Shown piece after piece: positions 1 to 64,000 of a stretch of 64,000 nucleotides of DNA; positions within the stretch are counted from its first letter, which is position 1, and every line of letters begins with the position of its first letter. The notes under the pieces were generated by a model. The model was not told where the DNA came from. It worked only from the letters and a program-made list of their open reading frames with translations, and ran no database searches. The DNA is from Candidatus Sulfomarinibacteraceae bacterium (lineage in GTDB: Bacteria > Acidobacteriota > Thermoanaerobaculia > Thermoanaerobaculales > Sulfomarinibacteraceae): positions 512,001 to 576,000 of the forward strand of contig CAWCLO010000001.1 in assembly GCA_963796455.1 (NCBI GenBank). Reading direction: 5' to 3'. Position numbers and translations under genes: made by a program.

Positions 1-85
1 TCGAAGGATCTATTGCCCACCCGGGGGAGACCCAAGGCCGCAGATCCTTCGACTCCGCGCTCGAAGCGCTGCGCTCAGGATGACA
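1..85. repeat. Palindromic repeat family B (GAAGGATC...GATCCTTCG...GCTCAGGATGACA), truncated by window edge
   Basis: TCGAAGGATCT (1-11) is the reverse complement of AGATCCTTCGA (42-52); ends GCTCAGGATGACA, whose reverse complement starts the copy at 10210. Confidence 0.7.
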
Positions 86-99
86 TCTTGAACGACAGT

Positions 100-267
100 G
101 CCGATCCCGATCCCGAAAGGGAGAAAGGGAGAAAGGGGGAAAGGGAGAGAAGGGAGAACCGTGCCGGAAGGATCTGCTCATGATAAGGAGCAGGGTCCTC
201 TGCTCCTCTGCTCCTCTGCTCCTCTGCTCCTCTGCTCCTCTGCTCCTCTGCTCCTCTGCTCCTCTGC
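100..267. repeat. Compound short-tandem-repeat element D: (GGGAGAAA)n run, spacer with TGATAAGG, 9x TCCTCTGC
   Basis: Read directly; 9 perfect TCCTCTGC units at 196-267; same layout at 2766-3005. Confidence 0.9.
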
Positions 268-882
268 TCACTTCTCGCCAGGATGCACCGGTAAACCGTC
301 CTCTTCCTCACCATGCTCGCCCCACTCGGCGGGTGCCGGGATTCCGAAAATCCGGTATCCGTCGGCCTCCGGTACCAGAACGACTCTCCCATGTGCGTCC
401 AGAACTTCGTCTTCCGGCCAGAGCGCGCCACTCGAGCTGTCAAAAGCCCGAAAACCGAAAGGCACTTCCGCTCCATCTGGTGCGAGCCAGTCGGGGACCA
501 CCAGATCCCAGCGCTCGTCATCCTCGGCAACCGCCCGAAATTCGATTGCTGCACCGGTCTTCGACCCGAGGTCCTGGCGCGCGGCGAGCAGTTCCTCCGC
601 CTCGCCGAGCAGATCTTCGAGCATCTGCTCGGCAAAGGCCTGGACCTTTTCACCGTCATCGGTGCCCGTCACCTCAGCAGACAGGAGCAGATGGTACTCA
701 TCACCTTCGAGCTCGTCGCCGGCTACGAAATCAAATTGAAGCTCCGAACCGTCTTCGACGGATTCGACATCGAAAGACGAGCCATGGACCAAATCTCGTA
801 CCACGATCGCGATCAGCAGCTCTTCGGTCGAGGACGCCGGAAAGCCGATTTCCCACCCTGTTTCCCACGATGCCATCGTCAT
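268..882 (-). CDS. Hypothetical, very acidic protein; last gene of tat-ttcA operon
   Basis: 204-aa D/E-rich ORF; start overlaps ttcA stop by 4 bp. Confidence 0.7.
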   Translation of the reverse strand: MTMASWETGWEIGFPASSTEELLIAIVVRDLVHGSSFDVESVEDGSELQFDFVAGDELEGDEYHLLLSAEVTGTDDGEKVQAFAEQMLEDLLGEAEELLAARQDLGSKTGAAIEFRAVAEDDERWDLVVPDWLAPDGAEVPFGFRAFDSSSGALWPEDEVLDAHGRVVLVPEADGYRIFGIPAPAEWGEHGEEEDGLPVHPGEK

Positions 883-1637
883 GCCTCCACTTTTCCTTCG
901 TTTTCATTTCTATATTGCCGGACCGCGGCCCAATACAGTTGGCGCCGCACCAGTCTTTGATCGCGCCCGAGGCCCGCCAACACCTCACGAATTTTGCCAC
1001 GTTTTGACCGTCGATCGCGATCGCACCCTGCGTAGGGCTCCGGCAAGCGAGCCAGGCGGGCCATACGAAGCAGCTCACGATGCTGCAGTTCATACATCGG
1101 ACGCACCACAGTCACCGCGCCGTCAAAATATGAACGGAGCGGGGGCAGCGCCTCCGCCGTGCCTGTGAACATCACGCTCATCAACCAGGTCTCGACCACG
1201 TCATCAGCGTGGTGCCCCAGGGCGACATGGCGGGCCTGGTGTCGCTCGGCCGCCTCGATCAGCGTGCGGCGGCGGATCCTGGCGCAGGAGTAACAGTCGA
1301 GCTCATCATGATCTTTCGCCTCGATCCGAGGTTCGCACTCCGCCAACTCGATCCCCGACTCCTCGAACCACGCCGTGAACCTCGGCGGCAGCCCCTCGCA
1401 GCGTCCAACAGAATTGAGACGCACATGGAGAGCTATTAGCCGCAGCGGGTCCTCGAGCCGCCGGTTGTACTCCATCAAGAGATGGGCCATCGCGAGGCTG
1501 TCGACCCCGCCGGAAATCGCCATCGCGATACGGGAACCCTGCGGTAGCAGCGGCCACCGTCTCGCCGTCCGTCGCATCTTTCCGAGCAGCCGGCCGGCAC
1601 ATCGCCCGGCCCTGGATTCATCGTCAGTCCTGGTCAT
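879..1637 (-). CDS. ttcA: TtcA-family tRNA 2-thiocytidine biosynthesis protein (PP-loop ATPase)
   Basis: SGGVDS PP-loop, CYSCARIRR, LGHHADDVVET, VVRPM motifs. Confidence 0.8.
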   Translation of the reverse strand: MTRTDDESRAGRCAGRLLGKMRRTARRWPLLPQGSRIAMAISGGVDSLAMAHLLMEYNRRLEDPLRLIALHVRLNSVGRCEGLPPRFTAWFEESGIELAECEPRIEAKDHDELDCYSCARIRRRTLIEAAERHQARHVALGHHADDVVETWLMSVMFTGTAEALPPLRSYFDGAVTVVRPMYELQHRELLRMARLARLPEPYAGCDRDRRSKRGKIREVLAGLGRDQRLVRRQLYWAAVRQYRNENEGKVEA

Positions 1638-2406
1638 CCCTCTTCTTACCGAAGAGCGCGGCGACGCCGATGCCGAGCAGGTAAAGGAGAATCATCGGGA
1701 CAGCAAAGACGGTTTGGGTGGCCACATCGGGGGTCGGCGTAATGACTGCGGCGGTAACAAAGATCAAAAGCACCGCCCACCGGAACCACCGCAAAAGCTG
1801 GCCCGCGCTGACGATGCCCATTCGGGCCAGGAAGAAGATCAACATCGGCATCTCGAAGACAAGACCCATTCCGAGCAGGATCTTGGACATCATCGAGAAG
1901 TAGGCGCCGATGGTCACCACCTGTTTGAATCCCTCACCGACCCCGAGCAGGAACTTGACCACCATCGGAAAGGCCACTCGATAACCAAAGTAGCCGCCGG
2001 CGATGAAAAAGAGGGACGTGAAAAAAATAAAGGGCAGAAACAAATTCTGTTCTTTCCGATAGAGACCCGGTTTGAGAAAGAACCAGAGTTGCGTCAAGAG
2101 CACCGGGGCGGCCGCGAAGATCGCGGTCAAGAGTGCCACCTTGATATACAGCATGAACGGCCCTGGGAGATCCGTGAACGCCAGTTTCTCACCCTCGGGA
2201 ACCGCTGCGAGGAAAGGCCGTTCCAGCCAATGAAAAATCGCCGGCGCAAAATACCAACTCGCGAGAAAGGCGACAAAAATCGCGATCACGGAGTAGAGAA
2301 TTCGCCGCCGTAATTCGTCAAGATGATCGAGCAGAGTCATCCGAGGCAGTTCGTCATCGAACTCCTCGCCAACCTCGTCGATCAGTTCCCGATCGTCCGC
2401 GGTCAC
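1624..2406 (-). CDS. tatC: Twin-arginine translocase subunit TatC
   Basis: MTLLDHLDELRRR, FLKPGLY, FEMP, AAVITPTPD motifs; multiple TM segments. Confidence 0.95.
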   Translation of the reverse strand: MTADDRELIDEVGEEFDDELPRMTLLDHLDELRRRILYSVIAIFVAFLASWYFAPAIFHWLERPFLAAVPEGEKLAFTDLPGPFMLYIKVALLTAIFAAAPVLLTQLWFFLKPGLYRKEQNLFLPFIFFTSLFFIAGGYFGYRVAFPMVVKFLLGVGEGFKQVVTIGAYFSMMSKILLGMGLVFEMPMLIFFLARMGIVSAGQLLRWFRWAVLLIFVTAAVITPTPDVATQTVFAVPMILLYLLGIGVAALFGKKRDDQD

Positions 2407-2729
2407 GATGGACCACTCTCCTCAGTGGATTTTTCTGCCGGTTGTTCGGTGGGGTCGACCGACTGCTTGATCGACTCTTTCAGATCCGAAATCCCGATCG
2501 GGTCGGTCACTGTCTTTTTGATGTCCTTGATGTCTTTTCCGACATCCCGGATTTCGTCCGCAGCCACCTCGTCTTCGATGGTCCGTTTGAACTCGTTGGA
2601 CGCACGACGGAACTCACCCATCGCACGACCGATGGATCGACCGATCTGGGGCATCTTGCGCGGACCGAAAAGCAACAGGGCCACCACGAAGATGAGAATC
2701 AACTCGGGCATTCCGAGGGTACCGAACAT
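2403..2729 (-). CDS. Twin-arginine translocase TatA/TatB family subunit
   Basis: GMPELILIFVVALLLFGPRKMP...GRAMGEFRRA; GGAGG SD; overlaps tatC start. Confidence 0.9.
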   Translation of the reverse strand: MFGTLGMPELILIFVVALLLFGPRKMPQIGRSIGRAMGEFRRASNEFKRTIEDEVAADEIRDVGKDIKDIKKTVTDPIGISDLKESIKQSVDPTEQPAEKSTEESGPS

Positions 2730-2765
2730 AGGCCTCCCGGTGGGTAGTATACCGGTGTTCCTTTC

Positions 2766-3005
2766 GATCCCGTTTCCGAAAAGGAGAAAGGGAGAAAGGG
2801 AGAAAGGGAGAAAGGGAGAACCCTACCGGATGCACCGTTCGTGATAAGGGCCGTGTCTCCCCTGCTCCCCTTCCCTGCTCCCCTGCTCCCCTGCTCCCCT
2901 GCTCCCCTGCTCCCCTGCTCCCCTGCTCCCCTGCTCCCCTGCTCCCCTGCTCCCCTGCTCCCCTGCTCCCCTGCTCCCCTGCTCCCCTGCTCCCCTGCTC
3001 CCCTG
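2766..3005. repeat. Compound STR element D copy 2: (GGGAGAAA)n ... TGATAAGG ... 16x CTCCCCTG
   Basis: 16 perfect CTCCCCTG units at 2878-3005; same order of parts as 100-267. Confidence 0.9.
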
Positions 3006-3100
3006 TCCAAACATCCTCCCGGACTATTCGTAAGACGAAAAGGGTTACACTTGTTCAACGGGGCCGAAAGCGGTCACAAGCAGAAAACTCCGGGAGCCAA

Positions 3101-4681
3101 ATGACTGACAGCAAAAGCCGTTTCAATCCGATCGTCATCGCCCTTGTCGTCCTGATCACCGGCGCGACTGCCGGTGCGATCTTTGGCGAGCGAACGGTGC
3201 CCGACGAAGAAACCGAATTGATGCTGAGAGCGTCGCGAGTCGTCAACCTCCTGCTCGAGTGGTTACCGGCCGATCACGACCCGGCCGACATCGTCTATGA
3301 CGGCATCGGCGGCATGCTCGAGGTACTCGATCCCCACTCCAACTACCTGGATCCGAGGACGTTTCACAAGATGCGCTCTCGCCAGGAGGGCTCGTTCTAC
3401 GGGGTCGGTATCATCATTTCCCGGCGCAACGCAAAGATCACCGTCATCACACCGATGGCAGGCACTCCGGCAGCTTCCAAAGGTCTGCGGACAGGTGACG
3501 TGATCTCGGCAGTCGAAGATCAACCTACCGAAGGCCTCAGCCTTGACGACGTGGTCGATCTTGTCCGGGGCCCCGAGGGCACCACCGTCAAATTGACCAT
3601 CGATCGTCCGGGCCTCAAGGACAGTTTCGACGTCGAGATCGAACGGACCCGAATCCCCCAGACAACCGTGCGCTACGCCTTTATGGCGCGACCGGAGATC
3701 GGCTACATCAGACTCTCGGAATTCACTTCATCGAGCACCCGCGAGGTCCGTGAAGCCATCGATCGCCTCGAAGAACAGGGCATGAAATCGTTGATATTTG
3801 ATCTTCGGAACAACCCCGGCGGGTCCCTCGACGCCGCGATCGGGGTCGCAGACGCTTTTCTCCAGGAGGGTGATCTCATCGTCACCACCCGCGGCCGCAC
3901 CCCCTCGAGCCATTCGACGCTCAACGCGCCCGGGAACGGAGAGCCCTTTGCCGGCCCGGTCGTGATTCTGGTCAACGAGGGATCGGCATCCGCTTCGGAA
4001 ATCGTCGCCGGCGCCGTGCAAGATCATGATCGGGGCGTGGTCCTCGGTGAGATCACCTGGGGCAAGGGTCTGGTGCAGACTGTATTCACCGTGCGCGACA
4101 CCGGTTTGGCCTTGACGACGGCGAGGTACTACACCCCCTCCGGCAGATCGATCCAGAGGGACTACGATTCGTACATCGACTACATCACCCATCGCAACGG
4201 CGACAACGGTGACGCGGAGATCTATTCGACGGATGCAGGTCGAACCGTGCTCGGCGGCGGCGGCATCACTCCCGATGTCACTCTCGAGAGCAGGCGCCTG
4301 TCCGAGAATCTGGGGCGTTTTTACGGCAACTCGGCTTTCTTCCGGTTTGGAATCGAGTTTCTCCAGGATATCGCCGAGGAAGAACAGCCTGCGATGGCAG
4401 AAAACCTCGTCGTCGACGACGAGCTGTTGGATCGCTTCTGGGCGTGGGTCATCAGTGAGGAGATCGCCACCAAGGATGCCATCGAGGAACTCAAAACGAA
4501 TCCCCAGGATGTGGCCGATGTCGGCCTCGGGATCCGGGTCGAAGTCATGAACGCAGTGCTCGGTCTGGAAGAGGGCTATCGGGCTGCCATGGAGGCGGAC
4601 AACCAGTTTGCCGCCGCGATCGAGCATCTCGAGGAAGCCGAAGACTTCTGGATCGCCTGGCAGACCGCCAATCTCGAATAG
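3101..4681 (+). CDS. S41 family carboxyl-terminal processing protease (PDZ + peptidase)
   Basis: LDPHSNY, GVGI PDZ loop, DLRNNPGG, SASASEI, TWGKGLVQ motifs; N-terminal hydrophobic segment. Confidence 0.92.
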   Translation: MTDSKSRFNPIVIALVVLITGATAGAIFGERTVPDEETELMLRASRVVNLLLEWLPADHDPADIVYDGIGGMLEVLDPHSNYLDPRTFHKMRSRQEGSFYGVGIIISRRNAKITVITPMAGTPAASKGLRTGDVISAVEDQPTEGLSLDDVVDLVRGPEGTTVKLTIDRPGLKDSFDVEIERTRIPQTTVRYAFMARPEIGYIRLSEFTSSSTREVREAIDRLEEQGMKSLIFDLRNNPGGSLDAAIGVADAFLQEGDLIVTTRGRTPSSHSTLNAPGNGEPFAGPVVILVNEGSASASEIVAGAVQDHDRGVVLGEITWGKGLVQTVFTVRDTGLALTTARYYTPSGRSIQRDYDSYIDYITHRNGDNGDAEIYSTDAGRTVLGGGGITPDVTLESRRLSENLGRFYGNSAFFRFGIEFLQDIAEEEQPAMAENLVVDDELLDRFWAWVISEEIATKDAIEELKTNPQDVADVGLGIRVEVMNAVLGLEEGYRAAMEADNQFAAAIEHLEEAEDFWIAWQTANLE

Positions 4682-4731
4682 GAATTTCGGGTCTGGAAAC
4701 TGGGAACTCAAGCGAGTGAAGGTGGGCGATC

Positions 4732-4770
4732 GGAAATTTCGAAATCCGAAATTCGAAATTCGAATCTGAA
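4732..4770. repeat. Degenerate (TTCGAAA)n heptamer run between convergent genes
   Basis: CGGAAATTTCGAAATCCGAAATTCGAAATTCGAATC. Confidence 0.65.
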
Positions 4771-4772
4771 AA

Positions 4773-5219
4773 TCAATTGGCGGCGTCTTCCCAGATCAGC
4801 GTGACGGGTCCGTCATTGACGAGATCGACCTCCATCATGGCGCCGAAGACACCCGTTTCGACATTGATATCGAGATCTCTCAGGAGGCTCACGAAGTCCT
4901 CGAAGAGCGGTGCCGCCTGATCGCCGGGCATGGCGTGGTCAAAACTCGGGCGACGGCCCTTACGAATCGATCCCGCAAGGGTGAACTGGGACACCGCCAG
5001 AACCGAACCTCCAACTTCGTCGAGGCCCAAATTCATGCGATCCTCAGCGTCCGAGAATACGCGCAGGGTCGCGAGACGGCGGGCGGCGCGCTCGATCACG
5101 TCGCGACCATCACCCTTCTCGAGACCGACGAGAACGACCAGCCCCGTTTTGATGCCGCCAACCATCTTGTCCGCGACCCGGACCTCGGCTCGCGACACCC
5201 TTTGAATCACCATCTTCAT
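4773..5219 (-). CDS. dtd: D-aminoacyl-tRNA deacylase
   Basis: VIQRV, SQFTL, GRRPSF, NDGPVT motifs. Confidence 0.95.
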   Translation of the reverse strand: MKMVIQRVSRAEVRVADKMVGGIKTGLVVLVGLEKGDGRDVIERAARRLATLRVFSDAEDRMNLGLDEVGGSVLAVSQFTLAGSIRKGRRPSFDHAMPGDQAAPLFEDFVSLLRDLDINVETGVFGAMMEVDLVNDGPVTLIWEDAAN

Positions 5220-6784
5220 TCCGCTTCTCCACGTTGGAAGGTCGTCATCAGGAGGCGCAGTTCACGCCCCCCCAACACCGTCACCAATCCGACATAGACC
5301 ACGGCCGCCGGCAGCAACACGGTGGTGATACGAAGCGCCGCGGCCAACGAGGTGTGGTCGATGTCGGCAAGCCACGGCCGAACCATCATCAACCCGCCAG
5401 CAAGGGCCGCCGCGGCGACGATCTGGCGAAGGACCGCAACAAAGGCGGCCGCGTGCGGCCCGCTGCCGAAACCATGCCGGAGCGCGTAGAGCGCGGTCAG
5501 AAAAAGGGCGAAACACGCCATGGCGATCGTGTTGGCCCACCCCAGCCCGGCAGTCCCGTAGGGGCCCACCATGAGCGCGCACATCGCGGTGAAGATGATC
5601 AGGGCCATCAAGCTCCCCCACATCGGGGTGCGGGTGTCTTTCTGGGCAAAAAACGCGCTCGCCATCACCTTGACGTGGCCCGTTCCGACAAGCGAAAAAG
5701 CGTAGGCTCCCAGGGTGAGGCCGGTGACCGCGACATCGTTTGCATCGAATCGGCCTCCGCCAAAGAGCAGACCGATGATTGGTTGCGCCAGGACAGTCAT
5801 CACAACCGCCGATGGCAGGGTCACGAAACTAACAAGAGTGGCCGTCCTGACCAGTGTCTGCGAGGCCTGCTCCGGGGCCTCCTTGAGTTCCCGCGACAAC
5901 AAGGGAAGGAGGACTGTCGTCAGCTGAACCACCACCAAACCAAAGACGAGTTCGGTGACCCGGTAGGCCCCATATGTGTGGCTCACACCGGAATCGATAA
6001 AGGACGCAAAACGATTCGAAATCAATTGATTGAGTTGGTTGATACCGAGAACCGGAATTCCCGGCAGCATCAAAAACAGCACTCCACGAACCTTTGGATC
6101 GCGAAAGCCCGACCAGAGGGGTTTGAGAGAAAAACCCAGCCGACGGACGGCCGGTGCCTGGACGGCGAACTGCAGCAAGCCACCAATCAACACCGCGACG
6201 GAAAGGATCGGAGCCGGGTTGTCGACCTTCGGCAGCACCCCCCACGCAACGATGGCGATGGTGCAGTTGTAGAACATCGGAGTCGCTGCCGAGAGCAGGA
6301 ACTTCTCGTGGCTGTTGAGGACCGCCTGCAGTATGGCCGCCAGTGAAATGAAGAGGAGATACGGAAACATGATCCTGTTCATCAGGACCGTCGTTTCGAG
6401 TTTTCCCGGTGTCGCGGCAAAACCCTCGGCATACAGGCGGACCAGCCATGGGGCGACCAGGATCCCGAGCGCCACAACGGCACCGACCACCAAAATAAGG
6501 ACAGCGAGCATGCCCCGGAACAGTTCGACCGCCTCCTTGCGGTCGCCGTTTTTTCCAGTCAGTTGGGCCAACGTCGGTACAAACGCTGCGTGCAGGGTGC
6601 CCTCGGCGAAGAGTCCCCGAAAAGCATTCGGAATCCGGTTTGCCGTACGATACATGTCGTAGAGATGGCCGGCGCCAACCACCGAAAACAAAGCCTTGTC
6701 TCGGAGGTAGCCCGTGATTCTGCAAAACAGAGTCACCACCGCCATCCGGGATGCGTGGCGAACGACGCGTTGTTCCTGACCCAT
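5216..6784 (-). CDS. murJ: Lipid II flippase MurJ (MviN)
   Basis: RITGYLRD, RIPNAFRGLFAEG, FFAQKDTRTP; start set at MGQEQ (6784). Confidence 0.92.
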   Translation of the reverse strand: MGQEQRVVRHASRMAVVTLFCRITGYLRDKALFSVVGAGHLYDMYRTANRIPNAFRGLFAEGTLHAAFVPTLAQLTGKNGDRKEAVELFRGMLAVLILVVGAVVALGILVAPWLVRLYAEGFAATPGKLETTVLMNRIMFPYLLFISLAAILQAVLNSHEKFLLSAATPMFYNCTIAIVAWGVLPKVDNPAPILSVAVLIGGLLQFAVQAPAVRRLGFSLKPLWSGFRDPKVRGVLFLMLPGIPVLGINQLNQLISNRFASFIDSGVSHTYGAYRVTELVFGLVVVQLTTVLLPLLSRELKEAPEQASQTLVRTATLVSFVTLPSAVVMTVLAQPIIGLLFGGGRFDANDVAVTGLTLGAYAFSLVGTGHVKVMASAFFAQKDTRTPMWGSLMALIIFTAMCALMVGPYGTAGLGWANTIAMACFALFLTALYALRHGFGSGPHAAAFVAVLRQIVAAAALAGGLMMVRPWLADIDHTSLAAALRITTVLLPAAVVYVGLVTVLGGRELRLLMTTFQRGEAE

Positions 6785-6854
6785 CGCGTTTAAGGTATCA
6801 CCGCTGCCGGCGCGACGGCATGTCCATGATGCGGCAGGATCATGGCAAAACTCG

Positions 6855-6942
6855 GCTTGGGGCCTGGGGCCTGGGGCTCGCATCTCCAGACGATCGATCT
6901 CGCGTCAGAGTGCCTCAAGCCCCAGGTCTCAAGCCTCAGGCC
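6855..6942. repeat. Paired inverted heptamer repeats (CTGGGGC)n / (GCCCCAG-like)n
   Basis: GCTTGGGGCCTGGGGCCTGGGGC then CCTCAAGCCCCAGGTCTCAAGCCTCAGG. Confidence 0.7.
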
Positions 6943-7045
6943 ACTTTGACGAACCGAGGCGTGAGAATTGAATCGCGCACCCACGAAGGGCGGTCGCCAT
7001 TGTGTTAATATTCACCCGTCCCTGCCACGCAAAGAGGAGATAATC

Positions 7046-7453
7046 ATGGGTATCAACAAAGCCACGCTCCTGGGTAATGTCGGCCAGGATCCGGAAATCA
7101 AAACCCTTCCCAGCGGAACCCGCCTTGCCACCTTTTCACTGGCCACATCCGACCGCAGATCAAAGGACGAAAACGGAAACCCGCGCACTGAATGGCACAA
7201 TCTGGTGGTGTGGGACCGCTTGGTCGATGTCGTCGAACGATATGTGACCAAGGGCAAACAACTCTATATCGAGGGCCAGATTCGGACTCGCAAGTACGAG
7301 GTCGAAGGGGTGACCAAGTATCGGACCGAAATTCATGTCCGGGAGATGGAGATGCTCGGCGGCCGTGGAAGCGGCGGCGATACGGGCCCCCGCGAAGACT
7401 ACGGCGCGGTGGCGCAGGGCTTTCCAGACGATGCGGACGACGTGCCTTTCTGA
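7046..7453 (+). CDS. ssb: Single-stranded DNA-binding protein
   Basis: NKATLLGNVGQDPE, TEWH, KGKQLYIEG, C-terminal DDVPF; GAGGAG SD. Confidence 0.96.
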   Translation: MGINKATLLGNVGQDPEIKTLPSGTRLATFSLATSDRRSKDENGNPRTEWHNLVVWDRLVDVVERYVTKGKQLYIEGQIRTRKYEVEGVTKYRTEIHVREMEMLGGRGSGGDTGPREDYGAVAQGFPDDADDVPF

Positions 7454-7477
7454 TCAACGAACGAACACTTTCGATTT

Positions 7478-7517
7478 CGACGCCTCCCGCACCCTGTGCA
7501 GGAGGCGTTGTTATTTT
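7478..7517 (+). terminator. Probable intrinsic terminator after ssb
   Basis: CGACGCCTCC...GGAGGCGTTG stem followed by TTATTTT. Confidence 0.55.
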
Positions 7518-7553
7518 GTGCCAATCATTCACCAGGAATCGCCGTGCTAACCC

Positions 7554-7582
7554 TTGACAATGATTGAGGTTCTGTATAACGT
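7554..7582 (+). promoter_or_regulatory. Possible sigma70 promoter for HU gene
   Basis: TTGACA at 7554 and TATAAC/TAACGT 15-17 bp downstream. Confidence 0.45.
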
Positions 7583-7615
7583 CTCAATTCCCCGCGTCCG
7601 GGGAAGGAGGAGTGG

Positions 7616-7885
7616 ATGATCAAGTCGGATCTGGTCGAGAGGGTCATGCAGGCCACCGATCTCCCGAAACCGAAAGCCAGCGAAGCAGTCAATGCCCTCT
7701 TCGAGGGAATGAAGACTGCCCTGCTGCGAGGCGACCGCATCGAGTTGCGCGGTTTTGGGGTGTTTCAGGTCAAAGACCGAAAACGTGGAATCGGCAGAAA
7801 CCCGAAGACCGGCCGTGAAGTCGAGATTCCACCCGGCAAGACCATCCGCTTCAAACCTGGAAAAGCACTACGTGACATGAGCTGA
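7616..7885 (+). CDS. HU/IHF family DNA-binding protein
   Basis: IELRGFGVF, GRNPKTG, FKPGKAL. Confidence 0.93.
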   Translation: MIKSDLVERVMQATDLPKPKASEAVNALFEGMKTALLRGDRIELRGFGVFQVKDRKRGIGRNPKTGREVEIPPGKTIRFKPGKALRDMS

Positions 7886-7887
7886 CA

Positions 7888-8844
7888 GTGGTCTCTCCCG
7901 AGGCCATGAGACCAATCGGCCCCGACGGACCGCCCGCCGGGGCCTTCTCTTTTTCAAGGCCTGAATACCAGCCCAGGTGGTGGCTGCATCTTCTCCTTTT
8001 CGTGCTCACTTTCGCCAGCACCACCGTCATCGGTGGGTTGGTGTGGGCCGGACTGCCACCCGAAATGGCGCGGCTCGGGCTGATCGGCATCCTTTTCGAC
8101 CCGAGGCTCTACGTCGCCGGACTCAAGTTTTCCGTCCCCCTGATGACGATTCTCTCCTGCCACGAACTCGGCCACTACCTCGCGGCCCGCCACTACGGCT
8201 TGAGGGTCACCCCCCCGTTCTTTCTCCCGTTTCCGGTGCCCCTCCTCGGCATCGGCACCCTGGGTGCCGTCATCCGGATCAAGGACCCGATCGCCAACAA
8301 AAGACAGCTGCTCGATGTCGGCGCGGCCGGACCGATCGCCGGTTTTGTTGCGTTGCTTCCCTTTCTTGCCTACGGCATCGCCGCCTCCGAGGTCGGGGTG
8401 GCACCGACAGATGGTGCCGGCTACCTCGAATTCAGTGAACCGCTCGTCTATCAGCTGTTGGAAATGCTGATCCGACCCGGTCTGGGGGATGATCTCACCC
8501 TGTGGCTGCACCCGACGGGTGTGGCGGCATGGTTCGGAGTCTTCATCACCCTGCTCAACATGCTGCCCTTTGCGCAGCTTGACGGCGGTCATGTGACCTA
8601 TGCTCTGCTGGGAAAGTGGCACCGGAGGCTCGCCTGGCCGCTGCTGGGCGGTCTGGCGGGTCTCGGATTTGTCTGGCCGGGGTGGTGGTTGTGGGTCGTC
8701 ATCGCGATCATCATGAGACCGCAACACCCGAGATTGTGGGACGAAGACGTGCCCCTCGATCCCTGGAGAAAGCTCGCAGGGTGGACGGCGATCGTGATCT
8801 TCATCCTCTGCTTTATGGCCGAGCCGATCAAGATCGTGCTCTGA
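7888..8844 (+). CDS. Site-2 protease (M50 family)
   Basis: HELGH zinc motif, NMLPFAQLDGGH; multiple TM. Confidence 0.9.
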   Translation: MVSPEAMRPIGPDGPPAGAFSFSRPEYQPRWWLHLLLFVLTFASTTVIGGLVWAGLPPEMARLGLIGILFDPRLYVAGLKFSVPLMTILSCHELGHYLAARHYGLRVTPPFFLPFPVPLLGIGTLGAVIRIKDPIANKRQLLDVGAAGPIAGFVALLPFLAYGIAASEVGVAPTDGAGYLEFSEPLVYQLLEMLIRPGLGDDLTLWLHPTGVAAWFGVFITLLNMLPFAQLDGGHVTYALLGKWHRRLAWPLLGGLAGLGFVWPGWWLWVVIAIIMRPQHPRLWDEDVPLDPWRKLAGWTAIVIFILCFMAEPIKIVL

Positions 8845-8864
8845 CGGGCACGATCTTGAATTTG

Positions 8865-9140
8865 GAATCATTGCTGTCCAAAACAGATCGTCCTTTGAAT
8901 GCACCCACCTGACAACTCGAGACCTACGGATTGGCTTTTGGCCATATCCGGTTCCCGGTTCTCCCGTGTCCGCGTCCCCGTCCGAATCAAGCGGCAGCGA
9001 CAGCGTTCAGTGTTCAGCGGCAGTGAGCAGCGACAGGGAACAGCGGTCAGCGATCAGTACTCAGCGATCCGCGGTAACGGTCAGGAGTCCAGGCGGCGAA
9101 GCTACCACCTCCGGGTCGTTCAAAGGAACGGGTAGCCGCG
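8865..9140 (+). mobile_element. Element A copy 1 (left half only)
   Basis: GAATCATTGCTGTCCAAAAC terminus, CCCACCTGACA, CAGCG arm, CCACCTCCGGGTCGTTCA; homologous to the copies at 10296, 20020 and 49344. Confidence 0.75.
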
Positions 9141-9181
9141 GGAATCGCGATCCGGAACACCCAGAAACCAACTCGCAGGTC

Positions 9182-9988
9182 TCACTTCTCCCGACTAAAA
9201 ACCGTTGCCAGGAAACCGAGCATCGCTTCGGTGACCGCCTGCGGTTGTTCGAGGGCCGAGAGGTGGCCGGAACCGGGAATCACGGTCAACGATGCGTTCG
9301 GAAGCACCTCCACCATCTGCCGTGAAACCGACGGAGGCAGGGTCCTGTCTTCGTCACCGACGATCACCAGCGCCGGCATCGCGACCTCGCGGAGCCGGTC
9401 GAGCACCGAATCGCGCCGCACGAGGGCGCCGAGAGTGGCGCTGATGGACGGCAGGTGGACCGAAGTGAATTTCTCCGCCCACTCATCGACGAGTCCCGGA
9501 TTCTCTCGAAAGGTCGTCTTGCCGAACATGAGCGGAAGAACGCCGGGCAGAAACGGCCGCAGGCCAAAGGTTTTCGCACCGAGATTCATCGCCGCGTATT
9601 TGATCTTTTTGAAAGCCTTTTCACGACCGGCGTGGGTATCGACGAGGATCAGCGCCAGGACCCGATCTGAAGCAGTCAAAGCAGCCCGCATGGCCACCAT
9701 GCCACCGATCGACAAGCCGCACCACACCGCTCGGTCGATGTCCAACTCGTCAAGGACCGCAACGACGTCATCGACCATATCGTAGAGTTCGAACTTCCCT
9801 GCGACGGGCCCGGATCGACCGTGGCCTCGCTGGTCGACATTGATGACGCGGTAGTGTTCGGCCAGAGGACCGATCTGCGCCGCCCACATCTCGCCCGAGC
9901 AGAGAAAGCTGTGACCGAGAACGATGGGTGGCCCGTCGCCGTGGTCTTCGAAGTAGATGCGAACTCCATCGTGTTCGATTTCGGGCAT
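9182..9988 (-). CDS. Alpha/beta hydrolase (enol-lactonase-like)
   Basis: DQRGHGRS, GLSIGG nucleophile elbow, GDED, SGHLS. Confidence 0.9.
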   Translation of the reverse strand: MPEIEHDGVRIYFEDHGDGPPIVLGHSFLCSGEMWAAQIGPLAEHYRVINVDQRGHGRSGPVAGKFELYDMVDDVVAVLDELDIDRAVWCGLSIGGMVAMRAALTASDRVLALILVDTHAGREKAFKKIKYAAMNLGAKTFGLRPFLPGVLPLMFGKTTFRENPGLVDEWAEKFTSVHLPSISATLGALVRRDSVLDRLREVAMPALVIVGDEDRTLPPSVSRQMVEVLPNASLTVIPGSGHLSALEQPQAVTEAMLGFLATVFSREK

Positions 9989-10209
9989 GGGGTGCCTCCT
10001 GGTGTGTCGTTAGGATTTTGGCGTGGCCATCGTAGTGGAAAGGGCGAGAGGAGGAAAGGGAGATCGGCCGGATGCTCGATACTGGATGTTCGATACTGGA
10101 TCCCGAGCCCGAGCCCGTTGCCGCTACCGAAAGGGAGAAAGAGTGAGAGGGAGAGAAAGGGAGAACCATCCGGCAACCATTTCGTGCGCGTGCGAATGCC
10201 GCCTCCAGA

Positions 10210-10287
10210 TGTCATCCTGAGCGGAGCCCCACGTTGTCACGGCGCAGCCTGAAAGGCGAAGACGGAAGGGGCGGAGTCGAAGGATCT
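10210..10287. repeat. Palindromic repeat family B, half copy
   Basis: TGTCATCCTGAGC...GGAGTCGAAGGATCT, reverse complement of the ends of 42-85. Confidence 0.7.
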
Positions 10288-10295
10288 ATGAGGTG

Positions 10296-10832
10296 GAACC
10301 ACTGCTGTCCAAAACTGCTCGTCAATTGAAGTTGCCCACCTGACACCACGAGGTTGACCGGTTGGTTTTTGGCATTTCCGGTTCGTGGTTGCTCCGGGGT
10401 CCGAGTCCGCGTCCAAATTACAGCGGCAGCGACAGTGTGCAGTGGCAGCGACACCGACAGTGATCAGCGGCAGGGAACAGCGACAGAGGACAGCGTTCGG
10501 CGGCAGCGATCAGGAGTCCAGTCGGCGAAACGGCCACCTCCGGGTCTTTCAACAAAAGGAACAGCCGCTGTGGTGTCGGCGTCGCGCCTGCCCACCGTGC
10601 GGCCGAGACGGCCGCACCACCAAGGCCGGATCCCCGAGGAATTAGTGCTGTTCACTGTCCCGGCCGCTGATCGCTGACGCTGATGACTGAACACTGCCGC
10701 TGGCGACTGTTCGCTGTCGCTGCCCCGGCCGCTGATCGCTGACGCTGACTCCTGATAGCTGACGCTGTCTGCCGTTCCCCGTCGCTGTCCCTGCACGCTT
10801 ATCCGAAACTCAGTCTTGGACAAGAGTGATCG
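10296..10832 (+). mobile_element. Element A copy 2, complete gene-less MITE-like copy with a REP-like palindrome in the middle
   Basis: Termini GAACCACTGCTGTCCAAAAC / GTCTTGGACAAGAGTGATC; CAGCG left arm and CGCTG right arm; internal GTGCGGCCGAGACGGCCGCAC. Confidence 0.8.
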
Positions 10833-10852
10833 AACATTGAGTAACCGTGGGG

Positions 10853-10922
10853 ATCTCCCTTTCTCCCTTCTCCCCCCTTCTCCCTTTCTCCTCTGCCCTT
10901 CTGCTCATCTGCTCCTCTGCTT
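10853..10922. repeat. (TCTCCCTT)n + (CTCTGCTC)-like run, complementary to the GGGAGAAA run at ~10131-10166
   Basis: Read directly. Confidence 0.7.
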
Positions 10923-10958
10923 TTCGACCCGTCCGGGATCGGGTGGTAATCTCTGCTG

Positions 10959-12164
10959 ATGGAAACAGTGACCCGTATCCTCTGCACGACATCGGAGATC
11001 AGCCTCAAGGGGGGCAACCGCCGGTGGTTCGAGCGCACGCTCACCGACAATATTCGAAAAGTCCTGATCGGACTGCCGAAGGCCCGGATCGCACGGCCTG
11101 CGTGGCGGGTCCTCATCAGCTTCGCGGAACCCGTCGCATTCGACGACGCCGCGCGACGGTTGGGCACGGTCTTCGGGATCGGTGCGATCATGGCCGTCGA
11201 ACACGCCGGCTCCACGATGGATGATCTTCAGAATCTCATCGAGGGCCGGATTGTTGATCTCGAAGCCTCCAGCTTCGCGGTCCGCTGCCAACGATCGGAC
11301 AAGAGATTCCCTCTCACTTCTCCTGAGATCGAGCGTTCGCTCGGATCCTTCATCCAGGAGCGTACGAACTGGCCGGTCCAGCTCAAGGGCCCCGACCTCA
11401 CGATTCACGTCCTGGTGGATGAAAATGGGATCTTCACCTGGACCCGTCGAATCAAAGGTCCCGGCGGCCTGCCGGTTGGCGTTGGGGGGAGAGCGACCTG
11501 CCTGCTCTCCGGTGGCATCGACTCTCCGGTCGCCGCTTATCAGATGATGAAGCGCGGTATGCAGATCGATTTCGTTCACTTCCACTCGGTGCCACGCACC
11601 GACCCGGCAAGCCTGGAAAAGGTCGAGGATCTGGTCAGGATTCTGATCCGCTATCAGCGGCCCGCCCGCCTCGCCATGGTGCCGCTTTTACCGATACAAG
11701 AGGAGATCGCCGCCCTTTGTCCGGCGGAACTGCGAGTCCTTCTGTACCGGCGATTCATGACTCGGTTGGCCGAAAAGGCGGCACATCGATTTCGATCCGA
11801 TGCACTCATTACCGGCGAAGCGCTGGGCCAGGTGGCATCGCAGACCATCCAGAATCTCAGGGCGGTCGAATCGGTGGCCACCATGCCGGTCCTTCGACCA
11901 CTGGTCTGTTTTGACAAACCCGAGATCATCGATATCGCACGACGGATGGGCACCTACGAGACCTCAATCCTCCCCCACTTCGATTGCTGCTCGTTTCTCC
12001 TGCCCGACAGCCCCGCCACCAAGTCAACCAAGGGAGAGCTCGATCGAGCCGAGGAAGCTCTCGACGTGGACGCGTTGGTCAGATCAGCGCTCGACGAAAC
12101 TGATGTGCGCCGCTTCGAGGAACCGGTCCCGTGGGACGAGATCCCACTACCGGAGGGGGTGTGA
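10959..12164 (+). CDS. thiI: tRNA 4-thiouridine synthase ThiI (THUMP + PP-loop, no rhodanese domain)
   Basis: EISLKGGNR, GPGGLPVG, LLSGGIDSPVA, TGEALGQVASQT, DCC motif. Confidence 0.95.
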   Translation: METVTRILCTTSEISLKGGNRRWFERTLTDNIRKVLIGLPKARIARPAWRVLISFAEPVAFDDAARRLGTVFGIGAIMAVEHAGSTMDDLQNLIEGRIVDLEASSFAVRCQRSDKRFPLTSPEIERSLGSFIQERTNWPVQLKGPDLTIHVLVDENGIFTWTRRIKGPGGLPVGVGGRATCLLSGGIDSPVAAYQMMKRGMQIDFVHFHSVPRTDPASLEKVEDLVRILIRYQRPARLAMVPLLPIQEEIAALCPAELRVLLYRRFMTRLAEKAAHRFRSDALITGEALGQVASQTIQNLRAVESVATMPVLRPLVCFDKPEIIDIARRMGTYETSILPHFDCCSFLLPDSPATKSTKGELDRAEEALDVDALVRSALDETDVRRFEEPVPWDEIPLPEGV

Positions 12165-12165
12165 G

Positions 12166-12777
12166 GTGAGCGACGACCGGCACCGATCGCGTCGCGACTT
12201 CCTCACCGGTTGGTTCGACGCATTCAAAACCGCATCGACAGCGGCCACCGGCGCATCCAAAACCAACCCGGAGACCGCGCTTCGGCCGCCGGGCGCACTC
12301 AAACCGGACGCGGATTTTCTCGCCGCCTGTACCGGTTGCGGCGACTGTGTGCCGGTTTGTCCAACCGACAGCATCATCACCATCGATCACGAGGACGGAA
12401 AAAAAATCCCGGTCATCGATCCCTCGGTCAAAGCCTGTTATCTGTGCACCGAGCTTCCCTGCATCGCAGCCTGTGGCGAGGGGGCCCTGGTGGATCCGGG
12501 AGGACCCGATCGGGTTCGCCTGGGCATTGCCCGGGTCAGCCCGAAAAGGTGCGTCACCTTCAAAGGGGAGAGCTGTCGCAGTTGTTATACGGCCTGTCCC
12601 TACCCGGACATGGCGATCATGTTGATCGGCAATAGACCCCTGATCGGCAGCGGTGCCTGCACCGGCTGCGGTCTGTGTGAAATGGCTTGCCCGGAATACC
12701 CCAAGGCCATCACCGTCATCGCCGAACGAAACCTCGTCCCCGGCCTCCGAATCCCCAAGGACGAACAAGCGGGCTGA
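12166..12777 (+). CDS. NapF/NapG/MauM-like 4Fe-4S ferredoxin-type protein
   Basis: SRRDFL, LRPPGA, four Cys clusters (CTGCGDCVPVCP ... CTGCGLCEMACP); GTG start 1 bp after thiI stop. Confidence 0.85.
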   Translation: MSDDRHRSRRDFLTGWFDAFKTASTAATGASKTNPETALRPPGALKPDADFLAACTGCGDCVPVCPTDSIITIDHEDGKKIPVIDPSVKACYLCTELPCIAACGEGALVDPGGPDRVRLGIARVSPKRCVTFKGESCRSCYTACPYPDMAIMLIGNRPLIGSGACTGCGLCEMACPEYPKAITVIAERNLVPGLRIPKDEQAG

Positions 12778-12786
12778 AGTGAGCAA

Positions 12787-12901
12787 GAGTTCGGAGTGTT
12801 GAGTTCGGAGTTCGGAGTTTTTACCCAGAGCCACTTCAATCGCATTGACCATCCGGACGGGTGGGTGGCATTCCGAACTCCGAATTCCGAATTCCGAACT
12901 T
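12787..12901. repeat. Paired inverted heptamer repeats (GAGTTCG)n / (CGAACTC, CGAATTC)n
   Basis: Complementary arms at 12787-12819 and 12871-12901 between convergent genes. Confidence 0.75.
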
Positions 12902-12905
12902 TGCC

Positions 12906-13907
12906 CTATAGCTCTGACTCGACCTTGAGCTGGCGGGTCATCAGTTCGCGGAGGGCGGTCTGTGGATCGACATCCCCCGCCAACAGCCTGGTCATGGCAT
13001 CGGTGATCGGCATATCAACACCGTGGTCATGGGCCAGTCGTGCTGCTGCCGGTGTCGTACGGACACCCTCCACCACTTCTCTCTGGGAACCGAGGATTGT
13101 GTCGAGATCTTCACCCCGACCGAGACGCTGTCCGAGAGTCCTGTTTCTCGACAGACCACCCGTACAGGTCAAAACCAGATCACCCATCCCCGCGAGCCCG
13201 CGGAATGTTTCGGCCTCGGCGCCCAACGCGACTCCGAGCCGGGTGATCTCGTGCAGCCCTCTCGTCATCAAGGCGGCCTGAGTGTTCGAACCCAGACCGA
13301 GCCCATCGACGATGCCGGCGGCGATGGCGATGACGTTCTTGAGGGCCCCGGCCAATTCCACCCCCACCAGGTCCGCTCCCGCATAGCACCTCAGATAATG
13401 ATCCGAGAACTCTTCCTGAAGACGGGCCGCGAGATCGAGGTCCGGGCAGGCCAGGACCGCCGCCGATGGATCGCCACGGATCACCTCGCGGGCAAAAGTG
13501 GGACCTGAAATGCAGCCGAAGCGTTCTTTTTCAAGACCCAACACTTCGTGGGCCATTTCATCCATTCGGCGAAGTGTCGCAGTCTCGATCCCCTTCGAGG
13601 CCGAGATCACCGCCTTGACCTTTGCGACCTCCGGTCTCAGGTCTTCCATCACCGATCGGCTGAACTGAACCGGCACGACCCACACCCAGATCTCCGAGTG
13701 ACGCGCGGCCGCCACCAGATCATCTGTGGCCGTGATGCCCTGATGGAGTTCGAGATCGGAAATAAAGAGCGGATTGAAATGATCGCGGTTGATGCCGTCG
13801 GCCACCTCCTGCTCGCGCGCCCACAGCATGACTTCGTGGCCACGACGGGCCAGCTGATGGGCCATCGCAGTGCCCCAGGATCCGCCTCCAAAAACGCTCA
13901 GCTTCAC
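12906..13907 (-). CDS. gpsA: NAD(P)H-dependent glycerol-3-phosphate dehydrogenase
   Basis: GGGSWGTA, SKGIE, GALKNVIAIA, GLAGMGDLVLTC...SRNR. Confidence 0.96.
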   Translation of the reverse strand: MKLSVFGGGSWGTAMAHQLARRGHEVMLWAREQEVADGINRDHFNPLFISDLELHQGITATDDLVAAARHSEIWVWVVPVQFSRSVMEDLRPEVAKVKAVISASKGIETATLRRMDEMAHEVLGLEKERFGCISGPTFAREVIRGDPSAAVLACPDLDLAARLQEEFSDHYLRCYAGADLVGVELAGALKNVIAIAAGIVDGLGLGSNTQAALMTRGLHEITRLGVALGAEAETFRGLAGMGDLVLTCTGGLSRNRTLGQRLGRGEDLDTILGSQREVVEGVRTTPAAARLAHDHGVDMPITDAMTRLLAGDVDPQTALRELMTRQLKVESEL

Positions 13908-13910
13908 CTT

Positions 13911-14513
13911 CTACCTCCATCCGTCATCATCGATTTTGACCTCCTCGCCAGCCAGCATCCTGCGGATATTCGAACTGTGGCGAAAAATGATCAGAATCGA
14001 TGCCGCACTGACCGAGACCAGGGTCACGATGTCAGGGTCGTCAATCAATTTGAGCACCAGCGGAAAACTCGCGCTGGCCATCATCGATGCCAGGGCCACC
14101 CAGCGCCAGATCAGGAGCACCAGGATCCAGAGCCCAAAGGCCGCCAACGTGCTGAGCGGAGCGATCACGAGAAAAGCCCCTATCCCCGTAGCCACACCCT
14201 TGCCACCCCGGAACTTGAGCCAGACGGGATAGCAGTGCCCGATCACCACAGCCAGCATGGCAGCCGACACCCAGGCGCTCGACGGGTTGTAGCGCTGCAT
14301 CAACCAGACCGGGATCGCTCCCTTTGCGATATCGACCAGGGTCACCGCCGCACCAACCCTCCACCCCGCCGCCCGAAGCGCGTTGGTGCCGCCGACGTTG
14401 CCCGAACCGGTCTCACGGACATCTCCGCCGGTCACCGCGCGGACCACGAGCAGGGCCGTGGGCAGCGAGCCCATGAGATATGCCAGGGCGACGATCAGCA
14501 ACTCGTAACTCAC
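13911..14513 (-). CDS. plsY: Glycerol-3-phosphate acyltransferase PlsY
   Basis: GSGNVGGTNALR, GHCYP, FRGGKGVAT, RHSSNIRR. Confidence 0.95.
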   Translation of the reverse strand: MSYELLIVALAYLMGSLPTALLVVRAVTGGDVRETGSGNVGGTNALRAAGWRVGAAVTLVDIAKGAIPVWLMQRYNPSSAWVSAAMLAVVIGHCYPVWLKFRGGKGVATGIGAFLVIAPLSTLAAFGLWILVLLIWRWVALASMMASASFPLVLKLIDDPDIVTLVSVSAASILIIFRHSSNIRRMLAGEEVKIDDDGWR

Positions 14514-15079
14514 GTGAGGGGATACCTTTCAAGCGCAGTGTACACCGCGCCACCCGGCTGGAGATCGCTTTCAAAGAGCACGACCTCCGTGCACGTGAAT
14601 GGCGGTGGATCGATGGCCTCGCCCCATTCGATGAATTCTTCGACCGATGATCTGGGCCACGACTGCCGCAACCTCGCCAGGGTCAGGTGCAGGGACCAGG
14701 GTCTCCGTTCGCGTCGGATACCGATGGCTGCGGCCGCATTTTCGACGGCCGCAACGACCCCGTCAACGCCATCAGCGGTCCCTCCCAACCACGCCACCCG
14801 AGGCCGGGACTTTGTCGGGAAAAAACCGGCGCCACCAATTCGCACAAAAACCGGTCCGTGGCCGCACAATGAAGGACCGAGTTCCTCAGTGAGACCGTCT
14901 AGCAACCCACGATCGACATCACCGAGGAATTTGAGCGTCAGATGCCATGCCTCAGGTCGAGTCCATCGCGCCTTCGGCATTTCGGTCCGGATGCGATTTC
15001 GGCGTTGAACGAGAGATTCTCTGATTTCCTCGGGAAGCTCGAGTGCGAGAAAGGCGCGAACGGATCCCCGTTCATTCAT
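14510..15079 (-). CDS. thpR: RNA 2',3'-cyclic phosphodiesterase (2H family)
   Basis: HLTLKFLG and HLTLAR 2H motifs; follows cinA. Confidence 0.9.
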   Translation of the reverse strand: MNERGSVRAFLALELPEEIRESLVQRRNRIRTEMPKARWTRPEAWHLTLKFLGDVDRGLLDGLTEELGPSLCGHGPVFVRIGGAGFFPTKSRPRVAWLGGTADGVDGVVAAVENAAAAIGIRRERRPWSLHLTLARLRQSWPRSSVEEFIEWGEAIDPPPFTCTEVVLFESDLQPGGAVYTALERYPLT

Positions 15080-15086
15080 TTCCGAA

Positions 15087-16334
15087 TCAGCTCAGCAACC
15101 GACGGCGCAGGAGATCGAGGGCTGCATTGACACTCCATTCCCTGACAATCCTGCGGTCGCCGGGGAACACGCGGTGCGCCGCCGAAGTCCCATCCGGTCC
15201 GGCAACCGCCCAGTGGACCAGACCCACCGGTTTCTCGTCGCTGCCGCCGGTCGGGCCCGCGATGCCCGTGATCCCGACCCCCCAGCTACTGGAAAAACGT
15301 TCACGAACACCTTCGGCCATGGCTCTCGCCACAGGTTCCGAAACGGCGCCGTGTTCGACGAGCAGATCCCGCTGTACATCGATAATGCTTTCTTTTGCCT
15401 GATTGGAGTAGGTCACGGCGCCGCCAGAAAAAACATCCGACGCCCCCGCGATATCGGTCAGCCTGGCGCTCATCAAGCCTCCGGTGCACGACTCGGCGAC
15501 GGAGAGTGTTTCGCCCCGATCTCGAAGCCGTTCCAGAACCACCTCCGGCAGGCCATCGACGTCTGCGCCCGCCACATCGTCTCCGAGGTTTTCACGAAAA
15601 GCGACATCCATGGTGTCCACCCTGCGCCTCGCGGCAATCTCGTCTCCCTCCGCGGAGAGCACGAAGCGCACAACTCCGTAGGAGGCGAGGATGGTGATGT
15701 TTTCGCGCCCGAAACGTTCATAAAGGTGGAGGATCTTCTGCTCGGTGTCGGATTCGACCACCCCGCCCAAAAGCAGGGTACGGCTGATTCTGGCGCTACC
15801 CAGCCCCCACAAAGCGACCTCGGGCGCCAGGTCACGATCAAGCATCTCCTCCATCTCCCACGGCACGCCCGGAAACGCGGCCAGGATCTTCCCCCGGGTT
15901 TCCACCATGATGCCGGGTGCCGAACCTCGCTCGTTCTTCAACGGACGCGAACCGGCCACGACCCGAGCCATGGTCTTGCAGACTTCCGGCATGGGTCTGC
16001 CGAGGAAGGCATAACGATCACGAATCTGCCGTTCGACTTCGGCGTTTGCTTCGATGCTCCGACCGAGGGCGAGTGCAACCCCATCGCGGGTCACATCGTC
16101 TGCGGTCGGCCCCAATCCACCGGTTACGACCACAAGGTCGTGACGAGCCATCAATTCACGGATCGCCACGGCCACGTCATCTACCACATCGCCGACAACC
16201 CTTTTTTCATCGACCACGATGCCGTGGCGGGCAAGAACCCGGGTGACGGTCAAAGAGTTTGAATCGAGACGACGCTCACCCAACAGTTCTGATCCCACAG
16301 CAAGGCAGGCGGCGCTCCGGCGTTCAAGGGTCAT
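15087..16334 (-). CDS. cinA: CinA-like protein (MoCF domain + NMN deamidase PncC)
   Basis: GGLGPTADD, AESCTGG, GITGIAGPTGG; GGAGG SD before 16334. Confidence 0.92.
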   Translation of the reverse strand: MTLERRSAACLAVGSELLGERRLDSNSLTVTRVLARHGIVVDEKRVVGDVVDDVAVAIRELMARHDLVVVTGGLGPTADDVTRDGVALALGRSIEANAEVERQIRDRYAFLGRPMPEVCKTMARVVAGSRPLKNERGSAPGIMVETRGKILAAFPGVPWEMEEMLDRDLAPEVALWGLGSARISRTLLLGGVVESDTEQKILHLYERFGRENITILASYGVVRFVLSAEGDEIAARRRVDTMDVAFRENLGDDVAGADVDGLPEVVLERLRDRGETLSVAESCTGGLMSARLTDIAGASDVFSGGAVTYSNQAKESIIDVQRDLLVEHGAVSEPVARAMAEGVRERFSSSWGVGITGIAGPTGGSDEKPVGLVHWAVAGPDGTSAAHRVFPGDRRIVREWSVNAALDLLRRRLLS

Positions 16335-16539
16335 GAGTCCTCCAGGGAACACGATACTCGATACTCGATCGTTGATCATCGCATTCTGATTGCCGCTAGG
16401 ATACCGCGACGAACTTCAATGGACGGCCGGTCAATCGAGGATCGACAACCCAGCATCGAGTTTCGGGCGGACAAATAAGATTTCGGGTAGAATCTCCCCG
16501 CCGCATTGCGGCGATCAACCGCTTTCCAGGAGGCATTAC

Positions 16540-17916
16540 ATGTCGACAATCACCCGCACTATTTCCGATTTTGCGGTCGCCGTTCGCTACGAGGACCTGC
16601 CGCCAGAGGTCGTTCGCGAGGCGAAAAGATTTCTGATGGACTCGGTGGGCTGCGCCCTCGGCGGCGCCCAGCAACACGATGTCCACCTCGCGCGAGAAGT
16701 GCTTACCGAAACCGCCGGCGCCGGGCCCTGCCGGGTTCTGGTCACCGGTGAGCGGTGGGACCCGCTTTCAGCATCGTTGCTCAACGCGCTGATGATCCGG
16801 GTGATGGATTACAACGATATTTACTGGATGCAGGATCCCTCGCACCCCTCGGATCTGATCCCCGCCGCCATGGCCCTGGCCGAGAGAACCGGGAGTTCCG
16901 GACGGGACCTGCTGGTCGGAATCGCTCTCGCATACGAGTTCGAACAACGCCTGTGTGAAGTCTCCTACCCCGGTGTCCGGGAAATCGGCTGGCACCACGC
17001 CACCCTGACCGCAGCGGCCGCGCCTATTGCCGCCGGAAAGATGCTCGGCCTCGATGCCGAACAGATGCAGCACGCCATCGGTATTTCGGCGTCCCGTCAC
17101 TGCACACCGGGTTCGGTCACGGCCGGCAAGCTGACAATGATGAAAAACACCGTCGATCCCCTGGCCACCCAGAGCGGTGTGCTCGCGGCACTGCTCGCCG
17201 AACGCGGATACACCGGGCCCGAGCATGTGCTCGATGGCAAGGAAGGCTTCAGCCATGTCTTCGACAGCGAGTGGAAGTTCAATATATTGACCGACGGTCT
17301 GGGAGAAAGCTGGCGGATCATGAAATGTGGCATGAAGTTCTTCCCCACCGAAGCACTGACCCATGCGCCGATCTCCGCCACCCTCGATCTCGTGATCGAC
17401 AACGACCTGGCGCCGGATGAGGTGGAGCAGGTCACCATCTACTCGCTCGCACGCGCCGCGGACATCCTCGCGGATCCGTCGAAATATGATCCCCGCAGCA
17501 AGGAGACCGCCGACCACTCACTTCCCTATGTGATTGCCGCCGCGGTCGCCGAGCGTCAGGTGACGCCGGTGCAATTCACCGATGCCAAAATCATGGATCC
17601 GACGATTCGGGCCCAACTCAACAAGGTGAAGGTCATCGCCGATCCCGAGATCGAAGCGGTCTTCCCCGAGTTGCAACGGGTCCGGGTGGTCGTCACCACC
17701 ACCGACGGACGGGAGTTCTCGAAAGAACTCGATTATCCGAAGGGCGATCCCCGCAACCCACTCAGCGACGACGAGATCTCCGGAAAATTCTCGGCCCTGG
17801 CAGAGGGCATTGCGACGCCCGAAGATGTGGAGCGGATGCGGGCGGCCGTCAATCGCACCGAAGAGTTCGACAATGTCCGCGAACTGATGGGCGACCTTGT
17901 TGTTGAGAACCGGTAG
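16540..17916 (+). CDS. MmgE/PrpD family dehydratase
   Basis: MDYND, SHPSD, GWHH, ETADHSLPY, PKGDPRNP; AGGAGG SD. Confidence 0.88.
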   Translation: MSTITRTISDFAVAVRYEDLPPEVVREAKRFLMDSVGCALGGAQQHDVHLAREVLTETAGAGPCRVLVTGERWDPLSASLLNALMIRVMDYNDIYWMQDPSHPSDLIPAAMALAERTGSSGRDLLVGIALAYEFEQRLCEVSYPGVREIGWHHATLTAAAAPIAAGKMLGLDAEQMQHAIGISASRHCTPGSVTAGKLTMMKNTVDPLATQSGVLAALLAERGYTGPEHVLDGKEGFSHVFDSEWKFNILTDGLGESWRIMKCGMKFFPTEALTHAPISATLDLVIDNDLAPDEVEQVTIYSLARAADILADPSKYDPRSKETADHSLPYVIAAAVAERQVTPVQFTDAKIMDPTIRAQLNKVKVIADPEIEAVFPELQRVRVVVTTTDGREFSKELDYPKGDPRNPLSDDEISGKFSALAEGIATPEDVERMRAAVNRTEEFDNVRELMGDLVVENR

Positions 17917-18052
17917 TTCGGATTTCGGAATGACCGGTACCGGAGAACAGGGTCTCCCCTGGAGGGGCCTGGCATCCCGGCATGATGTTGTTTTCAACTT
18001 CGTGCCGACGTGCCCGGCATCCTCTCGAGAAGCGCGCTGACGGGAGGAAAAA

Positions 18053-19996
18053 ATGGCACAGACAATTACCGAAAAAGTCGTCCAGGCGCACGCCGAAGGA
18101 TTGGATGCCGGCCACGAGGTACTGGCCGGAGACATGGTCACCGTCAGGCCATTCCACGTCATGACCCATGACAACACCGGCGCCGTGATGCCGAAGTTCC
18201 GCACCATCGGCGCCCATCAGGTCGCCGATCCGACGCAGCCGGTCTTTACTCTCGACCACAATGTTCAGGACACCTCCGAGGAGAACCTGGCGAAATATCG
18301 GCGCATCGAAGACTTCGCCAACGAGCAGGGAATCGAGTTCTTTCCCGCCGGAGCGGGAATCGGCCACCAATTGATGGTGGAACAGGGGTTCGTCCATCCC
18401 GGAACTCTGGTCGTGGCCTCGGACTCCCACTCGAATATGTATGGCGCCATGGCCGCCGTTGGAACACCCGTGGTACGGACCGATGCGGCCGCTCTGTGGG
18501 CCGGTGCGGTTACCTGGTGGTTGGTGCCGCGGACGGTCAAGGTCACGCTCGTAGGCGAACTGCGACCCGGGGTCTCCGGCAAGGACGTCATCATCACCCT
18601 CTGCGGTCTCTACAACTCCGGCGAGGTCCTCAACGCAGCAATCGAGTTTCACGGACCGGGCGTGGCGGGACTGTCGATGTCGGAGCGACTCACCATTTCC
18701 AACATGACTACCGAATGGGGGGCCCTCGTCGGTTGGTTCGGTTTCGACGAAATCACGGCTGAGTACCTTCGCGACCGATCCGCGGCGCTGAAGATAAAGG
18801 GAGTCGGCGATCGGCTCACTGAAGAGATGATCTCCCACTGGGAGGAAAACCCGCCGGCACCCGACCCCGATGCCTCCTACGCCGCAACGATCACGCTCGA
18901 CCTCGGATCCGTATCACCTCATGTTTCGGGCCCCGACACGGTCGCGGTCATGCACTCCGTCGCCGAATTGGCCGAGAAAAAACTCAAGGTGGACAAGGCC
19001 TATCTGCTTTCCTGCACCAATGCGCGCTACGACGACCTCGTCGAAGCGGCCGCTGTTCTGCGCGGGAAAAGGGTCGCCGATCACGTGGAGCTCTACGTCG
19101 CGGCCGCCTCCGCTACCGTCCAGGCCGCCGCCGAGGAAGACGGCACCTGGGCCGACCTGCTCGAAGCCGGGGCTCGATCGCTGCCACCGGGGTGCGGCGC
19201 ATGCATCGGTCTCGGTATCGGTCTCCTGGAGGATGGCGAAGTCGGGATCTCGGCCACCAACCGCAACTTCAAGGGACGGATGGGGTCGCGGGATGCCAAA
19301 GCCTATCTCGCCAGCCCCGCGGTCGTCGCGGCCTCGGCGATCTCGGGCTTCATCACCGGACCTGAGGATCTCGGGTCTTCGGTTCCGGACTACGCATTCG
19401 AGGATCTCGGTTGGAAGCCGACCGAACGCGAAGTGGCGATCCGCGAAGGATTCCCGGGTTCGCTCGCCGGCAGGGCACTGCTCATGCCGGTAGACAGCCT
19501 CAACACCGACGGCATCTACGGCAAGGACGTCACCTATCGCGACGATCTCACGCCGGAGCAGATGGCGGGCCACGCGATGGCCAACTACGATCCCGATTTC
19601 CAGAACATCGCAGCCGAAGGAGACATCATCGTCGCCGGCCGCAACTTCGGATCCGGTTCGTCGCGCGAGCAGGCGGCAACCGCCCTCAAATTCCGGGGCA
19701 TTCAGATGGTGATCGCTGCCTCCTTTTCGCAGACCTATCTCCGCAACGCCTTCAACAACGCCTTCATTTGTTTGCAGAGCGAGGCACTTTCGGAGGCCAT
19801 CCGGAAGGCGTATGAGGACGAGGCCGCAGCGGGCGCACGCTCAATTCCGGCCGGCGATCTCAGCATCGATTTCCGGAACGCCACCGCCTCCTGGCGAGGC
19901 GAGACTTTTGCACTCTCACCGGTCGGCCCGGCAGCGCAGGAACTGGTCCTCGCCGGCGGTCTCGAAGCCCTCACGAGAAAACGCCTCGGGCTCTGA
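18053..19996 (+). CDS. lysF: Single-chain, fungal LYS4-type homoaconitase (aconitase family)
   Basis: QTITEK, HDN, GIGHQ, ASDSHSNMYG, GTPVVRTDAA.LW...TWW, SCTN, GCGACIG, NRNFKGRMG, fused swivel domain NFGSGSSREQA. Confidence 0.85.
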   Translation: MAQTITEKVVQAHAEGLDAGHEVLAGDMVTVRPFHVMTHDNTGAVMPKFRTIGAHQVADPTQPVFTLDHNVQDTSEENLAKYRRIEDFANEQGIEFFPAGAGIGHQLMVEQGFVHPGTLVVASDSHSNMYGAMAAVGTPVVRTDAAALWAGAVTWWLVPRTVKVTLVGELRPGVSGKDVIITLCGLYNSGEVLNAAIEFHGPGVAGLSMSERLTISNMTTEWGALVGWFGFDEITAEYLRDRSAALKIKGVGDRLTEEMISHWEENPPAPDPDASYAATITLDLGSVSPHVSGPDTVAVMHSVAELAEKKLKVDKAYLLSCTNARYDDLVEAAAVLRGKRVADHVELYVAAASATVQAAAEEDGTWADLLEAGARSLPPGCGACIGLGIGLLEDGEVGISATNRNFKGRMGSRDAKAYLASPAVVAASAISGFITGPEDLGSSVPDYAFEDLGWKPTEREVAIREGFPGSLAGRALLMPVDSLNTDGIYGKDVTYRDDLTPEQMAGHAMANYDPDFQNIAAEGDIIVAGRNFGSGSSREQAATALKFRGIQMVIAASFSQTYLRNAFNNAFICLQSEALSEAIRKAYEDEAAAGARSIPAGDLSIDFRNATASWRGETFALSPVGPAAQELVLAGGLEALTRKRLGL

Positions 19997-20019
19997 TTGG
20001 TTGAGGAATTCGAGGGTCG

Positions 20020-20432
20020 GAGCCACTCTTGTCCGAGACAGGTTCTCGGCTACCGTTCAGGGACGGCGACAGCGATCAGCGTCAGAGACAGGGAACAGCG
20101 TTCAGTAGTCAGCGGCAGCGACCAGCGGCCGGGGCAGCTTCAGCTTCGGCGAACAAACGACCCGAAGGTGGCCACGCTGTCGCGGCACCTGATCGCTGTC
20201 CACTGATCGCTGTCCACTGACCGCTGTCCCTGATCGCTGTTCCTGATCACTGCCCCCTGTCGCTGTTCGCTGTTGCCTGTCGCTGCCGCTGCAAATCGGG
20301 CACGGACGCGGACGCGGACACGGGCACGGGCACGGGCCACCGCGAACTGGATATGCCAAAAACCAACCCGTAAACCACGTATTGTCAGATGGGCAACTCC
20401 ACATGACGATCTGTTTTGGACAACAGTGGTTC
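20020..20432 (-). mobile_element. Element A copy 3, complete gene-less copy
   Basis: Termini GAGCCACTCTTGTCCGAGAC / GTTTTGGACAACAGTGGTTC; CAGCG and CGCTG arms; AACGACCCGAAGGTGGCC remnant. Confidence 0.8.
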
Positions 20433-20801
20433 GGAGTGAGGATTGCTCGCCGAGAGCGATAGCGACTGCGACGGCCAATCTGCGTTTATCTGCGTGATCT
20501 GCGTTTTCTCCAGCCGGTCCGTTTTCCGGAGATGTGGCGGTATCTCAACGGTTATTGAAACAGGGTCTCATCATCAGAACCGTTTGTATTGCAGGTATTT
20601 GACGCGGTTGCTGTGTTATGCTCGCGATCGCCATTTGACGTTTGGTCAGAACAGTTCGTCTCGTCACCGATCCGGGGAAGGGGGAACGGCGTTGCGAGGG
20701 ATTTCAGTAGCTACAGACGGCACATTTGCCTGTATTGCTGGTGAACCACCATCCCCCCGGATGACCCCCCAAAAAACCCCGTACATCAACCGCGTTACTA
20801 T

Positions 20802-20842
20802 CGGCCCTTCAGCCCACTGGTTTGAAGGGCCGTCTTGTTTTT
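20802..20842 (+). terminator. Terminator-like hairpin in the leader of the DUF1302 operon
   Basis: CGGCCCTTCA/TGAAGGGCCG 10-bp stem then TCTTGTTTTT, ~45 nt before the start codon. Confidence 0.5.
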
Positions 20843-20885
20843 GCACAGGTTCAGAATCAAACAACAGGACGATTGGAGGGAGGAG

Positions 20886-22838
20886 ATGAACATGATGTCG
20901 AAATCCAGGCTGATCCATAGGGGGCGGGGCGTTGGTGCCTTTGTTCTCGCGGCAGCTTTGATCGTGGTCTTTTCGGCACCCGCCGAAGCGATCGATCTCT
21001 CGTCGAACAAGGGCTCGTACACGCTCAATCTCGACACCACCGTTTCGTGGGGCGGACGGCTTCGGGTCGCCGATCGAGATCCGAGCATCATCAGCCCCTT
21101 CGAAGGGGGTACCGCGTGGTCGGTCAACGGCGATGATGGCAATCTCAACTTCGAAAAGAACTCTTTGGTCAGCAATTCTCTCAAGGCGACCATCGATTTC
21201 GATTTCGCAACCTCCAGGAATAACCCACACCAATTCGGTGTCTTTCTCCGCGGCAGCGGTTTCTATGATTTCGCTCTCGAACAGAATTGCTGCGAACGGA
21301 CCGAATTGACCCAGGAAGCGCTCGATTGGGCAGGGAGCCGCGTCGAACTGCTCGACGCCTTCGCGTGGTGGCAGTTCCCGCTCGGCGGTGGACGCCGCGG
21401 TGAGATCCGAGTCGGCCGCCAGGTCCTCAACTGGGGCGAGAGCACCTTCATTCAGGGTGGACTGAGTGTCATCAACTCGGTCGATCTGTCGGCCCTGCGG
21501 GTGCCGGGCTCCGAGCTCCGCGAGGCCTTCCGGCCGCAAGGAATGGTCTGGGCCTCCTTCGATCTTTCAGCCAACATCTCGGTTGAGGCCTTCTACCAAT
21601 ACGAGTGGGAAAATATCGTCGTTGATCCTCCAGGCACTTATTTTTCGACCAACGACTTCGTGGGGCTGGGAGGCGAAAGAGTCTTCCTCGCATTTGCCAG
21701 CTTCCCCGACACGGGCGAATCGCCGTTCTACATCCAGCCGCCGTCGGACTACCCCTTCATGAGTGTGCCCAGAGGCGCAACCCAAGAACCGGATGATGGC
21801 GGCCAGTACGGTCTGTCGCTGAAGTGGTTTTTGCCAAACTTTGGCGGCACCGAATTCGGTTTCTATTACATGAACCTCCATAGCCGGCTGCCGACCATCA
21901 ATGGCGTTACCGGTCCGATTTCGATCGTTCCCGGTATCCAGGCCGCGGGTGCCGCTGCAGCGCTGCAGATCTACTATTTCTTTGGCGTGCCACCGGGCGT
22001 CAGCCCTCAGGTCGACGCGGCGGCTGCCCAGGCGGCACAGGCGGCCGCAACCTCCATGTACGCCAACAGCGCGACGTGGTATACCGCCTATCCCGAAGAC
22101 ATCAAGGTCATGGGTCTGAGCTGGAACGCCCAACTCGGCACCTCGGGCATCGCCTTCCAGGGCGAAATTTCATACCGTCAGGACAACCCGCTCCAGAAGG
22201 ACGATGTCGAGGTCCTCTTTGCAGCGCTGTCGCCCATTTCCGCCGGGCTCGCGGCGACCAATCAGGTCGTTCCGGGCGGTGCCGGATTCTCGGAGACCAT
22301 CCTGGGCTACGACACATTTGACACTTCACAGCTTCAATTCACCTTTACCAAGGTATTCTCCAACTTCCTCGGCGCGGATCAGGGCGTGGTCGTTCTCGAA
22401 CCCGGATTCAACTGGGTCTTCGACATGCCGGACAAGGAAGAGCTTCGCTTCGAGGGCCCTGGGACCTATACCAGCGGCAACCCGATCCACGCACTGCCCG
22501 GCGGTGCCCACGCCGGCAAACCGGCCGAGGAACCGCAACGTTTCGCCGATGACTTTTCATGGGGCTACCGCATGGCGGGGCGCCTGACCTACAACAACGC
22601 CATCGGTGCCTGGAGCCTGGCGCCTCGCTTTGCCTGGGCCCACGATGTTCAGGGCGTCTCGCCGGCACCCGGGGGTTCCTTCATTCCGAATCGCAAGGCA
22701 TTCACGATCGGTCTCCAGGCCGGTTTCCAGAACGCCTGGCAGATCGATCTCAGTTACACCGACTACAGCGGCGCCGGCCGCTACAACCTGATCAACGACC
22801 GCGACTTTGTCGGCGCGTTCGTCAAGTTCTCGTTCTAG
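20886..22838 (+). CDS. DUF1302 family outer-membrane beta-barrel-like protein
   Basis: Signal peptide, NGDDGNLNF, GRQVLNWGESTFI, LRVPGSELRE, DRDFV...C-terminal F. Confidence 0.85.
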   Translation: MNMMSKSRLIHRGRGVGAFVLAAALIVVFSAPAEAIDLSSNKGSYTLNLDTTVSWGGRLRVADRDPSIISPFEGGTAWSVNGDDGNLNFEKNSLVSNSLKATIDFDFATSRNNPHQFGVFLRGSGFYDFALEQNCCERTELTQEALDWAGSRVELLDAFAWWQFPLGGGRRGEIRVGRQVLNWGESTFIQGGLSVINSVDLSALRVPGSELREAFRPQGMVWASFDLSANISVEAFYQYEWENIVVDPPGTYFSTNDFVGLGGERVFLAFASFPDTGESPFYIQPPSDYPFMSVPRGATQEPDDGGQYGLSLKWFLPNFGGTEFGFYYMNLHSRLPTINGVTGPISIVPGIQAAGAAAALQIYYFFGVPPGVSPQVDAAAAQAAQAAATSMYANSATWYTAYPEDIKVMGLSWNAQLGTSGIAFQGEISYRQDNPLQKDDVEVLFAALSPISAGLAATNQVVPGGAGFSETILGYDTFDTSQLQFTFTKVFSNFLGADQGVVVLEPGFNWVFDMPDKEELRFEGPGTYTSGNPIHALPGGAHAGKPAEEPQRFADDFSWGYRMAGRLTYNNAIGAWSLAPRFAWAHDVQGVSPAPGGSFIPNRKAFTIGLQAGFQNAWQIDLSYTDYSGAGRYNLINDRDFVGAFVKFSF

Positions 22839-22851
22839 AGGGGAGGCACAT

Positions 22852-24219
22852 ATGAAAAACCACAGCAAAATCATCCTCGGCTGCGCACTGGTGCTTGCGG
22901 TAGGCATGACGGCACCCGCGTGGGCCCAGTTGTCGGCCGACGAAATCGCCCAACTCGGTACAACTCTGACTCCGCTCGGTGGAGAGAAGGCCGGCAACGC
23001 CGACGGCACGATCCCGGCCTGGGATGGCGGTCTGGCCACACCACCCGCCAACTGGCAACCGGGCACTCACATGGTCAATCCTTTCGGCGACGAAACGCCG
23101 CTCTTCACCATCACCGCAGCCAACATGAGCGAGTATGCAGACAAGCTCACCGTCGGTCAGAAGGCTCTCTTCGAGACCTATCCCGACAGCTATAAGATGA
23201 TTGTCTACCCGAGCCACCGGACGGCCGCAGTGCCGCAACGAATCTATGACGCAACAAAGCACATTGCCGGGACTGCGAAATTGGTCGAAGGCGGCAACGG
23301 TATCACCGGCGCGGTCAACGGCATTCCGTTCCCGATTCCCAAAGAGGGTGTCGAGGCGATCTGGAACCACCTCGTACGCTACCGCGCCGACGCGGCCGCG
23401 CGCCAGATCGGCCAGGCGGCACCGACCCGCGGCGGCAGCTACACCCTGGTCCAGTTCCGCGATGAGTTCTACATGTCATACAGCATGCCGGACATGAGCG
23501 AAGAAAAGCTCAACAACCGGGTCTTCTTCTTCAAACAGGAAGTGACCGCCCCGGCCCGACTCGCCGGTGGTGTGCTGCTGGTGCACGAAACGATGGACCA
23601 GGTCAAGGAACACCGCAACGCATGGCTTTACAACCCCGGTCAGCGTCGAGTTCGCCGGGCGCCGAACGTGGCCTATGACAACCCCGGAACCGCGGCCGAC
23701 TCGATGCGGACCTCGGATCAGCTCGACATGTTCAATGGCTCACCGAGCCGCTATGACTGGAAGCTTGTCGGCAAGAAGGAAATCTACATTCCCTACAACT
23801 CGTACAAGCTCCAGGACCCCTCGGTCAAGTTCAAGGACATCCTGACGCCGCTCCACATCAACCAGGACCTCCCGCGCTACGAACTCCATCGGGTGTGGGT
23901 CGTTGATTCGACCCTCAAAGAGGGCTCACGCCACATCTACAAAAGACGGACCTTCTATATCGACGAAGACAGCTGGCAGATTGCAGCGGTCGACATCTAT
24001 GACAACCGTGATCAACTGTGGCGGGTCTCCGAGGGCCACATCGTGCAGTATTACCAGATGCCGGCCATGTGGACCTCGCTCGAGGTCCATACCGACCTCC
24101 AGGCAGGCCGCTATCTCGCGGTCGGTCTCAACAGTGAAAATGCGCCCTACGATTTCACCATCACGCGAAGCCCCGAGGACTTCACTCCGGCGTCGCTGCG
24201 CCGCACCGGCCGGCGCTGA
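22852..24219 (+). CDS. DUF1329 family periplasmic protein (LolA-like)
   Basis: LTPLGGEKAGNADGTIPAWDGG, PFPIPK, YNPGQRRVRRAP, RYELHRVWVV. Confidence 0.88.
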   Translation: MKNHSKIILGCALVLAVGMTAPAWAQLSADEIAQLGTTLTPLGGEKAGNADGTIPAWDGGLATPPANWQPGTHMVNPFGDETPLFTITAANMSEYADKLTVGQKALFETYPDSYKMIVYPSHRTAAVPQRIYDATKHIAGTAKLVEGGNGITGAVNGIPFPIPKEGVEAIWNHLVRYRADAAARQIGQAAPTRGGSYTLVQFRDEFYMSYSMPDMSEEKLNNRVFFFKQEVTAPARLAGGVLLVHETMDQVKEHRNAWLYNPGQRRVRRAPNVAYDNPGTAADSMRTSDQLDMFNGSPSRYDWKLVGKKEIYIPYNSYKLQDPSVKFKDILTPLHINQDLPRYELHRVWVVDSTLKEGSRHIYKRRTFYIDEDSWQIAAVDIYDNRDQLWRVSEGHIVQYYQMPAMWTSLEVHTDLQAGRYLAVGLNSENAPYDFTITRSPEDFTPASLRRTGRR

Positions 24220-24234
24220 CATTGTATTGATACC

Positions 24235-24271
24235 GGCGGACGGGCCTCACAGCCCGTCCGCCTTTTTATTT
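24235..24271 (+). terminator. Intrinsic terminator between the DUF1329 and YCF48-like genes
   Basis: GGCGGACGGGC/GCCCGTCCGCC stem + TTTTTATTT. Confidence 0.7.
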
Positions 24272-24299
24272 CTTTCGAAAAAAACCGGGAGAACGGCAG

Positions 24300-25340
24300 A
24301 TGGAAACTCCATCGGGCACACCTACCGCCCGGGTCGCTGATTGCGTGACCCGACGTCAAACCAGGCTCGCAGGGAGAGCGCGGTCATCGATCGTGGTCAT
24401 CTTCGGTCTCCTCTTGGCCGTGGGAGCCTTCGCGACGGCTCAAGAGGAAGATGCCCCGGAATATTCGATTCCGGCGCTGCTGGCACCGCAATCCCTGATG
24501 CTCGATGCGGTTGAAGTCGGCGGGACCCTGATCGCGGTCGGAGAACGAGGCCACATTCTGGTCTCCGAGGATCTGGGCGCAACCTGGCAACAGAGAGATG
24601 TCCCGACACGATCGGGACTCAACGGGGTCTTTTTCCACGATCGTTCAACCGGGTGGGCCGTCGGGCACGACTCGGTAATCCTCCGGACAACCGACGGCGG
24701 CACGACCTGGGAACGGGTCTATTGGGCGCCTGACGACGAAGCTCCATTCTTTGACGTCTGGTTCGCCGACAAAAACTACGGCATCGCTATCGGCGCCTAC
24801 GGCAGCTTCTTCGAAACCACCGATGGCGGTACAACCTGGGATTCACGCTGGATCAGCGAAGATGACTGGCACCTGCACAAGATAGCCCGCGCAACCGATG
24901 GCACGATGTACATCGCTGCGGAGGCAGGTTCGGTCTACCGATCGGATGACGGCGGCGAGAACTGGACCACCCTTTTGACGCCCTACCAGGGCTCCTTTTT
25001 CGGCGTTCTCCCGCTCGCCGACGGGGTCATGGTCTTTGGACTGCGGGGGAATCTCTTCAGATCGGAAGATGGTGGCGAGAATTGGCAGGAGATTGAAACC
25101 GGCACGGTCGCCATGTTGACCGACGGAATCCAACTCGCCGACGGACGGATCGTGATCGTCGGGCTCGGAGGAACGATTCTGGTTTCTGACGACGACGGTC
25201 GATCTTTCGAACTCCACCCGCAGGCGAATCGACGGGGTATTTCGGCGATCGTCGAGACTCCGGATGACAAGGTGTTCATCGTCGGAGAATTCGGGGTCAA
25301 CAACACACCGTTGAGCCAACTCACCGGCGCTACGGACTGA
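24300..25340 (+). CDS. YCF48-like BNR-repeat beta-propeller protein
   Basis: AVGERGHIL, repeated S/T-x-D-G-G-x-x-W Asp boxes; start uncertain (24300 or 24345). Confidence 0.85.
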   Translation: METPSGTPTARVADCVTRRQTRLAGRARSSIVVIFGLLLAVGAFATAQEEDAPEYSIPALLAPQSLMLDAVEVGGTLIAVGERGHILVSEDLGATWQQRDVPTRSGLNGVFFHDRSTGWAVGHDSVILRTTDGGTTWERVYWAPDDEAPFFDVWFADKNYGIAIGAYGSFFETTDGGTTWDSRWISEDDWHLHKIARATDGTMYIAAEAGSVYRSDDGGENWTTLLTPYQGSFFGVLPLADGVMVFGLRGNLFRSEDGGENWQEIETGTVAMLTDGIQLADGRIVIVGLGGTILVSDDDGRSFELHPQANRRGISAIVETPDDKVFIVGEFGVNNTPLSQLTGATD

Positions 25341-25355
25341 GCGGAGGACTTTGAA

Positions 25356-27665
25356 ATGAAGACCATGCTCGAAAATCTGATCTTCAACAACCGCCGCCTG
25401 GTCGTGGCCGTGTTCGTCATTCTGACGATCTTCATGGCCTGGCAGGCCTCGCACCTCAAGATCGATGCCGGCTTCGCCAAGCTCCTGCCGATCAAACACC
25501 CCTATATGCAGACCTATCTTGAATACCGCGACGCCTATGGCGGCGCCAACAAGGTCGTGATCGCCATTCGTGCCAAAGAGGGCGATATTTTCACACCTGA
25601 GTTTTTCCAGGTATTGCAGGAGATTACCGACGAGGTCTTCTTTATCGAAGGCGTTGATCGAACGCGTGTGATGTCGCTGTTTACACCCAACGTTCGATTC
25701 ACCGAGGTGGTCGAGGACGGCATCTCGGGTGGCAACGTCATCCCAGATGATTTCGAACCCACCGAAGCAGGCCTCGCCCAGGTTCGCGAAAACATCCTCA
25801 AGTCCAACTACATGGGCAGGCTGGTCGCCAACGACTTTTCGGCCGCACTGGTTGTCGCCGAGCTCCAGGAAATCAACCCGAACACCGGCGAGCGGCTTGA
25901 TGTCATCGCCGTCTCTTCGATCTTTGAGGACATTCGCCAACGCTACAGCGAAACCGAGGTCGGGGTTGCTTTCGATTACCACATCATCGGTTTTGCAAAG
26001 GTCATCGGCGATATCGCATCGGGCGCGGCCCGGGTGGTGCTCTTCTTCCTGATCGCATTCATCATCACCGCGGTTTTTGTCTGGTACTACTCGCAAAGCT
26101 TCAAACTCACGGTGATCGTCGTCGGCTGTTCGCTGATGGCAGTCATCTGGCAACTGGGTCTGCTGACCCTCCTGGGCTTCGGCATCGACCCCATGTCGAT
26201 CCTGGTGCCCTTCCTGGTCTTCGCAATCGGCGTCAGCCACGGCGTTCAGATGGTCAGCGCATTCCGGGCCGAGGTCTTCGAAGGCACCGACAGTCTCAGC
26301 TCAGCCAAGTCGACCTTCCAACGACTGCTCGTGCCGGGTGGAATCGCTCTGCTCTCGGACACCATCGGCTTCATCACCATCATGTTGATCGAGATTCGGA
26401 TGATCCAGGAAATGGCGATCACCGCCAGCCTCGGTGTAGCGATCATCATCCTGACTGATCTGGTCCTGGTGCCGGTTCTGCTGTCCTACGTGCAACTCGA
26501 CGAGAAATATCTCGCAAAACTTGTCGCCCGGGCCAAACAACTCGATCCCCTCTGGACCTCGTTGGCCAGAATCGCGACAGCGCGCAATGCCACGATCATT
26601 ATCGCGCTGGCCGTCGTGCTCTTTGTCGTCGGCGGTTGGAAGGCCACCCAGATCAAGATCGGTGACCTCCATGCGGGGGTACCCGAGCTCCGCGCCAACT
26701 CGACCTACAACCTCGACACCGGCGTGATCACCGATCACTTCACCTTGGGAGTCGACGTCATCACCACGATCATCGAGTCGCACCCGGAGGCCTGCACCGA
26801 GCACGAGCTCATGACCACCATTGACGCCTTCGAGTGGAATATCAGGAACGTACCCGGCGTGCAATCGGTTTTTGGCATCGGCGCCGTCGCCAAGATCATC
26901 AATGCAGGCTGGAACGAGGGCAGCCTCATGTGGCGGGTCCTGCCCCGCAACACGTCGACCATGGCCCAGGCTGTGACATACATCGACACCAGCACCGGTC
27001 TATTGAACGGCGACTGTAGTGTGATGCCGGTCTACATCTACACCGTCGATCACAAAGCAGAGACCATCAAACGGGTGGTCGCAGCCGTCAAGAAATTCCA
27101 GGCGGAAAACGGATCCGACGAGCTCAAATTCAGGTTGGCCACCGGCAACGTGGGCGTCATGGCAGCCACCAACGAAGCTGTTTCCGAAGCCCAGTTCCCG
27201 ATGCTGATCTACGTCTTCGCGGCGATCATCGTTCTCTGTTTGATCACCTTCCGGTCCCTGAAGGCGACGATAGCGATCGTCGTTCCCCTGGCCTTGGTCT
27301 CGATCCTCGCCTACGCCTTGATGGCCATCCTCGAGATCGGTCTCAAGACCTCCACCCTTCCGGTTGTTGCGCTCGGGGTCGGGATCGGCGTCGACTATGG
27401 GATCTACATTTACAGTCGTTTCAAGAGCTTCTTGAAGGAAGGCATGGCGATCCAGGAGGCCTACCACAACACCCTCAAAGTCACCGGTGCCGGGGTCGTC
27501 TTCACCGGCGTCACGTTGGCTCTCGGTGTCGCCACCTGGATCTTCGCGCCGATCAAGTTCCAGGCCGACATGGGCATCCTGTTGACCTTCATGTTCCTGT
27601 TGAACATGGCGGGCGCGATCGTTCTGCTACCGGCTCTCGCCTACTGGTTGAAACCAAAGGGATAG
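25356..27665 (+). CDS. RND/MMPL family transporter
   Basis: Two repeats of periplasmic loop + TM bundle; FAIGVSHGVQ, GIGVDYGIY. Confidence 0.9.
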   Translation: MKTMLENLIFNNRRLVVAVFVILTIFMAWQASHLKIDAGFAKLLPIKHPYMQTYLEYRDAYGGANKVVIAIRAKEGDIFTPEFFQVLQEITDEVFFIEGVDRTRVMSLFTPNVRFTEVVEDGISGGNVIPDDFEPTEAGLAQVRENILKSNYMGRLVANDFSAALVVAELQEINPNTGERLDVIAVSSIFEDIRQRYSETEVGVAFDYHIIGFAKVIGDIASGAARVVLFFLIAFIITAVFVWYYSQSFKLTVIVVGCSLMAVIWQLGLLTLLGFGIDPMSILVPFLVFAIGVSHGVQMVSAFRAEVFEGTDSLSSAKSTFQRLLVPGGIALLSDTIGFITIMLIEIRMIQEMAITASLGVAIIILTDLVLVPVLLSYVQLDEKYLAKLVARAKQLDPLWTSLARIATARNATIIIALAVVLFVVGGWKATQIKIGDLHAGVPELRANSTYNLDTGVITDHFTLGVDVITTIIESHPEACTEHELMTTIDAFEWNIRNVPGVQSVFGIGAVAKIINAGWNEGSLMWRVLPRNTSTMAQAVTYIDTSTGLLNGDCSVMPVYIYTVDHKAETIKRVVAAVKKFQAENGSDELKFRLATGNVGVMAATNEAVSEAQFPMLIYVFAAIIVLCLITFRSLKATIAIVVPLALVSILAYALMAILEIGLKTSTLPVVALGVGIGVDYGIYIYSRFKSFLKEGMAIQEAYHNTLKVTGAGVVFTGVTLALGVATWIFAPIKFQADMGILLTFMFLLNMAGAIVLLPALAYWLKPKG

Positions 27666-27819
27666 AAGATCGTCAACACTGCAGTCGATCGCAGACCGCA
27701 TCACCCATGCGGGCGGTCGAGACCGAGTCGTCACTCCTGAGGTCGGCGGTGCGCAGCCCGTCCGCGAGGGTCGGCGTGGAGTCTTGCGTCTCGGTGGCAA
27801 CGGATTCTGAGCTAAGAAG

Positions 27820-28896
27820 CTAAGAAGCTGAAGAAGCAAAAAACTCCTTGATGAGGTGCGAGTAGAACTCGACGCCGTCTACCAACTCGGTGTGCGTCAC
27901 AAATTCTCCGGCGGTGTGCGAACGTTCGGTTTGTCCGGGGCCGACCTTGATGGTTGGCAGGTGACGGGTCCAGACGGCGTCCGAAAGGGTCGCCGATCCG
28001 ATCACCCTTGCCTCCGGTCGCGCCCGGCGAGCAGCACGTGCCACCGGGGAATCCGGATCGGTGCTCAGAGATTTGAGACGATCCGACCGGACCCGGACCG
28101 AGGCTCCGGTCAACGCCGCCACCTCGGCCACGATGTCGGCGGTCGCATCATCATCAACCGTTCGAAGATCGAGACAGAAGACGCAGCGATCCGGGATCAC
28201 GTTGCGCCGAGTGCCGCCTTCAACCGTCGTGACGTGGCAGGTGACGCGGCCAAGCAACGGGTGTTCTCCACCCGGGCTGTAGCCGTCGAGGGCGGCAATC
28301 GCCCTGGCGGCTTCTGTGATGGCATTGGCCCCCGGCAAGCGGTGTGCGTGGGCCGCGTGGCGCGCGGTGCCCTGGGTCTCGAGCTCCAGAATCAACAGGC
28401 CCTTCTGGGCACAACAGATATCGAGGTTGGTCGGCTCCCCGATGACCGCGGCGTCGAGGCGACCCAGTTCCCCAACGTATCTTTCGAGACCGCCTCCGCC
28501 GCCGCCGATTTCTTCGTCAACGGTCAGAGCCAGGACCACCTGGCCCCCGATCTCCTTGCTTTCGACACCCGCCACCGCACACAACATCGCGGTGACGCAA
28601 CTCTTGGCATCATTGGCGCCAAGGCCCGAGATGCGCCCCCCTTCGTCACAGGGCAAAAACGGATCGTGCGGCCATGCTGCCACCGGAGCCACGGTGTCGA
28701 GGTGTGAGTTCAGAAGCAAACGCGGCCCCTCCCCTTTCCCGACCCTTATCACAACGTTTCGACCGGCCATTTCGGCCTGCAGCCCCCACGAATCGGCCCT
28801 TTCCAGAATGAACCGGGCGAGCTCCGCTTCGTCTCCCGACAGACTCGGGATTGAAACCAGCTCTTTCAACAGCAAGGGAGCTGAGACCCTTCTCAC
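27820..28896 (-). CDS. argE: M20 ArgE-like deacylase (probable N-acyl-citrulline/ornithine deacylase)
   Basis: LNSHLDTV, GANDAK, DEE, GEPT, SHTAGE; last gene of arg operon. Confidence 0.8.
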   Translation of the reverse strand: MRRVSAPLLLKELVSIPSLSGDEAELARFILERADSWGLQAEMAGRNVVIRVGKGEGPRLLLNSHLDTVAPVAAWPHDPFLPCDEGGRISGLGANDAKSCVTAMLCAVAGVESKEIGGQVVLALTVDEEIGGGGGGLERYVGELGRLDAAVIGEPTNLDICCAQKGLLILELETQGTARHAAHAHRLPGANAITEAARAIAALDGYSPGGEHPLLGRVTCHVTTVEGGTRRNVIPDRCVFCLDLRTVDDDATADIVAEVAALTGASVRVRSDRLKSLSTDPDSPVARAARRARPEARVIGSATLSDAVWTRHLPTIKVGPGQTERSHTAGEFVTHTELVDGVEFYSHLIKEFFASSAS

Positions 28897-29807
28897 GGGG
28901 CCACGCCTCCGATCGGGATTTCAGGTGAAGCCTCGATCAGCGTGCCGCAGCCTTCGTTGGTAAAAACCTCGGTCAAGAGGGAATCCGCTTTGATGCCGCT
29001 GATAATGTGGGTCCGCGGCACACCCTCCAGGAGAGCGAAACGACAGGCTTCGAGCTTGGCCTTCATTCCCCCGACAGCGCCCGAACCCAGGAGTTCCTCG
29101 AGCCGGCCGTGATCCATGTGCGAAATCAGACTGTTGCGATCCTCCGGATCCTCGTAGACCCCGGCAACGCTGGTCAGCAGAATGAGTTTGACGGCCCCCA
29201 GGGTGGCCGCGAGCCGGGCGGCGATGGTGTCGGCGTTGACGTTGTAGATCTCTCCGTTTTCACCACCCGCCAGGGCACTCACGACGGGAACAAACCCACC
29301 CGCCAGCAGATGTTTGATGAGCTTGGGATCGACCGAATCGATGTCTCCTACGAAACCGAAATCGAGGGTCCTGGTCGCTCCCGACTCGGGGTCCTCCACT
29401 TCGACCGGTGGCCGGCGGTGGGCCTGGATGAGACCGCCATCCACACCGGACAGACCCACTCCGGGCACACCGCTCCGAACCAGGGCTGCCAGCAGATCGG
29501 TGTTGAGCTTGCCGTTGAAGACCATCTTGGCAACCTCGAGAGTGTCGGCGTCGGTCACCCTTCGCCCACCCACCGTTTGCACCTCGAGACCGAGTTGTTT
29601 CGAGAGCTCGGTCGCCTGTGGTCCTCCGCCGTGCACCACCACCACGTCAATGGACACCTGGTGGAGCAGCGATACCTGATCGGCGAAATTTGCGAGCGCC
29701 TGTTCGTCATCGATCACCTCACCGCCGATTTTGACGACGAAGGTCTTTCCCTTGAACATGCGAAGAAACGGCACCGCGGTGCGGAGCCCGGTAATGCGGC
29801 CGTTCAT
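28893..29807 (-). CDS. argB: N-acetylglutamate kinase
   Basis: VVKIGG, VVHGGGPQ, NVNADT, GGMKAKL. Confidence 0.93.
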   Translation of the reverse strand: MNGRITGLRTAVPFLRMFKGKTFVVKIGGEVIDDEQALANFADQVSLLHQVSIDVVVVHGGGPQATELSKQLGLEVQTVGGRRVTDADTLEVAKMVFNGKLNTDLLAALVRSGVPGVGLSGVDGGLIQAHRRPPVEVEDPESGATRTLDFGFVGDIDSVDPKLIKHLLAGGFVPVVSALAGGENGEIYNVNADTIAARLAATLGAVKLILLTSVAGVYEDPEDRNSLISHMDHGRLEELLGSGAVGGMKAKLEACRFALLEGVPRTHIISGIKADSLLTEVFTNEGCGTLIEASPEIPIGGVAP

Positions 29808-30802
29808 CTGATCCCTCCAAGTAATTCCAGCAACAGCGCCTTCTGCGCGTGAAGTCTGTTCTCAGCTTGATCCACGACCACGCTGGCATCGGAATCGAGC
29901 ACCTCATCGGAAACCACCACATTGCGTCGCACCGGCAGACAGTGCATGAAACGACCCCGATCGGTTCGTGCCATCCAATCGCTCGTGACCTGCCAGTCTC
30001 GGTGTAGCTCACGCAAGGCCGCTTCGGCCGCGGGATCACCATAGTGTTCGAGGCTTCCCCACGACTTGGCGTAGACCACCTTGGCACCATCGAGGGCTGC
30101 ACGATCATCGGTGGTTGTCACCGCAGCACCCGTCGTTTGAGCGATCCGAACGGCATCGATCATCAATTCGGGGTCGAGGTCATAGCCGTCCGGGCGAAGG
30201 ACCGTGATATCGAGTCCACGTTGTGCCGCCATCGCCACAACCGAATGCGGAACTGCGGCCGGCAGCGCCTTCGGGTGATAGGCCCAACTCAGGACCACCC
30301 GATCTCCCCGTTTGAGCCCGAGTTCATTCCAGGTCAAAGCGTCGGCCAGTGCCTGGCACGGGTGCCACAGAGCCGACTCCATGCTGATCACCGGCACTTC
30401 CGACGCCGCGGCAAAGGCGGTGACCACCGGGTCCTTGCGATCCTCTCGCCAATCGCTTCCGTTCGGAAACGCTCGGACGCCGAGAACATCAGCATACCGG
30501 CCCAGCACCGGCACCGCCTCTTTGACGTGCTCGGCGGCGCCGCCGTCCATGACCACGCCCTCGCGAGCCTCCAGATTCCACATGCCGCCGCCGACCGAGA
30601 GATTGACCGCATGACCGCCGAGTTGGTACATCCCGACCTCGAAGGAGGTCCGGGTCCGCAGGCTCGGGTTGAAAAAGACCATCCCCATCACCCGACCGTC
30701 GAGCCGATCGCGGCAGATCCCTGCCTTGATTCCGGCCGCCCTCTCGAGGACACGATCGATACGATCGGGTGACCAATCGGTGGTGCTCAGAAAATGTTCC
30801 AC
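29804..30802 (-). CDS. argF': N-acyl-ornithine carbamoyltransferase (ArgF' type)
   Basis: FFNPSLRTRTSF, HPCQ, WAYHPKAL, HCLPVRRN typical of AOTCase/SOTCase. Confidence 0.9.
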   Translation of the reverse strand: MEHFLSTTDWSPDRIDRVLERAAGIKAGICRDRLDGRVMGMVFFNPSLRTRTSFEVGMYQLGGHAVNLSVGGGMWNLEAREGVVMDGGAAEHVKEAVPVLGRYADVLGVRAFPNGSDWREDRKDPVVTAFAAASEVPVISMESALWHPCQALADALTWNELGLKRGDRVVLSWAYHPKALPAAVPHSVVAMAAQRGLDITVLRPDGYDLDPELMIDAVRIAQTTGAAVTTTDDRAALDGAKVVYAKSWGSLEHYGDPAAEAALRELHRDWQVTSDWMARTDRGRFMHCLPVRRNVVVSDEVLDSDASVVVDQAENRLHAQKALLLELLGGIR

Positions 30803-30806
30803 GTCC

Positions 30807-31973
30807 TCAGCCTCCAGAAAATTCGTTCAGCGCATCAGCCAGCACCTGCAACTCAGCCTCTCCCACAACCAGCGGCGGCATCAACCGCAACACGTGCGGA
30901 TCGGAGGAAGTTCCGGCCAGGATTCCACGATCGAAGAGGAATCGACCGACCTCTTTTGCCGCCACCGACGTCTCGAGACCGAGCAACAATCCTCGGCCCC
31001 GGAGGGCCTTCACCGGTCCAACAACCAGGAACTGACGGGCAGTCTCCTCCATCTGTGCGGCGCGATCGATCAGACGCTCGTCATCGATCACATCGAGCAC
31101 CGCGAGGCCGGCGGCACACGCCAGCGGCCCACCACCAAAAGTTGTTCCCTGATCGCCGATGGCCACGGTCTCAGACACCGCTTCGGTCGTCAGGACCGCC
31201 GCCATAGGGAAGCCATTGCCGAGACCCTTGGCGCTCGTGACGAGATCTGCAGGGGCCTGCCAAAGGTCTGCCGCAAAGGGGGCGCCCAGCCTTCCCACGC
31301 CAGTCTGAATCTCATCGAATATCACCAATGTTCCATTGAAGTGGCAGGCCGCCACCAGGTCCGGATAAAACTCTTCCGCCGCAACCCGGACACCGGCCAT
31401 GCTTTGGATCGGTTCAAGAATCACCGCGGCGGTGTTTTCGTCCAGAGCCGCAACCACGGCCTCGAGATCGCCAAAGGCCACCTCAGGGACATCTCGGACG
31501 ACCGCCGGAAACTGCCGCCGGTAGCCCCCAAGATGGGTCAGCGAGAGGGCGCCGGCTGTGCGCCCATGAAAACCACCCTCCATTGCGATGATCCCGGTCC
31601 GCCCGGTGGCCTTCATGGCCATCTTGACCGCAGTCTCGTTGGCCTCTGCTCCCGAGTTACAGAGAAAGGCCCGCTCGATGTGGTCCGGTGCAAAATGAAC
31701 CAACCGCTCGAGATAACGAGCGCGGACATCGTTGGCCGCAACATTCGAATAAAAGCCGAGCTGTCCGGCCTGATCGGAGACCGCCGACACCCACCGGGGA
31801 TGGGAGTGACCGAGCACCGACGTGCAATGACCGCCGTAGAGATCGAGATACTCCCGACCCTCCGCGTCCCACAAGCGGCAGCCGGAACCGCGGACGAATG
31901 CGACCGGCCATTTTGCATAGCTCGGGACGGAGAAACGATCCTCGGTGGCATTGATTTCAGTGTTGGTATTCAC
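30807..31973 (-). CDS. argD: Acylornithine aminotransferase (class III)
   Basis: NSGAEANE, FHGRT, FDEIQTG, SAKGLGNGFP. Confidence 0.9.
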   Translation of the reverse strand: MNTNTEINATEDRFSVPSYAKWPVAFVRGSGCRLWDAEGREYLDLYGGHCTSVLGHSHPRWVSAVSDQAGQLGFYSNVAANDVRARYLERLVHFAPDHIERAFLCNSGAEANETAVKMAMKATGRTGIIAMEGGFHGRTAGALSLTHLGGYRRQFPAVVRDVPEVAFGDLEAVVAALDENTAAVILEPIQSMAGVRVAAEEFYPDLVAACHFNGTLVIFDEIQTGVGRLGAPFAADLWQAPADLVTSAKGLGNGFPMAAVLTTEAVSETVAIGDQGTTFGGGPLACAAGLAVLDVIDDERLIDRAAQMEETARQFLVVGPVKALRGRGLLLGLETSVAAKEVGRFLFDRGILAGTSSDPHVLRLMPPLVVGEAELQVLADALNEFSGG

Positions 31974-31986
31974 AAATTCCTCGCAC

Positions 31987-33045
31987 TCAGATGGGAGTCG
32001 GCATCGGGGTCTGAAGCCCGCTCGTTTCGTCCCACCGGTTCATGAGATTTGCATTTTGAATTGCCTGGCCGGCCGCCCCTTTGACCAGATTGTCGATGGC
32101 GGAGCACACCGAGACCACCCCGTCCCGGGCCACGATCGCGAGATCACACCTGTTACTCCCCCAGACATCGACCACCGCCGGCGGCTGATCGAGGATCCGG
32201 ATGAAGGGGGCCCCTGCATAATAACTCCGGTATCGGTCGGAGACTCCCGCTGCATCAACTCCAGGATCGACAAAAAGGTGGCAGGATGCCGCAATTCCGC
32301 GAACCAGGGGCGTTCGGTGCGGAACAAAGGAAATCGGGACCGACGAACCATCCCCAACTGATTGCCAGGTCTGGACGATTTCCGGCAGATGCTGGTGTTC
32401 CAGGGGCCGGTAGGCCTCGATATTATGGGCGCGGCGCGGGTGGTGGGTGGTCGGTCCGGGTTTGACGCCGGCTCCCGACGAACCGGTCATACCATCCACC
32501 GCAACGCATCGAACACCCCAACCGGCACCCGCGGCCGGCGCGAGGGCCAATCCGATGGCCGTGGCGAAACAGCCCGGATTGGCGACACGATCGGATCCGA
32601 TGATCAGCGGGCGATTGACCTCCGCCAGCCCGTAGACGAATTCCGACAAGAGATCGGGGTGCGCATGCGGGCGGCCATAGGCCTGCTCGTATATGGAGTC
32701 GTCCTGCAAACGAAAATCGCCGGAGAGATCGATGACCTGGAGATCACCAGCCCCCTCCATATCCACGAGTTGAGGCAGCCGTTTCATGGTGTCTCCGTGC
32801 CCCATGGCCGAAAACACCGTCCACGAATCGCCGCCGAGAACATCCGGGTCCCAATCACCGAAAGATATGAACTGAAGATCGATCCAGGGATCGAGGTCGG
32901 GATAAACGTCGCCGATCACTCTCCCGGCGCTGCTTTCCGAAACCGCCGCTGCGAGCTCGAGATGAGGGTGGGTGGCCAAAAGGCGGAGCAGCTCACCGCC
33001 GACAAATCCTCCGGCACCGAGGACGACTGCCTTACGCGTTGCCAT
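31987..33045 (-). CDS. argC: N-acyl-gamma-glutamyl-phosphate reductase
   Basis: DLSGDFRL, VANPGCFAT, TGSSGAG, IDNLVKGAAGQA. Confidence 0.94.
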   Translation of the reverse strand: MATRKAVVLGAGGFVGGELLRLLATHPHLELAAAVSESSAGRVIGDVYPDLDPWIDLQFISFGDWDPDVLGGDSWTVFSAMGHGDTMKRLPQLVDMEGAGDLQVIDLSGDFRLQDDSIYEQAYGRPHAHPDLLSEFVYGLAEVNRPLIIGSDRVANPGCFATAIGLALAPAAGAGWGVRCVAVDGMTGSSGAGVKPGPTTHHPRRAHNIEAYRPLEHQHLPEIVQTWQSVGDGSSVPISFVPHRTPLVRGIAASCHLFVDPGVDAAGVSDRYRSYYAGAPFIRILDQPPAVVDVWGSNRCDLAIVARDGVVSVCSAIDNLVKGAAGQAIQNANLMNRWDETSGLQTPMPTPI

Positions 33046-34084
33046 CGAAGAGCCTTCCTGCAACAATTTCGACCAGGCGTTCGGGAGAGGTCAGGGCGTT
33101 GGCCGTCGGGATACCCAGGGAGGTCTCGACAAAGGAGCCGCCGACCTCGTTGTCGGTCGCAGGGCCGGTGATCACATCAGGCACCAGACCGTAGTCTTCG
33201 CTCAACAGCCTCGTGCCGCCCCACGCGCCCACCGGGTCGGTCGCACACAACACCACCGAACGGATCTGTTCGAGCAGATCCGGCGCTGACAGGATGGCCT
33301 GGACGCCATATTCCCCCAACAGGCCATCCCCGAGTTCGAGGATGATCACATCGGGTCGCGAGCGATTGAGCTGACCGATGATCCGCCGGGCCGCGTCGGG
33401 AGCCGTGGCGGCGTCGGTGGTGACGACGCCGGCGTCGATGAACGAAACGGCTTCTGCCGCACCGTGATCGAGCATCCCGAGCACATCGCGCTGCAAGGCG
33501 ACTCCGGTCAGTTTTCCCGCTGCAACCGCCCGTCCCTTGCGAGAGAGACCGTGGATGATCTCGCAGGTGGCGACCGTTTTACCGGAGTCCATACAGGTCC
33601 CGACCACAGCAACGATCGGCGCCGAGTGTTTCGAAGGCCCGTTGGACGTAATTCCATGATCCGCGATCGCCACCGGTTTGCCGATACGCTCACCGAGGAT
33701 CGGAAAGTGGAGGACCGCTCCGAGAAGCTCGACATCGAATGGCTTGCCGACATCCGGCGCGTAGGAGGAGCAGCGGCCGATCACGCCACCGAGGTTGAGT
33801 ACGTTGAGGGTGTCGCCGGGCTTGACCTGATCGGGAACATCACCGACATAGCCTCGCAAAGCGCGGCGGTGGCCGAGCACGCCGGCAATCACATCACCGG
33901 GTTTGAGCCGGGTCATCCGTCCCTCGACGTTTTCGAGCTGGTTGTAAACCGCTTTGTCGGTGAGGATCTTCACAGCCACCACGTAGCCCGCCTCCGCCAC
34001 CACTTCCGATGTGATGTAGGCGTCGTGGGTGATTGGAGCATTCTTCGCGGCCGATGCGATCTTGTCGAGCGTGATTCGTCTCAT
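33032..34084 (-). CDS. DUF1611/DgcN-like P-loop protein embedded in the arg operon
   Basis: VVGTCMDSGKT P-loop-like motif, KLTG, ELGDGL; overlaps argG stop and argC start. Confidence 0.7.
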   Translation of the reverse strand: MRRITLDKIASAAKNAPITHDAYITSEVVAEAGYVVAVKILTDKAVYNQLENVEGRMTRLKPGDVIAGVLGHRRALRGYVGDVPDQVKPGDTLNVLNLGGVIGRCSSYAPDVGKPFDVELLGAVLHFPILGERIGKPVAIADHGITSNGPSKHSAPIVAVVGTCMDSGKTVATCEIIHGLSRKGRAVAAGKLTGVALQRDVLGMLDHGAAEAVSFIDAGVVTTDAATAPDAARRIIGQLNRSRPDVIILELGDGLLGEYGVQAILSAPDLLEQIRSVVLCATDPVGAWGGTRLLSEDYGLVPDVITGPATDNEVGGSFVETSLGIPTANALTSPERLVEIVAGRLFDGNA

Positions 34085-35307
34085 GAGCCCGAGCCCCTCG
34101 TCTCCATCCGCCGCCCGACCGCATGGGCCAGTGCGCCTTGCAGTCCGTAGATTCTGGTGAAGCCAGCCGCATCTTCGCCCGACCACAGCGACTGGGTTTC
34201 GCCGTATGTGGCTGCCACCTGGTCGACCAGGGAATTCGGGCTGCGAATCCCTTCGACCTCCACCCGGCCCTGACACAGATTCATTCGAACCGTTCCCTGA
34301 ACCCGTTGCTGGCTCGAAGAGACCATGGCCCCGATGTCGTCAAAGACTGGATCGTGCGCCATCGCCTCGTGAATGATCGTGCCGAGAAATCCGCTGACCT
34401 GGGTCTTCCAGAACTGCTGCCATCGGGTGAGCACGAGCTTTTCGAGCTCACGATGGCCCGGAATGAGCATCGCGGCCGCAGGCGCCTCGAAAGCGATCCG
34501 CCCTTTGATGCCGAGAATGGTGTCACCCAGGTGGACACCGCGACCGACAGCGTGGGCCGCGCCGAGGCGATTGAGCTTGGCGATCAACTCCGGACCGGAG
34601 AGGACCTCGCCGTCAAGGGCCACCGGTACGCCGGCCGCGAATTCGATCTCGATCGTTGTCCCTCCGACCGGCGCCTCGTCGGGTTTGACCACGTTTGGGT
34701 AAGCCTCATCGGGCACGGTGGACCAGGGATCGTGAATCTCACCGCCGCCAATGGTCAATCCCCACATTCCTGCGTTGACGGAGTAGGTCGTCGTGGTGGG
34801 CGCGACCTCGATGCCGTGATCGTGCAACCAGGACGATTCCTGTTCCCGGCTCAGAGCCTGTTCCCTGATCGGAGCCAAAACTTCGATTTCAGGAGCCAGG
34901 GTCCGGAAGGAAACATCAAAACGAACCTGGTCGTTCCCGGCACCGGTCGACCCATGTGCCACGGCCTCGGCACCCAGGCTCTTCGCCTCGCGAACGAGGA
35001 GCTCCGCCTGAATCAGACGTTCAGCCGAAACACACAGTGGATAGACGTCGCCGCGCAGGATGTTTCCCTGGATGATCCTGCTGATGACCCGGTCAAAGAC
35101 CTCGGTCCTGCCGTCAACGGTGAGATGGTGGTGCGCGCCGGCTCGCTTCGATGCGGCCTCGATCTCGACCAGTTCATCCACGTCAAAACCGCCGGTGTCC
35201 ACCGTCACGGTGATGACCTCGGCTCCAGTTGTTTCCCGCAGCCAGGCCGCGCAATAAGTAGTGTCCAGACCGCCGCTGAAGGCGACCACGATTTTCTTCG
35301 CTTTCAT
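34081..35307 (-). CDS. argG: Argininosuccinate synthase
   Basis: AFSGGLDT, YPLCVSAER, HGSTGAGNDQVRF, GIKGRIAFEAP. Confidence 0.93.
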   Translation of the reverse strand: MKAKKIVVAFSGGLDTTYCAAWLRETTGAEVITVTVDTGGFDVDELVEIEAASKRAGAHHHLTVDGRTEVFDRVISRIIQGNILRGDVYPLCVSAERLIQAELLVREAKSLGAEAVAHGSTGAGNDQVRFDVSFRTLAPEIEVLAPIREQALSREQESSWLHDHGIEVAPTTTTYSVNAGMWGLTIGGGEIHDPWSTVPDEAYPNVVKPDEAPVGGTTIEIEFAAGVPVALDGEVLSGPELIAKLNRLGAAHAVGRGVHLGDTILGIKGRIAFEAPAAAMLIPGHRELEKLVLTRWQQFWKTQVSGFLGTIIHEAMAHDPVFDDIGAMVSSSQQRVQGTVRMNLCQGRVEVEGIRSPNSLVDQVAATYGETQSLWSGEDAAGFTRIYGLQGALAHAVGRRMETRGSGS

Positions 35308-35786
35308 GAGGACTTCTCCATGATGTGTTCGAGGGCCTCGATCATGCGTTCACCGGCATTTCGGTCGAGGACCGCCACAAAAAGCGTGTCATCTCCGGCA
35401 ACCGAGCCCACCACACCCGGCCAATCGATCCCGTCCACGTAGATGCCGATACTGTGCGCCGTTCCCGGCAGGGTCCTCACGACCACCAGGTGATCCCCTA
35501 CGGCAGTGGCGCTCTGCAGGAAAGCGGCGATGCTCGACGCAAAATCCACCAGATCCGGCACCGCTGCCGCCGCCTGCGGTTCGACATAGCGGCCACCGCG
35601 TTTGACCAGCCCGATCTCCCGAATATCCCGCGAAATGCTCGCCTGGGTGCACGAGACGCCGGCAGCATGCAGTCGCTCGACCAGAGCCGACTGGGTGTCG
35701 ACCCGGTTGTCAGCGACGATTTCCCGGATCAAGATTTGGCGATCGATCTTGGAAACCACCGCGGAAGACTGTGTAGATTTATTCAT
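35304..35786 (-). CDS. argR: Arginine repressor
   Basis: TQASISRDIREIGLVK, RTLPG, GSVAGDDT. Confidence 0.94.
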   Translation of the reverse strand: MNKSTQSSAVVSKIDRQILIREIVADNRVDTQSALVERLHAAGVSCTQASISRDIREIGLVKRGGRYVEPQAAAAVPDLVDFASSIAAFLQSATAVGDHLVVVRTLPGTAHSIGIYVDGIDWPGVVGSVAGDDTLFVAVLDRNAGERMIEALEHIMEKSS

Positions 35787-35819
35787 TACTCAACCATTCT
35801 CGTTCGTTTGATCATTGGG

Positions 35820-35856
35820 AAATCATGAATAAGAACTGAATATTTATTCATGATTT
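35820..35856. promoter_or_regulatory. ARG box operator region
   Basis: TGAATATTTATTCA at 35837-35850 inside a 13-bp inverted repeat AAATCATGAATAA/TTATTCATGATTT; AT-rich island upstream of argR. Confidence 0.8.
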
Positions 35857-35994
35857 TTGAATATTATCCTCTTACATGGATTCTGTCAAACATTGCTCGT
35901 CGAAAGAAAAAACTGGAACAAAAGGTGAAAAATTCGACGCTTCGCCGCAATTGAAGGGCCGCAGAAGCCTCTCGGTTGGTCAGAGCGTGTTTAC

Positions 35995-36846
35995 CTAGGG
36001 CAGGCGCTCCGGAGAATGGGCGCTCGAATCGACTCCCAATTCACGGGATCGTTCGTATGCGGCCCACACTGCTCTGGAAATGGCGGTGCGAAAGCCGGCC
36101 TTTTCGAGGTAATAGAGAGCTGCTGCCGAAGTGCCCCCCGGCGAAGTCACCTGATTTCTCAATCTCGCGAGGTGGCGTGGATCGTCGTCACTCGAATAAA
36201 AATCCACCGATCCGCGAAGGGTCTTTGCCACCAGGATTTCTGCCACCCGCCGCGAAAATCCGAGGTGGACGCCCGCATCAACCATCGCCTCCATGAAAAG
36301 GAAAACATAGGCAGGGCCGGTGCCGGAAAGCGCCGTGGCCATGTCGAGAAATCTCTCTTCCTCAACAAAGACCTCGTCACCAAATGCACCGAGAATCTTC
36401 TGCGCCGATTCCTGCTGTTCTTTGGAAACAGAAGGCGCTGCGGTCCAAACGGTAATCCCCTCGCCGATCTGGGCCGGTGTGTTGGGCATGGAACGCACCA
36501 CCTTGGTGTGATCCAACCCGCCGGAAATCTTGTCAACGGTGGCCCCGGCGATAATCGAGACCACCAGGGCGGAGGGCTTGATGACCCCATTCAGCTCCGC
36601 AAGCACGTGATCGAGACGTTGCGGTTTGACGGCGAGCACCACCACATCGGCATCGGTGACCGCCGCTACATTGTCGGTTGCCGTCCGGATCCCGTGACGT
36701 GCAACGAGATCAGCTCCCCGCGATTCGCTCGGCCCGGCTGCGACGATCGCCTCCGCAGGTACGACACCCTGCCCGATCAGACCGGCGATCATGGCCTCCG
36801 CCATCACACCGGGACCGACAAACGCAAGCTCAGTTCCATTCTTCAT
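35995..36846 (-). CDS. proC: Pyrroline-5-carboxylate reductase
   Basis: LAVKPQ, RSMPNTP, TALSGTGPAY, VTSPGGT. Confidence 0.94.
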   Translation of the reverse strand: MKNGTELAFVGPGVMAEAMIAGLIGQGVVPAEAIVAAGPSESRGADLVARHGIRTATDNVAAVTDADVVVLAVKPQRLDHVLAELNGVIKPSALVVSIIAGATVDKISGGLDHTKVVRSMPNTPAQIGEGITVWTAAPSVSKEQQESAQKILGAFGDEVFVEEERFLDMATALSGTGPAYVFLFMEAMVDAGVHLGFSRRVAEILVAKTLRGSVDFYSSDDDPRHLARLRNQVTSPGGTSAAALYYLEKAGFRTAISRAVWAAYERSRELGVDSSAHSPERLP

Positions 36847-36891
36847 ATTGATCTCTTTTCCTGTAGTGAAATGGGTTGCGGCCGGATACCC

Positions 36892-39535
<2,644 letters not shown>

Positions 39536-39546
<11 letters not shown>

Positions 39547-40030
39547 CGAGCGCATGGTTCTGGTTCTCCCGGGATGCCGCCAATTCGTCAACGGCGGCGA
39601 TCGCGATGTCTGTTTCGAAACCGCGAGTGATGAGGGAGCTTACCATCCGGGCTCGGCGCTGGCTATCCCGCCACCAGCCGTCGGGAGCACGCACCTGGAG
39701 CTTTCGCAGGGCGGTCCCCATGGCCTGTACCGCTTGATCGGGGGAGAGCCGCGCCAAACGTTCTGCAGCAAGGGAGTCGATCCCCCGATGTTTGAGTTCC
39801 GCGGCCAGCCGGTGAGGCCCCCAACCCCTGTCGACGGCCCGGATCTCGACAAATCGGCCGCCGACCCGTTCGTCGTCCACCAACCCGAGAGACTCACAGC
39901 GCCCGACCGCCTCATCGATCTCACCGGCCGGATACTCCTTCTTACGCAGCTTCTCCTCGAGCTCGCGCCGGAAGTGATCGCGGCGAGACAAAATATTGAG
40001 GGCCGTCTGATAGGCGGATCGTTTGCTCAT
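39536..40030 (-). CDS. recX: Regulatory protein RecX
   Basis: ALNILSRRDH..EL..KL, GLVDD, GWGP.RL..EL..RGI, RGF. Confidence 0.85.
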
Positions 40031-40068
40031 GCAAGTTGCCTACTGCAACAGATCGAGCGAAACCGAGC

Positions 40069-41250
40069 TTAACTTTCGCCGCCAAACTCGAAGGGCGATT
40101 CCTCGGAGAACGGATCGAGCTCGTTTTCGGTACCCAACTCGAGAACACCGTCCATCTCCTCGCGGGAAATATCGGCGGTCGACTGGATGCCCTGAATCTT
40201 GAGCTTGAACTCGTCGGGGTTGGTTGCCCGGCGGAGCGCCTCCTCGAGCGTGATGAGGCCGTTCTTGTACAAGAGGTAGAGGCTCTGGTCGAAGGTTTGC
40301 ATACCGTATTGACTGGTGCCCTGGTTGATCGCATCGCGGATGAGCTTGGTCTTCTCCTTGTTTTCGATACAGTCGCGGATATAGCCCGTCGAGATCAGGA
40401 TCTCGACTGCCGGAACCCGGCCGAGACCGTCGGCGCGAGGTAACAGGCGCATCGAGATGATCGCCTTCAAAACCGCTGAGAGCTGGATCCGGATCTGCTT
40501 CTGCTGGTGGGGTGGGAAGACCGAGATGATGCGGTTGACGGTTTCGGTGGCATCGACCGTATGCAATGTCGACAGCACCAGATGGCCGGTTTCGGCGGCC
40601 AGGAGTGCCGTTTCGATCGTCTCGTAGTCACGCATCTCACCAACCAGAATCACATCCGGATCCTGCCGCATCGCGGATCGTAATGCGGTCGAGAACTGTT
40701 TGGTGTCCACATCGACTTCACGCTGATTGATGATGCTCTTCTTGTCGCGGTGGAGAAACTCGATCGGGTCCTCGATGGTCATGATGTGCTCGATCCGTCG
40801 CGTATTGACGAAATCGATCATCGACGCCAGGGAGGTGGACTTTCCCGAACCGGTGGTGCCGGTCACGAGCACCAGACCGCGCTGCTCCTCGCAGATCTTT
40901 TCGAGCGTTCCCGGCAGCATCAATTCCTTGAAGGTCTGGATCCGCGCCGGAATCAGACGCAGAACGAGTCCCACCGAGCCCCGCTGTTGAAAGATATTGC
41001 AACGAAAACGACCCATTCCGGGCACCGAATACGCGATATCGGTTTCCAGAGTGTGTTTAAAGCGCTCCTTTTGACGCGACGACATCATCGAGAACGCCAT
41101 CGCGATGGTGTCCTCCTGCATCATGCGTTTGAACTCGGTCAAGACCTGGAGCCGGCCGTCGATGCGCAACACCGGATGGGCACCGACCTTGATGTGGACG
41201 TCTGACGCTTTTCGTTCAACGGCCACTTTGAGGACATCATTGATGTGCAT
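40069..41250 (-). CDS. pilT: Type IV pilus retraction ATPase PilT/PilU family
   Basis: ASDVHI, GTTGSGKST, TIEDPIE, RQDPDVILVGEMRD, GMQTFDQ. Confidence 0.9.
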   Translation of the reverse strand: MHINDVLKVAVERKASDVHIKVGAHPVLRIDGRLQVLTEFKRMMQEDTIAMAFSMMSSRQKERFKHTLETDIAYSVPGMGRFRCNIFQQRGSVGLVLRLIPARIQTFKELMLPGTLEKICEEQRGLVLVTGTTGSGKSTSLASMIDFVNTRRIEHIMTIEDPIEFLHRDKKSIINQREVDVDTKQFSTALRSAMRQDPDVILVGEMRDYETIETALLAAETGHLVLSTLHTVDATETVNRIISVFPPHQQKQIRIQLSAVLKAIISMRLLPRADGLGRVPAVEILISTGYIRDCIENKEKTKLIRDAINQGTSQYGMQTFDQSLYLLYKNGLITLEEALRRATNPDEFKLKIQGIQSTADISREEMDGVLELGTENELDPFSEESPFEFGGES

Positions 41251-41381
41251 AGTTCCCCCTAAGAATCCTCTTCAAGTGTATCGCAACGGCACCTGCGTCA
41301 ATTTCCCTGCCCGGTTCTGTGTCCAATAAATCGAGTGCGAAGGCGCCACCGGGTGTCCCCAACAGCCGCCCGCGAACGCTT

Positions 41382-41485
41382 GGCTATGGGGCTATGGGGC
41401 TATGGGGCTATGGGTTTTCTAAAACGAGTTTCCTCCATAGCCTCACAGCCAGGCCGCGAAGCGGCCGAACAACGCCTCATAGCCA
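41382..41485. repeat. Paired inverted octamer repeats (GGCTATGG)n / CCATAGCC-like
   Basis: About four GGCTATGG units at 41382-41414; complementary CCATAGCC/CATAGCC at 41435 and ~41479. Confidence 0.7.
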
Positions 41486-41542
41486 TGTTGACCAAACCTC
41501 ATCGCACGATCTCTTCTCGCCCTCCCAGCTACACTGATCGCG

Positions 41543-42907
41543 ATGAATCATCTCGTCCTGATTCTCGTCATTCTCTATGCTGGGACGCTGGTCGCTCTTT
41601 CGGCCAGGCGGCGCGGTGGTGGTGGCGTTGACTACCTGCTCGCCGGCCGCAAGCTGACCCTCCCTGCGTTTGTCGCCACTCTCGTCACGACCTGGTATGG
41701 AGGCATCCTCGGAATCGGTGAGTACGCGTGGAGCTATGGCATCTCGACCTGGTTGGTATTCGGCATTCCCTACTATCTCGCGGCCGTGGTCTTCGCGTTG
41801 TGGCTGGCACCCCGTCTCCGCCGCACCGGCGCCATTACGATCCCCGATCTATTGAATCGCGCCTATGGCCGCAAGGCCTCATTGACCGGTGCGGCGGCGG
41901 TCTACGCATCGACGGTGCCGGTGGCCTACCTCCTGATGTTGGCGGTCCTCCTGCGCCAGGTGACCGGGTGGTCACTGCCTGCCTCCGTCGCGGCCGCTGC
42001 CGCATTTTCAGCCCTCTACGTCGGACTCTCCGGCTTCCGCGCCGTTGTTCGGACTGATGTACTGCAATTGTTCCTCATGTACGGGGGATTCTTCATTCTC
42101 CTCCCAGCCGCCCTGAATCACACGGGCGGATTCGGCGGATTGTGGTCTGCGCTGCCAGAGAGCCACCAGAGCTGGGACGGTGGCCTCGGCTGGCAGACCG
42201 TCCTCGTGTGGTACCTGATCGCGCTACAGACGGTGGTCGAGCCCGCCTTTTATCAACGGGTCTTTGCCGCGCGCGATCCGAAAACCGCCCGAACGGGTGT
42301 CCTGATCTCGGTTGGGATGTGGATTGTTTTTGACTTTTTCACCGTATTTTCGGGTCTCGCAGCCCGGGTCCTTTTACCCGATCTCACCGATCCGATGGCG
42401 GCCTATCCCGCCCTCGCCGATTTGGTGTTGTCGCCATGGGCCGCAGCAGTTTTCACCCTTGCCCTCTTCGCCACCGTCATGTCGACCCTCGACTCATATC
42501 TCTTCATCGCCGCCACCACCATCGGCCACGATCTCAGCCCGTCTCCGCAAAATCCCGAGCGCGAACGCCGGCAAACACGTTTCGGTCTTGCCGTCTCCGC
42601 CGTCCTGGCCGCCTTTGGGGCGCTGGTCTTCGACTCGGCGGTGGAGGTCTGGCACCACGTCGGATCGGTGGTGACCTCGACCCTGCTGTTGCCGGTGCTC
42701 GCCATTCATCTGCCGCGGGAGTGGAGGCCGAGCTCGGCTGGGGCTGTGAGCGCGATGGTGGCTGCCGCGGTGATTTCCAGCGGCTGGATCCTGACCGCCG
42801 ACAACAGCGGATATTTTTGGGGTCTCGAGCCACTGTTCCCGGCCCTCGGCGCGGCTGCAACCTGTCTCGTCTTTGACCGTATTTCATTCCATGTCTGGAA
42901 TCGATGA
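41543..42907 (+). CDS. Sodium:solute symporter family protein
   Basis: DYLLAGRKL, SGFRAVVRTD, FYQRVFAA, MSTLDS; many TM segments. Confidence 0.88.
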   Translation: MNHLVLILVILYAGTLVALSARRRGGGGVDYLLAGRKLTLPAFVATLVTTWYGGILGIGEYAWSYGISTWLVFGIPYYLAAVVFALWLAPRLRRTGAITIPDLLNRAYGRKASLTGAAAVYASTVPVAYLLMLAVLLRQVTGWSLPASVAAAAAFSALYVGLSGFRAVVRTDVLQLFLMYGGFFILLPAALNHTGGFGGLWSALPESHQSWDGGLGWQTVLVWYLIALQTVVEPAFYQRVFAARDPKTARTGVLISVGMWIVFDFFTVFSGLAARVLLPDLTDPMAAYPALADLVLSPWAAAVFTLALFATVMSTLDSYLFIAATTIGHDLSPSPQNPERERRQTRFGLAVSAVLAAFGALVFDSAVEVWHHVGSVVTSTLLLPVLAIHLPREWRPSSAGAVSAMVAAAVISSGWILTADNSGYFWGLEPLFPALGAAATCLVFDRISFHVWNR

Positions 42908-43901
42908 AAACCCCACACTGAATCGCAGGTCGAATCACATCAAAACCAAAAGAAACGCCGTCGTTTCAGTCCTGGTGGCTCTGGTTCTCCTCACCTGCCC
43001 CTCATTTGCGCGTGCCCAGACTCAGCAACAGAATGTTGTCGGAACCGAGGCCCCCGGGTTGTCACCAAACGAGCAGTACGAGGGCTACCTCTTCCTGGAT
43101 GTGGACGGCCAACCGCTTCCGTACCAAAGCGATGAGAAAATCGAGAATTTCCTTGCCAACGCCCTCGTCCTCGCCTCCGAGAAAATCCCGGTGGGTGTCA
43201 CCAGCCCACAAAAACTCACGCTTGCCTATGGCGACATCCGTGCCAACGCCGCCTTCAAACACATCGATCGGACGGAGAGAAACGTCCGGACAAAGGTCGC
43301 CGGCAAGCAGCAAAACCACCGCGAATGGCGTGACTGGTACGGTTATGACATTGCAGCATACCGAGTCGATCGTTTGCTTGGCCTCTATCGTGTCCCGCCG
43401 ACCGTCGCCCGAAAAATCAAGCGCAACCGGGGTTCCGTCACAATCTGGATTCGAGATACGATACCCGAACGCGAGCGGCTGAAAAAAGCCTTCGAACCAC
43501 CCGACATCGCGCGATTCAACCAACAGCAACAAACCCTGCGCCTCTTCGAAAATCTGGTGGCGAACGAAGACAGCAATCTCGGAAACACCCTGATCGATGG
43601 GAACTGGCGTTTCTGGTTCATCGATTGTTCACGCTGTTTTGGAACCTCCAAGGACCTTCTTTATGCGGAAGCCATTCGACATTGTGACCGTGAGGTCTTG
43701 CAGGCATTACGAGACCTCGACCGGGACGAAGCAAAAGAGGCCCTGTCTGATTTTCTCAGCCGATACGAGATCAACGCCCTCTTCGAGCGCCGCGACAAGA
43801 TCATCGCCCATGTCGAAAAGCTGATCGCGGAACTGGGTGAAGAGATGGTGCTTTTCGATTCGAGGCCACCGACCGAACGCGCCCCATGGGTCACAGATTG
43901 A
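42891..43901 (+). CDS. Secreted atypical kinase-fold hypothetical protein, paralogue 1
   Basis: Signal-like segment ending ARA; AAFK, IAAYRVDRLLGL..VPP, NEDSNLGN, IDCSRCF; start uncertain. Confidence 0.65.
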   Translation: MSGIDENPTLNRRSNHIKTKRNAVVSVLVALVLLTCPSFARAQTQQQNVVGTEAPGLSPNEQYEGYLFLDVDGQPLPYQSDEKIENFLANALVLASEKIPVGVTSPQKLTLAYGDIRANAAFKHIDRTERNVRTKVAGKQQNHREWRDWYGYDIAAYRVDRLLGLYRVPPTVARKIKRNRGSVTIWIRDTIPERERLKKAFEPPDIARFNQQQQTLRLFENLVANEDSNLGNTLIDGNWRFWFIDCSRCFGTSKDLLYAEAIRHCDREVLQALRDLDRDEAKEALSDFLSRYEINALFERRDKIIAHVEKLIAELGEEMVLFDSRPPTERAPWVTD

Positions 43902-44050
43902 GGCAACCCCCAAACAGCGACACAAACCGAGCCCGACAATAAAACCGTCATCAACCTCTCGGCAGCTCTCACCAGCCGCAATGATGTCGCTGGACCTCGC
44001 GCTGCGCCCTTTTTCATCGGGAACGAGGTATTCGAAACTCTCTGATCGTC

Positions 44051-44079
44051 TTGACACCGGGATCCGATATCTCTAGGTT
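44051..44079 (+). promoter_or_regulatory. sigma70 promoter, probably giving a leaderless transcript
   Basis: TTGACA-17bp-TAGGTT, 7 nt before ATG at 44087. Confidence 0.6.
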
Positions 44080-44086
44080 GATATTC

Positions 44087-45043
44087 ATGACTCCGGACAA
44101 AATTAGTCGAGCGCTGTGTGCGGCCATGCTTCTCGCGATTTCGGTGATGCCGGCCGTCGCTGCAGGCCAACTCGAGGAACCTTCGGACTCCCAGTCGCTC
44201 GCCGACGACGATGCTCGATTCGATGGCTATCTCTTTTGCGACGCGAACGGCAGCCCACTGCCCTTCCAGACCGATGCCGAAATCGAAGAACTGCTCGCCG
44301 AGTCCCTGATCGTCTCGGTGCAGAAGATCCCGGTTGGCGTGACGAGCCCGCAGAAATTGGAACTCGCTCATGGCACCCTCCGATTCAATGCGGCATTCAA
44401 AAAAATCGATCGGAAACAGCAGAACGTCACGATCAAGACCGGCGGGAAACCCCGCCACTATCTCGAATGGCACGATTGGTACGGCTACGATATCGCCGCC
44501 TACAGGCTGGACCGGCTCCTCGGTCTCAACCGCGTGCCTCCGGTGGTCGAACGCAAAATCAAGCGCGACAAGGGCTCTGTCTCGGCCTGGCTCGAGGGCT
44601 CGATCACCGAGAAGGAGCGCCAGAAACGCGGGATGGACCCTCCCGATATTGCCCGTTTCAACCAACAGAAACAGACCCTGCGTTTGTTCGACAACCTGGT
44701 GGCAAATCAAGACAGCAATCTCGGAAACACCCTCATCGACGGCAATTGGACAATCTGGTTCATCGATTGTTCACGGTGTTTTGGAACTTCGAGCGAGTTG
44801 ATCTATCCGCAGGCCGTCACCCATTGCGATCGTGAGGTGCTCCAGGCGCTTCGTGATCTCGACATTGATGAGGCGACCGCCGCCCTGTCCGGTTTTCTCA
44901 GCCGGTCCGAAATCAAAGCCCTCTTCGAGCGCCGCGACAAGATCCTGGCTCACATCGATGCCCTGATCGAAAAAAGCAGCGAGGAGATGGTGCTCTTCGA
45001 CAGCCGCCCACCCACCGACCGGGCCCCCTGGGTCGAAGATTGA
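44087..45043 (+). CDS. Secreted atypical kinase-fold hypothetical protein, paralogue 2
   Basis: Clearly homologous to 42891-43901 (shared DWYGYDIAAYR, PPDIARFNQQ, DSNLGNTLIDGNW, FDSRPPT); signal peptide. Confidence 0.7.
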   Translation: MTPDKISRALCAAMLLAISVMPAVAAGQLEEPSDSQSLADDDARFDGYLFCDANGSPLPFQTDAEIEELLAESLIVSVQKIPVGVTSPQKLELAHGTLRFNAAFKKIDRKQQNVTIKTGGKPRHYLEWHDWYGYDIAAYRLDRLLGLNRVPPVVERKIKRDKGSVSAWLEGSITEKERQKRGMDPPDIARFNQQKQTLRLFDNLVANQDSNLGNTLIDGNWTIWFIDCSRCFGTSSELIYPQAVTHCDREVLQALRDLDIDEATAALSGFLSRSEIKALFERRDKILAHIDALIEKSSEEMVLFDSRPPTDRAPWVED

Positions 45044-47244
45044 CGGCGAAAACCGAGGCTGAGCCGTCACAATCCTCTTCGAGAGCGAAGAAAATGACCC
45101 TGTCACGGAAGATCGTTATCGGATTGACGGCGGGAATCGGCTGCGGCGTGGTTTTTGGCGAGTTGTGCGGTCGGCTTGAAATCGTTGGGCAGGCATTCAT
45201 CGCCCTCATGCAGATGACCGTGCTGCCCTACATCGTGCTCGCCCTGATCGTGAACATCGGCAGTCTCACCATTGAAACGGCGCGCCAGATCGCCGGACGG
45301 GCGGCGGCGGTTCTCCTGGGAATCTGGACTGTGGCCATCGCGGTCATTTTATTGCTCATGCTCGGACTTCCCGAGTGGAAGACCGGGGGCTTTTTCAGCG
45401 ACAGCCTGACGGCGCCACGCGAGCATGTCGACTTTGTCAGCCTCTACATTCCTTCGAATCCGTTTTATTCGCTGGCTCAGAACATCGTTCCAGGCGTCGT
45501 CCTATTCTCCATTTGCATCGGGGTCGCGCTGATCGGCCTCGAAAAAAAGGAGACGCTGATCCGTCCAGCCCGGGTTCTGCTCGATGCGATGACAAAGGTC
45601 ACCCACGCTGTCGCTCGACTCACGCCCTACGGTGTTTTCGCGATCGCGGCCAACGCCGCCGGTACCATCACATTGTCCGAGATCGACCGGCTCCAGGGCT
45701 ATATGATCATCTACGGAACAGCGACCATATTGCTCTCCTTCGTGGTCTTGCCTCTGGCTGTCGCGGTCGTGACACCCTTTTCGTACCGCGAGGTCTTGTC
45801 GGCCTCGCGCGGCCCCCTGCTCACAGCCTTCGCCGCCAACAACTACTTCATTGTCCTACCAATGCTGATCGAAAACCTCAAAGAACTCTTTCGCCGGCAC
45901 GATATCGGTGGCGACGACACCGATCGAACAATCGATATCGCACTGCCGATTGGATTTCCATTCCCGAACACCGGTCGCTTGCTGGCACTCATCTTCATTC
46001 CATTTGCAGCCTGGTACGTCGGCAGACCACTTCTCGCACTCGATTATCCAAAACTGGTCGTCGCCGGATTACCTAGCCTTTTCGCCAAGGTGACGATCGC
46101 CGTTCCATATCTTCTCGATCTGATGCGCCTACCCGCCGATCTCTTCCATCTGTTTCTCCTGACCGGCATTCTCAACGGCCATCTTTCATCGCTTGCCGGG
46201 GCAATGCATCTTTTCGCCTACACCGCCATCACCACCGCCGCCGTCACCGGCCATCTCAAATTCGCTCGCAAAAAAGCTATGGCCACCACGATCGTGACCA
46301 CCGCTCTCATCGCCATCTGCATTGCCGGGACCCACACCTACCTGAAGTGGACCCTCGATCAGTCGCAAGAAACAGGTCAAATCGTCCGCAAAATGGGCAT
46401 GATCTCGGCTCCCGCCCAGGTGACCATGCTCGACCGTGGGGAACCGAATCCCGAGGCGTTGAGTCCAGGACAGAGCCGCCTCGACAGAGTGCAGCAACGA
46501 GGAACGCTGCGCGTCTGCTATCTGAGGGACAACCTGCCCTTCTCCTATCTCAATCAAAACGGCGAACTGGTCGGCCTCGACATCGAAATGGCTCACCAGT
46601 TGGCCAACGATCTTGGAGCGAGTCTTGAACTCGTGCCGATATCCAGCCCGGAGAACACGCAGCAACATCTCGATGAAGACCATTGCGAAATAGCGATGTC
46701 GGGCTTTGCTGCGAGCGCCTCACACCTGTTGTCGATGACCCTGTCCACCGGCTATCTGGATCTCACACCGGGTCTCGTGGTGCCGGACCATCTGCGGAAC
46801 AGCCTCGACACCCTGAACGAGTTGTTGACGACACCGGATCTTCGGATCGGCGTCGTCAACGACCCCGACATCATCCGGATCGTGAACCACCGGTTGCCGG
46901 GTGCCCAAGCGATCCCCGTGCCTCGGGTGACGGATTTCTTCGGGGCTGATCCCGGCATCGCCGATGTGCTGGTGATCAGTGCCGAGGCCGGCTCGGCCTG
47001 GACCCTCGTCCATCCCGAATACCACGTCGTGGTCCCGTTCAGGGGAAACGTGAAGTGGCCGCTGACTTATCCGGTGGCCTCCGGCGATCCCGATCTTCTG
47101 CGTTTTGTGGATCTGTGGATCGCCATCAAGAAATCCGAAGGATTCATCTCCGATCTTCGTGATCACTGGATTCTCGGCAAGAACGCCGTACCGCGAACAC
47201 CGCGCTGGTCGGTCGCTCGAAACGTCCTGCACTGGATCGACTGA
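45040..47244 (+). CDS. Cation:dicarboxylate/amino-acid symporter fused to a family-3 solute-binding domain
   Basis: N-terminal DAACS-like TMs (YIPSNPF, LTPYGVFA); C-terminal RGTLRV..DNLPFSY...GLDIEMA. Confidence 0.82.
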   Translation: MTAKTEAEPSQSSSRAKKMTLSRKIVIGLTAGIGCGVVFGELCGRLEIVGQAFIALMQMTVLPYIVLALIVNIGSLTIETARQIAGRAAAVLLGIWTVAIAVILLLMLGLPEWKTGGFFSDSLTAPREHVDFVSLYIPSNPFYSLAQNIVPGVVLFSICIGVALIGLEKKETLIRPARVLLDAMTKVTHAVARLTPYGVFAIAANAAGTITLSEIDRLQGYMIIYGTATILLSFVVLPLAVAVVTPFSYREVLSASRGPLLTAFAANNYFIVLPMLIENLKELFRRHDIGGDDTDRTIDIALPIGFPFPNTGRLLALIFIPFAAWYVGRPLLALDYPKLVVAGLPSLFAKVTIAVPYLLDLMRLPADLFHLFLLTGILNGHLSSLAGAMHLFAYTAITTAAVTGHLKFARKKAMATTIVTTALIAICIAGTHTYLKWTLDQSQETGQIVRKMGMISAPAQVTMLDRGEPNPEALSPGQSRLDRVQQRGTLRVCYLRDNLPFSYLNQNGELVGLDIEMAHQLANDLGASLELVPISSPENTQQHLDEDHCEIAMSGFAASASHLLSMTLSTGYLDLTPGLVVPDHLRNSLDTLNELLTTPDLRIGVVNDPDIIRIVNHRLPGAQAIPVPRVTDFFGADPGIADVLVISAEAGSAWTLVHPEYHVVVPFRGNVKWPLTYPVASGDPDLLRFVDLWIAIKKSEGFISDLRDHWILGKNAVPRTPRWSVARNVLHWID

Positions 47245-47288
47245 CATCGACCGCTCTCTGCGGAGTACAATTCGAACGAGGAGTTCTT

Positions 47289-48827
47289 ATGCTGCCGGTG
47301 CTCGACAACGACGCGATGCGTGAAGCGGATCGACATACGATCGAAGACCTCGGGATGCCCGGTCTGGTCCTGATGGAAAACGCCGCAACCGGCGTCGTCG
47401 ATGCGCTTCGCGAAAGATTTCCCGATGTGCGGGAGATTCTGATCCTGTGCGGCGGTGGAAACAACGGTGGCGATGGACTCGCAGCCGCCCGCCATCTCGC
47501 GAACGGCGGCCACCGGGTCGAGGTATTGCTGTTTTCGGCACTCGAGAAGTTGAGCCCTGACGCCGCAAAAAACCTCGAGCTGGCGACAACCTATGGAGTC
47601 CCTCTCCAGGTCGTTGAAGGAGAGGATCTTGCGGCCCTGGATGGGGCGCTTGATCACAATCCGGACCTGATCGTCGACGCGCTCCTCGGCACCGGGATCG
47701 ATCGCCCCCTCGGTGGACGGTTTGCATCGATAGCGGAGAAGATCGCCAGTTCATCAACGCCTGTCGTTGCAGTCGATGTCCCCACCGGACTCAGCGGTTC
47801 GTCTCCCGGATTGCCCGGACCTGTCCTCCCCGCCGACCTCACAGTTACTTTCGCTGCACTCAAGATCTGTCATGTCCTGCCCCCAGCCTGCCTGCAATGT
47901 GGTGAAGTCGTGGTTGTCGACATCGGTATTCCGGCGTCAGCTTTGGAGACGAATTGCGCGATGCGGTGGCCTGAAAACACCGATATCTCGCTCATGCTGC
48001 CGAATCGTGCACTCGACGTTCACAAGGGGACCTTTGGCCACCTGCTGCTCATCGCCGGAGCACGAGGGCGGGCGGGAGCGGTCGCGATGGCGGGAAATGC
48101 AGCCGTCGCAGCCGGATCAGGTCTGGTCACCCTTGCCGTGCCCGCCCCGGCGGTGGAAGTGGTGGACGGTGCGTGTCTTGAGGCCATGACCCATGCTGCA
48201 GCGGCCTCCGAAGACGGAGAGTTCGCCGGGCCGGCAGGGCTCGACAGCCTGCTCGACCGCATGACAGCAGTCGCCGTCGGCCCGGGCATGGGCACCGGCA
48301 AGGGAGCTGCGAAGACTCTCGAGTGGGTTCTCGACACATGGAGTGGGCCATTGTTGCTCGACGCGGATGCCATCAATCTCCTCGCCGCCGACCCCGAGCG
48401 TCTGGCCGGCCGCGAGCAACCGCCGGTTCTGACCCCCCACCCGGGAGAGCTCGCCCGATTGCTGGGCCGCGAGACTGCCGAAGTTTCCTCCGACCGCGTG
48501 GCGGCGGCGCGTGAGGCCGCTGCCAGAAGCTCCTCGGTGGTGATCGCCAAGGGTTATCGTAGCGTTATCGCTGATCCCGAGGGCTCGGTGTGGATCAACC
48601 CGACCGGCGACTCGGGGCTGGCGACGGGCGGATCCGGTGACGTCCTCACCGGGACCATCGCCGCACTCCTCGCCCAGAGCCTCGACCCGGTCCGGGCGGC
48701 ACTGGTGGGAACCTGGCTCCATGGTCGAGCCGGAGAGCTCGGTGGTGAGCGGTGGCCTGCGGCGGTACCGGCGGCCTCCCTGCCCGAACTGGTCGCGCAG
48801 GCGTGGCTCGAACTCGAATCACAGTGA
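47289..48827 (+). CDS. nnr: Bifunctional NAD(P)H-hydrate epimerase/dehydratase
   Basis: LMENAA, GNNGGDG, DALLGTG, HKGTFG, LTPHPGE, GGSGDVL. Confidence 0.94.
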   Translation: MLPVLDNDAMREADRHTIEDLGMPGLVLMENAATGVVDALRERFPDVREILILCGGGNNGGDGLAAARHLANGGHRVEVLLFSALEKLSPDAAKNLELATTYGVPLQVVEGEDLAALDGALDHNPDLIVDALLGTGIDRPLGGRFASIAEKIASSSTPVVAVDVPTGLSGSSPGLPGPVLPADLTVTFAALKICHVLPPACLQCGEVVVVDIGIPASALETNCAMRWPENTDISLMLPNRALDVHKGTFGHLLLIAGARGRAGAVAMAGNAAVAAGSGLVTLAVPAPAVEVVDGACLEAMTHAAAASEDGEFAGPAGLDSLLDRMTAVAVGPGMGTGKGAAKTLEWVLDTWSGPLLLDADAINLLAADPERLAGREQPPVLTPHPGELARLLGRETAEVSSDRVAAAREAAARSSSVVIAKGYRSVIADPEGSVWINPTGDSGLATGGSGDVLTGTIAALLAQSLDPVRAALVGTWLHGRAGELGGERWPAAVPAASLPELVAQAWLELESQ

Positions 48828-49285
48828 CCGGATCAAGGCGCCACCCTAGCCCGTCCTCGAAGACGACCGAAGACTTCGGCCGAAGGCTCGCTCCCGATTT
48901 GTCGGCGGGCGATGTGGTTCTGCTGGAAGGAGATCTGGCCGCCGGGAAGACGGTGTTTGTCCGCGGGATCGTCGCCGGTCTCGGAGGCGACCCGGAATTC
49001 GTGTCGTCTCCGACCTTTGTATTGCTGCAGACCTACGACTGTGACGTCCGCGGGATCGTCCGTTTCCACCACGTCGATCTCTACCGCCTCGCGGATCGTC
49101 TCGCGGACCTGCGAGAGATAGGCATCGAAGACGTGCTCTCAGACCCCCTTGCCGTGGTCGCGGTCGAATGGCCGAAAGACACTCTCGCGACCTGGTTAGC
49201 GGCCGATTCGCGGGTCTGGCGGGTTTCGATATCCACGCAAGACGACGAATCCCGTTTGATCGAGATCATTTCACCCGGCGACTGA
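48824..49285 (+). CDS. tsaE: tRNA t6A biosynthesis ATPase TsaE
   Basis: GDLAAGKT, VSSPTF, HVDLYRL, VEW; GTG overlaps nnr stop. Confidence 0.92.
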   Translation: MTGSRRHPSPSSKTTEDFGRRLAPDLSAGDVVLLEGDLAAGKTVFVRGIVAGLGGDPEFVSSPTFVLLQTYDCDVRGIVRFHHVDLYRLADRLADLREIGIEDVLSDPLAVVAVEWPKDTLATWLAADSRVWRVSISTQDDESRLIEIISPGD

Positions 49286-49343
49286 AACCGAAATCTGTTT
49301 CGACGGAAAGATGCCCGGGTAGCTCCCTGCATCTTGCGTCTCC

Positions 49344-50128
49344 AGTGACCAGCGCCAGCGACAGGGAACAGCGGTCAGCGATCAACGGCCGGGGCAGCGA
49401 CTGCAATCACATCTTCGGGTTCAACAGCCGCCAGGTCATCGCACGAACCTGATCGAAGGCGTTCATCCCGTCACGGGCGGCTGTCGCCCTGATCGCCCCG
49501 GCGTGCACGAGGAGCTTCAAGTGGCTGTCGACTTCTTTGGCCGATGCGTAGGCGATTCTCCAGTGATTCGATCGGTCTCTTCCGAACCGGCCGTGCCCTT
49601 CTGCCAGGTTCGCAGGGACTGAACTTGCCGAACGGATTACCTGATCGGCTATGGACTTCAGCGGCGATGGAACCCTCATTACAAGCTTGATCGCGATTCC
49701 TGCTGCTTCGAGGGCTTTCGAGTGGGCGACGAGGTTGGTGTTCGTGGCGGCTGAGGACATGGTCACCTCCGGGTCGTTCATGCCCATTCCCACAAGCCGG
49801 TGTGGTGGCCGATGTCAAGGATGCCCTGCACCCTGCCTGTCCTCGACATCGGCCGCCCACCGGCTACCCCTTCTTTTGAACGACCCGGAGGCGGCCACAT
49901 CGTCGCCTGTACTCCTGATCGCTGCCGCAGTCCTCTGTCGCTGTTCCCTGACGCTGTTGCCTGTCGCTGACGCTGGACACTGACGCTGGACACTGCCGCT
50001 GCCGCTGCATTTCGGCCACAGACGCGGACACGGGCACGGGCAACCGCGAACCGAATATTCTAAAAACCAACCCGTAAAGCACGTATTGTCAGGTGGGTAA
50101 CTTCACGACAATCTGTTTTGGACAACAG
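49344..50128 (-). mobile_element. Element A copy 4, gene-bearing copy (four-helix-bundle cargo)
   Basis: Same terminus (GTTTTGGACAACAG) and internal motifs as copies 1-3; CAGCG arm at 49344-49400 and CGCTG arm at 49910-50010 enclose the ORF. Confidence 0.78.
49407..49760 (-). CDS. Four helix bundle protein (23S rRNA IVP / TIGR02436-like, Avd-like fold)
   Basis: DQVIRSASSVPANLAEGHGR...HWRIAYASAKEV signature; GGAGGTGACC SD directly before ATG 49760. Confidence 0.88.
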   Translation of the reverse strand: MSSAATNTNLVAHSKALEAAGIAIKLVMRVPSPLKSIADQVIRSASSVPANLAEGHGRFGRDRSNHWRIAYASAKEVDSHLKLLVHAGAIRATAARDGMNAFDQVRAMTWRLLNPKM

Positions 50129-50151
50129 ATATCCTGCATCCTGGATCCTGC

Positions 50152-50892
50152 CTACCCCGCCATGACTCCGCCATCCACCGGAATCACCGTGCCCGTCATC
50201 CACGACGAGTTGCTCGACAGCAGGAAACTGATCATCAATGCCACATCTGACGGCCGGCCGACCCGGCCCATCGGGTGGAACGCACTCATCTCGGCAACCT
50301 GCTCCGGGGTCATGCCGCGCCCCGCGTGAATGGGGGTGTCGATCACCGCCGGCATCACCGCATTGACCCGGATCTCGGGCGCCCATTCGAGGGCCAGGGA
50401 ACGGGTCAGCTGGTTGAGTGCGGCCTTCGAGGCGTTGTAGGCGGCCATCCCGGGTATCGCCTTTTCGGCAAGGGTCGAGGACACATTGACCACCGCCGGT
50501 GAAGAGCCCTTTCCGAGGAGGCCTGCAAGCTCACGACAAAGCAGGAAGGGGCCTCGAACATTGATAGCAAAGGTCTCGTCCCAGAGTTCGTCGGTGCTCT
50601 CCAGGAGGGAGGCCATTGGGGCGACGCCGGCGTTGTTGACCAGACCATCAACTGCTCCCCAATGGGACCCGGCCTTTTCGGCGACCGCACGAACGGCCCC
50701 TGCATCCGACACATCGCACGACCATCCGACCGCCTTTTCGCCAAGTTCGGCAACGGCGGTCTGCAGGGATTCTGCCCTTCGACCGAGGAGTGCAACCTCG
50801 GCCCCCTCCGAAACCAGAATTCTCGCCGTTTCCAGGCCGATCCCGGATCCGCCACCCGAAATAACGATCCGTTTGTCGCGTAGTCCAAACAT
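50152..50892 (-). CDS. SDR family oxidoreductase
   Basis: SGGGSGIG, NNAG, YNASK, VDGG. Confidence 0.92.
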   Translation of the reverse strand: MFGLRDKRIVISGGGSGIGLETARILVSEGAEVALLGRRAESLQTAVAELGEKAVGWSCDVSDAGAVRAVAEKAGSHWGAVDGLVNNAGVAPMASLLESTDELWDETFAINVRGPFLLCRELAGLLGKGSSPAVVNVSSTLAEKAIPGMAAYNASKAALNQLTRSLALEWAPEIRVNAVMPAVIDTPIHAGRGMTPEQVAEMSAFHPMGRVGRPSDVALMISFLLSSNSSWMTGTVIPVDGGVMAG

Positions 50893-50958
50893 GTGCTTCT
50901 CCCCATCCGGTTATTTGTCACAGGCCAGTCTCGACGGCGCGGCTATTATGGACATACG

Positions 50959-51225
50959 ATGAACGACCATCCTTCACCCCATGTTGAGCACCGCCGCCTC
51001 GTACAACAGATCGTCGACGGGGGCATTCCAACCGGCAAGGACTTCGATGCCTGTCGCGAAATACTCCGAACCGACAGCGACGATGATGCCGTTTTCCAGG
51101 CGCTCTTCACGCTCCTTCAGGGCGCCCTGGCAGACCCGTTCTTCGGTATCGAAGACACCCGAAGGGTGGTGCCAGTGCTGAAGGCCCTTGCCCGCGGCGA
51201 AGTGACTCCCGGGAAGCTCATGTGA
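50959..51225 (+). CDS. Small hypothetical protein
   Basis: 88-aa helical-looking ORF whose stop overlaps the next start. Confidence 0.55.
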   Translation: MNDHPSPHVEHRRLVQQIVDGGIPTGKDFDACREILRTDSDDDAVFQALFTLLQGALADPFFGIEDTRRVVPVLKALARGEVTPGKLM

Positions 51226-53252
51226 CAACCGCCTGGTCACTTTTCTCGCTCGCGGTACCGCCGGTCGCCGCGGTCCTGTCGGCCGTCTTTCTCCGGCCGA
51301 AGAAACCCGGGCCGGAGATCGTCATTGCCCTGAACACTCTGGTCCCCGGTTCCGGGCTCGCGGCCGGCGGCCGGCCAACCGTCGAGGTCGTCCTCGGCGT
51401 TCTCTTTGCAGTGGTCAGTCTGGTTTTGGCCGGCGGCGTCAACAACGCCGGAATGTTAGTCCCCAGCATGCTGGTCGGAGGCTTGTGGGCCTCGTTCCAT
51501 ACCCCGCTCAACCCATTCAAAATGCTTGCCGAAGCCGATCGGAGAAAGACCGAAGCTCGCTGGCAAAAAAACCGATCCGGCGAACAACCGGTGGTTGCGA
51601 CTGCAAAGGCGAAGCTCGCAATCGATACCAGCGGCAGCGACGAAGACGAAACGGTCGTCGAGAACCACTACTGCGTCGAGGTCCGGTGTACCGAATGCGG
51701 TGCCGCCCTGCCGGTTCCCGTCCTCCACCACATGGCCCACTGTTCGTTTTGCAGCAGCGACCACTTGGTCGTCGGTCACGAAGAAACTCTCTTCGTCACC
51801 CTGCCCGAACGAATCTATGATGCAAACGTTCTCCGTGAAGCGGTCCTCGACCACTATCGATACCAGCACTATCTCAAGCTCTACCACCGGACCGTTGCGC
51901 CGCTGGCGCGCCAGACGACAGACGCCAGTCCCACCGGGGCTCTGATTGATCGTGGTGAATTCGACGTCGCAGCGGCGGCGGCCGAGGTTGCGGTTTCGCG
52001 CAAGGCGGATGCTTACCGGACAAAACTGGCGGAGAGCCTCCTGGTTGGCAAGACATTCCACTTCCTGACGCCATACCGCCACGGCATGGGCACGCTCTAT
52101 CAGGCCTCGTTTGGGCGATCAACCAGAGACCACGAGAAGCTCCTGCGTTTCGATGTGGGGACAATCGAGGCGGCCGTCGGAGCCTCGAACCAGGTGGACC
52201 TCCCTCCGATGGGCAAGCTCTCCTACCTCCGGGCACTCCATCCCGCGGTCAATTGCGCCGAGGGTCTTCAAACCCTACCGATCGAGGGAGACGACGAGGA
52301 TCTCCATCGCGCCTTCGGAGATCTCGACCGAAAACGACTGGTGCGGGACATCCAGATCATCCGTCTCGGATCCAGATTTACCCGCGAGGTCACAGCAATC
52401 GTGTGGCGACCGTGGTGGATCGCCGAAGTCCGCGGCCCCGAAATCGACGAGACGGTGCTTCTCGACAGCGCGTCAGGCTCGGTGGTCGGCCCAGCGCCCA
52501 TATTCGATCCGGAGATCCTCGTTGATCTTCCCCAAACCGCACGGGACCCGGGCACCGGTCTTCGCTTCGTGCCGATGGAGTGCCCGACCTGCGGCCACGA
52601 ATTTCAATTCGACCCGGATGCAGTGCTTCATTTCTGTCACAACTGTCACCGCGTGTGCGGGGTGAACAATGGCCGCAAAGAGCACGTCGAATACGGTCAC
52701 ATTCCGCTTCCGGACGAGTCCGGATGGGATTTGATCCCGTTTTGGAGGTTTCCGCTCCGGCTTCGCACCGGTGGCGGCGAATTCATCACCGACCTGATGC
52801 GGCTCAAGGACGGTATCGACGGCGTCTTTGACCAGATCGGCGACGACGCCCCTGATCGACAGCACCTTTTCTACGTGCCCGCCATTCGCTGCATCAATCC
52901 ACGCCTGATGGCCAACGCCTTCAACCGGCTTTTTCTCTACGCCATCCGCAACCGCCCGCCAAAGGTCATGAAGAGGTTCGAGCTCGACGATCACCCGCAG
53001 CCCTGGACGGTCAGCCTGGCCGAGAACGAGGCCCGAAATCTCGCCCCGCTCTACCTCGCAAACGTATTCAGTCGCAGGGACATCGCCAAGGTCAACATCC
53101 ACCAGGTCGCGTCTTGGCTCTTCGAAGCCTCGCAGGAAGCGGAAGGACACCTGATGTACGTCCCGGTGCCTCAGCCGGTGACCGAGCCCTTTCGGCGCCA
53201 CGTCGGGCGTTTCCGCGATGACGCAGTCCACCATGTCACGGGAAAGGCTTGA
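51222..53252 (+). CDS. Membrane-anchored hypothetical protein with two zinc-ribbon modules
   Basis: N-terminal TMs; CTECG...CSFC and CPTCG...CHNC. Confidence 0.75.
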   Translation: MTTAWSLFSLAVPPVAAVLSAVFLRPKKPGPEIVIALNTLVPGSGLAAGGRPTVEVVLGVLFAVVSLVLAGGVNNAGMLVPSMLVGGLWASFHTPLNPFKMLAEADRRKTEARWQKNRSGEQPVVATAKAKLAIDTSGSDEDETVVENHYCVEVRCTECGAALPVPVLHHMAHCSFCSSDHLVVGHEETLFVTLPERIYDANVLREAVLDHYRYQHYLKLYHRTVAPLARQTTDASPTGALIDRGEFDVAAAAAEVAVSRKADAYRTKLAESLLVGKTFHFLTPYRHGMGTLYQASFGRSTRDHEKLLRFDVGTIEAAVGASNQVDLPPMGKLSYLRALHPAVNCAEGLQTLPIEGDDEDLHRAFGDLDRKRLVRDIQIIRLGSRFTREVTAIVWRPWWIAEVRGPEIDETVLLDSASGSVVGPAPIFDPEILVDLPQTARDPGTGLRFVPMECPTCGHEFQFDPDAVLHFCHNCHRVCGVNNGRKEHVEYGHIPLPDESGWDLIPFWRFPLRLRTGGGEFITDLMRLKDGIDGVFDQIGDDAPDRQHLFYVPAIRCINPRLMANAFNRLFLYAIRNRPPKVMKRFELDDHPQPWTVSLAENEARNLAPLYLANVFSRRDIAKVNIHQVASWLFEASQEAEGHLMYVPVPQPVTEPFRRHVGRFRDDAVHHVTGKA

Positions 53253-53273
53253 GTTTCGAGTTCCGGCCACTCA

Positions 53274-53564
53274 CATCTCACAACCGCAGATCACGCAGAT
53301 GGACGCAGATTGTCGGCCCGTCAATTGAATAGCATCGGTGTATCCGAAACCGCATTCTTGCTTGGAAGGGGTTGAAAACGCAAAGACGCAAAGACGCAAA
53401 GACGACGCTAATTTTTGAGTTCGGTTCGATCGAAATGTCTGCGTTCTGCGCGTCTTCGCAGTTCCAAAACCGACAATTCTCGTTCGAGAATCGATCGGCG
53501 CTCCGTCGTTCAGGGCCCGGTTCCGCTAATCTGCGGCCATCTGCGTGATCTGCGGTTTCTCCGT
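53274..53564 (+). mobile_element. Element C copy 1 (MITE-like, CGCAGAT termini, nested CGCAAAGA repeats)
   Basis: AACCGCAGATCACGCAGAT ... ATCTGCGTGATCTGCGGTT; collinear with the reverse complement of 54962-55232. Confidence 0.8.
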
Positions 53565-53737
53565 TTCGTATACCCCGGGCAGTCTGCCGACAAGGTCACA
53601 GGCTTCAGGAAACAGGTCTGAGGCCTCGAGCCCGTGAGAGACGGGTACAAGCCCCAGGTCCCAAGCGCCAAGCCTTTCCCGCTTGAGAGGGGCTCCAGGC
53701 TCGGCTATCCTTACGGTCGACAAACAACGGAGGACAC

Positions 53738-54166
53738 ATGGCAGCCGAAATCTTCACCGATGACTGGGCACAGCTCTGGAACGACAGCATCAACTCCAAC
53801 GAGGAGTACAAGAAGGCCGCCACCAAGTGGGAGGGGGCCATCGGCATGGTGATGACCGCCGACGCCGAGATGGGTATCAGCGAAGAACGCATCGTCATCG
53901 CGGACCTGTGGCACGGCGACTGTCGCAATGCCAAGGCCGCCGGCCACTCCGATCTCGAGGACACCCCATACCTGATCAAGGCCAACCCGGCGGCCTGGAA
54001 GAGCGTCCTCGCCGGCAAGACCGACCCCATCGTCGGTCTCATGGGCGGTAAACTCAAGCTCGCAAAGGGCAGCCTCTTTGCCTTACTGCCCTACGCCAAG
54101 GCCGCTAAGGAACTCGTTCAATCGGCGATTTCGGTCGATACGTCCTACCCGGACGGCTGGGACTGA
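53738..54166 (+). CDS. SCP2 sterol/lipid-binding domain protein
   Basis: FTDDW, YKKAATKWEG, DPIVGLMGGKLKLAKG; GGAGG SD. Confidence 0.82.
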   Translation: MAAEIFTDDWAQLWNDSINSNEEYKKAATKWEGAIGMVMTADAEMGISEERIVIADLWHGDCRNAKAAGHSDLEDTPYLIKANPAAWKSVLAGKTDPIVGLMGGKLKLAKGSLFALLPYAKAAKELVQSAISVDTSYPDGWD

Positions 54167-54283
54167 ACGATCTGTTTGCCGCGAAGCGGCAAGGCCTAGA
54201 CCTTCAAAAAGCCTGAATTTCAGGAATGTTTCCCACTCGAGAGAATTAATAATCCTCTATCTATCAATGGTTTATGAAATTTA

Positions 54284-54357
54284 TGCCGCAAAGCGGCAAA
54301 AAACCCTTGACACTCATGCCGCAGCGCGTTACATTCTCTCTATGCCGCAAAGCGGCA
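54284..54357 (+). promoter_or_regulatory. sigma70 promoter of phasin gene bracketed by TGCCGC-AAA-GCGGCA palindromes
   Basis: TTGACA (54307)-17bp-TACATT (54330); palindromes at 54284-54298 and 54343-54357. Confidence 0.8.
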
Positions 54358-54412
54358 AAATACTTCGAAACGGCACACGGCTACGACGCCGACTCACGCC
54401 AAGGAGGCAGAA

Positions 54413-54886
54413 ATGACCGCAAAAAAGAAAAGCAATGTGATCAAAGACGACATCATGGATTCGGCCCACAAGGTGTGGCTCGCCGGTCTCGGCGCTGTCG
54501 CCATGGCTGAGCAAGAGGGCGGCAAGTTCTTCTCCAACCTCGTAAAAAAGGGTGAGAAGCTCGAGGACAAAAGCAAGGACAAAGTTGAAGACAAGGTCGA
54601 GCAGGCGAAGGGCACCGTGTTGGGTATGAAGACCGTCGCGGAGAGCTATTGGGAAACCTTTGGCCGAACCATCGACGACCAGGTCACTGCGGTGATCCAC
54701 CGCATCGGCGTACCGACAAAGGACGAGATCAGCACCCTGACCAAAAAGGTCGAGGAGCTCACCGTTGCCGTCGACAAACTCCGCACCAAGGGGGCCACCA
54801 AGCCACCCGCCGCCGCGAAAAAGCCCGCCGCGAAAAAAGCACCCGCCAAGAAGGCACCCGCCAAGACAGCGCCGGTAGCGAAATAA
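54413..54886 (+). CDS. Phasin / polyhydroxyalkanoate granule-associated protein (PhaF/PhaI-like) with AKKP-rich tail
   Basis: SAHKVWLAGLGA...GGKFFSNLVKKGE, IGVPTKDEI..L..KVEEL; KKPAAKKAPAKK tail. Confidence 0.85.
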   Translation: MTAKKKSNVIKDDIMDSAHKVWLAGLGAVAMAEQEGGKFFSNLVKKGEKLEDKSKDKVEDKVEQAKGTVLGMKTVAESYWETFGRTIDDQVTAVIHRIGVPTKDEISTLTKKVEELTVAVDKLRTKGATKPPAAAKKPAAKKAPAKKAPAKTAPVAK

Positions 54887-54910
54887 GCGCGAACCAAATA
54901 CAACCACCAC

Positions 54911-54940
54911 AACGGCGCCGCGAATGCGGCGCCGTTTTTT
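54911..54940 (+). terminator. Intrinsic terminator after phasin
   Basis: AACGGCGCCGC/GCGGCGCCGTT stem + T run. Confidence 0.8.
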
Positions 54941-54961
54941 CCTGCCTGCAGGTTGCACGAC

Positions 54962-55232
54962 ACGGGGAAACCGCAGATCACGCAGATGACCGCAGATACC
55001 GGAACCGTAGCTTGAACGAAGGACCGGAGATCGACTCTCAAACGGTCATTGTCGATGTGGAACCGCGAAGACGCGAAGTCCGCAACGATTTCTTACAAAC
55101 CGGAATCGAAAAACTTTGCGTCTTTGCGTTTTCAACCCCTGCAAGCAAGAAGGCGGTTTCCGATTCACCGATACCGTTCAATTGACGGCCCGACAATCTG
55201 CGCCCATCTGCGTTATCTGCAGTTGTGAGATG
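54962..55232 (-). mobile_element. Element C copy 2, inverted relative to copy 1
   Basis: Reverse complement aligns over its full length with 53274-53564. Confidence 0.8.
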
Positions 55233-55331
55233 CGGGCGGGCGGTTCGCCGTCAAGCCTGGACTCCGACCATCCAGGCCTCCCCGACGTAGATTTCGTTGC
55301 GATCCCGTAAGCAGTCGGATACGCTCGATTG

Positions 55332-56048
55332 ATGAGTGAACGAATTGCTGTCGTCGAAGACGAAGAGAACATCCGCGACAACGTGGCCTTTGCCCTCGAG
55401 CGCGAGGGCTACCGGGTGGAGACGTACGGCGACGGAGCGGCAGCGTGGGAGGCCTTTCAGCAGGATCTTCCCGAACTCCTGATCCTCGACATCATCATGC
55501 CCCGACTGGATGGCCTCGAGCTCTGTCGAAAAGTCCGGACGATCTCGGAGAATGTGCCGATCATTTTTCTGACCTCACGGGACGAAGAATTTGATCGGGT
55601 GCTGGGGCTCGAACTCGGTGCCGATGACTATCTCTGCAAACCGTTTTCGATGCGGGAACTTCTGGCTCGAATCAAAGTCCTTTTTCGCCGGATCGCTCTC
55701 GGTAGGGTAGCTGCCGCCGGGCCCGAAGAGGAGCTTCTGCGAATTGGACGCCTCGAACTCGATCTCCGGCGTTATACCGCACGCTGGAACGAAACCACAG
55801 TCGCCTTGACGGTGACCGAATTCATGATCCTGCACGCCCTGGTGCGCCGTCCGGGCCACGTCAAGACCCGAGAGCAGCTGATGAACGAGGGCTACCCTCA
55901 CGACACCTATGTGTCGGACCGGACGATCGACTCGCACATCAAGCGTATCCGAAAGAAGTTCGCCGAGATCGATCAAAACTTCGACGGAGTGGAAACGGTG
56001 TATGGGCTCGGATACCGATACACCGAGGACTCAAACCCGGGTTCATGA
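55332..56048 (+). CDS. OmpR-family response regulator (ChvI-like)
   Basis: VVEDE, LDIIMP, GADDYLCKPF, DRTIDSHIKRIRKKF, TVYGLGY. Confidence 0.93.
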   Translation: MSERIAVVEDEENIRDNVAFALEREGYRVETYGDGAAAWEAFQQDLPELLILDIIMPRLDGLELCRKVRTISENVPIIFLTSRDEEFDRVLGLELGADDYLCKPFSMRELLARIKVLFRRIALGRVAAAGPEEELLRIGRLELDLRRYTARWNETTVALTVTEFMILHALVRRPGHVKTREQLMNEGYPHDTYVSDRTIDSHIKRIRKKFAEIDQNFDGVETVYGLGYRYTEDSNPGS

Positions 56049-57607
56049 AGCTCAAACTTCCGTCCCGAATTTCCCTTCGTCTGCTCGCATTCAACGTTTT
56101 ATTGGTCTTTCTCCCGGTCGGAGGCGTGCTCTTTCTCGACACCTATGAACGCCACCTGCTGTCAGCCCAGGAACGCACCATGGCCCAGGAGGGACGGCTG
56201 CTCGCCGCGGCGATCGAAGCGCGCGACCAACTCGATCGAGATGACGCCCAACGAATCCTCATCCAACTGGATCAACGGCAACTGGCTCGGCTGCGGGTGG
56301 TCAATTCCAATGGCGTGGTGATCGCCGACTCCGCGCTGCTCGGCCCCAGACTCGAACCCGGGGATGAACTCGGTACAAATGCTTCGCCGGCATCGGTCAG
56401 CGAACGAAGCTTTCTCTACCGCCTCGGTTCCCTCCCATTCAGGCTTTTTCGCGGCCGGACCGACGACTCCACTGCGGACGATGAAACCGACTCCTCAGGA
56501 GATCTCCTGCAACGGTCCGAGATCCTCAACGCCCTCGAGGGCAGGTATGGTGCGGCCACCCGCATCAATCCCGGACCACGACGATCGGTGACGCTCCACA
56601 TCGCCATTCCGGTGCGCGTCGAAGGCGCGGTCGAGGGTGCCGTATTGGTTTCTCAATCGACCGGCCGTATTCTGCTGGCACTGGATGCCGTCCGTCTCGA
56701 CGTCTTCAAAGTCTTTCTCCTCAGCCTCGGCGCCGCGGTCATCTTGAGTCTGATTGCAGCAACGACGATCGCCCGTCCTCTCGCCAACCTGAGGCGTCGC
56801 GCCGGGGCCATCCTCGATCGAAGGGGGCGCCTGCGCGGTTCATTCACCACCAGCGTCAGGCGCGACGAGATCGGCGATCTGGAACGGGCACTGGCCGAGC
56901 TGACGCGACAACTCCAGGTGCACGTCCGATCGACCGAGGCCTTCGCCGCCGATGTCTCGCACGAATTCAAAAACCCTCTCGCCTCAATCCGAACTGCAAC
57001 CGACATGGCACTGGAGGATGTGGAACCCGGACAGCGCCGCCGCTTTCTCGAGATGATCCAAAAAGACGTGGCCCGCATGGAGCGGCTGCTCAACGAGGCC
57101 CGCGAGATTTCTCGGATCGATGCACACCTGGACGACGAAGAGACTGATGAGGTGATTCTCGACGAACTTCTGCCGGCGCTCGTCGAGAGCTTCCGGCTGC
57201 GAACAGCCGACGCGGATCTTCACTTCGACCTCGCGGTGGCCGACGCCGATATCGTGATCGATGCCTCGGCCGATCGACTGACCCAGGTCTTCGAGAATCT
57301 CATTGACAATGCCGTCAGCTTCTCTCCCCCGGGAGGGAGGGTCACGATCTCGCTGAACAGCAGCGGCAAAACAGCCGAAGTCACCATCGCCGATCAGGGA
57401 CCGGGGGTCCCGGATGAGCACCTGGATCGGATATTCAACCGTTTCTTCAGTTATCGCCCGGATGATGCCTCGAGATCCGGCCACACCGGCCTCGGTCTGG
57501 CTCTGGTCCGGGCGATCGTGGAGTCCTACGGAGGATCGGTATCGGTCGAGCCCAGGGGCGGCGGCGGGACAAAAATGGTGGTACTCCTGCCGACCGTCAA
57601 TTCCTGA
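56045..57607 (+). CDS. Sensor histidine kinase (ChvG-like)
   Basis: Two TMs, HAMP RRDEIGDL, DVSHEFKNPLASIR, DQGPGV, GLGLA. Confidence 0.92.
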   Translation: MKLKLPSRISLRLLAFNVLLVFLPVGGVLFLDTYERHLLSAQERTMAQEGRLLAAAIEARDQLDRDDAQRILIQLDQRQLARLRVVNSNGVVIADSALLGPRLEPGDELGTNASPASVSERSFLYRLGSLPFRLFRGRTDDSTADDETDSSGDLLQRSEILNALEGRYGAATRINPGPRRSVTLHIAIPVRVEGAVEGAVLVSQSTGRILLALDAVRLDVFKVFLLSLGAAVILSLIAATTIARPLANLRRRAGAILDRRGRLRGSFTTSVRRDEIGDLERALAELTRQLQVHVRSTEAFAADVSHEFKNPLASIRTATDMALEDVEPGQRRRFLEMIQKDVARMERLLNEAREISRIDAHLDDEETDEVILDELLPALVESFRLRTADADLHFDLAVADADIVIDASADRLTQVFENLIDNAVSFSPPGGRVTISLNSSGKTAEVTIADQGPGVPDEHLDRIFNRFFSYRPDDASRSGHTGLGLALVRAIVESYGGSVSVEPRGGGGTKMVVLLPTVNS

Positions 57608-57695
57608 AGACGCCCTGGTCAGCGGTGCACCGACTGCCTTTGGAAACTGCTGAACAGCCTCCCCGACGGCGACCCGGCGACCACAGCCAATGAGC

Positions 57696-57713
57696 TTGTG
57701 AAGATTTTTGCAA
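57696..57713. promoter_or_regulatory. Possible Rex operator upstream of pnt
   Basis: TTGTGAA-GATT-TTTGCAA vs consensus TTGTGAA-N4-TTCACAA (2 mismatches). Confidence 0.4.
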
Positions 57714-57858
57714 GAAGTCTTTAACTCGGTTAATGAAAGTGGTAGCATCCTGCGACGGTAATTGTCGGAAAGGGCTCCTCCCCAAACGACACACCTCAAT
57801 TTTGGAGCGTGGCCGCGGGCCACATAGGGTCCGGCCACGGAGGAAGGGACGGACGCCT

Positions 57859-59028
57859 ATGATCGTCGGAATCGTCAAGGAGAGCTTCCCGGACGAAGCC
57901 CGAGTCGCGATGGTTCCCGCTCTCGTACCCCAGCTGGCGAAGGCCGGTATGGATGTGGTCATCGAGAGTGGAGCCGGCACCGAAGCAGGTTTTTTGGACG
58001 AGGAGTACAGCGCCAAGGGAGCCACCGTGCTCGCTTCGCGCGCTGAAGTTTTTCAAAAGGCCGATCTGATTGCACAGGTACGGGCACTTGGGGCCAACCC
58101 GGAAGCGGGAAAGGCGGATCTCGAACTGATCCGCGACGGTCAAACGATCGTCGGGACCTGCGAGCCCCTCACGGAGCACGCATCGAACACGGCGATCGCG
58201 GAAAAGGGCGCAACTCTGTTCTCGATGGAGATGATGCCCCGCATCACCCGCGCCCAGAGCATGGACGTGCTGTCGTCGATGGCCACCATCGCCGGCTACA
58301 AGGCAGTGCTGCTCGCCGCCAACGCCCTACCGAAGATGTTCCCGATGATGATGACCGCCGCCGGCACCCTCGCACCGGCCAGGGTCTTTGTGGTCGGCGC
58401 GGGCGTCGCCGGTTTGCAGGCCATTGCCTCGGCCAAAAAACTCGGCGCCATCGTCGAGGCCTACGACGTGCGACCCGCCGTCAAGGAACAGGTCGAGAGC
58501 CTCGGCGGAAAGTTCGTCGAATTCGAACTCGAGACCGACACCGCTGAAGATGCGGGCGGCTATGCCAAAGAACTCGGTGAAGATTTCTATAAAAAACAAC
58601 GAGAGATGATGCTCGCGGTCGTGGCGGCAAGTGATGTCGTCATAACCACCGCGGCCATCCCCGGTAAAAAGGCGCCGATCCTCGTGACCACCGAAATGGT
58701 CGAAGGAATGCACCCGGGTTCGGTGATCGTCGATCTCGCCGCCGAACGCGGCGGCAACTGCGAACTCACCAAGGCCGGCGAGGACGTCGTGGTCGGTGGG
58801 GTCAAGATCATCGGCCCCATCAACATCCCGACGGCCATCCCGTACCACGCCAGCCAGATGTACGCCAAGAACGTGGCGACCTTCCTGCTCCACCTTGTCG
58901 AAGACGGCAAGCTCAAAATGGATATGGAAGACGAAATCACGGTCGGCACCCTGATCACCAAGGGTGGAAAGATCGTCCACGAGAGAGTCCTCGAGGCCGC
59001 GGGCGCCTCGAGCGAAGGGGGCGAATAA
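57859..59028 (+). CDS. pntA: NAD(P) transhydrogenase subunit alpha, part 1 (dI)
   Basis: PRITRAQSMDVLSS, GAGVAGLQA, DLAAERGGNC. Confidence 0.95.
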   Translation: MIVGIVKESFPDEARVAMVPALVPQLAKAGMDVVIESGAGTEAGFLDEEYSAKGATVLASRAEVFQKADLIAQVRALGANPEAGKADLELIRDGQTIVGTCEPLTEHASNTAIAEKGATLFSMEMMPRITRAQSMDVLSSMATIAGYKAVLLAANALPKMFPMMMTAAGTLAPARVFVVGAGVAGLQAIASAKKLGAIVEAYDVRPAVKEQVESLGGKFVEFELETDTAEDAGGYAKELGEDFYKKQREMMLAVVAASDVVITTAAIPGKKAPILVTTEMVEGMHPGSVIVDLAAERGGNCELTKAGEDVVVGGVKIIGPINIPTAIPYHASQMYAKNVATFLLHLVEDGKLKMDMEDEITVGTLITKGGKIVHERVLEAAGASSEGGE

Positions 59029-59029
59029 C

Positions 59030-59323
59030 ATGAGTGGCCTGGTCATGCTCATTACGGTCTTCGTGCTGGCGGTTTTCGTCGGCTTTGAAATCATCACCAA
59101 AGTGCCGCCGACGCTGCACACCCCGTTGATGTCGGGTTCGAACGCAATCTCCGGCATCACGATCATCGGCGCTCTGATCCTGGCTGGAGTATTGGACGAT
59201 CAAGCCGGATTCAGTCAAATCGGGAAATATATGGCCTTCCTGGCCGTGATATTCGCATCCATCAATGTGGTTGGCGGGTTTTTGGTGACCGGCCGCATGT
59301 TGAAGATGTTCCAACGGAAGTAG
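59030..59323 (+). CDS. NAD(P) transhydrogenase subunit alpha, part 2 (membrane)
   Basis: VPPTLHTPLMSGSNAISG, NVVGGFLVTGRML. Confidence 0.93.
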   Translation: MSGLVMLITVFVLAVFVGFEIITKVPPTLHTPLMSGSNAISGITIIGALILAGVLDDQAGFSQIGKYMAFLAVIFASINVVGGFLVTGRMLKMFQRK

Positions 59324-59336
59324 GCGGGGGATTGAC

Positions 59337-60890
59337 ATGGTAGATCAAAACATCGTCAACATCGTCTATCTCATTGCAGCGATCTTCTTTATCCTCGACC
59401 TGAAGATGCTCGCCCACCCGCGAACTGCGGTGCGCGGCAACCAACTCGGCGCTTTCGGCATGGTGCTGGCTATCATCGCCACCCTGGCCAGCGGCACCTG
59501 GGACTGGACCTACATCATTCTCGGCATCGGCATCGGCTCCTTCATCGGGGCGGTGGCGGCGCTCAGGGTGAAAATGACATCGATGCCGGAACTCGTCGGT
59601 CTGTTCAACGGTTTCGGCGGCATCGCTTCTGTTCTCGTCGCCGGTTCGGCCCTGGTGGCGACCTTTAACGCCGTTGGCGCGGGCCTCCCCGATAACAGTA
59701 TGCAGATGAAGGTTGCCACCGTCTTGTCGGGCCTCATCGGTTCGGTCACCTTCTTCGGGTCGTACGTGGCCTTCGGCAAGTTGGCCGAGTTCCTGTGCGT
59801 CAAGTGGAAGCTCCATACATGGCAGAAGATCGTCAAGTACGGCTTCTCGCTGGCCGTCGCCGCCACAGGTGTCTGGTACGGCTTCACCATGGAATTCATC
59901 CCGCTGTCCATCGTCGTCATGGTGTCGGCGCTGCTGATCGGCGGTCTGTTGCTTCCCAAGAAAGACCGATTCCCCGGGATGGACATCCTCAAGGGGTTGT
60001 CGGCTATTGCCTCGGTCGCACTTGGCGTGATGTTGGTTCTCGATCCATCGAACACCCCCCTCTTCTGGGCGCTAGTGGCGGTTGCCGGCGTACTTGGAGT
60101 CATCCTGACGCTGTCGATCGGCGGCGCCGACATGCCGGTCGTCATCGCGCTCCTGAATTCCTATTCGGGTCTCGCCGCCGCAGCTACCGGCTTTGTCATC
60201 AGCAACACCGTGTTGATCATCGCCGGTGCGCTGGTTGGGGCCTCGGGTCTCATTCTGACCAAGATCATGTGCAAGGCCATGAACCGCTCCCTGACCAATG
60301 TGCTCTTCGGCACCATGGGCCCCACCGCCGACACGCCCGACGCGGACGAGGTCTACAAGACCGTCAAGGCAGCATCGGCGGACGAGGTTGCCATGACCCT
60401 CGAAGTGGCGCAGAAGGTCCTCATCGTTCCCGGTTACGGTATGGCGGTGGCACAGGCGCAGCACGCGGTGCGCGACATCGCGACCTTCCTCGAGGACAAG
60501 GGCATCGAGGTCGAGTACGGAATCCACCCGGTGGCAGGCCGCATGCCAGGCCACATGAATGTGCTGCTGGCCGAGGCCGACGTGGCCTACGACAAGCTCA
60601 AGGAGATGGACGAAGTCAACGCGACCATGGAACAGGTCGACGTGGTCATCGTTCTCGGAGCCAACGATGTGGTCAACCCGGTCGCCCGGACCGACCCCGG
60701 CAGTCCGATCGCGGGCATGCCCATCATCGATGTCGACAAGGCGCGAACTGTTGTCGTCGTCAAACGCAGCCTGAGCCCGGGTTTCGCCGGAATCCCCAAT
60801 CCCCTCTTCGCCGCCGACAACACGCTGATGTTTTTCTCCGACGGCAAGAAAGCGATGCTCGAGCTATTGGCGGCGCTCAAAGACACTTAG
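59337..60890 (+). CDS. pntB: NAD(P) transhydrogenase subunit beta
   Basis: IGGADMPVVIALLNSYSG, PGYGMAVAQAQH, HPVAGRMPGHMNVLLAEA. Confidence 0.96.
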   Translation: MVDQNIVNIVYLIAAIFFILDLKMLAHPRTAVRGNQLGAFGMVLAIIATLASGTWDWTYIILGIGIGSFIGAVAALRVKMTSMPELVGLFNGFGGIASVLVAGSALVATFNAVGAGLPDNSMQMKVATVLSGLIGSVTFFGSYVAFGKLAEFLCVKWKLHTWQKIVKYGFSLAVAATGVWYGFTMEFIPLSIVVMVSALLIGGLLLPKKDRFPGMDILKGLSAIASVALGVMLVLDPSNTPLFWALVAVAGVLGVILTLSIGGADMPVVIALLNSYSGLAAAATGFVISNTVLIIAGALVGASGLILTKIMCKAMNRSLTNVLFGTMGPTADTPDADEVYKTVKAASADEVAMTLEVAQKVLIVPGYGMAVAQAQHAVRDIATFLEDKGIEVEYGIHPVAGRMPGHMNVLLAEADVAYDKLKEMDEVNATMEQVDVVIVLGANDVVNPVARTDPGSPIAGMPIIDVDKARTVVVVKRSLSPGFAGIPNPLFAADNTLMFFSDGKKAMLELLAALKDT

Positions 60891-60912
60891 AGCCGCCGTT
60901 CACCAAAAAATG

Positions 60913-60943
60913 AACCGCCCGCCAATTGGCGGGCGGTTTTTTG
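60913..60943 (+). terminator. Intrinsic terminator after pntB
   Basis: AACCGCCCGCC/GGCGGGCGGTT stem + T run. Confidence 0.85.
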
Positions 60944-60977
60944 TCCCAGATCGTTCGGCATCGGTAGAATCTCTTCT

Positions 60978-62936
60978 ATGCTCCGTGCCATCCTCGTCGT
61001 TTTCTGCAGCATCCTGCTCCTCCAGTCTTCGCTGGTCGAGGCGAAGGAACGAGTTGTTGTCGTAATCGATGTCTCTGCCGAGATGTGGCACACGCTCGAC
61101 CAGGCGACGCCGAGAATCGTGGCGTTCCGATCGGCCTTCGATGCATTTCTCGACTCACCCGATCTCCACCGTCATGACATCGAAATCGGCCTCAGGACAA
61201 TGGGCGGGAATCGCAACCTGATCGATGACGGAGTCTGTGACGACACCGAGATGCGGATTGCCGTCGGAGAGATCGACCCCAATGTTTGGCGGGTCACCCT
61301 CGATCAGTTCGAACCTGCAGGCAAACGGCCCCTTGCTGAAGCCATTGTGGCCGCCGCAGCCGAGTTGAGGGCGGCCGGCGGAGGGCTGATCGTCGTTGTG
61401 ACATCCGGGGCCGACACCTGCGACGGCGACATCCCGTCGGCGCTGGAATTTGCTGCCGCCATCGAACCGAAAATCGATGCAAAGATCATCGGTCTAGCTC
61501 TCGATCAGGAAGCGGCAACCTCGGCGGCACAGCTGGTGCCGACCAAGAACGTGTCCGATCCGTTGCAGCTCTACCAGGCACTCGAGTGGGCAGTCCTGCC
61601 AAACGAGCCAAAGGCACCCAAGGCCCCGTTGACCGAATTCTTATTTTCACGTGGTGGGATACCGATCGACGACTCCCGCGTATCATTCCGACGCTATCTT
61701 GGACAGGAGATCACGACGACCACCCTGACGGGCGACCGTATGCGCCTCCGGATCGAGCCCGGCAGATACCATGCCACGATCGGCAATGACCTTCAGCCTC
61801 AGATCGAGATCACAGGGATTTCCGTCGAGCCGGCTGGTGGGCTGATCGAGATCGATCTCCCGGCCGCCCCCGCTGCAACTCTCGCAGTCAACCCCGACGA
61901 GCCGTTGGACGGCGAAACGATTTACGTCGAGTTCTGGGGCGCACCCACCGTCAACAGCTGGATTGCCGTTGCCGTGTCCGGGGCCCCTGCCAACGAATAT
62001 CTGACTCGCGTCCCGGTCTCCTCAATCGATGGCGAGGCGGGGTTGCATCTGCCACCCGGAAGCTCGCAGACGCTCGAAGCACGGTTGCTTTCCGACCTCG
62101 GCGGCGGCGTCACCCTGGTCTCCGGACAGGCGCCCTTTAGCGTCCGTACCGCCAGGGCAACCCTCCATGTCCCTGCAACCGCAAAATCCCGTGCGCCGAT
62201 CACCATTGAGTGGAAAGGACCGAGTATCCCGGGAGACCACGTGGTGATCACCCCAAAAGACGACACCATTGTCGGTCACCAAACCTGCGTTCTTGCAACA
62301 GCCGGGGGTGTCGAAATCCGTGCCCCTGTGGTGCCGGGGGTCTACACGGTCCGCTATCTCTCGTCGATGGGTCAGACACGGGCCCGCGCCGATCTCGAGG
62401 TCTTCGAGGTCTTGGCGAGCGTGTCGGGACCGAAGGTCGTCGTGCCCCAGGTCGAAATGGCGGTGGAATGGACCGGACCGGGGCAGAAACAGGATTTTGT
62501 GACCGTGGCACGACTCGATTCTCCACCGGACAAATACATCCATTGGGTGCCGGTCAGCTCCGGAAATCCTGTTCTTCTCCGCGCTCCCTACGCACCCGGA
62601 GATTTTGAGCTTCGATATATCCGAGCGACCGATGGGTTGGTCCTTGCCAGCACGCCGCTCGAGGTGATCATGGAGAGGGTCCTGGTCAGCGTCCCACAGA
62701 AGGTCGAGTCGGGGACCCGTTTTCAGGTCCATTGGACGGGCACACCCGAAAAAAACGACATCATTGCGCTCGCCGAGATCGATTCGGCCCCACATGTCTA
62801 TATCGATTGGTCTTACATGTCCGGCGGCAGCCCGGTGATCCTGGCGGCACCTTTCGAAGCCGGAGAGTACGTCGTGCGATACCTCGGAGGACAGAAGCTC
62901 GAAATACGACATCACAAGAGGATTCGAATTGAATAA
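60978..62936 (+). CDS. Secreted vWA-domain protein with repeated Ig-like C-terminal modules
   Basis: Signal peptide; VVIDVSAEM, PLAEAI, VVVTSGADTC; repeated W.GP...D......P..PG.Y.VRY modules. Confidence 0.75.
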   Translation: MLRAILVVFCSILLLQSSLVEAKERVVVVIDVSAEMWHTLDQATPRIVAFRSAFDAFLDSPDLHRHDIEIGLRTMGGNRNLIDDGVCDDTEMRIAVGEIDPNVWRVTLDQFEPAGKRPLAEAIVAAAAELRAAGGGLIVVVTSGADTCDGDIPSALEFAAAIEPKIDAKIIGLALDQEAATSAAQLVPTKNVSDPLQLYQALEWAVLPNEPKAPKAPLTEFLFSRGGIPIDDSRVSFRRYLGQEITTTTLTGDRMRLRIEPGRYHATIGNDLQPQIEITGISVEPAGGLIEIDLPAAPAATLAVNPDEPLDGETIYVEFWGAPTVNSWIAVAVSGAPANEYLTRVPVSSIDGEAGLHLPPGSSQTLEARLLSDLGGGVTLVSGQAPFSVRTARATLHVPATAKSRAPITIEWKGPSIPGDHVVITPKDDTIVGHQTCVLATAGGVEIRAPVVPGVYTVRYLSSMGQTRARADLEVFEVLASVSGPKVVVPQVEMAVEWTGPGQKQDFVTVARLDSPPDKYIHWVPVSSGNPVLLRAPYAPGDFELRYIRATDGLVLASTPLEVIMERVLVSVPQKVESGTRFQVHWTGTPEKNDIIALAEIDSAPHVYIDWSYMSGGSPVILAAPFEAGEYVVRYLGGQKLEIRHHKRIRIE

Positions 62937-63081
62937 GAAAAACCATGGCTCGAAAATACATCTTGAGTTGTGATGGTTGACCATTGGAGAGGATCTTGCT
63001 TAAGCATTTCGGTGGTAACCGACGTGCTGAGTCGATCGTAGGAACAATGACGAAATTCTGTGACCAATCCGAGGAGCATTC

Positions 63082-64000
63082 ATGAAATCGAAACTCGCGG
63101 CGACCCTCATCGCCCTTCTTGCTGCCGGCGCCTCTTTCGCCCAGGTGACACCCATTGCTCTGTTGGCCCACGTCGAAACTCTCGGCAGAGGGGCCGACGG
63201 GACGGTGGTCGGAGCCGTGCTCCAGATTGCACCCGAAGACCGGGGACGCGCCGGCGACCGGGTTCGGGTCGTGACAACTCTGCTCCAGGAAGGGAAGATC
63301 ATCGACCGGCAGAGCGGCGTGGTCAGCATTGAAGCCGATGGTTCGGCGATGTTGTACCGAGAATGGGATCCGGGCTCCTACGAGCTGCAAATCGGGATCT
63401 CCGCTCTCAGCGGAACCTCGGGTGGCGTGTGGATCGGCGACATCGTCGTCGAGGAAGCGACTGAGCCCTTCCAGGCCCCCGAAGGGGCGCCCATCGATGC
63501 CATCGCTCTCGATCTCATGCAGCCGAGCGAAGGCGTGGTTCATTTCCTTCCTCCGCCAAACCTCGGTGGACTCGGCGCCGTGCAGTTGGAGGTCGAAGCA
63601 CCTGAGGGAGCCGCATCGGTCGAGTTTTTTTCTGAAGACAACACGCTGGGCCGCCGCAACCGACCCCCCTGGACCGTTTCTATACCGCTCGGCGACATCA
63701 TCCGACGCACCCAGGTACGAGCAGTGGCATATGATGCCGACGGCAACTACCTGGGAGAGGACGCGATCGTCCTCAACAACCCGTCCGGCCAGATCGGCGT
63801 CGAGATCCTTCTCGCCCCCGAGTCCTCGATCAGAAACGGAAAACGAGCGGTCACGGTTGCGGTGAGCGGAGGCAAGAATATTGAACAGGTGCAGCTGAGT
63901 CTCGACGCAGATGTGGTGGCCCGATGGGCGTCCTGTCCCTGCGTCGCCGAGCTCTCGGTGGCCACGTTGCAACAGGCATCAGTGCTCTCTGCCGAAGTTG
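63082..64000 (+). CDS. Secreted hypothetical protein with Ig-like segment, runs off the window end
   Basis: GAGGAG SD, MKSKLAATLIALLAAGASFA signal peptide, open frame to the end (absent from ORF track because no stop codon). Confidence 0.75.
   Translation, partial: MKSKLAATLIALLAAGASFAQVTPIALLAHVETLGRGADGTVVGAVLQIAPEDRGRAGDRVRVVTTLLQEGKIIDRQSGVVSIEADGSAMLYREWDPGSYELQIGISALSGTSGGVWIGDIVVEEATEPFQAPEGAPIDAIALDLMQPSEGVVHFLPPPNLGGLGAVQLEVEAPEGAASVEFFSEDNTLGRRNRPPWTVSIPLGDIIRRTQVRAVAYDADGNYLGEDAIVLNNPSGQIGVEILLAPESSIRNGKRAVTVAVSGGKNIEQVQLSLDADVVARWASCPCVAELSVATLQQASVLSAEV

Follow-up and report, generated by a model that had tools for sequence, protein, structure and literature searches.

A four-helix-bundle gene between tsaE and an SDR gene

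Structures of the S23p/IVP four-helix-bundle family have been solved, though no function is known for it, and the patchy occurrence of rRNA intervening sequences (IVS) has long been ascribed to mobility without a mechanism (PMC4990558). A gene of this family lies in the source genome between two host genes, tsaE and an SDR oxidoreductase gene, and is surrounded by repeat arms, which raises the question of what kind of element carries it and what keeps it intact. We find that the feature is very probably a transposase-less copy of an IS4-ended element, likely moved in trans, whose cargo is an older cassette made of arms, a hairpin blocking the ribosome site and the four-helix-bundle gene. Coordinates are positions in the window, the whole 64-kb stretch of DNA that was analysed; G000 is the source genome, other G numbers are the compared genomes and L numbers are loci. 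The locus is composed as follows:

48851..49285, + strand: tsaE, left host gene (TIGR00150 match)
49326..49339, no strand: two heptamer units in the orientation of the array at 50131, judged from the sequence to be the likely left remnant of the target array
49343..49406, - strand: 3' low-complexity arm, inverted relative to the 5' arm; truncated and without the 3' terminal repeat in this copy
49407..49760, - strand: four-helix-bundle gene, 117 aa (TIGR02436 / PF05635; S23p/IVP family, Avd-like fold)
49758..49898, - strand: ~140-nt hairpin, better conserved than any other non-coding part; the Shine-Dalgarno sequence is base-paired in its outer stem
49899..50010, - strand: 5' low-complexity arm of degenerate CAG-containing units (approximate boundaries)
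50011..50114, - strand: unique ~100-nt leader of the IS4-type shell and a short hexamer run, common to gene-less copies (approximate boundaries, by eye)
50115..50130, - strand: 16-bp terminal inverted repeat at the 5' end of the element; its motif is the right end of the autonomous IS4, with 3 mismatches to the family motif
50131..50152, no strand: target side, an AT-N5-AT-class 9-mer (50131-50139) within a short heptamer array, the usual target of the family
50152..50892, - strand: SDR oxidoreductase, right host gene, convergent with tsaE (ORF and profile search)

In profile searches the 117-aa ORF scored 56.3 bits against TIGR02436 (four helix bundle protein; curated cut-off 24) and 55 bits against PF05635 (cut-off 33.8), in agreement with the first-pass annotation, which had recognized a four-helix-bundle ORF at this place and had described complementary arms at ~49356 and ~49939 enclosing it. 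The two 18-mers at 49356 and 49939 are indeed complementary at 17 of 18 positions, and the RNA folding that it had proposed as a check gave, for the 861-nt region, a structure in which the arms enclose the ORF (z = -8.1 against 20 shuffles). The arms are nevertheless the inner low-complexity layer of a nested element and not its ends; the true outer end is the 16-bp terminal repeat at 50115-50130. The copy in the window ends at ~49343, having lost one terminal repeat and kept the other with 3 mismatches; it is therefore a damaged member of the family, and the evidence for a 9-bp target duplication rests on other copies, since this one has no second end. In the most invariant stem of the hairpin (49800-49860), two perfect -35-like TTGACA hexamers face each other in inverted orientation, an arrangement that persists even in the next family; no -10 matching these hexamers was seen by eye.

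The structure model used was built from a 62-sequence alignment (pLDDT 94.7), a single-sequence model (pLDDT 48) having been discarded, and consists of four helices. It matches Xcc0516 (2GSC) with a TM of 0.84-0.86, also BT_0352 (2RLD), and the DGR protein Avd (4DWL) with a TM of 0.80 and an rmsd of 1.5 at 7% sequence identity, as expected from the initial proposal of a fold common with Avd.

Copies in the genome and the orthologous locus

G000 (5.02 Mb, 90.5% complete) holds 70 PF05635 matches by profile search. BLASTN with the element detected 224 loci, of which 65 are full and 21 partial, while 138 lack all or nearly all of the gene; a profile census counted 229; derivatives included, element loci cover 1.75% of the genome. 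The full-length frame is present in 59 copies, with a median identity of 0.89 for DNA and 0.91 for protein, and elements with both ends are 303-895 bp long, with no transposase between the ends. By a crude calling of ORFs, 207 of the 224 loci lie between genes, with a mild excess in convergent gaps, which hold 23 of the 59 full copies while making up 465 of the 2057 gaps. In several copies (G000 C7:133818, C5:72652, C3:188235, C4:128515 and C1:390880) the middle part runs in the opposite orientation to the ends.

The terminal 250 bp of the element match the window at ~8872-9119, 10302-10546 and 20157-20426 with 73-75% identity (E 1e-31 to 1e-44), and none of these three loci carries the ORF:

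8869..9140, + strand: gene-less, 3'-truncated copy with terminal repeat, leader, arm and the first half of the hairpin
10300..10828, + strand: gene-less copy with both terminal repeats, of the commonest shared-junction subfamily; its flanks differ and another repeat lies at its left end
20024..20428, - strand: gene-less copy with both terminal repeats and a 7/9 target duplication

The repeat that abuts the left end of the copy at 10300 is a different palindromic one (10206-10292), and related repeats are found inside other copies. The first-pass annotation had reported three gene-less matches of the terminus in the window and had read them as empty derivatives of a full element, both of which are borne out, the latter genome-wide by 65 full copies and ~160 partial or gene-less ones. 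It had also called for a comparison of orthologous tsaE-SDR loci, and this found the element missing from all 18 readable congener gaps: the SDR gene is kept adjacent in 19 of 20 congener tsaE loci, one gap being unsequenced, and the gaps measure 90-483 bp as opposed to ~870 bp in G000. Most of them carry short facing heptamer arrays (by eye). Given that these relatives are distant (SDR dS 1.25-1.58, 13 genomes), the empty gaps show absence of the element and not an exact empty allele.

Ends, target duplication and target choice

The anatomy of the element was drawn from alignments of the 59 G000 copies and of 30 of the 52 G006 matches. From the outside in, the nested order is heptamer array, 16-bp terminal repeat, ~100-nt leader, low-complexity arm, ~140-nt hairpin and ORF, followed by the inverted arm, the terminal repeat and the heptamer array. 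Both ends are kept in 72 of 229 G000 loci (non-redundant). In a permutation test, which counted most elements twice (the non-redundant count being 72 copies), matching between flanks exceeded that of shuffled pairings at a 9-bp offset and at no other, and did so by far; a first reading by eye, a 2-bp (AT) or 7-bp duplication, was rejected because this test favours 9 bp. Among the 72 two-ended copies, 9-bp duplications are exact in 17 (1.8 expected) and have at most one mismatch in 33 (6.2 expected), while 39 have at least two mismatches between flanks. In G006 an exact 9-bp duplication was present in 14 of 30 fetched copies (de-duplicated), some of them at non-array targets.

Most targets are of the form AT-N5-AT within intergenic heptamer arrays, and arrays of at least three units adjoin an element in 40 of 60 cases; some targets are non-repetitive, and array periodicity cannot therefore mimic a duplication there. 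Because of its terminal repeats, its 9-bp duplication and its ends common with an autonomous IS4, the footprint is of the DDE transposon type, and the mobility of the element looks like DNA transposition and not an RNA process.

An autonomous IS4 partner

The autonomous IS4, L105, was found in congener G017 by scanning transposase loci for the end motif of the element. It is a 1411-bp IS encoding a transposase with DUF4372 and DDE_Tnp_1 (251 bits against NF033592, cut-off 115) and the Y-2-R-3-E-6-K motif; its right end equals the 5' end of the element over 17 bases and its other end agrees at 14 of 16. L105 itself has no target duplication. The same ends surround an IS4 gene with a frameshift in L136, a locus of another family whose 9-bp duplication is exact, and L133 is a 279-bp MITE with an exact duplication. 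The CA-ends, size and 8-10-bp duplication fit subgroup IS4Sa in Table 1 of PMC2266710, an assignment made by these features.

The L105-type transposase was not found in G000 (tblastn; 90.5% complete) or in G006, and was found in 1 of 25 genus genomes (incomplete assemblies). The element, having no transposase of its own, was likely moved by one made elsewhere and supplied in trans.

Other candidate partners were rejected: IS1182 gave no match above cut-off in 5 genomes, an IS5/IS1182-like gene of G000 (L100) and the HUH/Y1 genes are without the ends of the element, and IS1380 of G004 and G006 is a one-sided partial look-alike only. Six Y1_Tnp (HUH/RAYT-type) matches occur in G000, for instance L031-L035 on C4, C8 and C1, where those ends are likewise missing. 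Autonomous ISL3 and IS4 elements (L220, L221 and L223 in G022, G008 and G017, and L105 in G017) sit within heptamer arrays, which marks these arrays as general IS landing sites in the genus.

The gene is not needed for transposition

Gene-less or broken copies with both ends have duplications with at most one mismatch in 22 of 47 cases; as gene-less derivatives have duplications of their own, the ORF is dispensable for transposition. About half of these two-ended copies have one replacement junction in common (by eye), and at least nine copies begin at codon 57. All 20 shells fetched from five congeners (G008, G012, G020, G021 and G024), a small part of those counted there, are without the gene and measure 246-388 bp; they lie in the same target class, 10 of the 20 with exact duplications, and carry as cargo other palindromic, putatively REP-like repeats. 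At least two other palindromic repeat families (L228-L235 and L239-L250) were seen in the IS4-type shell, with 72 end matches in G021.

The cassette in other shells and genomes

The same arms, hairpin and gene were found between different ends, and in a different heptamer array, in G005, G008, G014, G017 and G020. Of 78 loci examined, 16 had both of these ends, and they show an 8-bp duplication (6 exact versus 1.7 expected, p 0.0005); ends and target are those of an autonomous ISL3 in G017. Neither shell surrounds most copies of G004, nor any of the 24 fetched from G040, two genomes with 45 and 46 protein matches respectively; we call these copies bare cassettes.

In an ORF tree of 72 sampled sequences, G000 and G006 copies in the IS4 shell group together in a single clade (99/99) and bare copies lie nearest the midpoint root. 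G006 represents a young burst, with a median ORF identity of 0.983. The ORFs of G000 and G006 (dS 0.54, DNA identity 0.84) are closer to each other than the SDR and nnr genes of the same genomes (dS 1.25, 67-69%), a comparison with two host genes that suggests horizontal transfer of the cassette between them. At L070, L075, L086-L090 and others in G006, and at L204 in G005, the interior of the hairpin is replaced by a different, longer sequence and the outer stem pairing with the Shine-Dalgarno sequence is kept.

Selection on the gene and decay of the ends

Among G000 copies dN/dS is 0.16 (400 of 1711 pairs). The 65 full copies contain 2 ORFs with stops, 4 with frameshifts and 1 without a start; with neutral decay at 0.03-0.07 per site, 47-73% of ORFs would be expected to remain free of stops. 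A mixture model puts the difference between the two halves of a duplication at 0.133 per site (interval 0.076-0.194), equivalent to ~0.066 for each copy since it inserted, and the element ends are 0.06-0.07 away from consensus, the hairpin 0.032. Distance to the nearest copy is 0.015 at 0-fold sites versus 0.084 at 4-fold sites. These sequence comparisons indicate purifying selection on the gene alongside decay of the ends and duplications. When only full copies are used, the insertion clock is very loose (left-right difference 0.002-0.253); array slippage could inflate it, and heavily decayed copies drop from the full class.

In the young copies of G006, 21 of 32 private changes are synonymous (p = 2e-4 against 0.33), counted in 27 of 30 copies after dropping two old ones and one shifted at the start; private changes in G000 are near neutral (pN/pS 0.62, neutral expectation 0.75-0.98). 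The decay of linkage within 30-60 nt (perm p = 0.001) agrees with gene conversion over short tracts; since a low dN/dS cannot arise from conversion by itself, the protein must be under some selection, acting either in place or on the donor copies. Two further signals were dropped, namely a synonymous excess among shared alleles as a sign of selection on internal branches, since recurrent mutation among 59 copies yields the same pattern, and the overlap of G006 private alleles with older copies, which is common by chance.

The hairpin, the arms and a possible role of RNA

Compensatory changes occur in 23 of 39 hairpin pairs (36 sequences from 9 genomes), the hairpin pairs the Shine-Dalgarno region in 57 of 59 copies, and in each of the 59 copies with an intact frame at least 20 predicted pairs close the arms around the ORF; folding of the arms around the ORF, as claimed at the outset for this locus, is thus predicted throughout. 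The stems hold 6 G-U as against 9 A-C pairs, and in only 13 of 59 copies does folding favour the sense strand, so nothing points to one RNA strand; a DNA-level palindrome explains the hairpin as well as an RNA structure does. A search of Rfam returned three weak microRNA-type matches only, far below gathering scores.

The incomplete assemblies of G000 (90.5% complete) and G004, both among the richest genomes, gave no PF00078 (RT) match; RTs above cut-off are present in G006, G008 and G014 (type uncharacterised), and G040 has one sub-threshold match. DGR-like adenine mutagenesis, suspected from variable codons, was rejected since A is not the most variable base: the mean non-consensus fraction over the 59 ORFs is 0.078 for A, 0.083 for C, 0.071 for G and 0.031 for T. 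The first-pass annotation had presented the locus as a candidate new mobile/RNA system, mobilised in trans or through RNA. Movement in trans fits the ends common with an autonomous IS4, with a presumed supply; movement through RNA or an Avd-RT pair is not supported in view of the DDE footprint, the failure to find an RT in the 90.5%-complete G000 and the lack of adenine bias, and novelty does not extend to the outer mechanism, which is of a known kind.

Relation to known systems

MICs move in trans. The IS4 modules MIC231 and IS231-MIC231, and MITEs, as treated in PMC2266710, resemble the element in their IS4-type ends, a duplication of about one helix turn, the absence of a transposase and the extra DNA between the ends. 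In contrast, the ends of our element fit IS4Sa and not IS231, its cargo is a repeat-armed four-helix-bundle cassette with ~65 full copies, its insertion targets are heptamer arrays, and its cassette is also carried by an ISL3 shell. With ends common with an autonomous IS4, a duplication of 9 bp (about 8-13 bp in the class) and no internal transposase, the element works like an IS4-derived mobile cassette (MITE/MIC), its partner transposase not being found in the same assembly.

ORF-bearing 23S rRNA IVS with S23p (Coxiella, Leptospira; PMC4990558) have in common with the element the PF05635/TIGR02436 family, complementary ends around the ORF and a poorly accessible translation start. However, the element is intergenic, multicopy and outside rRNA, with transposon ends, duplications and low-complexity arms, and its ORF appears to be under purifying selection whereas that of Coxiella is described as decaying (PMC4990558); located between tsaE and the SDR gene, it is not an rRNA IVS. 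It is not a DGR either: the four-helix-bundle fold is that of Avd (4DWL; PMC10053308), as reported above, but no RT, no TR/VR and no adenine mutagenesis were seen.

Paired arrays of Geobacter metallireducens (PMC2700814) and of Xanthomonas/Nostoc (PMC4692102) are likewise made of 7-8-bp units in facing pairs between genes, and IS elements adjoin some of those in G. metallireducens (PMC2700814); here, in contrast, heptamer arrays are insertion targets for IS4 and ISL3 elements. No link of arrays to four-helix-bundle genes appears in the searched parts of PMC2700814 and PMC4692102, and a literature search, with most subscription journals outside its reach, yielded no description of four-helix-bundle genes in MITEs or between repeat arms.

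Transposition itself is therefore ordinary here; the cargo is unusual and its selective signal unexplained. An S23p/IVP-type gene is seen spreading, in dozens of copies in a genome, in two or more unrelated transposon shells and with dated insertion footprints, and the question it raises is what keeps a passenger dispensable for jumping intact at ~60 loci while the transposon ends rot. The intact passenger makes the function of the protein directly testable, and L105 supplies an autonomous partner transposase.

What spread the cassette and what keeps the gene

According to the IS4-ended reading, which we hold with good confidence, the cassette would have acquired its IS4 ends a single time, in the common ancestor of the G000 and G006 copies, and an IS4-type transposase not found in the G000 assembly would then have spread the element to >200 sites. 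The four-helix-bundle protein is not required in cis for the transposition step. After insertion the ends would have decayed, copies may have swapped short tracts by gene conversion, and selection would have kept the gene and the hairpin. The order of the shell-swap events is likewise one that we infer. A pure-passenger model falls short given the dN/dS of 0.16, 2 stops in 65 copies and the many bare copies of G004 and G040; our most likely guess is that the protein binds the repeats or the hairpin of its own cassette, favouring the persistence or copying of intact cassettes.

A rival compatible with this account of the outer shell, and differing from it on the role of the protein, treats the inner cassette as a selfish element by itself: acting in cis, the protein would copy the cassette, or repair it, between arms that already existed, and the IS shells would only amplify hitch-hiker cargo. 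We regard it as possible, though clearly the less probable. The abundance of bare cassettes, mostly without either shell, speaks for it, as do the four of four other PF05635 genes inspected in G000, each between its own inverted tandem arrays (by eye), and the three GxxExxY loci located below; so do the difference between 0-fold and 4-fold sites while ends and duplications decayed by ~0.06 per site, the synonymous excess of the G006 burst and the linkage decay over 30-60 nt. Nonetheless, the literature consulted describes no catalytic activity for the four-helix-bundle family, the private changes of G000 are near neutral, the interval of the full-copy insertion clock is very wide, bare copies have no defined footprint, and selection at the host level could also keep the gene. 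A broader version is a little more doubtful still: the hairpin and four-helix-bundle cassette would be an undescribed selfish element, copied or repaired in cis by an Avd-like pentamer without an RT or transposase of its own, boarding IS4 and ISL3 mini-transposons as amplifiers, and the 23S rRNA IVS and facing heptamer arrays of many bacteria would be its relics.

It is unlikely that the gene is useful to the host and passively amplified, with host selection keeping copies of, for example, a protein that binds intergenic repeat arrays or a locked hairpin that limits a harmful product. Purifying selection, the few stops and the Shine-Dalgarno-blocking stem kept in nearly all copies would agree with such a use, and the family is widespread (1144 representatives at E ≤ 0.001); but matches range from 0 to 52 among 24 congeners, with none in 4, selection on each of ~60 near-identical copies is hard to explain by dosage, and the S23p of Coxiella is reportedly not made unless an RBS is added (PMC4990558).

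Very unlikely, finally, is an IVS-like RNA element whose transcript arms RNase III would excise as in 23S rRNA IVS and whose RNA would be mobilised by an Avd-like protein together with an RT in trans: the S23p family of IVS (PMC4990558), the Avd fold, the arms around all 59 ORFs and the covarying hairpin are in its favour, but it is opposed by the DDE-type footprint, the missing PF00078 in G000 and G004, the base variability of A and C, the pairs and strand preference of the hairpin, the absence of bias for the host transcription sense (9 sense, 17 antisense), arms that are direct repeats in 15 of 16 G040 copies versus inverted in 59 of 59 G000 copies, and a host 23S rRNA gene (C10:140644-143654) that overlaps 0 of the 70 PF05635 matches.

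Other genes and arrays of similar layout

Three GxxExxY (TIGR04256) loci of G000 (C1:453966-454313, C1:750137-750487 and C1:748395-748741) each lie between the inverted parts of their own tandem array of 8-10-bp units (by eye). In the window, facing octamer arrays with purine-rich and pyrimidine-rich strands occur at 102-266, 2765-3005 and 10116-10927; they are of the kind flanking the four-helix-bundle gene at L001 and are probably empty relatives of another cassette family. Inverted 115-nt arms and 10-mer arrays at 53263-53570 and 54957-55243, with a further place at 20474-20511, bracket two small genes; the same 10-mer unit flanks the frameshifted GxxExxY gene at C1:748395-748741.
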